Assembly: GCA_020536535.1 (NCBI GenBank) | Contig: JAHLWZ010000816.1 | Location: forward strand, 51,304 to 115,303 | Direction of reading: 5' to 3' | DNA from: Pelomyxa schiedti | Lineage: Eukaryota; Protista; Evosea | Length of the DNA: 64,000 nt | In this document: one piece after another, positions 1 to 64,000 of the stretch | How the letters are laid out: each line of letters opens with the position of its first letter | Numbering within the stretch: position 1 is the stretch's first letter | The notes under the pieces: generated by a model | The model's input: only the letters and a program-made list of their open reading frames with translations | What the model was told of the DNA's origin: nothing | The model's database searches: none | Position numbers and translations under genes: made by a program

Positions 1-358
1 TGACAGCTGCGTCGTTGTTACAAGGTAAACGGACCAGAAAAAGAATTTAATTGCATGAACCAACTTACAATCGTCCAGAATGCCAGACAATTGAGCCGTG
101 CACAAGTCCATCAGTTCATACTTGGGCAATTGCTTTTGGAGCAACCCCAAGATATAAGTAGTCATTGCTCTCGGGTCCGCTCGTGTACTGCGAAAAAAAA
201 AAAAAAAAAAAAGGTAAAAAAAAAGGAATGAAATAAAGGCTTCGTGCATGGTGCAGGAAGGCAGTTATGGGACAAGACAAGTCGGAGGAGTACAATTGAT
301 CCACGGTGACAAGCAACCACTGCTCAATCTCGTGCAATACCGCATCGTCTGTCAACAT
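1..358 (-). CDS. PWI-domain protein, RBM26/27-like N-terminus (partial; gene runs off the left edge)
   Basis: Joining exon 358-294 to exon 187-69 across a GT..AG intron gives MLTDDAVLHEIEQWLLVTVDQFTRADPRAMTTYILGLLQKQLPKYELMDLCTAQLSGILDD. This matches the RBM26/27 PWI pattern (WL..xx..ADP.A..YI..L...L...C..QL..L). Confidence 0.65.
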
Positions 359-615
359 TTTTCTTTCCCTTGTTTGATGGACGCGACTTCGCGGAATCAG
401 GGGCGTAAGGGACCCACCCCCAAGGTGTTTGTTGGGTTTTTTTGGCGACTGGGATCTCGCCACAGGATGCCTCCTCGGATGCTGGAAAGAACACCACGAA
501 AGGACCAGGCATTTCAGAATGTTCCCTCCACCAGTACAGTTTCTGCTCCATTGATGGGGAAAATGTGTGGTTCCCAAAAATGGTGGTATTGTTTTGGTAT
601 TATTTGTACATAGAA

Positions 616-2037
616 TTATAGTCTGACTCTTATCCTTATGAACAAGGTGTCGTCTACTACATATGACTCCATCTGCGCTTTTGTCATGAACTTAAACCAG
701 CCGTAGAAGTCATCACTCGATTTTCTAGCAAGACTCCTTTTCACTTGATCAGCAAAGGCTTCATCTGTTATGATCTCCAGGGTATCCACTGTAGACCCAA
801 CTGTCACAGTGACAACCTAAAGGCAGAAGCGTTAGTATTAATTGGGCATTGTGTGACTCATGCCAAATTAGATAGAGGTAGTCCTGATGAAGGGAAATGT
901 TGAGGCCGTATCCCAAAGAATAATGCCAAGTGGCCGGCACCTGCTAAAGTCTGTCCGGCAAGGCAGGCTTTCATCTCAAATGCTACGCCTCTTGTTGGAA
1001 TAAGTTCTCAAAGTATTAGGAAAGTATTTCTGATACCTGCATACTAAGATTGGGCTAGAAAGTGTGGGTGTTGCACCGTTATTTAGGGCTTGCTCTGCAG
1101 CGCCCAGTTCTGCCCGGTAATTGTTTATTTTCCAGATTGCTTCATCTTGAATTTCCATTAAGCTAGTCCGTAGGCGAACTATTTCGGCTTGTTGCCGGTG
1201 TAGTTGGTCCGATTGCTCTGCCAGTAATCTGGATTGTGAGTCCATTTGTGTGCGTTGCTTATCTACTAATGAGGCGAGGATTGCAAGGTGCTCGAAAATG
1301 GATTCTTGAATGTGAGAACGAGCATTTTTGCGGGTTCCTTTCCATGTGCACCCCGCAACGGAGCACTCAACTACAGCACAATCGCATGATTTTGTGTGCC
1401 TATCTTTATCCTTTCTCAGGACTTCCTCCCCACACATGCACTTGTAGGGTGAATTAGGGCACTCACTGGTATGGGTCTGCATGTTAACCCAAGGCAGTTC
1501 GATGCCACAAGCCTGGCAAGCCACCACTCTAAAAGGGCACTCTCCAGCATGTTTTGCCTCAAGCCTTCTGGCTATAGAAACACCACACCCTTTCCACCTG
1601 CACGGCATTGGGGCATATATGCAGTCATCTTCCACATGCCGATTTAACTTCCCCAATTGCATTATGGCTGTGCAGCCGTCTGATTTGTGTGGGCAGTGTA
1701 CCTCCAGCCGCTCTCTTACACTTAGAAATAGTCTTGCTGGTTTCACAAAGTCTTTGCCAATTGAAACAGGCATGGCTTTACAGCATGGACATTGTGGCTT
1801 CACTTCCAATGAATGTTCCAAACAGCTCCTGCAAAAAACATACGCCTAAAATACGTCGAGGCTTAGTTATTTTGTTTTGTTTGCTTTTTTTTGTGTGTGT
1901 GTTGACAAAACAGACTGGGTGTGGCATATGCATACCTCATTTCCATGCACCAGAGGGTCAATTGCGAAGTCCCGGCATATTGGACATATGTACTCCCGGC
2001 CGGGTTCCTGTACGAAGTGGTATTTGTTTTCGTCCAT
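616..2037 (-). CDS. TRAF-like protein (RING + TRAF zinc fingers + coiled coil + MATH), spliced
   Basis: ATG at 2037 in GCCATG context. RING CPICRDFAIDPLVH..FCRSCLE..CPCC; TRAF zinc fingers (CPHKSDGC..H...C, CRWKGC..H...C, CQAC..H...C); coiled coil; MATH start AIWKINNY; MATH end YGWFKFMTKAQMESYVVDDTLFIRIRV* (ORF 616-807). Confidence 0.85.
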
Positions 2038-2818
2038 GGCAGCGGGGCGCCGGGGGCTGCGGGGGATTTTGGTTTTTTTTTAAGAGGACCACGACCACGT
2101 AGGAACGGCACAGTTGATTTTTTTTTTCCCCCTCAGGGCAGGGAGGGAAAAAAAAGACTGGAAGAGCGGGGCTCGGGAATTTTTTTTGAAGTACCGGGCG
2201 AGAGGGCTAGGGGAAATGTACTGAGGAAAAAGAGAGCGAGACCAGGGCAGGGGTTCGGCGAGATAGGCAAAGGGGTCTGGTTGGGAACTCACTTGTGAGG
2301 GAGTTTGGTGTGGTTGATTATAGTAGCAATACAACAGGAGATACTGCCCCCATTAGTGCAGCTTCCAACAACCGAAATATTTACATAGCTACTAGCTAGT
2401 TGTTTGCTTGAAGCGACCATAGGAATGAGTGCTTAGTAGACTGGTAATGCAAATATAACATTGCTTGTAATGGAATTAGCTTGATAACATAACTTGATGT
2501 TAACTTATTAAGTTAATAAGGTTATAGGTTTTTGGGTTTTGTGTGCGCTGTGGTCAGAGTGAGGAAAACCTATTTTCTCCATATAAATAAAATGGAACAC
2601 AATTCATGCACCAACTCAGCTTTGTTTGCCTACAGTTGGCGATTTTTCATTTCCACAGGAATGGATCCGGCACATCACCACCAAATGGTTTTTTTTTATC
2701 TCTTAATCATCCCCATAGCTCCTCGCCCACAACGGTGGCGCAGCCAATCAATCCGAATCAACGGACAATTAGATGAAGAGTAAGTTTTTTTTTCTTTTTT
2801 TTGTACGCAAAAACCCAA

Positions 2819-4606
2819 TCAATTTGAAGCCCAGAGGAAACAAAGGTTGCGTATCACCTCAGAACCTTTTGTAAGTGCAGACAGGGGCACAAACTCTGAT
2901 TTGGCATGGAAGTTCACACCACCTGTAGTTGTGGTGTGTGATGTTAGAAACAAGTCGAGTGAGTAGTGTTGTTTCGCGTTGGTTTGCTTTTGCTTGTGTG
3001 TTAAATTAAGGTTTCTTTACCTGCGAACAGGTTTGGACAAGGAAGCCCCATTTCACAGAGTCTGGCACCGTCTGTTCCGCCTCGTATTTGTGTCACCTTT
3101 GGAGTGATTCCAGCCTGTCTCATGGCCTCCGCGGCACGATCGACAACTGCCGGGTGAGCATCAATGACAGAGCGCATGTTTGTGTACTGCTGAGTATAGG
3201 TAATAGGCGGGATTGTGGCTCTGGGATACCGGATCCGCAGGAATTGTGCTGCTGCATCCATCAGTGCCATCAATTTCTGTGGAATGAGGTTGGATTGGTT
3301 TCGTTTTCACGCGCTCCCTTTTTTTTTGGGTGGCATGGAATACCTTCATTCCGTCCATTGTGAACTCTCGTAGAATGAAGGTTGCTTTTGACTTTCCTGC
3401 GTCACCTTCCAAATTGCACAGGTGAATGAACCCATCCATATCCTGGATTAATTGTTGTTGAGTAAATTGTATGGTTACTGCGATATGGAGAAACCTTGGT
3501 TGTTTCAGGCCTCTTTTCTGCTGGGAGGAGTGTCACAAATTCACTGACAATAATTGCGGCGTTGGCCATTTTCTGGAACGACATTCCTGGGTGCACTTGA
3601 ACACCTGTGCACTCAAAAATAGCTTTGTAGGCATTGAAATTTTCAATTTCCAATTCTCCGATCTCCCCTACAAGCTTTGAGTGGCTAGAAGGAATGTAAC
3701 AATAAGACCTCCATCCACTGTATAGGCATATTCTACTCCAAGTTTGGCAATATCAATATGGTCTGTACCCCCTCCAACTTCCTCGTCAGGTGTGAATATT
3801 ACACGTATCTTTGGTCGTGGCCTGGTAGGTTCAACTTGCATGATATTCTGAATTGCATCCATTATAATTGCCACTCCAGCTTTATCATCAGCACCCAGCT
3901 ATTTTCACAATGAGGGTTGAAGTGTGTCTAACATAACACTACAAGAGTTGTGCCGTCACTGCTTATGATCTTATCTCCCTTGTAACGCTCCAATTGCTCC
4001 CAAGGTATCACAACAGAAGGATCACCAGGAAGTTGGATGGGTTTGCCAGTAGCAACAACCTCTTGTACAATGGGTTTTACTCCAGAACCTACCATAGTGA
4101 GTTATTCCTTAAGAAAGTGACCATAAGGTACTCTTGCAGCAACAAAAATAAAATCAAACACCAAAATACCTGGGGCATCAGGACTGACATCCACGTGAGC
4201 AATGAGGCCTATGGAATGAGTTGACGAGCAATTAGATGGGATTGTCCCAGTGACAATGCAAAATTGATCAACAGCTGCATCTGTGACCCCTATTTGCATA
4301 AACAAAAAGAGCTGGTTATTTAAGACTCAAAAAGGAGCACATTATTCATTTCATAAAGAAAGATAAAAAAAAAAACCGAGGTGAATGAGCTCGTCAACCA
4401 AGATTCTAGCCAAATCAAATTGCCTCATCGTGGAAGGAAACGTAGTGGCGTCATGGGCACTTTTTTGTTTTAGGTTAGGCTTCTATACCCAGTGTGAATT
4501 ATGGTAGTTGAGTATAACTTAGGATGCCACCCATAATTAACGCTTACCTTTGAGTGTCAACCCTGACGTATCGAAGAAACCTGTCTAGCACTGTGTCAGC
4601 GCTCAT
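2819..4606 (-). CDS. pepT: Peptidase T (M20B tripeptide aminopeptidase), multi-exon
   Basis: Exons give MSADTVLDRFLRYVRVDTQS, FPSTMRQFDLARILVDEL, IGLIAHVDVSPD, IRVIFTPDEEVGGG, AYTVDGG, ENFNAYKA, VHPG, RPETT, IRGGTDGARLCEMGLPCPNLFAG and NFHAKSEFV, all hallmark PepT motifs, split by GT-AG introns. Confidence 0.93.
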
Positions 4607-4649
4607 GTTCGGTGTCGAAAACTTTGATTATTGACGAAAAATTGAGGGG

Positions 4650-5970
4650 TCAGAACCGGAAGTGACTGGACTGCAAAAAAAAAAACTGTTCTCTTTGTTT
4701 TGGAGAGTGTTTTATGCAACACTTTATGGCTCTGAAGGAAGTTGGGGTGGTACATAGCCAGAACTGGCTTCCTTGTGTTGGGTTGGTTTGAGTTTCAGGG
4801 ATGGTTTGGCATACGGGCTGAGAGGTGGCAGCTTCTTCAGCTTTCTTCTTGCCTTCCATATACATGATAAGAAGAGCGGCACAGCAGTATAAGAACATCA
4901 GTGGAAACCTTGAGGATTAAGGAGAAAAAAAGGTGGAGGTGAGGAGTAATACATTCCGGTAAGCATTAAATAGGAACCATATACTGGTGATGTTTGTGCA
5001 ATGGCAGAGATTCTGAGAAATGACCTAAGAAAAACAACAAAAGGGAGATTGACAAAGAAACCCCATTATGGAAGCACCCAGTGCATTTATGGTTGCAAAA
5101 ATGGCCATTCCAAGTGCATCAACCCACAATTTGCATATAAATAACCCAAAAGCGATGTAGACTGGGCAAACAATGCCAATAAGTAAAAGTGCTGCCCCGA
5201 AAGGTATATTGACTTTTGTAGTGATCGGGAAACCAACTTCGTCTCATAAGATTTTTGTTTGTTTACTACTGGAAACATACCCACCATAGACAGACCCAAA
5301 CCCGCAAGTAGACACACACCTATCAGACATACACGCTTCACATCCCATGACTGGGCAAAGTGAGACGGAATGAAATTAGATAACGGCCTTTACCAAGTGA
5401 GGAGGTGAGAACATGTTTCTCCACTGAAGGAGAACCCCTCCAATGCATGATGCACTCCAGAGGAACAACAGTATGTATGCTCCACAAATAAAGCAAAAAC
5501 ACCATGGAACAGCCCGCGCGTGATGAGTAAATGAGGAAATTCTGGGGTGCTAGTTAAAGGCAGTGGAATTGCAATTATCTGAGGGACAAGTGCTACATAC
5601 ATCATTGTCAGTAGGACGATGAAGTCTATGACAGAGAGGGCAAAAAGTGCAATTGCCTCATGGCGCATTTTTAGCACATACATGGCATACATTACATAGA
5701 GATGGCAAGCCAATCCCACAAGTAAGAAAGAACCCCCTAGGGCTGGGTGCACGTATACCAGCAGTGGAAACGACACTGTAAACACGCCGGTGTTTTTTGG
5801 TTTGTACAAAGCCAACAAAGATGCGAAAAGCCGTTACCTACAATTACAGCAGCGTTTATTATGACCAAAATAGTGGATATCAACAAAGATCTCTTCACGT
5901 AGTCCCACGTGACTTCGGGGTTTCCCGACACTTTCCCCACGGCCTCGTCCACCAACGTGTATTGACTCAT
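4650..5970 (-). CDS. Hypothetical multi-pass membrane protein, spliced
   Basis: Several hydrophobic exon-sized ORFs (5737-5994, 5390-5818, 4650-4898) separated by GT-AG intron-like gaps; no family recognised. Confidence 0.4.
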
Positions 5971-6290
5971 ATTTGTATGGTCTTGTATTACCACTCAATC
6001 GCCCTTTTTCGATAAACCGCTTGTGCGGGTGGTTGGCTGCTGTTGTTTCCTTTTTTTTCTTTTTTTCTTTTCTCAAGCCTCAACTTGTCATCAACCAAAT
6101 CAGATCTCCCTCCGATGACTTACATACATATTTCTCAGGAAACACACAGCATCCCATTTCACGTACCATGGTAGCCCCTCTGTAGCCGAAGTGAACCACC
6201 TGATCATATCCAACTTGCTTTCAGGTCGAAAGTCTCTTTCAAGGAACTTGCGATACCAACGAACAGCGGTCGTAGTAGTCATCCCCTTCC

Positions 6291-7411
6291 ATGGCAACAA
6301 CGACTCCTCCGTCGTCAGCATTAACAGCAACAGCGTCGCCGCTACCGCCGGGATCCACAACGTCGGCCAGGGGAGTGATCGAGGAGGTGGTACGGCAGGT
6401 TGAAGCGCATTATGGGGTGGCTGTGGTGGCGGCAGTCGAGGGGGGCAGCCGAGCGTGGGGATTCGCGAGCCCCAAGAGCGACCACGGTAGCTTTTTGGTT
6501 TTTGTTTTTTGTTTTCTAAGAAGATATTTTGTAAAGATGTTAGAGGTGTGTTTGTGAGAAGACGTGATGAGTACTTGAGGATTGAGGATGAAGCTTTACC
6601 TGACACCATTTCGTATAAAGCTGACACATGTAAGCCGCAGGTCGAATTCGTTGGGTATTCTGAATACCTGTTGATGTAACACTAGCATGGTAACTTACAA
6701 CAAAAACGAACAGGTGGGATATTAGGAAAGCTTTGAAACTACTCCGAGAGAGCAACCCCGGAATTTTGGAGTGGTTTTCTTTGCCAAGAGAGCTCGTGTA
6801 TCGCGATCTACACGACTTTTTTGGAGCAACATCGTCTCTTGCACAAAGGGATATGTCTCCTGAAGCCTTGGTAAGACATTATAGGAACACAGCAATGAAA
6901 CACCAAAAGTATAGCACAATATGTCCTGTGCACTTTACTTATTATATTTACAAAGGCTTTACTTCACAAATACAAGGCAAGTAATGTCGAAGAAGTATTT
7001 TTATGTATTTCGCCCACTACTATGTGTGGAATGGATAATAAATAACCCAGGTATTCTTCCCGAAAAATATCCAACACTAACACCCCAAGGAAAGCCGTCG
7101 CCTGTATCTCTTCATGATCTTGTTGCCTTAAGCACAGCTGAAGCTGCACACACACTTTCAGACATGCTCACAAGGCATAACTCTCAAGGCTCCGGGCTTA
7201 TTGACAGGTAAAAAAAGCTCATTCTCCCAGTTTTTCACTAAAAAGTTTAAGGGTACCGCTTTTGGACCAATGGGCCCAAGACCTATTTGCAAAAACAAAA
7301 ACTTTTATTGACACCTTGCCGGCACATAGGCCAGCAACACATTCGGGTGTGGAATACAATACCCTTTGCAGTAAAATGATAAACACAGTTGAAGAGACAA
7401 GAAAATCTTGA
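6291..7411 (+). CDS. RlaP/YcgL-like (PF10127) Pol-beta superfamily nucleotidyltransferase, 5 exons
   Basis: Spliced reading: VEAHYGVAVVAAVEGGSRAWGFASPKSDH|DVRGVFV...VEFVG|WDIRKALKLLRESNPGILEW...HYRNTAMKHQK|...KKYFYVFRPLLCVEW...|RVPLLDQWAQDL. This is colinear with the bacterial family pattern GSRAWGFASPDSDYDVRF, GWDLRKAL.LL..SNP..LEW, KKYFYVLRP. Confidence 0.87.
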
Positions 7412-7432
7412 GACAAAAACGAATTGTCTCAA

Positions 7433-8984
7433 TTAATGTTCTATTTTTGGCCAGTGATCAGTATATGACAGTGAGGATTGGATGATAGAGAAAATGCCCA
7501 GCAGGACTGTGAAAATTGATACACCGATATATAGAGGCTTTCTTTTCACTCTGGAGGTACCGAAGGCACCAAATGGAATAGCAAGAAGAGCCCCCACAAG
7601 TAGATATGGAACAAGTGCGTAGTACTCGTCAACGTGTCCGTTGAGGCTGTAGGAATGTAAGGCGAAGGTATTTGAAACACAAAAGAACTCACCACTCCTT
7701 TGCGGTGTAGTTTGGCAGTGGCGATTCACTACCAGACACAGGTGGACTTTTTTGTTCGCATTGTATCATAGAGGAAGTGAAATAACATATGGTGCTTACA
7801 CCACACACAATGACCTCAGAGTAAGGAGTGACACCGATAGAGTTGCGCTCTGGTCTGCCGGCCAGCATTTGGCCCGTTACTGCCACAGGGCCAGATCCTC
7901 CACCAGACAGACCCTGTCCTTTGTGTTGATTTTATGGGGTTTAGGTTTCTGACACACCTTATTGAAGCCTGTGATTATGGATATGATAAATATCTTCCAC
8001 CAAGCAAATTTCCATTCTACAAGTGTCGTCACATGAAGAACTTGGAAACGAAGAGCACATACTTGGTTTGAAAACGTACATACAGAAGGTAAATATGCCC
8101 ATAGTGAGAGCAATAATACCAATGTACAACTTAATAACAAAATTGAACTGCTTTGATATACTACCATAGACACTGACTATTTGAGAAATAATCTAATAAG
8201 AGTAAGGAATAAGAACAATGAAAGATTGCTTACAGCGCCGATAGAGCCTATTCCTCCTAAGAACATGATGATACGTACATCATAAGTAAGGTATTTATTG
8301 AGGACAAATCCAGTTTTCTTGTACAGCCATACCCACCAGATCCAGGTGAATTTTGGGGGCTACGTGTAATTGTCAGTACAACGCTATCTAAGGGGAGATC
8401 TTCATCACCTGCTCAATAGTGAACGAATCATCCTCCCGTTCCAAATCGGCATTAGCTGCCGATAGGGAACTCAATTCTATTTCAGAGGCAGGAGGTGGAG
8501 ATGCATGTTCTTTCTCCAGTGACTTGAACACATCAACCATACTGTTATCACCCTCTGCTGCAACAACTACTTCCCCAGAAGCACTGGCACTAGCCGCAAC
8601 AGGGTCAGCCAAAGGATCGGGGTCCTCTGTATTAGTTTCCTTGTTCCGGAACGCTCCCTTCTCTATTTCTGTCTTGCGAAAGATGAAGTTGTTCTTCAGG
8701 AACATGTGAAAGAGCCCGCTGAATATTGACGTGATAAACTCGACCATAAGTAAGCTAATAACCACCTCCTTTCTCTCATATCCATAGGCAAGTAGTACAG
8801 GTGATAATACAGTACCCCAGCCCATACCTTTTAAAAACGTGGGTTAAAGAATAAAATAATAAGAGAAAAACAAATGACCGGAAGAGAGGGGGGGGAAAAT
8901 AACTCTACCGAGCATCGTTTTGAAGAACTGTACGATGAAGGCGGAAATGGGTACAACGAAAAACCACACGTCAACAACAACCAT
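7433..8984 (-). CDS. TauE/SafE (DUF81) sulfite-exporter-family membrane protein, spliced
   Basis: N-terminus MVVVDVWFFVVPISAFIVQFFKTMLG|MGWGTVLSPVLLAYGYERKEVVISLLMVEF fits the TauE G(M/G)GxGxxLxPxL motif; further hydrophobic exons, including YLLVGALLAIPFGAFGT, run to the stop at 7433. Confidence 0.68.
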
Positions 8985-9394
8985 CTCGCAATAGGAGACT
9001 TCGATCTAGAGAAAAGATGGCGAACGGTCAGCGCTGACGAGATCTGACAGATCGCGTGTGCGTGTTGTGGGGGGTTTTGTTTTGTTTTGTTTTGTTTTGT
9101 TTCGTTTCGTTTCGTTCGTGTTTTTATTAAAAGGTCGCTATTCGTCGGTGAATTTGTTTCGCGTTGTTTTTTCGCGGATGGGAGGTGGAAAAAGAGGAGG
9201 CATCTACCTCTGCTTTTTCGAGTGATTTTTCACAGTCTATCCTATCGGAAGCGCTATGAACTACATTACATGGAAGGTTTTCTCACAAGAGTGGTCGGTG
9301 GGTGATGAGGTAACCTGGCTGGCGGTTGCAACAATTGATACTGATACACCAATGCCACAATGCAATTGCACGTACTTATGTGCAACTCGTGGCC

Positions 9395-9817
9395 TTAACC
9401 TTTCAATATGATGAGTTGGCCACGAGGTCTATGCATTGAAGGTTTTGGTTTTGGTTTTGGGAAAGTTCGTCTTGCAATGCCAATGGGAAATACGATTTGC
9501 TGTTTTTCAAGGACTGTGAGGAAGTTTTTCGTTGGGTGTGTGGGTGGAGACACTGGCACTGTGAGCACAGTTTTAATTTCCTCTTTTTTAACGCTTTTTT
9601 GCACCTGTTCGTTCGGAAGGTCAGTTTTTTCCCTTTGCTGGATGTGCGGAAGGAATCGGAAGACACCTTCTCTGCACTGCCTTTGGATAATCCATTTCTG
9701 ATCATTGCCAGATATGAGAAACGGCACTTCAATTGATTTCACTGCTACCTTGAAGAAGTGAGAAAGAGTTTTCGGGATTGCGCTTCTGTACAACTTTTTC
9801 GTGCGGTGAGAACGCAT
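9395..9817 (-). CDS. Possible small hypothetical protein
   Basis: Stop-free frame from ATG 9817 (MRSHRTKKLY...) to TAA 9395; an overlapping alternative frame (9403-9732) is also open, so the structure is unresolved. Confidence 0.3.
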   Translation of the reverse strand: MRSHRTKKLYRSAIPKTLSHFFKVAVKSIEVPFLISGNDQKWIIQRQCREGVFRFLPHIQQREKTDLPNEQVQKSVKKEEIKTVLTVPVSPPTHPTKNFLTVLEKQQIVFPIGIARRTFPKPKPKPSMHRPRGQLIILKG

Positions 9818-10073
9818 CAAGACCCCAAAAAAGCGAAATGCACCGACACCCTCTCGGGTCATTCTCTGTCTCTGCAAGATCCTATGAAATTAAGCGAAGA
9901 AAAGTGGATGAATAAAATAATCAACAGACCGGAACGCGGTCTGGTGTGGGTGCCTTGGCAAAGCAACCTTGGAGCAACAAAAAAATTTAGATGGAGGTGG
10001 TTTGCGTTGTCGAAGACCCGAACCACTGTTTCCTTTTTCATTGGAACCAATGGTATGCCAGAGAGTCCGTTTA

Positions 10074-10165
10074 GGCGCGCTTCCGCTGCGCTACGGGGCT
10101 TTGGTGTTTGTCTCCTTCCTTAGCCCCGGATGGTTTCGATCCACCGACCTCCGCTTTATGAGAGC
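10074..10165 (-). tRNA. Circularly permuted tRNA-Met(CAT), initiator-type: 3' half (10165-10121), 20-nt spacer (10120-10101), 5' half (10100-10074)
   Basis: Minus strand: GCTCTCATAAAGCGGAGGTCGGTGGATCGAAACCATCCGGGGCTA, then AGGAAGGAGACAAACACCAA, then AGCCCCGTAGCGCAGCGGAAGCGCGCC. Rejoined 72-nt cloverleaf: acceptor AGCCCCG/CGGGGCU 7/7; D stem GCGC/GCGC; anticodon stem CCGCU/AGCGG 5/5 with loop CU-CAU-AA; T stem GGUGG/CCAUC with loop AUCGAAA; A1:U72; discriminator A. Confidence 0.85.
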
Positions 10166-10324
10166 TTTTGTCCCCCCCAGCCTAAGGTAACCCCACTGAC
10201 TTCATTGGAGCCTCCTCCTCAAAATCACTACCGCACAAACGAATTGTTTTTCGCTGTTTTAGGTTGTTGAGATGGGATTATGGGTTGGTTGTTGCGTGGA
10301 AACTCAAAGGGCAACACAACAAGC

Positions 10325-11299
10325 TTAGCTGAGGTAGGAAGCTGGAAGTTGTGTTTGTCGTTTTGGTGAGGCCAAGTGGGATTTGAGGGGAGTAGTGGGC
10401 GCATTTGCTGATTGTGTACTAGTTGTAGTAGCTGATGTGGTTGCGGCCGTAGCGGCAGAGCTAGAGGGGGTCGCGGTCGTCGGCGTTGTAGTCAGTGCGC
10501 TGGGATTTGGGTTAAACCACGATGTAATGGGCTTGCTGGCACCAACACCAACATTTTTCATGAAGCACTCCCTGCAGACAGCGATGTACTTGTCGGCTCC
10601 TCCAATGACCTCTATCTCTGTCTCGCTTCCAAGCCTCCTGCTGAACGCAGCATCCTTGTAACAGCACATGCACACTGCTGTGAGCTTGGTTACGCTCTCG
10701 GCAAGTGGAACAAGCTGCAGAATGGAGCCGAAAGGTTTCCTCTGGAAAGTTCCATCCAGCGCCGCAACAACCACCACCTTCCCCTTGTTCGCCATTTTCT
10801 CGCAGAACGGCACAACGTCCAGGAAGAACTGCCCCTCGTCAATCCCAATCACGTCGAAAGTCGAAGCGCTCTCCTCCACCTCGCTAAGAGTGACACAGTC
10901 CACAGCGTCCCACTGCTGGTGGTCGTGCGTGGCGCAGCGCGGCTGGTGCTGGCGCGCGTTGTTGTTTGGCTGAGCGTCGTAGCGCGTGTCGTTGTAGTAC
11001 TTGATGACCACGCACGTCTTCTTTGCGACGGTGTACCTCTTGATCCTCCTCAGCAGCTCCGTGGTCTTCCCGCTGAACATGGGCCCGAGAATCAGCTCGA
11101 TCCAACCGTTGTACGTCATTTCGTCGTCGGAATCGCCGGGCGACGCGACGCGCCGCAGCGACGGGCTTCGCGTCGGCGAGTACGCCACTCGGGAGCTGCT
11201 AGAAGCCGAAGAAGAAGACGACGACGCGACCGGCATTGGTTTCGTTGGTGACGACATCGCCGCTACCGCTGCTTGTGCATCGCCTCCCGTAGTAGTCAT
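10325..11299 (-). CDS. TK1: Thymidine kinase (type II / TK1 family), intronless
   Basis: [18 protein letters not shown] (P-loop), [44 protein letters not shown]...YIAVCREC zinc site; low-complexity termini. Confidence 0.97.
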
Positions 11300-11564
11300 T
11301 TGGTTGTGTGTTTTATTGGGTTTTTTTTTTTTTTTGTTTTTAAATCCAATGTGCGAAAAGGCGAGAACCTGTTCAGATTAGAGATTTTAGATTTCGCTAG
11401 ATCTCGGGTCTCTGAGCAGGGATCTGCTGTCAATTGGGTTTGATGGAAACACGACGCCCCAAGAGACGTTGAAGGTCTTTTTTTTTTCTTCTAGTTGTGA
11501 TTTTACCCAAAAAACAGCGAGGCGTACGTGGCCGAGTCACACGCAAGATCTGTGAGGCAAGCCA

Positions 11565-14500
11565 ATGGCATCAAACTCACCATCGTTGTCTGATTCACAC
11601 GGTCTGACCCCGCAGAAATGGGTCCCTGACACTGCCTCCGATGTGTGCCTTTTGTGCGAGGCTGCGTTCACTGTTACGAGGAGGAGGCATCACTGCAGGG
11701 CGTGTGGGAAGTTGTTTTGTGCTCAGTGCTCAATAAACAGGGTGAAGTTACCTCCAGGTTTGCTCTCCTTCTTTCTTTTGCAACCTTACCTTACTCCCTT
11801 TAGAATTCGGGTATGGTGACTCGATAGAGAGGGTTTGTTTTGAATGCTTCAGTAAATTGTCAGTAATTACTGATGAAGAAACCAGTATTTTTCCCATACT
11901 TTCAACATTTCAAACTAAGCGTTCCACAGAGCAATCAGAGCATCTCATTGTTGGAGAGAGCATTGCTGACTATCTGTATAGAGGCCTGGTAGTACTATAT
12001 GACGACCAAAAGCGACTGGAGCCAATTCTAATCATTGCAAAATATCGTATTTTCTTTTTCAAACGCCCTCCTCCAGGAGCCAAGAAAATCCGATTAGAGG
12101 TAACAAAACAATTAAATTGGGTTCAACTAAGTGAGGTCTAGTCCATACGGAACATTCATTTGTACAATATTTTGTCTCTATCTCATGTTGAAAACTCCCC
12201 CAAGGTTATAAATAGTCACGCAAAAAAAGTGAAAACTCAACTTCTAACTTTCCAAAGCGACTCGAAATTGCCTTTGTTGAAGCTAAGAGAGAGAAGCATA
12301 TCATTATTGCCAGTAGTGAAGTACTTCTGCTCTGTCATCCATTCCTTCTCAACCATCCTCTGTCCAGATACCCAATATTGTACTCAACATAAGAAAGGCA
12401 TACCGTGCTATAATGCCAAAAGGCATACCAGATGATCGAGAAGTCATTAACATAGATTTACCAAATGCAATGTACTTTAATCAAGTATAAAAAGGACATT
12501 CTTACATCATTCCTAGGCTTCTCCCAGTCCCACCCCTTGGTATGAATGAGACCACTTGGAAATATTCAAACACCAAATAAAAAAAGATGTCGGGCTTGCT
12601 GGAGGCTTCACAGACACTTACAAGGCTCAGTGCAACTATCTGGGTGTTGAAGTTTCGCCTGAAGTTCTTCTTTGTAAGTAAATAGCAGATATCACTCCCA
12701 TTAATTCTCTTTAGATATAGAAGATGTAACCATAAGAGAAAACTCCTTTGATTTTGTAATGAATGATATTCCAGGTACCCACTAGCTTCCTCCCCTTCTC
12801 TATGACACTTTTGTAAGGAGTGGAAGGAAAAAATAAACTCTTCTGGGATATGTTGCCAGTGACAACTGCTTTATTCCAAAATAACTTTTTCAAGTCTGTT
12901 TCTATTGACGCCGTTGATAGAAAAGTAACTCATTCAAATACCGATTGAATTTGTTCTCAGTTCCTATAGGACGCCCCTGAAATGATATCAGGGATAATGA
13001 CATTTAACAAAACCATTACACGGCTAAGCATTACCAACATGCAATCGGGAACAGCGGGCTTAGATGACCTTGGCTTGGCCCTTAAGAAGAATACAGATAA
13101 TGCACTACAAGTCCTTGACCTTTCAGGTAAAACCTGTGCACCATAGCATTTGTGAATCCAACTGTCTAAGGATGTAGATTGACTGGTATTTGTGTTGAGA
13201 ACCTTGCCATTGCAATTGCTTCCTTTAAGCACGGGTTAACCGCCTTGTATCTTGCCAATTGCAGGTTTTTATTCACCCTTCTGATGGTTTTTGTTAACAC
13301 TTGTCTTAAAGACTGAGGGAAAAGCAGTCAGTATTCCTTCTTAAGCAAGGCCTCTTGAAAAACCTTGGTTGTACATCATGCATCGAGGAATTAGATCTTT
13401 CCTATAACCGATTGGACGCTGAGGGCTCACAGGCACTGAACCAGTGGTTCACTGATATGGTCTTTTCCTCTTTTCTCTCTTTTTTTTCCCCTTACCTTAA
13501 AAAAAAACAGGGTCCTTCTTCACACCTGAGGAAACTTCTGCTTTCTGGGACCCAAATGGTTGCAGGTCCAGTGCTGCGCAGTGTCAGCAAACTTCCAGTT
13601 CTTCACACTCTTATCCTTTCCCACAACAAGTTTGATCCTCTTTCTTGTCAGTGTGTGTGCTCCGCATTGTCGGCACCACCAACAGTCTCTATAATAACCA
13701 CTGTTTCCCTGTCCAACTGCAACTTTGCACCAGAGGTGTTTGTTGCTTTGGCCTCTTCATTACTTGATTCCAAAGCCAGAGTTGAAGACAGTGCCACAAA
13801 CCTCTGTGTGAGACTGAACTTCTCTAGTAATAATTTGGATGACAGCGCCATAGTTCCCTTTTCTGAAGTTGTGAACCTCTCTCCTAATTTTAGTCTTATA
13901 TTTAGTTTAGTTTCTCAACAAAACTCCTACGTGCAACTTTGAATTAGATTTATCTGGGAACTGTTTTACTGACAGGGGGCTGGTACAGTTCTTCACAGCC
14001 CTAAAGACTAATTCGAAAGTCACCTCCTTGATTCTCAACAACATGAATTTCAGGGTAGGGTTTCCTTAAAGTTTTCCTGATGATTAAATCCCAGCAGGTC
14101 ACACAAGCTAATGGAGAAAGACAAGTTGTCACTGCGTTACAAGACTTGGCGGACAACACTCCGTCATTATCGTGTCTTTCACTTTCAAGGTCTTTTGACC
14201 ACATAAAACCTTTCTCTCCTAATGAATAGTAGTGGCTGGTCCGGCCCGTTTATGGCTATGTTCCTGGAGAGTATGGCGAACAATACCATTTTAAAGGAGG
14301 TTTCTACCACATAAATAAAAGAAACAACCCAACCCTTCATTTATAGTTGGAAATCTCCAACAACGTACTTGGAGAACTTGGGGGAAGAGCCCTTGGGCAC
14401 TTCTTGCGCTGGAATAAGTCCTTGGTGATGCTGACAGCCGACAATGTGCAATTATCTCCTTCCGCTTGGCATTCAGTGAGTTGCGGTATGAATCCAACTT

Positions 14501-15395
14501 CGATTTTTTTTTGTCCCCCACATTCCACTTCAGACATTCAAAGTAACACGACCATTCAATGGTTCCCGTTTGCGTGGAAAGAATATGACCAAAGTGTGAA
14601 TTCCTGTATTCCACTGTAGTTTTCCCTTCTATTTGACTCCTGGACTGATTTTTTACCAGGTTTCTGGAAAGGCTGAGATCCAACTTCATACAAATACAAG
14701 ATGTTTGTGTAAAAAACAGAGATGCGGCTAAAGCTGCTGGGTTACCTATTTGGAATCCGAAAGCACATGATTCCAATGTAAAAATTCCTACTCCAATCAA
14801 TCCGGCTGTTGTTGTACCCGAAGAAACTACCACTAAACCAGTAGATTTGCGAGCCTCCTTATGGCCTGCTGCACGTGCAAGTAGTTCCCGAATTTCGTCT
14901 CTTATGTTTTAATTTGTACCAGCTGGCGATTCAACTACTCCGGCAGAAACATCCTCATGCACGACCACTACAGCATCCACATCACCACCCTTAGCACCAA
15001 CACCACCCCCCCCCGACGAAGAGCCCTCAAGGTCACCACCTACACAAACGAGTTCTTCCCCAGTAGTCGAACCATCATCCTTCACAACCACAGCCACAAC
15101 ATCCACCACAACAAGTTGTGCCCCGCCTCCACCACCGCCACCGCCCCCTCGAATTCCTCCCCGCAATGTACCAGTTCAAACAACCGCTAACATCTTTGAC
15201 GAGATCCGGCAGTTCTCACTGGATTCCTTGCACAAAAACGATGAGGCCCCCGATGATGATGCCCCTCTGCCCCCCAAGAGGCCCACGACATCTTCCTCCA
15301 GCTGCAACAACATGGGTTCCATGTTACTAAATGCCGTCTCCAAACGCCGTGAGTTCCTAGAGGAAGAAGAGGCCCCTACCATGTCTGACAGCTAA
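11565..15395 (+). CDS. FYVE-domain + CARMIL-like PH/LRR protein with Pro-rich, WH2-like and acidic C-terminus, multi-exon
   Basis: FYVE: WVPD...CLLCEAAFTVTRRRHHCRACGKLFCAQC...RVCFEC. LRR exons (IEELDLSYNRL, LHTLILSHNKF, LEISNNVLG). Poly-Pro near 15120 and C-terminal LLNAVSKRREFLEEEEAPTMSDS*. Confidence 0.72.
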
Positions 15396-15487
15396 TTCTG
15401 TTTAAATGAACACAGGAATAACACTAGAATATATTGTGCTTTTTTTTTTTTATCTTTCACGTAACAAAATAAGAGGTGCTCCTTATG

Positions 15488-16216
15488 TTAGAAAGTACCA
15501 TTTCGCAATTTATCACGAAGCGCCAGTTGCTTTTCAAGAAGATCAGAGGCTTCCTTCAGCCTTTTCCTGAGGGGTCCGCACGCGGTGTCCACTTCCTCCT
15601 GTGTGATTCCAATGTCCGATCCCTGCAGAGTCAGCTTCATCTGGTCCTCAAGTGCCGATATCTGCTTCATTTTGGCCTGTGTGGCGTCGATTCCCTTTGC
15701 CAGCTGGGCATCCAGCCCGCCGTTGATCTCGGCCAGCAGGTCTTTCTGCCTGGTGACGACGGCTTGCTTGAGTGCGGTCTGCACGTCGCCAAGTGACATT
15801 GTGGTCAGTGTGCAGCCCGGCAGGTTGCTGGCTGTCAATCTCTTCTCTATGTCTTTGTACACAGTGAGGTCGAACTCGATGGGTGCCTCTACTCTGTTGT
15901 TATTCACCTGCTGTAGCTGTTGTATCTGTTGTTGCTGTTGCTGTATTTGTGTTTGCTGTGCAGCAACCTGTGCCCGTAGCGCCTCCGTGTCCTTCTCCAG
16001 CTGAGGGACACGCCCTGTGGCGGCAGTGACAAAGCTCAGCTGGAGAATTCCCTTCTTCCAGCACTCCAAACAGTAACAATATACCCACCTCGAGTTCTCA
16101 CCGTACAGAAACCAGCCCTCCACTCCCAGGTATCTCCCCGTCTCTTCATAACCACCACATTCGGTCATGTTCCAACTGCCACCAATTGCGGTCCCACACG
16201 TGTAGCACTTCGGCAT
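15488..16216 (-). CDS. Hypothetical protein: N-terminal CxxC..CxxC putative Zn ribbon + Gln-rich coiled coil, intronless
   Basis: Long open frame; first ATG at 16216 (MPKCYTCG...YCYCLECW) followed by poly-Q and heptad-rich sequence. Confidence 0.6.
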   Translation of the reverse strand: MPKCYTCGTAIGGSWNMTECGGYEETGRYLGVEGWFLYGENSRWVYCYCLECWKKGILQLSFVTAATGRVPQLEKDTEALRAQVAAQQTQIQQQQQQIQQLQQVNNNRVEAPIEFDLTVYKDIEKRLTASNLPGCTLTTMSLGDVQTALKQAVVTRQKDLLAEINGGLDAQLAKGIDATQAKMKQISALEDQMKLTLQGSDIGITQEEVDTACGPLRKRLKEASDLLEKQLALRDKLRNGTF

Positions 16217-16265
16217 TCCTTGGTAAAAATTCTTTTTTTCCCTTTCTGCCACGCGACACCCATCG

Positions 16266-17022
16266 ATGGTGATGAACTTTTTGTGCTGGGCCTCTATTGT
16301 TTCCGTGGTGTTTGTTGTTGGCTACCTGTTTGGGTGGTGCCGGGGTTCCAATTTGCCTCTGCTGTTTATCCTGAGGGTGGCATGTGGGCGCCTGCTCATC
16401 CGACTCCGAATGATGGCCACGATGCGAGGGGGCTCACAAATGCCCAAAGACTCCGAAATGACCGACGAGGTGAAACTTGTGCTGTGCGTGCGGTCAGACT
16501 TGAAGATGGGCGTGGGCAAAGTGGCAGCGCAGTGTTGCCACGCTGCTGCTGCAGTATCCAAGGTAGAATTTAAACAACCTCCCACCCCTGCGTAATGGAT
16601 TGTGGGTGCGATAGAGTCATTGTGTAACCCTGGCTTTGTTTTTTTATATAGAAAGGTTGTGAGTATGATGCCGCTTGGGCACTGGCTGGAGGGAAAAAAG
16701 TAGTTGTCAAAATCGGCTCAGAGGAAGAGATGTATGGAGCTTTTCCCATCTCATTTTTCTTGCACCTTTTCCATTGAACTATGACACAAAGGGCATTAAC
16801 ATCTTTTAGGATTGCACTACAAACTGCAGCAATTAAAGCTAAGCTCTTGACTTACGTGGTGAGAGATGCTGGTAGAACACAAGTTGATCCACTTTCCAGG
16901 ACAGTACTATCCATAGGCCCAGGTTGCACACTCAAATTTTCGTTCATAGGTTTTTCTAATTTTCCATCACAGCTCCGAGCTCTCTGCTCGACCCGATAAC
17001 CAAGCACCTCAAATTGATATAA
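16266..17022 (+). CDS. PTH2: Peptidyl-tRNA hydrolase 2 (PTH2) with N-terminal membrane anchor
   Basis: KLVLCVRSDLKMGVGKVAAQCCHAA, KKVVVKIGSEEEM, VVRDAGRTQVDPLSRTVLSIGP, PITKHLKLI*. Confidence 0.93.
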
Positions 17023-17311
17023 CAGACAGTGGGATGCCACCTTACCACACTTTGCAAGTGGGGGTAAAACCTTCTAAATCTTTTAGTTTTATTTACATCC
17101 CGAACAACCAGTATAAAATTATGCACACAAATACCAATGCCGTTGTGCTCGTTGGTCTTTGTGCTTCTTTTTTAAAATGGTAAACAGGGAACAGCACAAA
17201 TACCTCTGCCGTTCTAAGTTTGGAAATTTCTCAAGAATAGGCTTTTTAATGCCGGCTTAATTTACGCAACGAGAACCCACGAAGCGTTAGACACAAGCCA
17301 CGCGCACATAA

Positions 17312-19708
17312 ATGCAAACGAACTCATCCGATAATGACGCAGTTATTGCAACTGCCGCTGCAGCAACTTCCCCCAGTGCTCCTGCACCTCCCACAAGTAC
17401 GGCTGCCGACCCCGACAGTGGAACCACAAAGCCCACACCCATAACCACAACTACAACTACTACGACCAGTAGCACTTCCCAATCGTTGGGGAGGGTTGCC
17501 CAGGACTTTGATCTTTTGGGGGTGATTGACGTCGAGGCTACTTGCGACGAGGGAAGTGACTCTTGGGGCCCAAGTGAAATTATTGAGTTCCCCTGTGTGG
17601 TCTTGGACACTAAAACGTGAGTGATTATTGTTCCTTTTTGTTTGAGGTATTTCTTGAAATATATTCACGTGCTCTCCTTTCTTTTGGTAAGGCTTCAGAT
17701 AGTGAAAGAAATTCAGTTGTATGTGAAGCCAGTGGAGAAGCCAGTACTTACAAAGTTTTGCACGGAATTGACGGGAATAGAACAGAGTACAGTTGACAAA
17801 GCACAACCACTGCAAGAAACTCTCTCACAGTTCCACACATGGTTAGAATCAAATGGATTCTTGAAGTCTGCCACCGAGGTTTTTGAAACTCCACAGCAAA
17901 GTAGAGGAATTAATGAAGTAATTGTAGCTCAAAGCAATGGCTTTTTGCTGTGATGGACCCTGGGATATGAACCATTTCTTACACAATGAGTGCAAAAGAA
18001 AAGTGTGTCCTCTTTTCACTTTTCACTATATTTGACTGTACTGCAGAATATTGATAAGCCACTGTACTTCAACCAATGGGTTAATATTCGATGGCTCTTT
18101 GCTGAGTTTTTTTCAACACGTATTTTTCACCCACTTGCGGTTTTTGTATTTTCTCACAATGTATTAAAAGGAAGAACTGGGGTGACAAACATGTTGAATC
18201 ACCTCAATCTGAGTTTCCATGGACAGACTCATAGTGGGTAGGATACTCTTTAGTGTTATTATCCACATAAAAGTGATTAAGGTTATGGGATGCGCGCAAT
18301 ATTGCTCGAATAGCCTCTAAAATGATAGAGTCCGGCTGCAATATGAAAATAAACGATGGAGTTAGTGACGAATTGAGTGTGAAATGGAGAGTACCCAATA
18401 AAGCAAAAAAATCATCGCCACCAACATCCAATCCAGAAACCAGAGACAAAGTTTCCACTGTGCCCACAACAACTATTACCCCCTGCACAGCACCTTTGCC
18501 TCAAGTACCCCCTGCCACCTCACCCGCAACCAAGTCAGCCCCACCTTCGCCCCAAATACAAGGGGTCGAGTATTTTGTGATCCTCGATTTTGAAGCGATT
18601 TGTGAGGAAGGACCTACCCCTGTCCCCCAAGTTCGTCCCCAACTACTTCATGTTCCTTCAGCTCACTCCACCTCAAGGAGATTATAGAGTTTCCCTCTGT
18701 TCTGCTGAATTCAAGGACTCTGAAAGTGGAAGATGAGTTTCATGTCTATGTTCGACCCGAGATTCACCCAGTGCTTAGCAAATTTTGCACTTCCCTCACA
18801 GGAATCACACAAGAAATGGTTGACCGGGGTGTTACTCTTGGAGATGTGTGTAAGTGTAATGATTTCTGAATAGTAATGTTCAATGAAGGCCATGCAAATG
18901 CATAGAGACTGGCTGGCAAAGCATGGTTTAATATGCCTAACACCAGACACAGCAGCAGTACATAGGTATCCATAGAACTAAGTGCTGGAGCTCACTCATT
19001 GATACATAGCTTTATATTTGTAACTTGTGGCGACTGGGACCTAAACATCTGCCTACCTAAGCTCCTTGGCCACTTACATGTCGAAGTACCACCATACTAC
19101 GTTAAAAACCACCTCAACATCAAACACGGATACTGTTCGGTGTACCATCGTCCTGCACTCGGAATGAAGGGGATGTTAAAGGAGCTTGCTATAGAACTTG
19201 TTGGCCGGCATCACTCTGGTATTGACGACTGCCGGAATATCACACAGATACTCATTAGAATGATAAATGATGGATATACCTACCATGTGAAGCCCAAGTA
19301 TCTCTGTTACATCCCCCTTTTTGTAGTAAAATCTCTAAAAAGACCCGGTACTGTACCACAAACCAAACCCGCAAAGACATCAAAAGCACCCAAAGAGGAA
19401 TTCCACCCCTCCAATGAGCAACAAACACTGCTGGCAGCCTTACTAGCTTTTGTAACTTTAGGCAACTTTACTCACTCTAATAATTAGCTTACTCTCTTTA
19501 AGAACAACTGCAGGAAGCCACTGCCTCAGTAGGGCCTGATCCACCTGAAGGAAAAGTAGTTGGCATGTTTGCACGCAAGTGTTTGGAGCTTTTCTTGTTG
19601 GCACATGGAGAATCTTATCGGGCCTTATCAAACCCAGCACAGCACTGGCTACGTGATGAAATGATGAAGTCTTGCAGAGCTTTCATTTCCAAACAAAGTA
19701 AAACATGA
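17312..19708 (+). CDS. ERI1-family DEDDh 3'-5' exonuclease with two tandem nuclease domains, multi-exon
   Basis: Domain 1: GVIDVEATCD..EIIEFPCVVL..YVKPVEKPVLTKFCTELTGI..DARNIARI. Domain 2: FVILDFEAICE..EIIEFPSVLL..YVRPEIHPVLSKFCTSLTGI..VTCGDWDL..GRHHSGIDDCRNI. Confidence 0.88.
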
Positions 19709-19792
19709 ACAGTTCATGTTTCAAAGCAACACCGGCTGTGCACCTACCACTTATTGTTGGTACCCATTAGACTATAGAAATGAAATAAAACA

Positions 19793-20657
19793 TCACTCTG
19801 TTGGGACACCAACAGGCAAAATTAACATGGGTGTATGTTTCACAAGGATATTCAGTTTTTGCCCCATCACACTCTCTTCCTTCATTGCACCAACCATTGC
19901 TCCTCTGAGCCCAAGAGCTTCTGCTTGCAATGCAACATTCTAGTAAAAGTCAAAACCGAGAGGGTAGAATTTCTAGAATAAAAACAAACCTCGGCGGCGT
20001 GCCCTACTTCCAGCAGTACGTACTTCATGCCATTATCTGAGCCGTATTTTCTCGTAGTGCGGCTTGTCTCAGCACATAGAATTAAGGCCACAGGTGCTCT
20101 TGCAATCCAGGCTTGTGCAAACGCATGCTCAACAACAACATTCAAATATTCTCCTGGAAACGAAATTAGGGAAGAAAAAGTTGGAGGACGGCTGTATCTA
20201 CCTTCCTTTCTAAGTTCCAGAGAGTGAACAGCGGGAATGTATTTGTAAACACCAGGGGACAAATTCTCAACTAGTTCAGAGGTCACCACATAGAGTTCCA
20301 AAGGATACAGTGCGCCTGAAATTCCAGTTTTATCACTTTGTTTTACAAACAAAAGCCACACCAGCAGAAGGAGCAGTCCTATACGTATCTCCATCCCTAT
20401 CAACCTAAAAAGGAAAAAAAAAACTCAACCAATAACCAAGGGTTCACCCACCCATAATCCCTGTTGGGCAAGGTAACCATTGTCACACCCTGTGCAGACC
20501 AAAGCAATTGCGAGAGCACGGACAGTGGCATTGGTACGGGCCTGAACGAACGTGCAGTTCTGCGCTTCCCAAGGCACGCCTCAATAGACACCCCATCGCC
20601 ACTCGATTTGGCTGCAGGCAACGCCACACAGTTCGCAGAACAACTGCTGTCGGTCAT
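19793..20657 (-). CDS. SagB/ThcOx-type nitroreductase-superfamily FMN oxidoreductase, spliced
   Basis: SIEACLGKRRTARSF...LSQLLWSAQGVT, GALYPLELYVV, LSPGVYKY, APVALILCAETSRTTRKYG..YVLLEVGHAAE|NVALQAEALGL. Confidence 0.85.
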
Positions 20658-20733
20658 ACGCCCTTTGGACAGTGAAGCGGCACTATGCGAAAAAAGTTGT
20701 TGATGGTAATGAGAAAACGAAACGGTGGTGTGT

Positions 20734-23287
20734 TCAACTGGTTCCCGAACCACTAACTTTGGTGTTAGGGAGGGGGGTTGTGTCTAGGATTGAGAGTCTG
20801 GATTCTAGTCGTTCAAGAGCGGCGAGACGGGATGCGAGATTGGAGAGTTCCATTGCCTGGGATTCGCAAAAGGCACAGCACGGGGGAATATGACTTGTGC
20901 CTGTTGGCGGTGGTCGCGGTGGTAGGTATGGTGTGGGCACATTGGCGGTTGTTGTTGCTTTGGGTAAGGTCAGGGGTGATGTGGGTTTTAGCATAGGCTG
21001 TAGGTGATGGGAAGGAGTGAGTTCATTGCATACTACTTCCTGCGGTCGGACATGGCTAGATCTCGCTTGCAGTATTCCGCGGTCCTTGGGATTGTTTGCA
21101 GGTACAAGATTCGGCGCTGGTCTCGGGGATAATGGAATTCTGCCAGTTACCACATTCCGCATTTCAATTGGTTGGGCTGCAATCGACATCACAACTGCAT
21201 TTTGCTTAATTCCACCCAAGGTCACAGAGGCTTTGCGGCCTTCAGTAGGTCTCTTTTTGAAAGGTTAAAGTCAGAGTATCAGGGCTTCACATTTACCTTC
21301 ATCGGGGGTGAAAACGTACGAAATTGAGCTAGCTCTGGCAACACATGCTCTGCATAGTCCGAGGGGCCTTGAATGTGATATTTTAGCTCGGTTATCTCCC
21401 AACCAATAGATCATTTACCGTTTTCAAGGCCTTTCCATTCGTTTATTGGAAGCTTGATATGATTATACATAAGAACATGTTCAGTCTGTTTATTCTTTCG
21501 ATCTAGGTCAGAGTTCTTTGATTGCAATTTGGAATACAGTTTTTCAGAGTCCTTGATCCTTCTCAATAGCTCTTCACTTTGGTGATGAAGGAGACTACTT
21601 TCCTCACTCAAATGCGAATTTGTCATTTTCCATTCATCAGATTTTGATTGCAAATGAGAAATGTCTGACTCAAGTTCACTTCTCCTTTCCTCCAGCCCTG
21701 CTATCAACTGTTTCAAGGTTTTGTACTCTTCTTGCGTCTCTTCTTGGGTTGCATTAAGTGTCTCAATCGTTTTTTGCAGTTCCTCGATAGATTTTTTCTC
21801 TTCAGAAGTCTTTCGTTGAAAGAGGTCTAACAGTGTTCTCGATTCTGATAATTCCTGCCTCAGCAAGTTTGTGTCCTTCTCTAACGTCATTTTTTCCATT
21901 GAGAGTTCTGTATTTTGTTTCCGCAAGCAGTCCAAGTTCTTCTGCTCATTTTCTATCTCGAAGGCAGCTTGAGTGGCTTCCTCGTTGAGTAGTTTGATCC
22001 TCTCAGTGAGCAGATCTTCCATCAACTTTCTTTTGGCGTTTTCTGTCTTGCGAGCATCTTCTGCAAGCTTATTTTTTCTAATTCTCTCCCTGACTTGCTC
22101 TTTATGAATGGAATCGGCACGCTGAACTTGGATTTCAAGCAAGGAAAATGAACTGGACTTCTCGATGTAATCCCACATGGGGTTGAGCGCAGCAGCCAGG
22201 AAATTCATCCTCGTTTCTTGTGGGAGAGGAATTGCCAGCAGTTCCGGACAAGGTTGCAATGAGTACTTCCTTGAGAAAAAACTGTTTAAGTTCTTTCACA
22301 AAACTATCCCAGAAGTACCTGCACATTCTTTGTATCCAGTCTCGAAGCTCTGTTTGTTTTTCCACGGCGTAAGGCGTTTCTGTTTACAAGAGTCGGTGAT
22401 CTTGATTGAACCACACAAGTTCCAGCAAAGAGAGTCTAACTTACCCAATGGCCCCCCACACAATTCTCCGAATTTTCTTTTACATCTGCTCATACTACAC
22501 TCCTTTGCAAAATATAGTATGCGCTTTTGTTAGGAAAACAACAAAGGAAGTTTCAAAAAAAAAAAAAAAAGGAAAAACCTGGGATGGCACAAGACCGTCA
22601 GAAAGAGCGATCAAAAGTTTGTGTTTAAACTGTTGACTGTGCATTATAGGTACCGGATCTGGCGTATCTAGGTGTTCAACCGCCACGTTACGTGCCACCG
22701 CCCATGCAACATCTTCCGGCCTGCGCACCTGCTCCTCCGTCTCACCGCTCATCGGTTTATTTAATAAAGCAGGCCAAGATCTGCCACGATTGCAGACTTT
22801 AAAAGTCAATAACATTGCCAGAGGAGTAGCCCACCAACAAGAAAGGCGCCACCATTTCCCTGCAAGTACGAACGATCAATCAAATTGGTCGAAAAATCTG
22901 GGAGATAAAGGCCCTCCTCCGAGTTTTCTTCTTCCTCTTCTTCGCTGGTCCGCACGAGCACCTCGGCGAACAACCGCGATGTCAGCCCCCTGCTGCTCCT
23001 TCCCCCGCTCGCCGCCCCTCCTCGAGACCTTACGCCACGTCCCATCGTGCTCCTCCCGCTGTCCCCGCTCAGGATTAGAAGAAGCTCTTCCCTGGTGTAA
23101 GAGATGTGGTCTGGGTGAGGGACAGTGTGGGCTGAATAGTGTTGTTGTCCTCATGTGTGTTAGATGTTTTATATCACAACTTTGTCTATTTACACAATAC
23201 AGAGGGTTTATAAGGTGGGTCAGTTGGCTGGTGTCAATTTTCCAACCACACATTAGTGTTGTTTGTTTCCCAGTGTGGCTGTGACAT
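20734..23287 (-). CDS. Large coiled-coil protein with Pro-rich C-terminus, multi-exon (5' end uncertain)
   Basis: Exon-like ORFs 22495-22815, 22135-22365, 21411-22259 (extended E/K/L heptads) and 20734-21225. Confidence 0.55.
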
Positions 23288-23559
23288 AATGCATTTAGCT
23301 TTTCCAGTTACTTTGTAACTATCATCTGCTCTTTTTTTCACTCCCACTCCCAGCCTTAAATGTGTACATAACCATTGGGATTGACTCTTTCCAACCTTCT
23401 GCTGTGAGTTAGGAGAAGGAGGGTTATGGAGTGCAACCATCCATCCCCCTGTCTCACACACACAACAAACACACACACAAAAACACACACAAAACACCTA
23501 AAGAAAAACAAAACAGCAGCAACAACAACAAAAAAACCAACCGCGGTTTTTTTGTGTGT

Positions 23560-24440
23560 GCAACCGGTGGGGGCGCCCTGGGTACCCACCTCTCCCGCGA
23601 CTCTCTCCTACTTGCCCTCATCGCCCGTAGTATCTGCAGAGCACGACCTGGGGAGGCAGGGGGTCGGGAATTCCCCCCGTGCTCCCCAGGCCCAGACTCC
23701 CGCTGCCAGCCTTCGAGCTTCCCAGACTCCGGAGCGTTGGGATCTCTGCCCGTACGGTGATAGGACTTTCGGCGAACGTCTCGGGAGGGGTGGGTGGTCC
23801 CTGGTTCCCCTCTTTTGACCGTTTCCTCCCAAGTTGTTTTTTTTCGGTCCTCTCGCTTTTCCCAAGCCTTCTTTTTCTTGGCCTCCCAGAGCACTCCCCC
23901 GAGATGCGATGGGATTCCAAGCAGTGCTGTTTTCTCCCATTTGGGAAATGCCGCCGGGGAGTGTTTTGGGAGAGTTCCCCGATGGGAGGGTTTGGGAGAA
24001 TTTTGGGAGTGAGATCTACTACCAGGCTCTGTCTGACTCAGCCGTTTGATCGTTCCCGAAATTGTTCTTGATTCTTTTGATAAGAAGTCAGTGCTGAGAA
24101 ACGGGCAGACTGGGGATTGATGATCAAAAAGACTGAGGGAATCATTCTCCCCGAATTTGGTCGGGTTTTTTACAGCACTGATTCCAAGTTCCTGATTTCT
24201 TCCCCGGGCACTTGCCTTGTTTGGGGGCAGACAAGTTGGGCTGCGAAAGGAAGTTTCAGGTTTTTTCCGGCTTTCGGGGAATCTTGCCACACACATTCGG
24301 CGGTTGGTGAAACCCGTCGGAACGTCTTCTTCGGGGTTTTTGTTTTGGTTGCCTCTTGTGGAAGTTTCCCGTTTGAGGATTTGTAAATCAACTTAGGTTT
24401 ATCGGGTGATGTGCACATCACCCGGCTGCCACATTTTTTA
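23560..24440 (+). ncRNA. Candidate large structured non-coding RNA (identity unknown)
   Basis: Nested helices 23883-23899/23956-23972 (17 bp), 23857-23872/23985-24000 (16 bp), 23826-23833/24002-24009, 23768-23778/24051-24060 and 23745-23753/24101-24109. Non-WC positions are G-U on the plus strand. No convincing ORF; AC-rich leader at 23450-23540. Confidence 0.45.
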
Positions 24441-24781
24441 GACGGTGATCGGCGATTCTTATCCCAAAACATTCTCCCGAAACCTGAATTATGGGTCGGA
24501 ATAAAAGAGGGGAAAAAACCTCGCAACGGCAACAACAAAGACTGCGACAGCTGGGATGACGATGGGGACGATGAGACGCGTCCGATTGATTCCCGCTACG
24601 GCTGGGAGGAGTCTGCTGCGACCCACCCGTGTGCACGCAGGAGCCCAACTTTGTGGCGGCAGCAGCAACAATAGCAGCAGTAGCGAATATTTCGACGGGC
24701 TCAGGTTACGCCATCTCCTCCAAAAGCAAAAGGGGGAGACCAAGGAGAGTCGGTGCCTCTTCGGGGTCGTCGTCTTCGCTG

Positions 24782-26234
24782 ATGGACGCAGTTGCAATAC
24801 TGCGCACCACGCGACGTCACCGGGACAGCAATGGGCGCGGCCGACTGCTGGCGACTGCCCGCGGGCCGAAAGTGTCAGCGACATCACGATTGCAACTGCG
24901 GGTGTGGTCTGATGATGATGATGATGATGATGACAGGGGTGGCACGTTGGTTCTGGACATCGAGCCCAAAATTGTGCCTGCAGGCAGTTCGAAGTTGGAT
25001 TTGATTGATGATGTTGTGGCGAGGGCACTCGCCGCAGATGTAAAAGGATATATATTCGGAAGCGAAAACTCATAAAGGCAAGCAAGGGATTGTTATTCAA
25101 CTTCAGAAGAACGAAGGTTGCGCCTGTGTCACCTCCAATGTCTGGTGATGGAGACTCTCCCTTGCTGGACCCGCCAGGTTGGCTCCAACCTCCTTCAAAA
25201 TGGTCTAATAGTAATGCAAGACGAACTGAACTTAAAATTTTGAGGATTGTCTCATCTTTAGGGCTTCGTGGCATCCTCAGAACAAGTGTGGTGTGTTTAA
25301 TTTTTTTTATTGAGAGTGGGAAGTTAATCGTTCATCAGACATGCAAAAGATTGCATTTGCATTTGATATATGATGCAGCAGTGTGGAAAAACCTTGCAGT
25401 AAAATACCATCTTCTGGAAGACACACCCAAAGCCCTGTGTGTTTGCCCAATAAATTTAGCCGTTAATCACACCCCCAGTTTTGCACTGGAAAAAACGAAA
25501 AGAAAAACCAGGAGAAGAAATATTAGATACGGTACTAAGGGCCTACATGGCGCTGTAATCATTGGCGCTCCTGTATTTATTTTAAAAATCTATAAACTTT
25601 AGTTAAGAAACTTACGGCAAACATTTCACTACAGCATACAAGATCAATTTCCCGGTACAGAATCTGTTTCGCTTCATGCAGATTCTGGGACTTTCTGTAT
25701 GCGAGCCTTCTTATCTATTCTCTGGTCTTTTCCATTTTGAGGCTTGATTCGTACATTTCTTGGGGCTGGATGTCAGTACTATTCCCATTACTTGCAGTAT
25801 TCATACATAGCTTCATTGTTATACTGGTAAACTGTCGTTCACTCCTTCTGCGCCTCATTTAATTCCTTTCAAGTTACTTTACAGGTACTTGTATAAATTT
25901 GGTCATGAGGATGCTGATCTCATTTGCTTGAAGATGACTGCATCGAGTTCCGGTACACCATGCGCTCAGAGACCTTTTTGCTTCCCACTAGCGACTCAGA
26001 GGGGATGTTCTGTGGCAACTGCAAGTGGTTTGTGGGTTGCTGTTGCTGTATCCCAACCCAGAAACTGCAATTTCGTGCATTCAGGTGGGAATGTTGGGCA
26101 GCTTGATGGTTGGCTGGAATAGCATGAGAGGGTTGGGATCTCAGTTAACGGTGACTTCCTCAACTACTGACTCTTCGATTGGCGGCACACAACAAGGAAC
26201 CTCCCCTGGTCAACTTCCCCAGTTCTGCCCATGA
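24782..26234 (+). CDS. Hypothetical protein with F-box-like segment, spliced (boundaries uncertain)
   Basis: ELKILRIVSSLGLRGILRTS..TCKRLHLHLIYDAAVWKNL resembles an F-box (L.I.S.L...L....CKR......D..VW); flanking exon-like ORFs at 24782-25075 and 25924-26106. Confidence 0.35.
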
Positions 26235-26327
26235 GTACTCAAACACTCTCCAGTTTCAGGAGTTGATCTCGAGATTTGAAAACAAAAGACAAAAAAAAAA
26301 AAGAGAGACAAGAAAGAAACAAACGAC

Positions 26328-27407
26328 ATGAGTGGAGATTACGACGAGGAGCAATGGAGCGTCGTGTCGCGGGTGCAGGACATGCTCGCGGCCACCAAGT
26401 GCGAGCCCCGCCACGCCCACGACTGCGTCGCCCTGGCCTGCCACTTCGCCATGCTCCAGCGCGGCTTCTCCTTCGCTGGCTTCGGCGACTCCCCCGCCCC
26501 CGCCCCCGCCGCCTCTTCGCCCGACGACGGCGGTGCCGCCTCCTCCTCCCCCGCCTCCCCCGCCGCCCCCGCGGACCCGCCGCCTGGGTGGAACTGCGAC
26601 GCGGACGTGTACTCGTTCAAGTACACGCACGCGAGGGGGGCGCCCGGCCGCACGTTCCTGGTCAAGTCGCTGGTCCTCGGGCCCGTTCTCGCGATGCACG
26701 CAATGGATCTCGCTGCCCCCGACCGCGTGCTCTCTGTCGACGTCATGGTGAGTTCTTACGTTGGATCTGGATCTGGGGCTACTGCTTCTGGCGCCGCCTC
26801 TGGATCTGATGACACTGGGAAGAACAAGGGCGCGGCCCCTACGGTGTTCAAAGATTTGGATGGATTGATCATCAAGTTCCTTTCGTCTGTTGCTGATAAG
26901 CTCGTCGGCGCTTCTCCCATAATCCCAACTGGGCCGCGCAGGGACAAGGAGCCGGGCCTCACTGAGCGCAGGGATGGTGGTGATGACGACGAGACTGGAT
27001 TATGGGACGACTGGACCCGTGGTGCTACTGGAGGTGGAGGATTTGGATTTGGTGCTGTGAATCACAGGCCTACCCCGTTTATTTCTGGTGATGGTGATGC
27101 ACACCCCATATTCGAGAGCCCATTCTCTCTCATTGATCCAGATAGGCGCCGCCACCCTCTTACCTCACCAGAGTATGGAGGCAACTTGATTGGCCCCAGG
27201 CACCCGGGATTTGGTGGTGGAGTTGGTGGGATTGGAAGGCCGCCTCCTGGGCTTGGTGTGCCCCCTGGTGCCCGCTATGATCCATTTGGACCCCCTGGTG
27301 TATATCCCACTCCCCCGCAATCAGGCAGAGGCCGCGGCACCGGTTCTGCGTTTGGTCCCGACCCTGACCACTTGCCACCCCCTGGTTATGACGACATGTA
27401 TATGTAG
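26328..27407 (+). CDS. PSMF1: Proteasome inhibitor PI31
   Basis: FP domain (DCVALACHFAMLQRGF, PPGWNCDADVYSFKY, TFLVKSLVLG) and C-terminal IGPRHPGF..PPGARYDPFGP..PDPDHLPPPGYDDMYM. Confidence 0.92.
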   Translation: MSGDYDEEQWSVVSRVQDMLAATKCEPRHAHDCVALACHFAMLQRGFSFAGFGDSPAPAPAASSPDDGGAASSSPASPAAPADPPPGWNCDADVYSFKYTHARGAPGRTFLVKSLVLGPVLAMHAMDLAAPDRVLSVDVMVSSYVGSGSGATASGAASGSDDTGKNKGAAPTVFKDLDGLIIKFLSSVADKLVGASPIIPTGPRRDKEPGLTERRDGGDDDETGLWDDWTRGATGGGGFGFGAVNHRPTPFISGDGDAHPIFESPFSLIDPDRRRHPLTSPEYGGNLIGPRHPGFGGGVGGIGRPPPGLGVPPGARYDPFGPPGVYPTPPQSGRGRGTGSAFGPDPDHLPPPGYDDMYM

Positions 27408-27697
27408 ATACAAAAAATGCATTTTTTTAAAGACAAGCTGTTTAAATCTTTTTATTTGCTGAGTGGTGGGTGCTCTAATGTACCACAAGGCTGGACCCTT
27501 CTCCCAAAAAAAACCTTGCGAGTCCAAGATATTACACAAAATGAATGCCTCCTGCACCCAACTCGGTGGGCACATTCCCAGAGAACGGTGACTGCTTGAA
27601 AAATCGATTTTGGCAGGCGGAAATAGGATTATTTCTATTCGTGTTACGCAGTCCTACTCCCGTGGTTCTCCGTGTGGATGGTGATTGAAACAAGATT

Positions 27698-28254
27698 TCA
27701 GTTGGCTTTGTGCCTTTGTGTGAGAAACCTCCAACACAGCCAGAGGAGCCTGAAATACCAGATAGGAATCCAGATTGGGCATGAAAGCAGTACCCCAAAG
27801 TATGTAACTAGCCACAGAATTGTACCAATGACTATTCTTGTTTTAGAACTCATCCATAGCTGGCCCACGTGGAAAAATTACCTGCCGGAGTGATAAGGGA
27901 AAGAAGCAGGATAGGCGATAGCAAAATCGACAGAATAGGAGGCAGAACGAGTGCAAACAGGGGAGCCAAGAGCGCAGTCAGGAGGACTCCCCCGTAACCC
28001 ACCACCGCCCCAATGGCCCAGTGCCTGGACAGGAACGAGTTTCTGCGGGCCAACTGCGGGAAGAACCCCAGCGCAGTGTCCTGCGTGGACCCAGTAAGCC
28101 CGAATATCTTGGAGACCAGCCCGGCTACTCCCCTGCGTGGTGGGGCCGGGGACGCGGGGGCCCCCGCAGGTGCAGCTGCTGGGGTGTCGGGGCTCCCCGT
28201 CACGGAGGAGGCCTCGGAATAACCCGCCGGCACAGGTTTCTCGCTGCCGTTCAT
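27698..28254 (-). CDS. Small hydrophobic membrane protein (two long apolar, Pro-containing segments), one intron
   Basis: Exon 1 ...AIGAVVGYGGVLLTALLAPLFALVLPPILSILLSPILLLSLITPA; exon 2 LWMSSKTRIVIGTILWLVTYFGVLLSCPIWIPIWYFRLLWLCWRFLTQRHKAN*. Confidence 0.55.
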
Positions 28255-28430
28255 AGTTCAAGTGTTGCCCAAGATGTATCTTAGTTTGATGGTTTGTGGC
28301 CTGTGCCCAGGGTTATGGAGATTCTACTTGAAACCCCAACGCCAGTGGTTGGGACACTCGCAGCTCAGAGTTCTTAGAGGTACAGCTTGCAGTACTCGCC
28401 CACTAGTGAGAAACAAGTCTGGGTAATTCG

Positions 28431-29801
28431 GTGGGTGGGACAGGAGAAGCGGGCGAAGGGGCGGCAGTGCTCACTCCCGCAATTCCCCTGCCGCCTCTCT
28501 CCTCTGTGGTGATATCCTCGCACCCACTACAGGCCGAGGATGCGGACGAGGCGCAGGAGCAGGAGGAGGAGGAGGAGGAGCCCGGGGCCGCCGCCCCGCA
28601 CAGCGACCCCAGCGGCAGTGGTGGGGGTGGTGGCCCCGCAGCCTCGGGAAGGGGGGCGGCGCCTGCCGCGAGCGCGGTACCTGCGGTTGTCGTGGCGGGC
28701 GATGGGGACGACGATGTCATGGACGTGGTGTGGCAGAGGCTGTCGGAAATAGGCCTGGTTACGCGGCACTTCCCTGCTCCACAGCGTATGGTGTTATCGT
28801 TACTGAGATGGTGCCAATTGTTATTGTTGTTGTCGTTGATTAATAAATAATATCTCGTGTGTGTGTGGGGGTGGGGATTGGCTTTGTCACCAGAAATGCG
28901 GGTTAATAATATCTCGCTCGTTCCATTGAATTTGCTGATGCAAATGAACCAGTGTTTACCACCAAGGCCGTAGAGTGCCCATGCAATATTATTAAAGACA
29001 GCATTACAGTGTCATCAGAGACAGGTGATATGGGACATGTTGTAGATCAGGTATGGGTACGGGTTCTTATTTGAACTGAGTCCCTGTACAAAGATATCTT
29101 TTTCATTTGACTGCCTTATCCCTTGCACCGTTCGCCTGATCAAAGATCCACAAGGCAGCACAGAGACTGTAGGAGAGCAAGTTTTTTCCGAGTACGGATA
29201 TGGATTGCAATACAAAGCGTCTATTGCTTCAAGCACGTTCCATGACTCGGAAGGATGTGTCTTAGAGATTCAACTTTCATGCAATCATGAGGCCTGTGCA
29301 CCAGCCACGGCAGCTACACCTGAGTGCAACAGCAAAGAGGCTTGCGCCATCATCGTGAGCAAACTCGCAGAAGAACAAAATGGCTCCAATTCATCAACAT
29401 CCCTACGCCTTGGAGAACCAACCACTCCAGACACTAGTCCTCACTTCACTCACTTCACCCAGAGCACCACAGTTAACATTTTCCACTATTCCTCACAGCC
29501 ACCCAAAATCCGCGTAGTGAAACAAACTCTACTCCTTGGGACTCCCTCAAAAGAGCACCCATCACCAACAGCACCACCACCAGAACTCCGGAAATTCTGT
29601 TTGTATGACATCTATGGCACTGGTGGATCAGACACAGACCCCCTTGATTGTGTCATTTGCATGACTGAGCCCCGGCAAGTTGTTATGCTGCCTTGCAGAC
29701 ACATGTCAGTCTGCCCCCAGTGTGCCAATACATTGCAACAACCATCTTCCCATTGTTTACTATGCCGTGCACCTGTAAATGCTATACTGTCTGTTGAATA
29801 G
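28431..29801 (+). CDS. MGRN1/LOG2-like RING E3 ubiquitin ligase (start uncertain)
   Basis: VVKQTLLLG...LYDIYG motif followed by CVICMTEPRQVVMLPCRHMSVCPQCANTLQQPSSHCLLCRAPV. Confidence 0.8.
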
Positions 29802-29914
29802 GGAAAAAAAACAGAAAAATGTCTCTCAAAACTCCAAAATTCGTTTATTTTGTCTTGCATTATTCAGGCTGCAATGCCCCGTCAGAAAAAATTTTTTTTA
29901 CAGTATTAACTAAG

Positions 29915-31339
29915 ATGAACTTGAACAGTCGATTGAGTGTCGATGCCACGGTAGCGGGACTGGGGGATGTGATCGATCAGTCTAATGTTTGGAGGCTAGA
30001 TCTCGTCAAGTTGCTGTCAGAATCGACCAAGGCATCTCCCCAGCATTGTTGCAACCAAACCTAATTCGGTGTTGTTATTAAAGCAAATGGATCAGTGGAG
30101 AGACCTGTTGAATAAGTGCGCTGGTCTGTTTAGTGCTAATTGTGAGACGGCTCAGCCACAGGTTTGTGGCGACACTTTTTTCTCCCCTATTCTCAAATAT
30201 AAGTAGGTGGCCAAACTTGTTGAGTGCGTGGACTTCGCCGTTCATCAGAGTACCGTTTGGGAACGCGTAATGGCGGAAGCTCTTTCTGAGGCGAGAAAAA
30301 CTCGCGGCGCGGCTGTAATAGCAACAGGGGATATTTCCCGAAGTGCAGACAAGCTCTCCTCTGCCATACAATCCGGAGCTGCGGCAACCAGTCAAGTATC
30401 TCATCTTTAACATCAAATGCCAATTGAAAAAATAAAGATTCTAGCACTAGCACAGGGAAGTCAACCTGTTGCTGTAAGTGCAATAGATACACTCTGGGAA
30501 TCTGTGAGAGTTATAGATTCATCCTCCTCGCTTCTGGCAAAGGCTCTGAAACTGATTGCTGTGCAATCTCTTTCACAGGTTTTTTGCCAACAAAAACCAA
30601 GAGTCCATCCCTAAATCGGCACAGATTTCAGAAGTTTCTGGTGCAATTCAAGCTGAATCACGTCTGTGGAGGGGTGAAGCCTCCAGGTGTATCTCTATTG
30701 CTGAGAGGTATCCCAGAATAAGTTTGCGAGTTCTGATAGTTTCTTAGATTGGTGGACTTGGTTGAGAGGATGGAAGGTAGAGCTGTGAGATTCTTGAATC
30801 AGGGGTCACTCTGGCTTCCAATTTGTTTGTGGACGATCACTTTACTTGCGGCAAGTATATTCTCTGTACATGTTTTGTACTATGCATTCTTCTTCTTCGT
30901 TGGCACTCTCAGGGCCTGGTCCAGTGGCACCATCCTTTGGCACCTTGTGGGAGGTATCTCTTTCTTGATCCACGTTTCCTTGTGGCACTCCGTTATATGG
31001 AAGGGAGCCAAGCGCACGCCTTCATCCTCAAACGCCACAACAACCTTGCCGCCCGACATTCAGTCGCCGTTGTCAGCCCAAGCAACCAGCAACAACAACG
31101 GCAGCGAGGAACCACGTTGCTCCGTGTTGGACATATGCTCCGTCACCACCCAAGACCCCGCCAAATGCGTGGAAGAAATCGCAAGCATGACCACCGCTCC
31201 GCACAACAGCCAACACAACAGCCTCGAGTCCTCTCAAATAGCAACACTCGCCGATTCCCCTTGTGTGCTTCCCTCACATCGCCGGATTTTCAGCACCGTG
31301 ATTCGCATGCGAACCGTCACTGACGCAGATGGACTTTAG
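29915..31339 (+). CDS. Hypothetical protein: helical N-terminus, C-terminal TM segments, spliced
   Basis: Exon-like ORFs 29915-30050, 30207-30410, 30417-30580 and 30749-31339 join in frame via GT-AG; hydrophobic LWLPICLWTITLLAASIFSVHVLYYAFFFF. Confidence 0.4.
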
Positions 31340-31385
31340 CGGAATGAGCTCCGAAAACCGTCTGAAAAATCAGGTTAAAAAACAA

Positions 31386-34300
31386 ATGGCTGACGACGAG
31401 CTGATACAAGTCACCGAGATACACTTCGACATCCGCGGGATGTCATGCTCGTACCCCCACCACTTTTTTTTCTTGTTGTTAATGATAGACAAAACACAAC
31501 AAAAAACCAATCGTCTGTTAAGCCAGTAACATCAACTCCCAAAACAAACAATGTATGTGAAACAGTGGGTGTGCCAACAACATCAGAAGAACATTGAGTA
31601 ACATTGGAGGAGTGGTGGGCGCACAAGTTACCAAGCCTGATGACATGGCCCGTGTTGGTGTTTTGAAGTCGTCGGGATTGGCTAGGAGGCCGGAGATACT
31701 CGCCAATGCGATAAAGCCTCTTGCTAATGGAAAGTTTTCTGCTACTGTTAGGCCTGCGGTACCTTGTCCCTTTGTTTTTGTGGTAACTAACTTGTTATAT
31801 TTTCTTTGGTGATTAAGCAAATTGACTCTGTTGTTGTGCGACTTGGAGTTACTGGATTGACTCTGTACCTCTCCTTCTTTCAAGTTCCCTCCTTAACAGA
31901 TTCCTAAGAGAGAACAAAGAGGCACTCGAATCCCAATTGAATGCTGTGTGGGGCGTGTGGCAGGTAACTGAGGAGCCTTTTCAATGGTCAACTAATACTG
32001 AAACTCACAGACCTCAATAGATTCAGCTAACAGTTCGGCAACGATTGTAGCTACCTGTCCAGAGGCTGACATTCTATCTGCAATACACGCTCCATTCTCA
32101 GTGCAGGTGCTCACTGATGCTGAAACTGCCTTGGACTCCAGAGAAACAGAAATTGTTTTACACATTGATGGCATGTCTTGCAGGCATTTTTGTTTCTGAA
32201 AAACGCTGCAGTAAGAAGAATAACAGGGGATGTCAGTCGCGAATAGAAAAGACCTTATCGCAACTTCCATCTGTGAGATCCGCTTCTGTTGACCTTGCTT
32301 CTAAAAAGGCAACAATTTTGGGCAAGGCACCAACTTCATCTATCCTCGATGCCATTTCCAGTCTGAACAAATTCACTGCCAGAGTCGTATGCGTTCAAGA
32401 GCTTACATCTTCACCTTGCGTTAGCACAGCCCCAGCAGTTCTTCCTTTTTCTCCCCCAATCGAAGTGGCTCCTGTCTGTGACCAACAACCTCAAATGCAA
32501 AATATTTCTCCTCCTTCGCAGCCTCGGAGCGAACAGCATTTACAAGTTCAATTCTCTTCAATCCCCCATATTGACACTAATGATGCAAGGAGAAGCCGGC
32601 GTTGGGTTCTGTCTTGATTGATGTACCAGACGATATTCGTCCCTCACTGACAGTTAAGTCTTCCTTTCATCTGGAAGGTATCATTTTACTTATTGCAGAC
32701 ATAGATGACGTATTCTTCCTTTCATAGGTTTGACATGTGCCTCGTGCGTGTCCAAGGTGGAGAAGGCAGTTCTTGCCCTCACTGGCGTAGAGACTGTCTC
32801 GGTTAATCTCCTGGCGAAACACATGTCCGTTCAACACAACCCACAAGTTGCCACTATTTCCCATATTAAGGTACGAAACAAACCGTGTGCTGTTAGTCTC
32901 ATACTATTCAGGAAGCTGTTGCATGTGCCGGGTATGAAATTTTCCACGAGACTTTCCAACCTGGGATTATTGTTCTAAAATTCGGTACTCATAGAAATTC
33001 ATTTTAAACCTTCCTGATTTTAAATACAGGTGCACCTATAACCTCAGCACTGAAGAACTTCATTTTTCAGCACCAAGGAGTCTCAAATGTGAATTTTGAT
33101 ATGGAGGCAAACCAGATTCAGGTTAATTACAATAAAGCAAGCTTATGATCTAAACAATTTTCCAGATACACTTTGATACCAGGCAGACCACGGCGAGGCG
33201 TTTAATTGAACATATTGCAACAGTAGTAAAAACATTTGAGATCTCCTCTGTTGCTTCCACAAACCCGACAGCTGACGTATTGGAGTCGTTGAAGAGAACA
33301 AAAGAGACTCAATACTATAAAGAAAAGTTCCTCTACAGGTTCGGATGTTTATTCTCTCCCGGCTGCTTATTATGCTCAGTTTAATCTTTGCCATCCCTTC
33401 CTTTGTGATATTCATGTTTTTTGACATGATTCCCTCTCTATCTGGCCTATTGAATATAATTCTTATACGAGGAGCAACGGTGGCAGGGATAATTGGGTTT
33501 GTGTTATCTACACCAGTTCAGTTATGGCTGGCCTTGCCATTTTACCACAGTGCCTGGAAGGTATTTTGACAAGTTACTGATTTGAAATTTACCACTGTGA
33601 AATGCTAGGCAATACTGCACCATACAACTAACATGGATGTTCTCGTGTCCCTTGGTACGAGATTGTAGTTATTACTCACGAACTTAAGTTGTTCAGGGAC
33701 TCTCTCTGCGTATTTGTTTAGTACTTTATCATTGCTTTTGGCTCTTGACGATCCCTTCTACAAGGTTTAAATTTTTCTTACCTGTGAAAAGGTTAACTCA
33801 CACAGGCAGAATACACGTTTGAGACAAGCATTTTTTTGATCACATTTGTTTTACTTGGTAGATACCTTGAGAATTACGCCAAGGTGCATTCCCTATTTCT
33901 TTAGTAACATCACTAAAACTAGCTTTGAACAGGGAAAAACATCAGTGGCTCTCACAAAATTGATCAATCTACAAGGTGCATCCTCCAACTCCCAAATCTA
34001 TCCAATCTCTTTCCCCAGCACCATATGCTGTTTTAGTCTCTAATGGTGAGGAAAAGCGGATCGATTCCCGGTTGGTTGAAATAGGAGATATACTTAGAGT
34101 AACTCCAGGTTCATCCAAGCTCTAAAGTTATTCCCTTAAATATTGCAAAGGTGAAAAAATTCCAGCAGATGGAAAAATATTGCAAGGCGAGGCAGAAATT
34201 GACCAAAGTTTACTGACAGGTTGCTTCGCCTTCCCTGAAAGGAAAGAATGTTAAGAAAAAATAGGCGAGTCTATGCCAGTACTGAAGCGACAAGACGAAA

Positions 34301-36285
34301 ATGTAATTGCTGGGGCAATAGTCATCAATGGCACGTTTACAATGCGAGCAATGCACGTCGGTATTCTCCTTAAACGGTTTCTTTACGATTATTCATCCAG
34401 CCCAGGCACTGAAACTATGCTATCAAAAATCGTGACATTGGTAGAACAAGCCCAGACCTCAAAACCACCGATGCAAGTACCACATCTTTCCACAATCAGT
34501 TCTAACCTCATCTTGTTAGAAAATGGTAGATAAAATCTCCGGTATCTTTGTTCCAGCTGTTATTTCGGTACGTATTCGGTTTTTCCATTTTACCGTTCTC
34601 ACATCTTTTAGGCTTCCATTATCACATTTATTGTTTGGTATTTCCTCATAAAAGCCGAAATTCACCCAGTACCTGAGTGGAAGCCCTCTGGTTTGTGGTT
34701 GTACGGATATTATTGAGAGCTCACTATCCGCAGGGACCTCAGATTTCCTTTTTGCCTTCACTTTTGGGGTGTCGGTCCTAGTGATAGCATGCCCTTGTGC
34801 TATGGGACTGGCAACACCAACAGGTACATGTCAGTTTTGGAAGGGATCATCCTCACTCTTCCAGCTGTGATGGTTGGAACTGGAATTGCAGCTCGCAAAG
34901 GCATTTTAATCAAAGAAGGAAAAGCGTTTGAAACAGCTGCCAAGCTTAACGCTGTTATTTTTGGTAAAACACTGGCTCCAAGCGATTCTAATTATTTTCA
35001 CAGATAAAACGGGCACCTTGACTCTTGGCACCCCCTCTGTAACTGATTTCTTTGTTGTTGATGGTCTAGATGAACTCAGTGTGCTGGAACTTGTTGCCTC
35101 CGCCGAAAGTTTAAGCAATCATCCACTTGCCAGAGCAATTTGTACTTATGCAAAACAGTATGTATAACACATGTTTCTCACGATAGCTCATCATTTTAAT
35201 CTACTACGCTCAGGAAGTCTGTACAGACAACTGCTCCAACACATCATCAAAATATCCTTGGGGAGGGTCAAATATCCACAATTCTGGACCACCAAGTGTT
35301 AATTGGCAAGTTATCTCTTCTCCAAAAGCAAAAAATCTCCTGCCCCAGTCATTTCTCCTCCGAGTTGGCTCCAAGACTTGAGGTATAGACGCCTTTCAAC
35401 CATGCAGCCTTTAACACTTCCAGACAATGGGAAAAACATGCATTTTCGTGTCGCTAGATTCTCGCTTTGTTTGTCTTATTGGAGTTGCAGATACCATCCG
35501 GCCAGAGGCCAAGCAAGTAGTATCATCTCTTACCAACAGAGGTCTAGATGTCTATCTTCTCACTGGGGACAACAGGTGACTTTATCCACCCAAAAAAAGC
35601 AAGTTCAAGTTCTCACCTACCCCAAGGGGTACAGCACTTTCTGTAGCCTCAACTCTCGGAATTAACAACGTGATGGCAGATGTGTTACCAGACCAGAAAG
35701 TTTCGAAGTATACTCCTTTGGCCCAATCCAACAAAAAAACAAGAACAAACTAACAGAGAATTTCCCTAACCCTAGGGTCAAGGAATTACAGCAACGAGGG
35801 CTTATAACCGCGATGATAGGAGATGGCATAAATGATGCCCCGGCACTTGCGCAATCCGATGTTGGAATAGCCGTAGGAGCGGGGCAGGATGTAGCTCTTG
35901 AAGCGGCGTCAGTAGTTCTCGTAAACAGTAACCTGCAGCAAGTGGTCGACGCCATTTCCATTTCTCAGAGAACCTTCTCAAGGATCAAGCTGAATTTACT
36001 CTGGGCATGCTTTTACAACGTTCTAGGTTCTTGATTCTTTATTACTTTAAGTAGAGTTTCTTTAATAAGGTACCAGTTTGTGAATTAACTTCATTTACAG
36101 CAATACCCATAGCTGCTGGCTTCATATATCCCATAATTCACCCACAAGTTCTGCCTCCATCAGGTATGCCCTTAATCCCATCCATCCCATAATAACTTCC
36201 GCCAGTTGCTGCGCTGGCCATGGCACTTTCCTCCGTCTCCGTAGTTACCTCCTCCCTCCTTCTACAAATCGGTGAAACCCCGTGA
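31386..36285 (+). CDS. P1B-type copper-transporting ATPase (ATP7/CopA-like) with several N-terminal HMA domains, many exons
   Basis: HMA motifs GMSCS|GC, GMSC|..GC and LTCASC; NMDVLVSLGT; GEKIPADG; DQSLLTG|ES; IACPCAMGLATPT; DKTGTLT; SNHPLARAI; GDGINDAPALA; FYN and AMALSS, the P1B-1 Cu(I) signature. Confidence 0.93.
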
Positions 36286-36488
36286 ACGGCTGTGATTCCC
36301 CGAATTCTGTAAGCTTCACAACACAACGACAAAGATCCTGTGTTCACTCGCACGTTTTTGTTGTTGTGCACAACACCCAGCAGAAATTCTTGAAAGATCT
36401 GATTTACCGGCAGGAAATGTTTCAGAATCCAAACAGCGTCGAGGATCATTTATTAAAAAAAATAAATAAAAGACTGCGGTAGGTCGGT

Positions 36489-38298
36489 ATGTCGGAGGAG
36501 TCGTATACGGTGGACGGGACGGTTTTGGGGATCGCTTTGGGCGTTGCTTTTGTACGTAGTAGTACAATTACATGTTGTTTACACGTTTTTCACCTCAAAA
36601 TAGGGTGCACCCACGCTTGTCATCCTTGTTGTTTTTTGTTGCTTCTCTCTTTCAAAGAGGTGCCTTTGTTGCCGAGTCATTGTCGCAATGCTAACCTCTC
36701 GTGAAGGACCAGGGCCCGCTTGTGTCACGGCTACTACTGCAAGAAGTGCTGCGTTCAGTGTTGCAGAAAACCTTGTAAACAGTGTTGCTTTAAGTGCAAA
36801 CGTTGCTGCTGTGGGAGGGGTAGCAGGTTAGTGCCATTTACAATAATAATACGTACTTAATTTACACAGCAAGGGAAAAATCAATTCGGCTCCTTTGTTA
36901 CTGTCAAACTTCTATGGCGTATCTCTGCCTTTTTCGATTTTGTACATTGTTCTAATGACTACAAGTGGCTTGCTGCTCGAGCGGCACCAAGCAAGGAAGA
37001 TATTGAACGTTACCTTAAGTTGTATCCTTTCTTCATGGAACTTGCATCGACAACTAGACTGCCATTTCCGTCATTTGACATGTTACTAATTTGGTTTATT
37101 CACGCTGTCAATCCTCAAGACTTTATAACACCGGCTGTGTTGAAGTCAAAGCTTCTTGTAAGGGACTTTTCCTTGTTGTTCACTTAGAAACTCACCACAA
37201 CAAAAGGTTACCCCTACTCCATCAGCAGATAAACTCACCAAGCTCTGGAAGGTGAAGTACAAAGTTGATTACCCAGCAGCTCCTCCCACTACTGTTTCAA
37301 CACCATCTTCATTCCCAGTGCTCAGTATTGACACAGCACTGAAAAGGGCAACAGCGTTGCACAACTATGCTGCGTCAATGTCTACCTTCTCCGTAACCAC
37401 GTGTGGCTTGAAAACTTTTCGGTTGAGATTTGTACGACTCGTTTCATTCTATGCATCACACAAAACATCTGCCGCACCAGTTCCGGAATACGTCACCGAA
37501 ACAAGGAAGTTACTAATTCCTCCACTGCCTATGGAGTTCGTGTGGCAATCTTTTATGCTCTTACCTAAAAAGTACTCCTCAATAACCACTGGGCAGTACG
37601 CCTCTGGCCCCCTTCCACACAGTGTCATGATTCCACGACAACAGGTATGTGCAGTGACCCAACCCACAAATACTAACCCTGTTATATCATCACAGGCCGT
37701 TGAAGCGAAATTAGCTTTCAGCCGAGTTTGGGAAGAGGCTTTCCATGAACAACTGAAATTGAGGCCTCTACCACCATCAGACCCAAAACCAGCTACAACC
37801 GAGCCGGAACCAAAGCCAAAGCCAACCAAGACACACAAGAAGCACCAGAAGCACCATCACCGGAAGCCCAGTGGTAGTGGCAGTGGCAGTGGCAGTGAGA
37901 GTGGGAAAGGCAAAAAAAGTGATAGTGAAAGCAGCAGCAGCAGCAGCAGTAGTAGTAGTGATTCTGACCATACCACCACAACACCGACGGTGCTTCCAGT
38001 TGTGTGTGCAGCCTGTGCCGGCTGCACCTCCTGCGCCTCTTGCTCCGTATGCTCAGCATGCACCTCATGCAGCAGTTGCTCCACATGCTCATCTTGCTCA
38101 TCTTGCTCATCATGTTCCACCTGCTCATCATGCTCCTCCTGCTCCTCATGCACCTCATGTGCAAGCTGCAGCTCCTGCAGCAGTGGTGGTGGGGGCGGTG
38201 GGGGTGATGGGGGTGGAGGTGGAAGCTCATGCAGTAGTTGTTCAGGAGGGGGTTGCAGCAGTTGTGGAGGAGGAGGCTGTGGTGGTTGTGGTGGCTAA
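36489..38298 (+). CDS. GRDP/DUF1399-like protein with Cys-rich N-terminal segment and (Cxx)20 + Gly/Cys tail, spliced
   Basis: Two DUF1399-like motifs (LPFPSFDMLLIWFIHAVNPQDF; LIPPLPMEFVWQSFMLLPKKY); C-terminal ...CSSCGGGGCGGCGG* typical of glycine-rich-domain proteins; early exon CHGYYCKKCCVQCCRKPCKQCC. The 5' exon structure is inferred. Confidence 0.62.
38005..38184 (+). repeat. Coding 9-nt-period repeat encoding 20 consecutive C-x-x triplets
   Basis: CAA CAG CTS CAS CSV CSA CTS CSS CST CSS CSS CSS CST CSS CSS CSS CTS CAS CSS CSS within ORF 37252-38298. Confidence 0.9.
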
Positions 38299-38409
38299 CA
38301 ACAAAATTACCCCTCCAAGCTTCGAGACTTCAAAAGCATCACCAATTTTAGTTCTAATTTTTTTTTACTTCTCGAAAGAAAAGTTTTAGGCTGGGTGGTA
38401 ACTGAAACG

Positions 38410-39213
38410 ATGTATTGCGGTAATTTTGCGTTGTGGGCTATTGGATTCACTCTGTTCTGTTTCTGTGTGTTTCCTGGCGCTATTATGGTTAGACATGGCC
38501 AATCCACAGTGAAAATAAAGACGAGCTGCTTACTCTCTTTTTTCCCCTATCTACCACACAGATGGCAGTTGGGGGAGCAGGGTACAGTGATACATCCAAG
38601 AGGTGTAAGACACACTGCTGGGTAGTATGGGCCAATGTAACAGTGGACGGTGGCTCATACCAGTGCTGCACACAGCCCTCTTATAGGCAGTGCTACAACT
38701 GGGCCGACTGTTGTGACTACACCTGCCATTGCACACTCTATGCGGAATCATGCAGTGGTGTTTTTGTCCCATCTCTCAGGTCCATTTCCTATTCTAGATA
38801 AACAACACACAACTCGATGGCATTTGAAAACCAAGATCTTATCTGTTTAATATCTTGACACTACCAAGTACAGGGATGTCGATCACACAACAACCCAGTA
38901 CTCAGACTGTGCCGTTCCAGATTCCCAGTGTATAGAAGATGAATATTCCTGCATAACCACACCATCAGCAGTGAAGTTCGACAATGGAACCCAGACCTGG
39001 GAATGCTGGATTAATCCTGATCCCAATCTTGATGGAACCACATACACTACCTTTGACAGTGATTACTCTCAGACTGAGCTTGTGAATATATGTGTGGGTG
39101 CTGGTCTGTTTGGAGTTTCACTTGTGGGACTGGCTATTTTGGGACTTGCCTTTGCCTTGTACAAAATGAACATTAACATTGGCCACGACGTACAGTTCAA
39201 TTGGGGCAATTGA
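38410..39213 (+). CDS. Hypothetical Cys-rich protein with N- and C-terminal TM helices, spliced
   Basis: MYCGNFALWAIGFTLFCFCVFPGAIM|; Cys-rich exon 38562-38760; TM ICVGAGLFGVSLVGLAILGLAFAL. Confidence 0.5.
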
Positions 39214-39327
39214 GATTGACACCTTGGCAACTAGCAACGGCCGAATCATTATGATGACTGTACAAACCATTAATTCATTAAAAAATAAATACACACGGAT
39301 CTTTGGATCTGAACGTTTGCCGTGGGA

Positions 39328-40151
39328 ATGTTGTTTCTGTCGTTGGGGAGGATTGTGATCATAGACAGTACGATAGTGCAGTGGTTGTTGCGAGTCAAAT
39401 TGGCAACAAAGACATACCATGCATCAGAGAAAATGCACAAAGCCCAGCCTCTACGTGACCGTGTGGTAGGAAAAATTCATGCTCATGAGCAACACTCATT
39501 TCTTACTCTCTGAAACAAACAACATTTTGTTTGTGCATAGATGACTGGGGCTATGTTTGTTGGGTACATGGTTATGCCTTTTTTGTGGGCACTAGTGCCC
39601 AACTGGTGGATATTTGGCTCCACTTCTATTGATGTACCAGCCTATGGTTGGATTCAACTATTGGGGCTTATTGTTACTGCTGCGGGAGTGTGCCTATTCT
39701 GGCTCAGTCACAAGTTTCACTTCATTATTCTTAACGCAATGCTTCTCTAACACTACTCCCTGTTCCTTCTGGCTGTTAATTTCGCGTTTTTTTTTTTGGT
39801 GTTTGTTGCTTTGTTTGTGTTTACAGGCATTTAGGGGCTAATTGGAGCCCTTATGTGGAGGTTCTGAAGGAACAAAAGTTGATTACAACTGGCGTGTACT
39901 CATATGTGAGGCATCCAATGTACTCGGCCTTTTTCCTGCTTTCCTTTGGCCATGCACTTTCCGCTTTGAGGTGCCCTTGGGTTGCACTGTGTGGAATTGC
40001 TTCCGTTTTACTCATGTATCTCTCCCGTGTGACCAAAGAGGAGGCTGTGATGCGGGCGCAATTTGGTGTGCAGTACCAGAACTACTGTTTACACACACCA
40101 CGACTCATCCCCTGTCTTTCTCCGTGCCAATCCACAAACAAGAACAACTGA
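39328..40151 (+). CDS. Isoprenylcysteine carboxyl methyltransferase (ICMT/PEMT-like) family membrane protein
   Basis: KLITTGVYSYVRHPMYSAFFL and RVTKEEAVMRAQFGVQYQNYCLHTPRLIP. Confidence 0.82.
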
Positions 40152-40209
40152 AGAGATAGATTTTTAGTCTTAAGTCACTTAGCCAACAATACAAGTCAAA
40201 AACCCAATA

Positions 40210-42704
40210 TTACCCATCCAAAGGGTAACCAGGACCAGTGTAGTTTGTTGGGTAGTAGTATGCCTGCTCCTCCAAAGTGAGCCAGGGCATCCATACATTG
40301 TTGAAATTTGCTGGATTGGAGCGTTCATCAACTTCGGTGTAAGGTGTCCAGGGGATGACCTTGAGAATTTCGTTAGCCTATTAGCACCCCAATCTGCAAG
40401 GAATTTTTACTGCATGCTGGCGATAGAAATCAAGCCTTTGCATTAATTCCTCTACTTTATCAGGCATGCTGTCTGCAAGGTTCTGAGGAAATTAGAGGGA
40501 TTATTTTTTGGTTTTGTTGAAGTAAACAAAACTGCTGAGGATATTAACCTTGTGCTCACAGGGATCGTCCTTCAAGTTGAATAGGCACATGGAAGTATTC
40601 ATGCAAGCATAGGGAAGCAGTGGGGGCCTTGGACAGTCCACACTGAAGGTGGCATAGTCCCACTCCAAGTCTGGTGGTGGGAACCACCCTATCTCATTGA
40701 ACAACAACTCGTTGTATAACAGTTTGTAGTCACCAGCTCTAATGGCATTTACCTATAAGTGCGATTACTAATCTGCATTTTCTCTGAATGCCGGTACATA
40801 CGCGTTCCCTACCGCCGGGGACATGAACAGCATGAATTATTTCGGTTCTGGGAGATTCTGCATCAGAGGCAATAGTATCCCAGAGATCAATTCCATCACC
40901 AGGAAGATAAGGGACTTCGTTATCACCTAAACCGATTGTAAAATTTGAATCTCTCAAAAGAAAAGGAAGAGCACACCAATCGTTAGTTCATGGTGAGCAT
41001 TTGGGTCTCCTGTGGCACCACGCTTTGCTGCGGTCAACAAGCTTGGCATCCAGTCCACCACGTGGATCAATTGATTTGATGTGTATCCCGTTTTAATCAA
41101 GCCATTTCCTCTGACAAAACCTACTGCCCTCACTCCCCCTTCAAAGTACGTATCCTTTAAAGAATTGGTTAGTTGGCAGAGATAACAGCAAAGAAAGTGT
41201 ACCTTCCCTCCCCTAAGCGGGAAATTTGAACCAGCATTGTGATTGAACATTTGGATTGGGGCTCCGCCGTTATCAGTAGAAAATATAAATAGAGTGTCAT
41301 CATATATTCCCGTACTCTGTAAGAATGATATCATATCTCCGACTGTAAAATCAAGAGCGGAAACTGCTCCTGCCACACTCTTCCTCATTGCCCGAGTTGT
41401 GCAACTACCCGTGCGTGTACGTTGCCGCGCACCGCAAGTCTCGTTTTCTGGTGAAATTGTATCGTCGAATGCGTGAATGTAGGAATCTGGAGCTTGTGGG
41501 GCGTATTTATCATTTGTATTGTGCACAGTCTAGAATTTAATTCAGTTAACTGGATACAATCTCAATAAAAAGAACCTGATGAGAAAGAAACATAAAGAAA
41601 GGTTGCTCCGGTCTGGATTCAAGATGCTCTTGAATCCACTGCTTGGCGACATCGTTAAACATGAAAGTCCTAATAAGATAATAAGATACTGATATAGCGC
41701 AGTTTCACGTACCCATAGTAGTTGTCCTTGCCATAAACTGGAGTTTCAGGAGATCCTCCTACGCCCTCAAAGAGGTCCAAAGCTTGTATGCCATAGATTG
41801 CGTCGTCTATATGGATTAGAATTAGTGGCTAGGGTAACGATTGAATTTCATTTATCAATACAGCATAAACTACACACTCCAGTGGTCGAAGTAATCTTCA
41901 TCAGGTCCCAGTAAACCAAAGCTTCGGTCAAAGCCACGTAGTGAAGGCTCATATTCAGGGGATTTGGATCCAAGGTGCCTTTACGCGAAAATGAACAGAG
42001 TCGTTCGAGGTGATACATTCTTACCATTTACCAACAAGGTAAGTTGAATAATTATAAAAGGATTTGAGATGAGCTGGAAGTAATGTGTATGTTAGGTTCA
42101 AGCCTGCTGCATTGTCACCAGTGTTGTAGGGCCAATCACAGCCAGTGTGTATCTGGAACAACATAATTCAATGGGAATGTGAGTGTCTTTTCGCATAAAT
42201 TACTTTTCTTGACAAGGAGTGTATCATTACAAAAGCAAACCTGACTTCTGGCAGATAGAAGTGAGGTCCTTGTTGGAGAACACACTGCATTCGTGTAACT
42301 TAAACATGTCAGAGAAGCGGATGAAAGGAAGTAATATAGTAACTATTGGTCCAAAACGACTGTCCCTGGGTCTTTTGCAAGTGCATCAATGTTTGGTGTC
42401 GGTATCTGAGGTGAACCATGGAAACTCACATCATTCCATCTGACAGGGAAAAAAAAAATTTTAAAAGAAGAAACTAATAACCGTGGAAACACAATATTAT
42501 TATATTATCGCGGCTCACCTCAAAAAACACAAAACGCCAAAACCACAATAAACTGCCGCTTGAAAGTGGATGGACAGAAAAAAAAAAGATAGTTTACCCA
42601 AGATCATCAATGAGCATAAAAAGGATGTGGGGCGCCTTGGCCCGAGAATACACCGCCAAACCAAACACAACCACAATGATCCACCACGAAACAGAAGCCC
42701 GCAT
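40210..42704 (-). CDS. Arylsulfatase B-like Cys-type sulfatase with signal peptide, multi-exon
   Basis: MRASVSWWIIVVVFGLAVYSRAKAPHILFMLIDDLG|WNDVSFHGSPQIPTPNIDALA; active site CSPTR (CxPxR); FSTDNGG; GSNFPLRGGK; FEGGVRAVGFV; LIHVVDWMPSL; CLFNLKDDPCEH. Confidence 0.92.
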
Positions 42705-42945
42705 TTCCAACGAGAACGCACGTCTGTGTAAGAAAAGTCAAATGCAGTTTCTACAAAATTGGACAATTTCAGATGAATCGATCTTTGTTTTGTGGGCAGG
42801 GTACGGTTGAGGTGGCGGGTCTGAAGATGGACCGGCATTCTGTGTCAAATTATTGGCATCGTTCCCCTGCTGCATCAGGTTTGCGAAAACAGCTGTTTGG
42901 CAAAAAACCAGCCAACAAAGAAACTTGATCACAAACAAAACAAAA

Positions 42946-44094
42946 ATGTCGGGTGAAGAAGAGATTTTAGAAGAGGATGAAGTTATAGCATATAAAATAT
43001 TAGTTGTCGGTGCTGGCCACAGCGGCATGCATACATTCACTTTATGTTCGCTTCCTCTGACACGATTTTTCCTCTTCGTTAGGTAAATCGAGCTTGATTC
43101 ATCGAATCGTGGACAACCAATTCTCGAACGATTATATTCCGACTGTGAGTCTCCGTTCTTAAACTAATTTTGAGTGTGCTCACTTTTTTCTCTGGCATGA
43201 AGTTGGGGATAGATTTTTTGGTAAAAGAAATCGTTGTAGATAACAGAAAGGTCAGAGCGCATCTATGGGATATTGCAGGTACAAAACAACCTTGATTTTT
43301 AATTACTCCCTCTTTACTCTCACTACCAAGGTTCGTTGGTTAAAAAAAAAACCTCCCCCGAACCTTAGTAGTGAGTTGACACAAAAAATAATTAAATCAA
43401 CAAGAATACAAATTCAATCCTAAAAGGGCAAGAGAGATTCAGCAGTATGACCAGGGTTTGCATTTTTTGCCTTGAAAGAAGAAATTTTCTGACTTAGGCA
43501 AAGGTGTATTATCAAAAAGCAGTTGGCGCTTTTGTGGTCTTTGATGTCTCGTATGATCCTTCCAATCATGAATTCTGTACCAGTTAAACACTCTACAACA
43601 GAGACCCCAATACCTTCGATAAAATCTCAGAATGGAAAGAGGATATTGATAACAAGGTAGTTCTATCACCGTTTGACGTAAGGGCATACAACTCACCTTG
43701 TATGACAGGTCACATGGTCCGACGGCAGACCAATACCAGTTGTTCTTTTAGCCAACAAGGTACCCATTTGCTAGCTTCTACACCTTTTAACAATTTCGAC
43801 ATTTGTAGTGTGATATGCCAAAAGAAATGTTCTGTAAATCCGATGCAGAAATAGCCGCTGTCGCCAAAGAGTTCAATTTCATTAGCTGGTGTGTACCGCA
43901 CTTCCAATTCAACTTGACTCTCCTCACAAAGCAAAAACAGGTTCTATACAAGTGCCAAGAACAAAGAAAACCGAGGAGTGTGGGATGCCCTCAACCTACT
44001 CATTTCCACAATTGTCACCAATGATGTGCAACCAGAACCGGCACCTGCCCCAATGCCCAACCCAACACCGTCCCCAAAACGGTGTGACTGTTGA
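42946..44094 (+). CDS. Rab GTPase, Rab32/38-like, multi-exon
   Basis: YKILVVGAGHS|GKSS, YIPT|VGIDF, HLWDIAG|QERFSSMTR, DGRPIPVVLLANK|CD, TSAK; C-terminal CDC prenylation motif. Confidence 0.9.
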
Positions 44095-44316
44095 TTCCAA
44101 ACCCCTTTGTAAATGTGTTTCTTGTTTCCTTTTGTTCTCCTCTCTGTTTCGTTCCGTTTGTTTTTCTTTTTTCAAAAAAAACAAAACAAAAACAACCAAC
44201 CACCCTGAGTGTTTTCGACCGTGATCTCTCAAAGACACCGCCAAAAGTACAAGTAACAACAGCAACCAACCCACTCAGTTTCCCCCTGCGAGTTTTTGAG
44301 CCCCAGTTCTTTTTCA

Positions 44317-47300
44317 ATGAGGCGACGAGGACCCACGACCGACGCCGACGCCCCCCCCTCGATGTACCGCACGTCGTCGTCTGTCTACGGCACGTACAGC
44401 GCGGCAGAGGACAGCAGCAGCAACACCCATAATGGCAGTGCTACATACTACGCCACGGCGAGGGGCACTCCTGTGCAGGACCCCAGGCCCGGCGGCGGCA
44501 GCAACACGCAGCAGCGGGGCAGGGGCCGGGACGGCGGCGGCGGCGGGGGGGACTCTGGGCATTATGGGAGGCCAGAACAGAGGGCCTACAGCGCCGACGA
44601 CGGCGACAGCGGCAGCGGCTACGACGAGGACGACGGCGGCAGCGGAGAGGAGCCCACGTTCGAGCAGAGGGAGAGGCGAATGGGCGGCGGGGTCTCCTTC
44701 GAGGACCAGGAGGAGGAGCTGATGAAGCGGGGGGGCGGCGGCGGCGGCGGGGCCGAGCGAAGGGGGGGCGGGAGCCGAGGCCGCGGCGGGGGCGGGGGCT
44801 CGGGCCCAGGAGCTGCCACCTTCCTGGAGGACTTGGACCCGAGGTCGCCGGGCTACGGCCGCGGCGGCAGCGGGAGCGGGAGCGGGAGCGGGCAGTTTTT
44901 TAATCAGACCAACACTCAAATCTCGTCGTCTTCACCACTGCAACAGCAACAACAACCACGACCGCAATCACAATCGCAATCACGAACACAACTTATGGGT
45001 GGGACTACGTTTAGTCCATCTTCAACACTTGCGAACCAGGTGAATTCAACCCGATACGCTATAAATAGCCCTCTGCCGGCCTCAAGTACCTCGAAGCCGC
45101 TCTCTTTAACATCACCACTGGCTTCTGGTATTTCAACTCCGTATGTGTTGATTTAACTGAGCGATTACTTTCAAAATCCAGGGTCACGACCAACTGTCCT
45201 ATCAAAGGCACTAGATGATGTAGCAGCACTTCTACGGCAACTTCGCCTCTTTGATCCAAATAACACGGGTCCGTATTTGTATCAGACAAAAAACCACTCA
45301 CTCAATGCTCTCTGCCCTGCCCAAATTCAGGACTTGTAACTGGAGCTCAGTTCAAAGATGCCTGCACGAAATTAAACCTTCTTATTGGCACACGCCAAAT
45401 GGATAAAATTCTTGCCTCAGTAAAATTAAATGGAAATGGCACTGTATCATATGAAGGTCTGAACAATGAAGTAGCAAAACTTATTCGGTAACTTTCCACC
45501 CTCCTTTTTACTTATTAAGTCTCTCAGTGAAGTCAATGCCTCCCCTTCAGTTCCAGATGGGTCAGATCTCTACAGAGTAAGACCGTCTAATATCAGAGAG
45601 GATGTTTCCTTGGAGACTAGCCATCTTCCAGAAGAAAGACTGCTTGCCAAAGAGGTTCTTCACATATTTATTTCTTTAGCTGAGCCACTCTGACTTTCTC
45701 AGAGATTCATTGCCAACCAAGAGAGAATATCTCAAATTCTCGAGGACTACGAGCACAGAAGAATAGATAGAAATGGTGTAATGGCTTCATTGGATGCAAT
45801 GGGCTTCACATACAATATTGTTGACATGCACCGTGTCCTAAGGTATTGGGTCGGAGATATCCTTTTTTTCTGATATTCTTATTGACAAGAAAAATGGAGG
45901 AGGAGGGAAGATGCAGCTTTTCAGCACTTGTGAATGCGTTATGCATGACACCCTTTCCTGAGTATACCTCAAATAACTTCCCAATTCACCTTAATTTGAA
46001 CATAGAAGCGAACTTGCACTTAGGGATGCGAAAACCGTTTTTAACGCACAAATGCATACAGAGAGCCCTGTAAAGGCCAGTGAATACAGTATTAGCTAAT
46101 TCCCAAAATTTACATTTATCTTTAGATGAACCCTGCCTCTCCTCCCCATTTAAAACCAAGGCCTTACAGGTAATCTTTTACTTGTGAGTGAAAAATTACT
46201 TCCAGCTTATTTTTCTCTAGAGACACAAATCCTCTTACCTGGAACACGGAACCTGTCGAAGTTGCTCCTCGTTTACATTTTTTATTCTAACTTCAGTCAC
46301 TTTTCTTTTAGGCAACTTTTAGCCCAAGAACGTGTATATCACCACGGGCAATGACAAAGGAACTTTCCAAATGGGAGGCTGCAAGCCAAGTTCAGGTTTT
46401 TCCTGCGCTCAGTTACCACCAGTTTGTGATAATTTTTCTCTTTAGGACCCAACTTTTGTTCGCCTCAAACATGAAAAAGTTAGTGCATTAGTGAGGCAAT
46501 ACCTGTCAAATACTATCACCCATGTCAAATTCAGACAGCAGTTGCGTGAATTAGATGTAGTTATAAATGAAGAATTGGAACACCTCATCCAGTCTCACGA
46601 TCAGACTGGAAGGCAGTCTTACCGTGACTTTATGCGGGTTGGTTCGTTTTGGAATTTTAAGGTCTCAACATTTGTCTTCAGGTTTTTCATCAACAACAAG
46701 AAGGTGTTACACAATTCGAGTTTCAACGTGAAGAACTACCACCTACAAGGTAGGACCTTTCTATTTTATCTTCGCTTCATTGGCCTAACTCAAATGTCTG
46801 AATAGGAGACAGACATCAATTATAGCCTGGGATGGTCCTGGTGATAAATTGGTTCGTTTTCTGTATTTACTTCGATTTTGTATTAATCACATGTTAGCCG
46901 CCACCAGTGATAAGAAAACCGTAAGTGCGTTCGAAGTAAATGAATGCTGTAACTTCTTTTAAGGGCATACACCTCATTTGATCTTATCACTGGAAACAAA
47001 CCTGGTGATGGGGTACATACCTCCCTTGGGTTCTTTTCGTAACACAAATCAGATTGTTCCCCCTCGAAAGCAGTTGTCACATTCCGCCACTGCTACGCAA
47101 CTCACTCCCTCAATAACCGGTCTTACAAGCAACCAACCATCTGACATGCGCCCTTGCTCACGGCAATATAGAGAAAATGATCAGCGCGCAAGCTCGATGT
47201 ATTCTGCAGCAAAACCATTTCCTTTCTAATAATCCACAGCCAAGCTACAGCACGAGGGATGGTTCCACAGGTACAAAAACCAACTGTCCTTTTTTCTTAT

Positions 47301-47687
47301 CATCTCCAGGAAGAGGATACATATGAGCGACCTCCAGCAATGTACAATTCCTTCACGGCACTTTGTTCCTGACCTATTTCAGAGTTGAACCGAACCACCT
47401 TGACTTACTCAAATGGAAGGCCCAAGATAATCCACCCGTTTATGTATGCAGCGCGTCTTCCATTTTTACTAATAGTGCAACATCAGACTCCAATACCATC
47501 CCAACCTGCTAGAAATTCTCAAATGTTGGTCTCCTTGCCCTTTTCCACCTGCTTTCTTTTAACTCACCCTCACAGTGATGACATGTATGGGTCCGAGCCT
47601 TATCTCCACCCAAAAGCACCTTTTGGCACAGTATGTACACCACAACCACAAAAACAAGGAGCAGAATCCTTACTTCCCACAGGATAG
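44317..47687 (+). CDS. Hypothetical protein: Gly/Ser-rich N-terminus, degenerate EF-hand-like segments, many exons
   Basis: Long GC-rich first exon (44317-45150). Later exons include LRLFDPNNTG, KLNGNGTVSYE and HDQTGRQSYRDFMR, which resemble EF-hand loops. End approximate. Confidence 0.45.
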
Positions 47688-48247
47688 AGACAAGTACTAC
47701 GATGTGAATCCACACTTTCCCTACGCCAACAGAACCAAGCACTTCACCTAACCACTGCCAAAGCAAACATTCACGCCAAACACTGTCCATAAGTAACATT
47801 TCGTTGTTGTGGAGCTGGAGGTTCTTTGCCTTTGCTCTCGTTCGTTTTGTGAAGGCAGAAAAAGGTAAACGGTACTTCCGCATTAGCGATTATGCGAATG
47901 TCCAATCATCGGTTGGACTGGTACATTTCCCTATGAGGCCGAAAAAATATTCATCGGGGTGTTTTTGGGTTAGGCGCTTGTGAAAAAGCGAACAAAAGCC
48001 TTGTGGGTCACTGGGAAAAGGGGGCGAATAATACTTATCATAATAAAAATATCGACCTAACCCGAATCTCTCAACCCCCAGTACTCAACTTGCGACCTTC
48101 CGCTCCTGGTGCGAAGCATCAACCCCCTTTCGGCCTCCAGCCTACTGAAAAAAACCGAACAAACAGAAAAACAAATCAAAAACAAAAGCCATACAAAAAA
48201 AAAAACACCAACGAAAGACACAAGAACCGAACGAACGAAAGAATACG

Positions 48248-49941
48248 ATGACGACAAAACCGCAACCCAAGAGGAGAAGGGTCGACGAGGAAAACGACAC
48301 CAACGGATCCCAGTCCCGTAATCATCCACGGCAACAGACCCACAATTCGCCATCGTCCCCGGCCCCGGCCCCAACGTCTACTTCGACCACTGCCCCGACT
48401 TCTAACTCCTCGTCTTCGGTTTGTTCTACCACACCGACTTCGACTTCGACTTCTGCCTCGACTTGTACCTCGACCTCGACCCCAATCCCAACGGCAACAA
48501 ACGCGAGGGAAAACCCTCCCGAAGTCGGTGTGGCTGCAGATGGCTCAAATCCGACCCAGAGTGGACACAACACGGATCAACAACATCAAAATACCGGCAC
48601 CGCAGCTGCACAGCGGCCACAACCGCAACCACAACCGCAACCACAACAACAACTGCATTGTATCACTACCGCCTGCACAACAACAACGCCCACCCCGGCG
48701 CCGTCTGAAAGTGATAATGTCGACGAGCGAGACGGCGGCGGCGCCACCACCACCACACGATGTATTTCTAGCGCGCCCGTTGGATCTGGAACGGGCACCC
48801 CCGGCGGGCCGATTTCGCAGAACCCGGAACGGCCTCCGTCGCCCCACACGTATTCGGTTAGTACTACGATTCCCGTTGGTGCTACGAATCCCGTCAGTGC
48901 TGCTAATCCCGCCCCTTATACGAATTCCTACGGTTCTGACGATATAACTCGCCATTATACGTATTCCGCCAGTGTTACGAACAGTTCCGATGATTCTGCG
49001 CCTCGTACGCCTGGTCGGCACGAGACTGACGGGCGTTATACGAACCATGGGGGTGCACAAACGCCGATGAACGACCTCGAAGTCGACGATTCGGACGTAA
49101 ACGCCAACGCATCGTCCGTAAGCCCTCCGCAATTTCCATGTTTTGAGACGGAAGTGAACTATGGTACATTCTTCATTCCTTTTGTCAGGGGTCGACTAAG
49201 TTGGGTATTTCTCTCCCCACTGCTCAGGCAACGGCTACACATTGTGCACATTAACTTATATGTTTACTACGCCAACTGCTCAGCCAACCGGACAAGCGGC
49301 CACCCCAGGCCCCCAACCACCACCCGCACCTGGAGCCGCTGTAATGATAGTACCTCCCCCAGTGAATAATCCCTTGGCTCCACTGGCTGGTCTCCTTCAT
49401 GCTTTGGAACTGAGCTTTGTCCAGTTCTATCTTCTTATTCTTGACGAGGTAAACCTCTTTGAACCCTTCCACTTTTTGCTAAGTATTGGCTCCCAAATTA
49501 CACACAAAGAATGGAAAAGCTGTATCCGCCAACCACTTTGTGGAAGCAGCAATCGGAATCCCAGCTGCGGTTATCAAACAGGAGGTCTGGAGTGAGACCT
49601 ACGTCGAGGGTGCAGACCGCCCTCTAGTTTGGGAAGTACAAGCTAACCTGATTGCCGGAATGACTGACCCTACCTCTCGCTCGGTTGTATGGCACATCCT
49701 GGCACCCACTGGCCACACTGTGAGAGTTCACTGGGTCAATGCCATCGTTGTGGATTCCCTCGGGAACTTCCTTGCCAGTGTGTCTGTTGGACACACTGTA
49801 GTTGATGATTCCTGCCAAGCTGGGCAATGTCTTCTGGCTGCTCAAGTGGCTAACTGTGCTGATGGAATTGCTTCTGATTTACAGTCACACCTCTTGGGCT
49901 CTATAACAACAACTGCTACGGATTATGGAGCTGACTCTTGA
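48248..49941 (+). CDS. Hypothetical protein with NLS-like KRRR, long S/T/P/Q low-complexity region and small C-terminal domain
   Basis: ORF 48248-49369 plus spliced exons to ORF 49486-49941. Confidence 0.5.
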
Positions 49942-50296
49942 AACAGCAACAAAACAAAAACAAAAACCAAACGCAAAAAAACAACAAAAAAAATGTGTAT
50001 CTTTCTTATTTCACTGTAATCTGTGTCATGGGTGCTGCGTGCTGGGCTCAATGTTTCTGGTTGTTTCCATGATGAGGAAAAGGAGGAGGGGACAGGAATT
50101 ACTTTTTGAAAATGTTCAGAATAGCAGTCATATCATCGTTGGCTTTATTACGAAGGGTGTCCACAGAGTTCCTAAGTGGAGTTAAGAGTTATCTGTGGGA
50201 ATTCTTGTTTTACTTTATATCTACAGCGCAGGTTCTCAATCCGAGATCATACTGTTCCCGCCTTATCTATGGAGAATCAATCGAATGCCTTGCCCG

Positions 50297-52167
50297 TCAT
50301 ATTGGTACCTTGTAGTCTTGAGCGGTTTCAGTGTGCTGCGCACCCGTCAGTAGGGAAGTTGTGATCTGGCTTTGGGTATCCTCGATTTGGTGTTGCATAT
50401 CTGCCTGTGTCTTCACAAGCTTTGCCACGTCCAATTCAATGTTCTGCCGATATTGTTGGATTTCCCCCAGTTTCTTCTTTAGTCTTGCCTGCTCCTCACG
50501 CCGTTCGCGCTGTCGTTGTTGCTCCTATAAGTGAGTCAGCCCAGGAAGAGATATTGTACTTAGACTTTGGTAATTTTTTGCTCAAGATTCTTGAACTCCT
50601 TTGCCTCCGTTTGTGCCACATTCTCATTTCTGTTGTGAAAACGGCAGAATAAAAAGAGAGGAGAGGGACAAAGCACACGTGTCATATTCAATCTTTAAGT
50701 TGGCATTCTCTTCTGTGAGCTGGGCAACTGTTTGGTTCAGAGCGTCCTCCTCGAATATTAGAGTTTGTAGTGCATCCTCTAATTTCAGTTTGTTGCTTTC
50801 GAGTCTAGGAATATCTGAGTCCTTGAAGTTGAAGGGGGAAGAGATTAAAAACAGAAGGAAATTTAGAGTGCCTACCAGAGCCTCTATAGTTCTTTGAGTG
50901 GTTTGCAGCTCGTTTCGGATCGCATCAATTTCTTCACGTAACATGTCAACAGAAGTTTGCGGTACATTTGGTTGAGGTCTTACTGGATTGGAAATTGTGG
51001 GAAGTGGCAATTGGTTTTGAGGGTATGGAATTGGGGTAACAGGAGGACTCGTTGACGCAGGAGATTGGATGCAAGGAGTGGAAAATGGAAGAGTAGCAGC
51101 TGGTGGAGGAACAAAAGATGGCACTGGAGGGAGGATGTTGCTAGGAATATTTGATGTAATTCTCTGTGGCGAAAAGGGGATACCACCACCAGAAACAGGG
51201 GGCAAATGTCCATTACTGGGGGGAACAAATGGAGGAGCATAAGGGCTGTATACGGTCCTGACCATACCCTGAGGTGGAGGCATAGTGGTCGGAGTAGCAA
51301 TAACAGTTCTCACACCACCTGTGTGTGGTGTCACTGATGCACCACCAGGCTGAGGTTGGGTGGTTGTGATTTGGTTTGCAAGTAGTGGAGCTGTAAGGCG
51401 AGAAGGAGGAGAAGGGTGTGTTGGTGTTTGTGATGTTGATGTTGATGTTGATGGTGATGGTGATGGTGATGGTGATGATGGCGGCGGCATTTGTGTTGGC
51501 GTAGCTGCTGCTGCCTGCGCGTGTGTGTTTGTGTTTGTGTGTGTTGGAGTTGGTGGTAGGGTAGCCGTCACTGTTGGCGTTGGCGTTGGCGCCGGCGTCG
51601 GTGTCGGTGTTGGGAGCGGCACCGACGCTGGTGTGGGCGCCGGCGACGGCGTTTGTGTTGGAAGCGGCGGCAACACGGCAGGGGTTGCTGGGTGCGGCGT
51701 GGTGTGGGCTACGCTCGGGGGCTGTGGCTGTGGCTGAGTCTGCGGCTGGGGCGGTGGGGGTGAGTGGGAGGGCTGCGTGTGGTGGGGGTGGGGGTGCGGG
51801 TCCGCTGGCTTGTGGGCCACGGCGGCGGAGCTCCCATTGGCGCTGGCGCTGCTGCCGCTCCCGGTGCGGGGCGCGCGGGCAGAGGGGGGGGCTGTTGCGG
51901 TTGCGGTTGTTGTTGCGGTCGGCGTGTAGGCCGGAGGGAGGCTCTTGGGTGCGTCGTCGCCACACATGAGGGTCAGGTAGCTTGCCATGATCTGCTCCAT
52001 GTTGCTTGAGGACCCGCATGCTATCTGGATGGGGGGATTGGGCGTTGTGGGATGGGGAAAGAAGAGAGTACGTCAAAGAGATCTTTGTTGAATGTTGGGT
52101 CGGCTTTCAGTATGCTCTCAGCCTCGGTCCTCTGCGCCTTGGTGGCAGACCGCGTAGACTTGCTCAT
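50297..52167 (-). CDS. Hypothetical Pro/Thr-rich protein with C-terminal coiled coil, spliced
   Basis: ORF 50624-52000 (PT/PS repeats, then LREEIDAIRNELQTTQRTIEAL heptads); downstream exon EQQRQRERREEQARL. Confidence 0.55.
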
Positions 52168-52217
52168 GGGTCGTGCTTTCAAACGCGGCTCGACTTTTTT
52201 TTTCTTTTTTTTTTCCC

Positions 52218-53049
52218 CTAAAAAAAATAAACAACTTGGGTTTGCAGTGATGGGACTGAGAAAGCTGCTACGCATCGTCCACCAATCCTACAACACTCTC
52301 GAAGGTTGCATTTCTGTGGGATTTTTAGCTGGGGTTCCAGTGTGATATGAATATTGGGTGCACACATGTCTCCGTCAAGTCTGTCTGTGATAGACTTGGT
52401 CCTTTCAGGTTGACAGTTTCCTTCAAGTATCCGCACGTGAACTCTGTTGCCTCTTGCATCGAGATATGTGCCAGTCACTCTGCCTGACATGACCACAGGT
52501 TCGGGGGAGGATGGCATCTGAAGCGGGGCAGAATCAATGTCTACTGCTGCTGCAGTACTTGGTTGAGTTTGCTCTCCTGGTGGAGGATGTGCGGGGGCCT
52601 TCTCGTTGTTCTCATAAACGACGAATACCGTAACGCGTCGGTCGGCATCCACTTGGCACAACCACACACCAACCGGAAACTGTTTTATACATATGGGATT
52701 GGTGTTGGTATTAGTATATATGGAGTTGATTGTTTGGCCATACCAAAATACATGTACAGCAGAATATACAAGCTATAACACAGTCCCTTGAGGGGTATCC
52801 AGGGTGAACATCTCCACAATAAACAGCGATGTTATTAACGGAAAACCTTTTCAATTCCGTTAGGACACTAATTTCCCTTCGCCTTATCCTCTTGCACCTC
52901 CTTGGGATGCCTTTTGTGGCCAGCCTGATCACGGCCTCCCTTTCATACTTTGTTGGTATCAACGGAGCCACGTATCCCCTAAGTATTCTCCTCTCAACTG
53001 CAAGCGTGGGCTCCCCGTGGCGCAGCAGTCGGCTGCGCTCTGACTCCAT
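52218..53049 (-). CDS. Hypothetical protein, spliced
   Basis: ATG-initiated ORF 52711-53049 and exon-like ORF 52218-52667; no family recognised. Confidence 0.35.
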
Positions 53050-53225
53050 CTCGAATCCCCCAAAATAATAATCAATTAACAGAAGTGACGGCGGTTTGAT
53101 TGCGATTGGATGATCTGTTATCTGTTGTTGGTTGGGGAGTGTTCCGGCCGTCAGAATACAAGCCCGCCGCCAAGAACACGTTGAAGTTTCTGGCTGTGAT
53201 TTGTTGTTGTTGGGAAAAGGTTAGT

Positions 53226-54680
53226 TTACCAAAAGAAGAATAGAACCTGTATTTGAGGATAGATTGCTGGGTGCTTTCTGGTACCCTTCGATTGAAGGTA
53301 CAGAACAGTGAGATGTGCTTGAAGAGCTGACAGCAGTATCAAATTGTATTTGGTGAATGGAATTATCAAGTAATCAGAACCATACAAAAATGGATAGAAC
53401 TGAAGCGGAGCTAGAAGCTCCACAACGTGGATGTGAAGCCATAAGAAATGCTTTCATTTGGCCCTCATAGCAGTGTCTCTCTGGTTCCTGCGGTTATTTC
53501 CATTTGTGGGATTTTGGGTTGATTTTGGGGTTTTTTTCAAAAAAAAGAAAAAAAAAGTGATACTTGCTGAGAATGGGTGTTCCATAATTTCCGGAATTTT
53601 GATTCGTGTATCAGGTATAATGCGAATGAGCTTCGAAACGAGGTCTGCAGCTGCAGGGGTATGAAAATGCGAAGTTGGAAACTGGAAGTATCACCTTCTG
53701 GGAAATTCTCCCAAATTGCCTTGTCCAGTTCATACTGGCACTTAATGAGCAAGCGAAATGTTTCTGTAATATCTTCATCGAGAAAAGGGGGATATCCACA
53801 CACACTGGAATAATCTATTAGCATCAACTGTAACACACCAATGATGATACAATACAAAGAGGAAGTAGCCTATCTGCCAAGGCCAAGCAAAAGTTGTAGT
53901 CTCCACATAAACACAAATAACTTCAGGTGGAGCACATTCTGATAGAAATATCGATATTAAAATGAGGAGTTTAAATAATATTTACCTGGAATTCCAGAGA
54001 CAGTTACCAATGAGTCCATGAGGCTCTTCGACCAAGGCTGAGTGGAAGTTAATACCCAATTTGATCTCCATTCAGGAGTACAAGAATATCAGATAGTTTG
54101 ACCCTTATTCGGCCATTAGGACTTTCAACTATCATAGTATTGGCAAGGTTTAGAGAAGTATTATCTCCAAAGTCCAGATTCTATCAATTCTAATTAGAAC
54201 TAGAAAAGAAAAAAGAGAACGACTGTAGTACAGAGCTGACTTAAAATCTCTGCAATTTCAGATTCAGTTCTTCGCTGTTTTCCCATCCAAGTTAAAATAT
54301 CAATTACCCTGAAATATTGTAAGGTGCCTGCTAAACAAATAGGGAAAAACGGTTCAGTGACAAATATGAAATAGTCACTTGTTTCATATATTTCTTCGAT
54401 TGCCAAGACATGTGGATTATCTCTGTACTACTCATGGTAAAATTAATCACTGACACATTGGATTCGGACACACTTTCCATAAATTGGCCACGTCCTCATA
54501 AAAAGCACCGCAATCAATGCGGTTTAAGCATAATACTCTCAGTGTGACCTTTTCACCAGTAACCCGCTCAGCATCATGCAAAGTACCATGTGCCAAACTG
54601 TCAAGTTTAGATATTTGAGATACTCTGATGTAAAAAAATAAGCAACTTCCACACCAGTCTGTCAATGTCCATTTCCGAAA
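53226..54680 (-). CDS. CAMK-like protein kinase fold, probable pseudokinase, multi-exon (5' end uncertain)
   Basis: IEEIYETSDYFIFVTEP, ESEIAEILSQL, PEVI, CGYPPFLDEDITETFRLLIKCQYE..WENFPEG, EIMEHPF; catalytic motifs degenerate. Confidence 0.65.
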
Positions 54681-54959
54681 ACGCGTGCGAAGCTCCGGAA
54701 TAGTTGTCTTTATTATGCTCTATGATACAATGCAGTTGAGTCCATATTTTTGTACATTTATTTTCACTGCCCAACTCACCTTGTCAATTTGACTATTTGT
54801 AACAGGAATATCACTGCTATTCTTACAACTAGTGGATTCAGTTAATGCAGGACCGCTCACACTCTCAGAGTTCTTGGACTTTCGGTGGCTGTTGCCCATT
54901 CAAACGAAATTTACTACTTTCACTGAAATGAAGTTTGATAGGAACTGAACAACTTGGTA

Positions 54960-57900
54960 TTATAGGGTGTTGAGTGACATGTATTGCACCCATTGGGACA
55001 ATAGGTACTGAGAGGCTGTGCTGTGGGCAATGCCCAGTGGTTGGTCTCCGATGCTGCCTGCTATTCGTAGTGTGGAATCCAGGATCATTCCTTCTCCCAT
55101 GGGCATAATCACTATATCTGCATGTATTGGTTGTGTGAGATTGAATTGCGGAGAGTGCTGATTAGCTCGGGAGTTTAGGCGGTTATGTGGCGATATTGGG
55201 ACATACAATCAAGTAAGTAGAATCCACGGGCGTCGAGCCGCCTCAGCGCCGTTTCAAAGTTAGAGAGTCCGCTTGTATCCAGTGCTCCATCTGCTGTGAG
55301 GCCGTAGAACTGCTGCTCCACAGTGTAATTGTGTGGCCTGCGCAGCGTTAGTTTCATTGGAAGGAGTTTAGTGCCTAGGTACCAGGTCCCCCAAGAAGGG
55401 TGGTCCTGAACTATTTCCACAGCTTCTCGCCAGAAGGGTACAGAAAGTACGGGAATTGGCCCGGCCGGCCCTGCAGGTAGTTGCAGAAGTATTACATGTC
55501 CTCCCTGGCAAGTTTAAAGCGATCACAGGTGTTGAAATGAAGTGAACCTCCTCTACAAAAGTGCTGATAGTGGAATCCCATGCAGTTACTACAGCTGGAG
55601 TTCCTTCTTGCAATGTATCGATATACCTCCCAGGAATCACTGTAGACAGATCTGAAAGGAGACCTATTGGATCGATAACGGAGAATACTGGTGTGTCCTG
55701 CCACAGGTCGTTTGGATAAATCTAATAACAGGTGAGGAGTTTTCTCGGAATGGCACTGACTTACCCACAGTGGCCACTCGTTTGTGGTAGAGTACAATCC
55801 AATTATGGCAGAAACTTGAACAATAACTTTTTGGGGTTTGTCTACTTGTGGTGCATCAAAGGTAGCCAGGGCAACCTCAATAACTGTGCCAGAGCACAAA
55901 GAAAATGAGGTGGTTGTCTGTCCGGAGAGAATAATTGATCCTGTATCTGCGAACGCTATTTGATAGGCTACAGTAGCTGGAGTGCAAGTATCTGTATACG
56001 CGAAATGGGATAGGATAAAGTGCAGTCTAACAGATTCCGAACTCTTCCATGACCACCAGTCATAATACGCAGGTCTATTACCCCCTGAGAAGAATCAGAA
56101 ATGCCACCTCAGTCAGAAAAACCTGCTATCCAGTCTGTTTTCCGATCAAATTCTAGTAAGATTACATTGTCACTATTAACATAAGTCAAATCATTTGGTC
56201 CAGCAAATTTTACTGTACGCAGGTCATCCCACATTCCAGCCGTACTAACAGGTTGGTCTGCATCAACCGTAACAACATAGCCAGACATAGCAGGTTGCAG
56301 GCGAGTGAACTCAAGGGTGAGCTTTCTGTGTACGGCAGCTTGGTTGAAAGATAGAGCCACCAAATCAGGTATATCACTCCATAGCCCAAGTTGCTTTAGA
56401 AGTTGCTCCTCCTGCGTTACTCTCATTTCCCATCTTGCACCCTGAGGATTTATGAAGGGATCACTTGAGACCCACCAAGGATCCGCACCCAGCGCTGCTT
56501 GTATACCGGGCAGATCACGAAGTGTATCTTTGTCGCAAAATTCGCCCATTACCCACAGGTGTGGATTTCTCCAATCCCGCCGAAACAAATCAAACGTTGT
56601 GCGGAAAAAAGTGGGATCACTGTATATGTGATTATCTAGTCAAATGTTAATGAGTAATAAGGAAATAGGAAGAACAACCATAAAAATCAGTTATCTCTTG
56701 TGTGGGGCCGCCATACTGTTCTCCTCCGCCACTGTTATCACACACTAACACATTCCCCCCATTTGCCTTTACTCCAGAATAAAGCTGTGATAGAAGGTCG
56801 GAACTTATGCTGGAGTCAAGTTCACAACCAAGATCGTAAATTATCACTGATGGATGATTTCGTGTGTGTCTCACAATAAGAGGGTACTCAACAAGTGTTT
56901 GCTGTGTGAACCAGTCTGTAGGGTCATTCAGCCACATCGGCAACTCCACCCATACAAGTACACCCATTTCGTCAGCGAGATCGAGCCACGAACTGGGAGG
57001 AATCCACAAGCATGCCTGAAAGTATGGAATCAATATGTAATTTTTTGGAAAAACGTAGAAACCTTAATGCCATTGTACCCTAAATTCAGTGCATTTGTCA
57101 TATCTTCAGCATATATTGTGGAAGCATTTTCTGGGTATGGGCAAATTCCCAGTGGTCCGTACCAGCCCCACGATAACGCCATGCGGGGGTACAGAGGTTT
57201 TCCATTGAGTAGTAACATAGACCCACTGGAGGAAATCGTTCTGCCAATCTTCAGCAGGGGAAAAGGAGAGTACAAACCCGACCTGAAACCAAATGTTGTG
57301 CATATTTTATCACTTGACTTGGCTACAGCACAAGTTGTATATAAATTTGGGGAAGAAGTTGTCCACAAACTCAAGCTAGAGGAAGATATTGAATGAAAGA
57401 AATTGAAAACAAAAGATTACCTTTGGGTTGCAAGTGTGCCAGAAAAAGTGCCAGTCCCAGATACAGATTGTGAGTTAGTCCATATTTGCTTTCCTGTGGG
57501 ATCACTTTACCTAATAAGAGAGGAATCATATGGACGTCGTGCAACCTGACTGTTAAGGCCACTTGTACAGTGGATATAGGATCTAGCTCAACGGTTACGG
57601 AAAAAGTTCCATCCGCCAAGCCTTGTGCCCAAATGTTGGTGATGTGATATGGCCCACTGGTACTATAAAGACTGACATCTTGCCAAATTCCTCCAAATGC
57701 TTGACCCCAAACATAAGGCAAAAATCCAGAGAGTGTTTCAGCCAGGTGGAAGTTCCCTGGTTCGTAAGGAGTGTCTGGGCCCGCTGTGTAACTTGCAGGT
57801 TTTTCCGTAATGACCTTCAATGCTGCTTGCGATCCAGCAACAACAACGCTGGTAATTTCAATTTCAAAAGGGTCCTATTGCTTAGTGTTAATCAATCTCA

Positions 57901-58457
57901 TTTCACACTGAGTGGAACTTACCCACATTCCTACGTGGCTACCAACTGTTTGGGTTTTAGTGTTTTAGAGGTGAGTTTCTACTGATAACGCGTTTATGTT
58001 GTGCCTAGTGCATTCATATACCAAGTTTCTCGTTTACATAAATTGATGAGCTGTAGCTCACGCCATCAAAATGCAAGAATAGCCTCGAATAACTAAAGAA
58101 ATGAGGGAGGAGTCTCAGAGGAGGGAAAATATAAAAGAATGAAGTAGAGGCAGCATATAGAACACAATACTAAATTTAATAATAATGATAAAAAGGCTAA
58201 GAGAAATACACAGTTGGGACTGTGAGAGTCGTCACAAAAGTAGCTGGTCCCACAATTGTCTTGGACACATTGGACAGTGCCGACTCCCAACACGACGGCA
58301 CAGCGACGTTTTCCCACTGTACTCCGTCAAAACTGACAGTCCAGTCCAGTTGTTCGCCCAACGACGTCCCACCCGTGTCCCTCCAGGTTCTTCCCCCAGC
58401 ATAACTCGCCAGCAGCAACAAAAACCCAAACGACACAACCGCCAGGCGATCTCGCAT
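54960..58457 (-). CDS. Glycoside hydrolase family 2 protein with signal peptide, multi-exon
   Basis: Signal peptide MRDRLAVVSFGFLLLLASYAG; VAVPSCWE; GGIWQDVSL; FGFR..LLLNGKPLY; LDLADEMGVLVWVELP; RNHPSVIIYDLGCEL. Confidence 0.85.
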
Positions 58458-58525
58458 CTTTTTTTTTCGTTTTTGCGATTTCCGTTGCAGCTCTGAGAAT
58501 CGTTTCATATCCGGAAAAAAATCAA

Positions 58526-59914
58526 ATGATGGACAGAAGAACGTGCGGCACGTGCCACAAGAACAAGATCTCGTTGTGCAGGGCGCACAATAATGCCCTT
58601 ATGTGCAAAGTTTGCTTTTGTAGAGTATGTAAGTGCTGCACCTTTTTTTTTCCCCCTGGCGTTTCGTTTTTTTTTTTTTTTTTTGACCTTGGTTAGGAAT
58701 TGGAGGAAGAAGTACATAGGGAGCTGCAACACCTTATTGCTCCTGGTGACCGAATTGCAGTTGCAATTTCTGGTGGCAAAGGTGCTTTTTGTTTGTTTTG
58801 GTTGTTCTGTATGACCCTCTCCCGATCTCCTTATTATTTGTAGATTCAACTACACTTGTGCACGTGTTGACTGCACTGAAGTCTAGATACCATTATGACG
58901 TGGAACTTATTCTTCTCTCAATTGACGAAGGAATCGTTGGTTACCGCGATGCCTCCCTCGAGGTGCATCTTTGACAATTATCACTGCATATTAATATCGC
59001 GGAACTAGACAGTGAAAAGAAACCAAGTCACATATAATTTGCCTCTCACAATTGTCTCTTATCGTGACCTTTATGGATGGACAATGGATGACATCGCGGT
59101 TATGACCAAAAATAGAAATACCTGTATGGAAAATTTCTCGTACCTGCTTATTTTTAAACATTGTTACTCACTATGCAGGCTCGTTTTGTGGCGTTTTCAG
59201 GCGGCAGGCCTTTGATCGTGGTGCAAGAATGTTAAATTGCAACAAAGTTGCCACTGGTCATAATGCTGACGATGTAGCAGAAACTGTAATCATGAATTGT
59301 ACATTGCCTCGAGTTTCTGAATTCCCTTGACCCCTGTGCAGTTGTGAGAGGGGATGTTCCTCGCCTGGATAGATGCCATGGAGCACAGACAGGGGCAGAA
59401 AATGGATTACCAAGGATAAAACCCTTCATCGGCATTATCCAGAAAGAGATAGTTCTGTATCTCCCCTGCTCTTAAACTATTAACCTTGTATCTCCTAACC
59501 GTAACACCTAAGATATGCATATTTCAATCACTTGGACTTCTGCTCAACTGAGTGCAAGTACGCGTTTAGTGCATATCGCGGTCGTGCTCGTGAATTCCTT
59601 AAAGCTCTTGAAGAAATCCAACCAACAGTTGTACTAGGTACAAGTCTCGCTTTTCCTCGAACCCCAACACATTTCCAGATACCGTCAAAAGTGCCCAGCA
59701 TTTAGTTGTAGCAGATGGCACCACTGAAGTTCCCGAGAAGGTTTTTCCTTTTGTACATGAGCTCCACATTCTGACTGGCATTACTAAGGCGTTAAGAGCT
59801 TGTTCGAAGTGTGGATACATGACCAGCAGAGCCATGTGTAAGACGTGTGTGATGCTTGAAGGCCTGAGAACAGGGAACACAAGACAAGCTATTTCTGACG
59901 ACCACTTTGGGTGA
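58526..59914 (+). CDS. CTU1: Cytoplasmic tRNA 2-thiolation protein 1 (Ncs6/Ctu1)
   Basis: N-terminal CxxC pairs; PP-loop IAVAISGGK|DST; [12 protein letters not shown]; C|[15 protein letters not shown]; [17 protein letters not shown]; C-terminal CSKCGY..CKTC. Confidence 0.95.
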
Positions 59915-60014
59915 TTCGGAAAGAGAACGCACATACAGGCCTAAAATAAATTTTTCCTTAATATACACAGAAGGCTGTCTTTTACAAAATTTTGGACACA
60001 GCCAAATTTTCATT

Positions 60015-63000
60015 TTACGACCGTGCCATTGAGTGCCGAACAGCAGTGATTAGGTGCTCTAGTCTAGTAATGCACTCTAGGAATGCTGTGGTTCCAAAGT
60101 CAGACAATTGAGTTGTAGGAACGAGAATAAGGAGAAGCAAACATGGTCTGAGATCTGGGTTCTGGCTCCAACATTCAGTGATGAGAGTGCTGTATTCGGC
60201 CGGGCATTCTGGTGGGATTGTTTCCCTCTGTCCACTTTTAACGTAGGGAACTGTGGGTGGTGGTTAGACTCCTGTGAGGTTTTGGGGAAATACTGAAGGA
60301 TTGAATATCTTCATATGGATATGATTCTGTGAATGTCTGCCATAGCAATATTGCGTAACTAAAAATATCCGCCTTGGGGCCATAATCTTTCCCAGACAGT
60401 ACCTCTTTAGTGAAATGTTGTTTGTATTGTTGTGCTTTCAATTGTGTGTGGATGTATTCACACCTGGAGCCATGTCTGTTTGTGGGTTGGGGATCGAAAA
60501 AAAATATAAATCAGCAAAGTGACATACATAGTGGAGTTCCAATCATCAGAGTCATTTGGCTTCCTGATGAACGGGGAGGGGATATACCCTCTGCTCCCAT
60601 CTTTTTGATCCCAACTTGACGGGAACTCCCAAAGTCACAAACCTTGCATGTAATATTCGCGTGCTTATCAAGGGATGCAACTAGCACTGTTCGTGGCATT
60701 AGCAATAGAAAGGGTGATTCAAAAAAGAGTTCCACCATTGTCTGGCTGTTTTTTTGTTGTTTGTTTGTTGTTTGAGGGGAGGAAAAGGAACAAGGGAAGG
60801 GGGTGCACACTTTTAAATCACGATGGACCATGTTGTTGGCGTGCTTGAAAAGAAGTTCCTATTAGTAATCCTCAAATGGGAAGGTGGACCTACCAAAAAT
60901 GCCATCCCTACAAAAGATTAATTAATTAATATGTGTTCATCCCATTTATAGCATACCCACAGCAGTATCTCGCATAAGTTTTAACTTTACAATCCACTGG
61001 AGTCCTCTGTGCTTCTAAAACTTGTTTAAAAAATCAGAAACCTTGGGAGTATCACTTTGATGACATGTCTCAGACTTCCGTAAGGCATATACTCCTAAGA
61101 AAAGTCAATGTAAAATTTTGGACAAAATTCTTACCGTCACAAGGCAGAGCTGAGTAGTGTGAGCGTGGAATTATGTATTTTAGTGGGTGTATTAGAGGTT
61201 AGATGTTCAAATACCTTTTCTGGGATTGTCACTCTGGTCATCCTCAATTAGTATTGGAACTATGGGAAAAAACACATACGCTCCAATGAAGTTTATAATA
61301 TGTGTGTGTCTCAGTTGTGTCATCAGTTTAATTTCCCTATAGTTTTTCAGATTGGATTTATGAGGGCGAATGGGAACCGTAGGACCTCGCGATATGTAAT
61401 TTCATCAGGGTTCTGCACTTTGAGGTATTTGATTGCTACTTTAGTACAACGCCACTCTCCTCTCCAAATATCAGCAAAAGACCCTTCTCCAATAATTTTT
61501 TCGAATTTCAAATCAGTGTAATCCAACTGGCGGACTATTAAACTGGCAGAAAATGTCTCAAACACACATGAGTACTCAACGCAGTTGAGAGTGACAGATG
61601 GAATGTGTTACAATATTGAGCTTCTCTCTCGCTCAAAGTTTTTTGTTTGGAAAATAGACTCCCGGTTTTATCTATTCGAGTTAAGTTTGAACAGCTCTCA
61701 GGAAATGTATACTTGCTATTAAGATGCCACAGTCAACTTCAATTTTCATAGTACAGTGGACTCTAAGTGCCAACTGAAATTGGAAGTCTTTTCCCTTGAG
61801 ACAGTAAATTGGATCAACAAGTGTCGCAGCATACTTCTTTGATAGTAGCAATAGACGGATCCGCGGTAATAGTAAACCGATCATCATCTGGGAGAAAAAG
61901 AGCTACGTGTTTTGCCTTCCCCGTATTGTGGACTGTGACAGTGTCTGTTGTAATCTTGGAATATCAGTAACATTACTTGAAAAAGGAAATTACTTTGTTG
62001 AGAGGTCCAGGCTCTGTATCACATCCAAAGACCAATGTCTTGGGAAGGACCTTAATCATTTAGCAAATAAGAAAATGAGAAGCTATACTTACAGTAACCT
62101 CGTCAGATGTGGGAAGTGGAGGAAGAATAAATGATGGAGGAAGAAGGACTGGCTTCGGTGGCGGTGAGCCAGTTGTTGGCATATTCGCAATCTCGAAGGC
62201 ACTACACGACAAAACGGAAGAAGTCGATGAATTAGTATCGAAGGCCGAAGCAGCAGAGGAGGGTATTTGTTGTGTGGTGGATGTAATTGCTGTAGTTAGT
62301 GTTGGGACTGGCTCTACAGATGCAGTCGCTGGTTCTCGGGGAGGAGTTGGGATATGTGGCTGAGGTTTCTCCAGCATAGAGGTCAGGTTTTGCGTGTCAG
62401 GTGTTGGTGGGGCCGCAGGTGTCAGTTCCAACGCTGATGTGGGGGCGCTTACTATAGCGGGTACAACAGTAACTTGCGCTTTTGGTACTGGAGTTGGTGA
62501 TGCAACTAGAGTTGGTGAGGTTGTTGCTGGCAAGTTTGCGGTGGGGTTAGTTAATGGCGAAACAGTTATTTGTGGGGCGGTGGGTGATACAACAGGTTTT
62601 GGTCCTGGTGGTGGTGTGGGGATAAGATGTCTGGGTATGGCTATTGGAGGTGCAACTGGGGTAAATTGTATCGGCTCCCTGGTATTTCTATTTGGTTCTG
62701 GCGAAAATGGGGATAGTGCTGACGAAACTACTGTAGTATCTGTCATAGTAGATATAATCTCAGTGACTTGAGTGTCTACATGAGATGACGGTAATTCTTT
62801 ATGTCTTGCAACCTCAGCAACTGGCTGTTGTTGCACAGCGGCTGGGTTTTGAGTGGTGAGTTGTCTTTTGTCGCTGACTAGAGTGGGCGGAAAAATAACG
62901 GGAGAGGGTTGTGGTAGTGAGGAATAAGATGGAGGTGGAAATGGAGGTTGCGTTTGAACTTGGGGATTATGCGAAATTAGGGTATATGGAGGATATGGAT

Positions 63001-64000
63001 TGTACACTGTGGGGTAACTTGCTTGGTACTGGTATTGATAATGATCTAGGCACTGATACTGTGCACCAGTTGTTTCGGCGGCAGTCTCGAAGCTGTAAAG
63101 TTGTGGTACTAAAGGGTATCCCTCAACACTGCATATATTACAACATGTGTCAGCATTTAGCTGCAGGCCATACCTTTGAGAGAAGAAATGATAACATTAG
63201 GACATTTTAGGAGAAAGTAAGACCCACAAAGTGGAGGGCCTCAGTCTCTCGCTGAAACCAAGCCACAATTCCACATCACTGACCCACCGTACCAAAGTGG
63301 ATGGAACCGGCATGCTCTCGGCGCGCCGCACTGGGCTGAATATAGACAGAGCAGTGGCCGCGTCATTGCGCACCATTGGCCTGTCAAATGTGACCCACAC
63401 TCCTGACACAAATTCATCAGGGTTCACTCCAATCGCGCCATTTGGAGGGTAGCACCTCACAATCCGCGGGCACATGGATTCCAGCACTGTCACGGTCACA
63501 GCCACAGGCTGCGGCCCTTGAATCGCCGCGGTTTGTTGAGTGTTATTCTGGTTCATATGAAGAATCCCCGGTGATACCGTGCCACTAACACCACCGAGCT
63601 GATGTTGATTCTGAAGCTGATTCTGATTCTGATTCTGATTCACATTCAGCTGTGCGCAGTTGTGATTCAGCGCGGGGAGAACCGCCGGGGTGGCCAACGC
63701 AGCACTGCACGAAGACAACGAGGCGACGGGCGGCGGGGACTGCGAGCGGGGCCTCGCGGGGACCAGCGGGGCCCCCTGGTACTGCGGGTACGCGGGGGGC
63801 GGGGACATGCGGGGGTGCTGCTGGTGGTGGTGCTGGTGCTGGTGGGCGTGCTGGGGCCGAGGCTGCCGGGGGTCCGTGGGGGCCAGGTAGCGCCGGAAGA
63901 CGATCGCAAGCTCGTTCAGGAACCGGATCGAGGCGGTCAATCGGGGATCGGCAGGGTCGACCCAAAGCCGAAGGAGCGGGGCCCGCTGGTGGAGGAGGTC
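60015..64000 (-). CDS. TKL-group protein kinase with N-terminal SbsA/Big_5-like Ig domain and Pro/Thr-rich linker (5' end outside window)
   Basis: Kinase: LKFEKIIGEGSFADIWRGEWRCTKVAIK, VHRDLK, KVCDFGSSR, GTPL, EVL..YGPKADIFSYAILLWQ, IPPECP..CWSQNPDLRP. Ig-like: IVRCYPPNGAIGVNP..VWVTFDRPM..LSIFSP..VRWVSD. Confidence 0.88.

Follow-up and report, generated by a model that had tools for sequence, protein, structure and literature searches.

In the nuclear genome of Pelomyxa schiedti, an archamoeba within the Amoebozoa, a tRNA-Met gene lies on the minus strand of contig JAHLWZ010000816.1 with its two parts in permuted order, the 3' part upstream of the 5' part. The window, by which we mean the whole 64-kb stretch of DNA that was analysed, belongs to the 52-Mb assembly GCA_020536535.1. 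A reading made from the letters alone (the sequence-only reading) had guessed at an amoebozoan-like host, and rightly so, as the DNA is 100% identical to JAHLWZ010000816.1 over 20,756 bases. The tRNA locus sits in a 619-bp spacer between two genes on the same strand: a thymidine kinase gene upstream (10325..11080; Pfam TK, 5e-65), whose product has P. schiedti thymidine kinase as its best match in the databases and whose stop codon lies 160 nt before the first tRNA nucleotide of the locus (nt 29), and a gene for a TauE-family membrane protein, the next one downstream (7433..9705). If P. schiedti is like Mastigamoeba (219 genes), about one tRNA gene per 250 kb is expected; tRNAs go unmentioned in the P. 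schiedti genome paper (PMC8887013).

Read along the minus strand, on which all of the following features lie, a leader (10166..10200, ending in GGGGGGGACAAAA) runs into the 3' part of the tRNA, nt 29-73 (10121..10165; 45 nt, GCTCTCATAAAGCGGAGGTCGGTGGATCGAAACCATCCGGGGCTA). This part holds the lower anticodon stem, the loop CUCAUAA with the anticodon CAT (nt 34-36, 10158..10160), the variable loop AGGUC, the T arm, the 3' acceptor strand and the discriminator A73, at which it stops; CCA is absent from the gene. Its equivalent of a B box (GGATCGAAACC, nt 52-62, 10132..10142) contains an initiator-type T loop with A54 and A60. An intervening spacer of 20 nt between A73 and A1 (10101..10120, AGGAAGGAGACAAACACCAA), which is without a T run, leads to the 5' part, nt 1-28 minus nt 17 (10074..10100; 27 nt, AGCCCCGTAGCGCAGCGGAAGCGCGCC), made up of the 5' acceptor strand, U8 and A9, the D arm, G26, C27 and C28, with the A-box equivalent at nt 8-19 (10083..10093). 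The trailer after nt 28 (10026..10073) starts with TAAACGGA. A 12-nt direct repeat is present on both sides, its upstream copy (GGCTCCAATGAA) at 10201..10212 and its downstream copy (GGTTCCAATGAA), identical to the first in 11 of the 12 positions, at 10037..10048. A T4 run (10221..10224) lies 56 nt upstream of nt 29.

The permuted unit measures 92 nt, and its halves tile one tRNA exactly at 28/29, where the joined sequence reads ...GCGCGCC|GCUCUCAU...; moving the junction by 1 nt in either direction breaks the anticodon stem, which leaves 28/29 as the sole tiling. The sequence-only reading had described this anatomy, with the 3' part upstream, a spacer of 20 nt and exact tiling, and the sequence and coordinates are as it described them. 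It had also placed a T7 run about 90 nt downstream; the run, the first of at least four Ts past the locus and a possible Pol III terminator, is located at 9979..9985, 88 nt after nt 28.

Fold and identity of the joined tRNA

ARAGORN calls the joined 5' and 3' parts as a tRNA-Met(cat) of 72 nt, and the cloverleaf is the minimum-energy fold of the join (-30.6 kcal/mol, RNAfold). All four stems close on the joined sequence as had been claimed: the acceptor stem with 7/7 Watson-Crick pairs, the D stem with 4/4, the T stem with 5/5 including one G-U (G50-U64) and the anticodon stem with 5/5, two of whose pairs span the junction. The conserved positions are kept (U8, A14, G15:C48, G18G19, A21, G26, U33, G53:C61, U55, C56 and A58), and A1:U72, A54 and A60 are likewise present. 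The D arm (GCGC-AGCGGAA-GCGC), the T arm (GGUGG-AUCGAAA-CCAUC), the variable loop (AGGUC) and the acceptor stem are of the eukaryotic initiator type and match intact initiator (iMet) genes in environmental contigs.

Eukaryotic initiator tRNA-Met is defined by three consecutive G:C pairs in the anticodon stem, G29-G31:C39-C41. These are missing from the Pelomyxa tRNA, whose anticodon stem (CCGCU/AGCGG) has G29:C41, C30:G40 and U31:A39 instead. For comparison, GGG:CCC is found in the intact iMet of contig L009, in an intact iMet (2509-2580) of the giant-virus contig L033 (IMGVR_UViG_GVMAG-M-3300006805-8_000001) and in permuted genes of the Micromonas type, which retain what Pelomyxa is without; a second colinear iMet of L033 (2731-2802) has G29:C41, G30:C40 and C31:G39. 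The initiator hallmarks that had been listed therefore hold for A1:U72, the CAU anticodon, the D arm and the T loop (A54, A60), but not for the anticodon stem, whose lack of GGG:CCC had been overlooked. Either Pelomyxa uses an unusual initiator, or the initiator at work is not the one encoded here.

The permuted arrangement is far beyond chance. We scanned the window for permuted joins, taking all 7-bp acceptor-like pairs on both strands with spacers of up to 120 nt (about 5,800 pairs) and testing every join. Among joins of 71-77 nt, about 2.3 million in all, this locus alone was called as a tRNA, and about 4.8 million joins of 80-91 nt gave three further calls elsewhere in the window. The latter are class-II-length false positives, G-U-rich and with poor cloverleafs that have no T loop, so that some 7 million permuted joins over the window hold no other credible match. 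As had been predicted, standard tRNA scanners miss the locus: in the whole 64-kb window ARAGORN finds no intact tRNA gene and Rfam gives no match at its gathering score. A blastn-short search of the window with the region returned just random 10-13-mers and no second copy, and TRF detected no tandem array at the locus. The observation is thereby confirmed: this is a real circularly permuted tRNA-Met(CAU) of the eukaryotic initiator type, nuclear and single-copy in the 64-kb window.

Transcription and joining signals beside known permuted genes

The primary studies of permuted tRNA genes are reportedly those of Soma 2007, Maruyama 2010 and Chan 2011. Such genes are known from Cyanidioschyzon merolae, from Ostreococcus, Micromonas and Bathycoccus, from the Bigelowiella nucleomorph, from the prasinovirus BpV1 and from Thermofilum pendens (PMC3978253). 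About 35 have been described, all tied to a bulge-helix-bulge (BHB) motif and the splicing endonuclease, with junctions at 15/16, 20/21, 37/38, 50/51 or 59/60 and spacers of 1-74 nt (PMC3978253). The Pelomyxa gene has the same topology and shares with its algal and archaeal counterparts the 3' part upstream on the same strand, a short spacer free of terminators and an unencoded CCA; initiator tRNA-Met is moreover among the permuted species in each known lineage, and the Pelomyxa gene is also initiator-type. What is new is the junction, the missing BHB and the lineage. The Pelomyxa gene differs from the known ones in its 28/29 junction, in having no BHB and no TATA-like element, and in a T run that lies 88 nt off; its host is a non-photosynthetic anaerobic amoebozoan, as against red and green microalgae, a chlorarachniophyte nucleomorph, an alga virus and an archaeon. 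The literature that we searched holds no report of permuted tRNA genes in Amoebozoa.

Known permuted genes have a TATA-like promoter within about 50 bp upstream and a T stretch downstream (PMC3978253). We found no TATA-like element in the 60 nt upstream of the Pelomyxa locus, and the window contains no ordinary tRNA gene of P. schiedti whose promoter could be set beside it. Its B box (10132-10142) is upstream of its A box (10083-10093), an order reversed with respect to a normal Pol III tRNA gene and wrong for TFIIIC. From the upstream T4 to the downstream T7, 235 nt are free of T runs of at least four, a length that is statistically unremarkable; this interval would allow a single transcript across the locus, and a transcript made by Pol III could start only downstream of the T4 run at 10221-10224.

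The BHB motif that leader and trailer form around the junction is what defines the known permuted tRNA genes: the splicing endonuclease cuts there, ligation of the ends gives a circle, and the circle is reopened at the acceptor end by RNase P and tRNase Z (PMC3978253). Our rule for detecting the motif asks for pairing between leader positions -6 to -3 and the four nucleotides that precede the final two of the 5' part. At the Pelomyxa junction these strands are CGCG and ACAA, which form 0/4 central-helix pairs, and a scan of other registers over all of the 286-nt precursor gave no valid tRNA; a few alternative-register ARAGORN calls were junk 'tRNA-Val' products without flanking helices and were discarded. 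The rule recovered the correct junction with 4/4 pairs in all three positive controls, namely L002 and L008 (CCCA/TGGG, 37/38) and L025 (TTCA/TGAA), and the Micromonas-type controls, which come from marine metagenomes, also have a 5-bp exon helix at junction 37/38. The earlier proposal that the tRNA matures through a circular intermediate of the algal type consequently finds no support in the sequence.

Other routes across the break leave no signature either. Spliceosomal back-splicing was rejected, as the ends are CC|TA and AA|GC with no GT/AG, and no self-cleaving ribozyme or other RNA family was found in the flanks by Rfam at E<=10. Pairing of leader and trailer flush with the break is limited to a single pair, A(-1):U(+1). 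At 7-8 nt from the break, leader GCUGGGGGG can pair with trailer CUCUCUGGC (-17.6 kcal/mol, p ~0.05-0.07), and this helix, so near to the junction, may serve as a handle for processing of the break.

In searches beyond the window, a pattern specific for the Pelomyxa 3' part had no match in metagenomes, and a 3'-part pattern had none in prokaryote genomes. A generic pattern, the iMet B box followed by the iMet D arm, matched 31 metagenome contigs, which were Micromonas-type permuted iMet genes, one new gene of the 37/38 type (L025) and tight tRNA clusters, none of them Pelomyxa-like; in viral contigs it matched just a normal tRNA cluster. The Micromonas-type permuted tRNA-iMet (13 marine metagenome contigs, among them L002 and L008) and L025 have the T-loop and D-arm motifs and the permuted order in common with Pelomyxa, but unlike it they carry a 37/38 junction, a 4-bp central helix and an intact anticodon stem that serves as the exon helix.

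A parallel in a giant-virus contig

The closest parallel to the Pelomyxa break came from a scan of viral contigs for a variable loop followed by a T arm, which found L033, a contig with a dense tRNA cluster and a GIY-YIG endonuclease gene. L033 carries a permuted tRNA-Met, with nt 30-73 at 2863-2906, a 1-nt spacer and nt 1-29 at 2908-2935, and the permuted scan of the contig added a permuted tRNA-Ile(AAT) at about 2620-2693 with a 3-nt spacer; both give perfect cloverleafs on joining, and we found no earlier report of either. Both breaks lie at 28/29 or 29/30, an ambiguity due to one T, and BHB motifs are absent from both. Read as 28/29, all three 5' parts, that of Pelomyxa and the two of L033, end in G26-C27-S28, and all three trailers start with UAA. 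Neither the Pelomyxa junction (28/29) nor those of L033 (28-30) match any of the 34 permuted genes that have been tabulated. The permuted Met of L033 further combines an initiator-type T loop with an anticodon stem that lacks GGG:CCC.

Both viral genes are embedded in repeated spacer modules, the outer arms of which pair and differ by compensatory changes (UUAGUUCU/AGAACUAG and UGUUUUCA/UGAAAACA; an empty module has UAGUUUCA/UGAAACUA). L033 thus resembles Pelomyxa in the place of the break, in the missing BHB and in a leader-trailer helix close to the junction. It differs in the length of its spacers (1 and 3 nt versus 20) and in its setting, which is AT-rich viral sequence in a tRNA cluster, and its helix belongs to a repeated module with compensatory changes whereas that of Pelomyxa is marginal (p ~0.05). 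The two show no sequence relationship past generic tRNA conservation. That three independent permuted tRNAs share one unusual break argues that its position is set by a mechanism, which could equally be processing, implying function, or formation, with which dead copies are compatible. The viral pair hints at a distinct class of permuted tRNAs.

Origin, function and rival explanations

The flanks offer partial clues to how the locus arose; published models derive permuted genes from tandem duplication or from reverse transcription of circular or permuted pre-tRNAs (PMC3978253). The leader shows no similarity to the nt 1-28 that would be missing from it (p 0.3-0.86 in the comparison with the spacer and nt 1-28). 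In a colinear alignment that starts at its first base, the 48-nt trailer matches nt 36-73 and the spacer with 34 of 45 positions identical and nt 29-35 deleted; the empirical p of this alignment is ~0.001 at 48 nt (all 48-mers of the window, three scoring schemes) and 0.02-0.14 at other lengths. Judged from this alignment, a colinear 3' part may have decayed into the trailer. Should the homology be real, the locus would have started out with a 3' part in front of a complete gene, which then lost its own 3' part to decay, and the decay of a colinear copy beside 92 untouched nucleotides would imply selection on the permuted pair. The end of the alignment overlaps the 12-nt direct repeat, the copies of which are 164 nt apart and bracket a 152-nt unit in a manner resembling a target-site duplication. 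These two readings of the trailer end compete, and the evidence does not favour either. Similarity past the repeat is insignificant once the repeat is excluded, and no further decayed units of significance were found upstream or downstream of the locus.

The explanation that we tentatively put foremost, at a little under an even chance, is an expressed permuted gene whose product is either joined by a route without a BHB or put to work as a nicked tRNA. We observe the anatomy of the gene, and from it we infer transcription, cleavage, joining and aminoacylation. One RNA would span the 3' part, the spacer and the 5' part, starting between the T4 run and nt 29 and ending at the T7 run, or else Pol II, having transcribed the thymidine kinase gene of that strand, might read through the locus. 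In the cloverleaf expected of this RNA, the acceptor stem would be closed off by the 20-nt spacer, and the opening would lie in the anticodon stem, between C28 and G29. Excision of the spacer would fall to RNase P and tRNase Z, after which CCA would be added; the leader and trailer at 28/29 would be removed, and the break would be either sealed or tolerated as a nick, without the BHB and splicing-endonuclease route of the algae. What might make a nick tolerable is the continuity of the anticodon stem's 3' strand. In two-piece tmRNA and in fragmented rRNAs from permuted genes, base-paired pieces can work unligated, and a tRNA nicked at 28/29 could in principle do so too, although these are different RNAs from tRNA and we know of no two-piece cytoplasmic tRNA.

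Several features favour expression: the flawless cloverleaf with its universally conserved positions kept, the exact tiling, the uniqueness of the locus among the roughly 7 million permuted joins of the window, and a spacer within the known length range and without a T run, inside 235 nt that are free of such runs. The possibly decayed colinear 3' part in the trailer, next to a pristine upstream one, points the same way, as do the two L033 tRNAs with the same break, no BHB and perfect cloverleafs, the leader-trailer helix near the Pelomyxa junction and the permuted iMet genes that known lineages carry independently. The case is weakened by the BHB score of 0/4 and the lack of GT/AG ends and of a ribozyme, by the missing TATA-like element, the misordered A and B boxes and the distant T run (88 nt), by the anticodon stem without G29-G31:C39-C41, by the statistical weakness of the trailer homology (p ~0.001-0.14) and of the leader-trailer helix (p ~0.05), and by there being one locus only, with no orthologous locus. 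The more specific proposition, that this is a working tRNA-Met made by a non-BHB route (another nuclease and ligase, or a nicked two-piece tRNA) that both L033 tRNAs share, with the result that there would be a second class of permuted tRNA genes, set apart by mechanism, and a first case in Amoebozoa, we regard as rather unlikely.

Nearly as likely as an expressed gene, and so by itself a serious if less than even prospect, is a dead by-product of a recent rearrangement, a permuted pseudogene in a genome whose working iMet comes from ordinary genes elsewhere. It could have arisen from a unit-length iMet copy, taken together with some 20 nt of flank, by way of a circular or tandem intermediate that was opened in the anticodon stem, or by a local tandem duplication whose outer parts were lost. 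A unit-length intermediate would then account for the exact tiling, and youth for the perfect stems. Such an origin agrees with the published models of reverse transcription and tandem duplication, with the absence of any known signal for joining nt 28 to nt 29 (BHB, GT/AG or ribozyme), with an anticodon stem that is non-canonical for an initiator and with a leader in which nt 1-28 leave no trace. It would also account for the 11/12 direct repeat bracketing the 152-nt unit, of which we estimate that ~0.01 would occur by chance within 60 nt on each side, and a break point defined by formation explains the 28-30 junction shared with L033 without function. Against it, neither a second copy nor a tandem array is detectable in the window, the element has neither a poly-A tail nor terminal inverted repeats, and two independent deletions would meet at 28/29 with a chance of about 1 in 70. 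If the trailer is a decayed 3' part (p ~0.001 at 48 nt), neutral decay cannot have spared the other 92 nt, and the L033 examples are regular members of a tRNA cluster, set in a conserved, covarying stem.

An improbable further explanation is that the parts are never joined and serve as a tRNA-like element of a longer transcript, for instance as a 3'-end or processing signal or a scaffold in the 3' region of the thymidine kinase mRNA, whose stop codon lies 160 nt upstream on the same strand. RNase P and tRNase Z, or else a protein that binds tRNA, would recognise its module of acceptor stem, T arm and D arm, which has a topology like that of the tRNA-like domain of YrlA, a bacterial Y RNA. Among Rfam models, YrlA (RF02553) alone gives an alignment to the locus, at 26.1 bits (E=0.0027 in the local search, 0.25 over the window), and nothing else appears in the window at E<=1. 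Along its RNA, T arm, closed acceptor-like hairpin and D arm follow one another as they do in Pelomyxa, and folds of the precursor retain the T arm as well as the closed hairpin of the acceptor. However, the score is far under the gathering score of 69 bits, the match covers model positions 23-87 of 114 and leaves the Ro-binding stem unmatched, and YrlA is a bacterial family with no anticodon arm. A full anticodon arm with CAU and exact tiling would be unneeded in such a role, leader and trailer are unpaired beside the break, and the z-scores of the fold are modest (-1.5 to -2.0). More improbable still is an artefact of assembly or amplification, a chimera or a collapsed tandem array. The assembly derives from phi29-amplified DNA of seven single cells, obtained by multiple displacement amplification, which makes chimeric molecules, and was built with SPAdes in single-cell mode with k up to 121, Nanopore reads also being used (PMC8887013). 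An artefact would nevertheless need three precise junctions within 100 nt plus a novel 20-nt spacer, which is implausible, in a consensus from seven cells and Nanopore reads, and the locus is flanked by ordinary intergenic sequence, single-copy and set between two intact genes. As k=121 exceeds the 92-nt unit, a collapsed array should not be able to give a single unit between unique flanks.

If the gene is functional, it would extend permuted tRNA genes to a new eukaryotic supergroup, would mean that standard tRNA annotation can miss essential genes of protists, and would be a pointer to an activity, so far unknown, that cleaves and joins RNA. The break point in common with two viral permuted tRNAs suggests that its position is not accidental. 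If it is instead a dead copy, the P. schiedti locus would be a rare natural snapshot of the origin of a permuted RNA gene.

Permuted tRNA genes and their spacer module on a giant-virus contig

The giant-virus metagenome contig L033 (IMGVR_UViG_GVMAG-M-3300006805-8_000001) carries a circularly permuted tRNA-Met(CAT) at 2863-2935, in which nt 30-73 are followed by a 1-nt spacer and then by nt 1-29. The joined sequence forms a perfect cloverleaf with an initiator-type T loop, the junction splits the anticodon stem at 28/29 or 29/30 and the bulge-helix-bulge (BHB) motif that defines known permuted tRNA genes is absent at this locus, which is adjoined by two ordinary initiator tRNA-Met (iMet) genes. 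A second permuted tRNA on the same contig, Ile(AAT) at about 2620-2693, has a 3-nt spacer, matches the permuted tRNA-Met in junction position and is likewise devoid of a BHB; its anticodon loop is CCAAUAA, with C rather than U at position 33.

Both permuted tRNAs are located in the middle of copies of a repeated inter-tRNA spacer module (2590-2725, 2828-2965, 3045-3109 and about 190-245), the two other copies being empty. In the module, ...TAGTTTCATACAGCA is followed by a T run and then by ...AAACTAGCAAAAA, and the pairing of the outer arms shows compensatory changes. Within the viral tRNA cluster is a GIY-YIG/NUMOD homing-endonuclease-like ORF (430-1218, minus strand). The contig also carries, at about 231-300, a tRNA-Arg(TCT)-like body that received no ARAGORN call. 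The D, anticodon and T arms of this body are in normal order, no 3′ acceptor strand is adjacent and a complementary AT-rich 7-mer is found ~59 nt upstream; it may be another disrupted tRNA, or the arrangement may be due to chance.

Environmental permuted tRNA-Met genes with a 37/38 junction

Thirteen marine metagenome contigs (L002, L004, L005, L007, L008, L010, L013, L015, L020, L024, L026, L028 and L031) harbor a Micromonas-type permuted tRNA-iMet with a 37/38 junction and a spacer of 11-12 nt, and these served as positive controls for the BHB test. A permuted tRNA-Met(CAT) on the environmental contig L025 (Ga0123519_10069656, about 1297-1348, minus strand) also has a 37/38 junction, with a clean BHB whose central helix is TTCA/TGAA; it has G1:C72 and the T loop AUCGAAA.

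Flanks of the Pelomyxa locus and gene content of the window

Directly upstream of nt 29 of the Pelomyxa permuted tRNA lies a run of seven G (window 10166-10178). The precursor has competing folds because this leader run can pair with either CUCUC, in the anticodon stem and loop, or CUCUCUGGC in the trailer. A 12-nt direct repeat (10201-10212 and 10037-10048, 11/12 identical) flanks a 152-nt unit containing the permuted tRNA. The repeat may have arisen as a target-site duplication, may be left over from a duplication or may be a chance match, the estimated chance expectation for such repeats this near the locus being about 0.01. Elsewhere in the window, ORFs at 26328-27407, 976-1821, 29205-29801, 13355-13942 and 40954-41526 have matches to a PI31 proteasome regulator, TRAF/Sina zinc fingers, a RING finger, leucine-rich repeats and a sulfatase fragment. 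This gene content is ordinary for a nuclear genome, and no retroelement or transposase was seen among the 20 window ORFs scanned.
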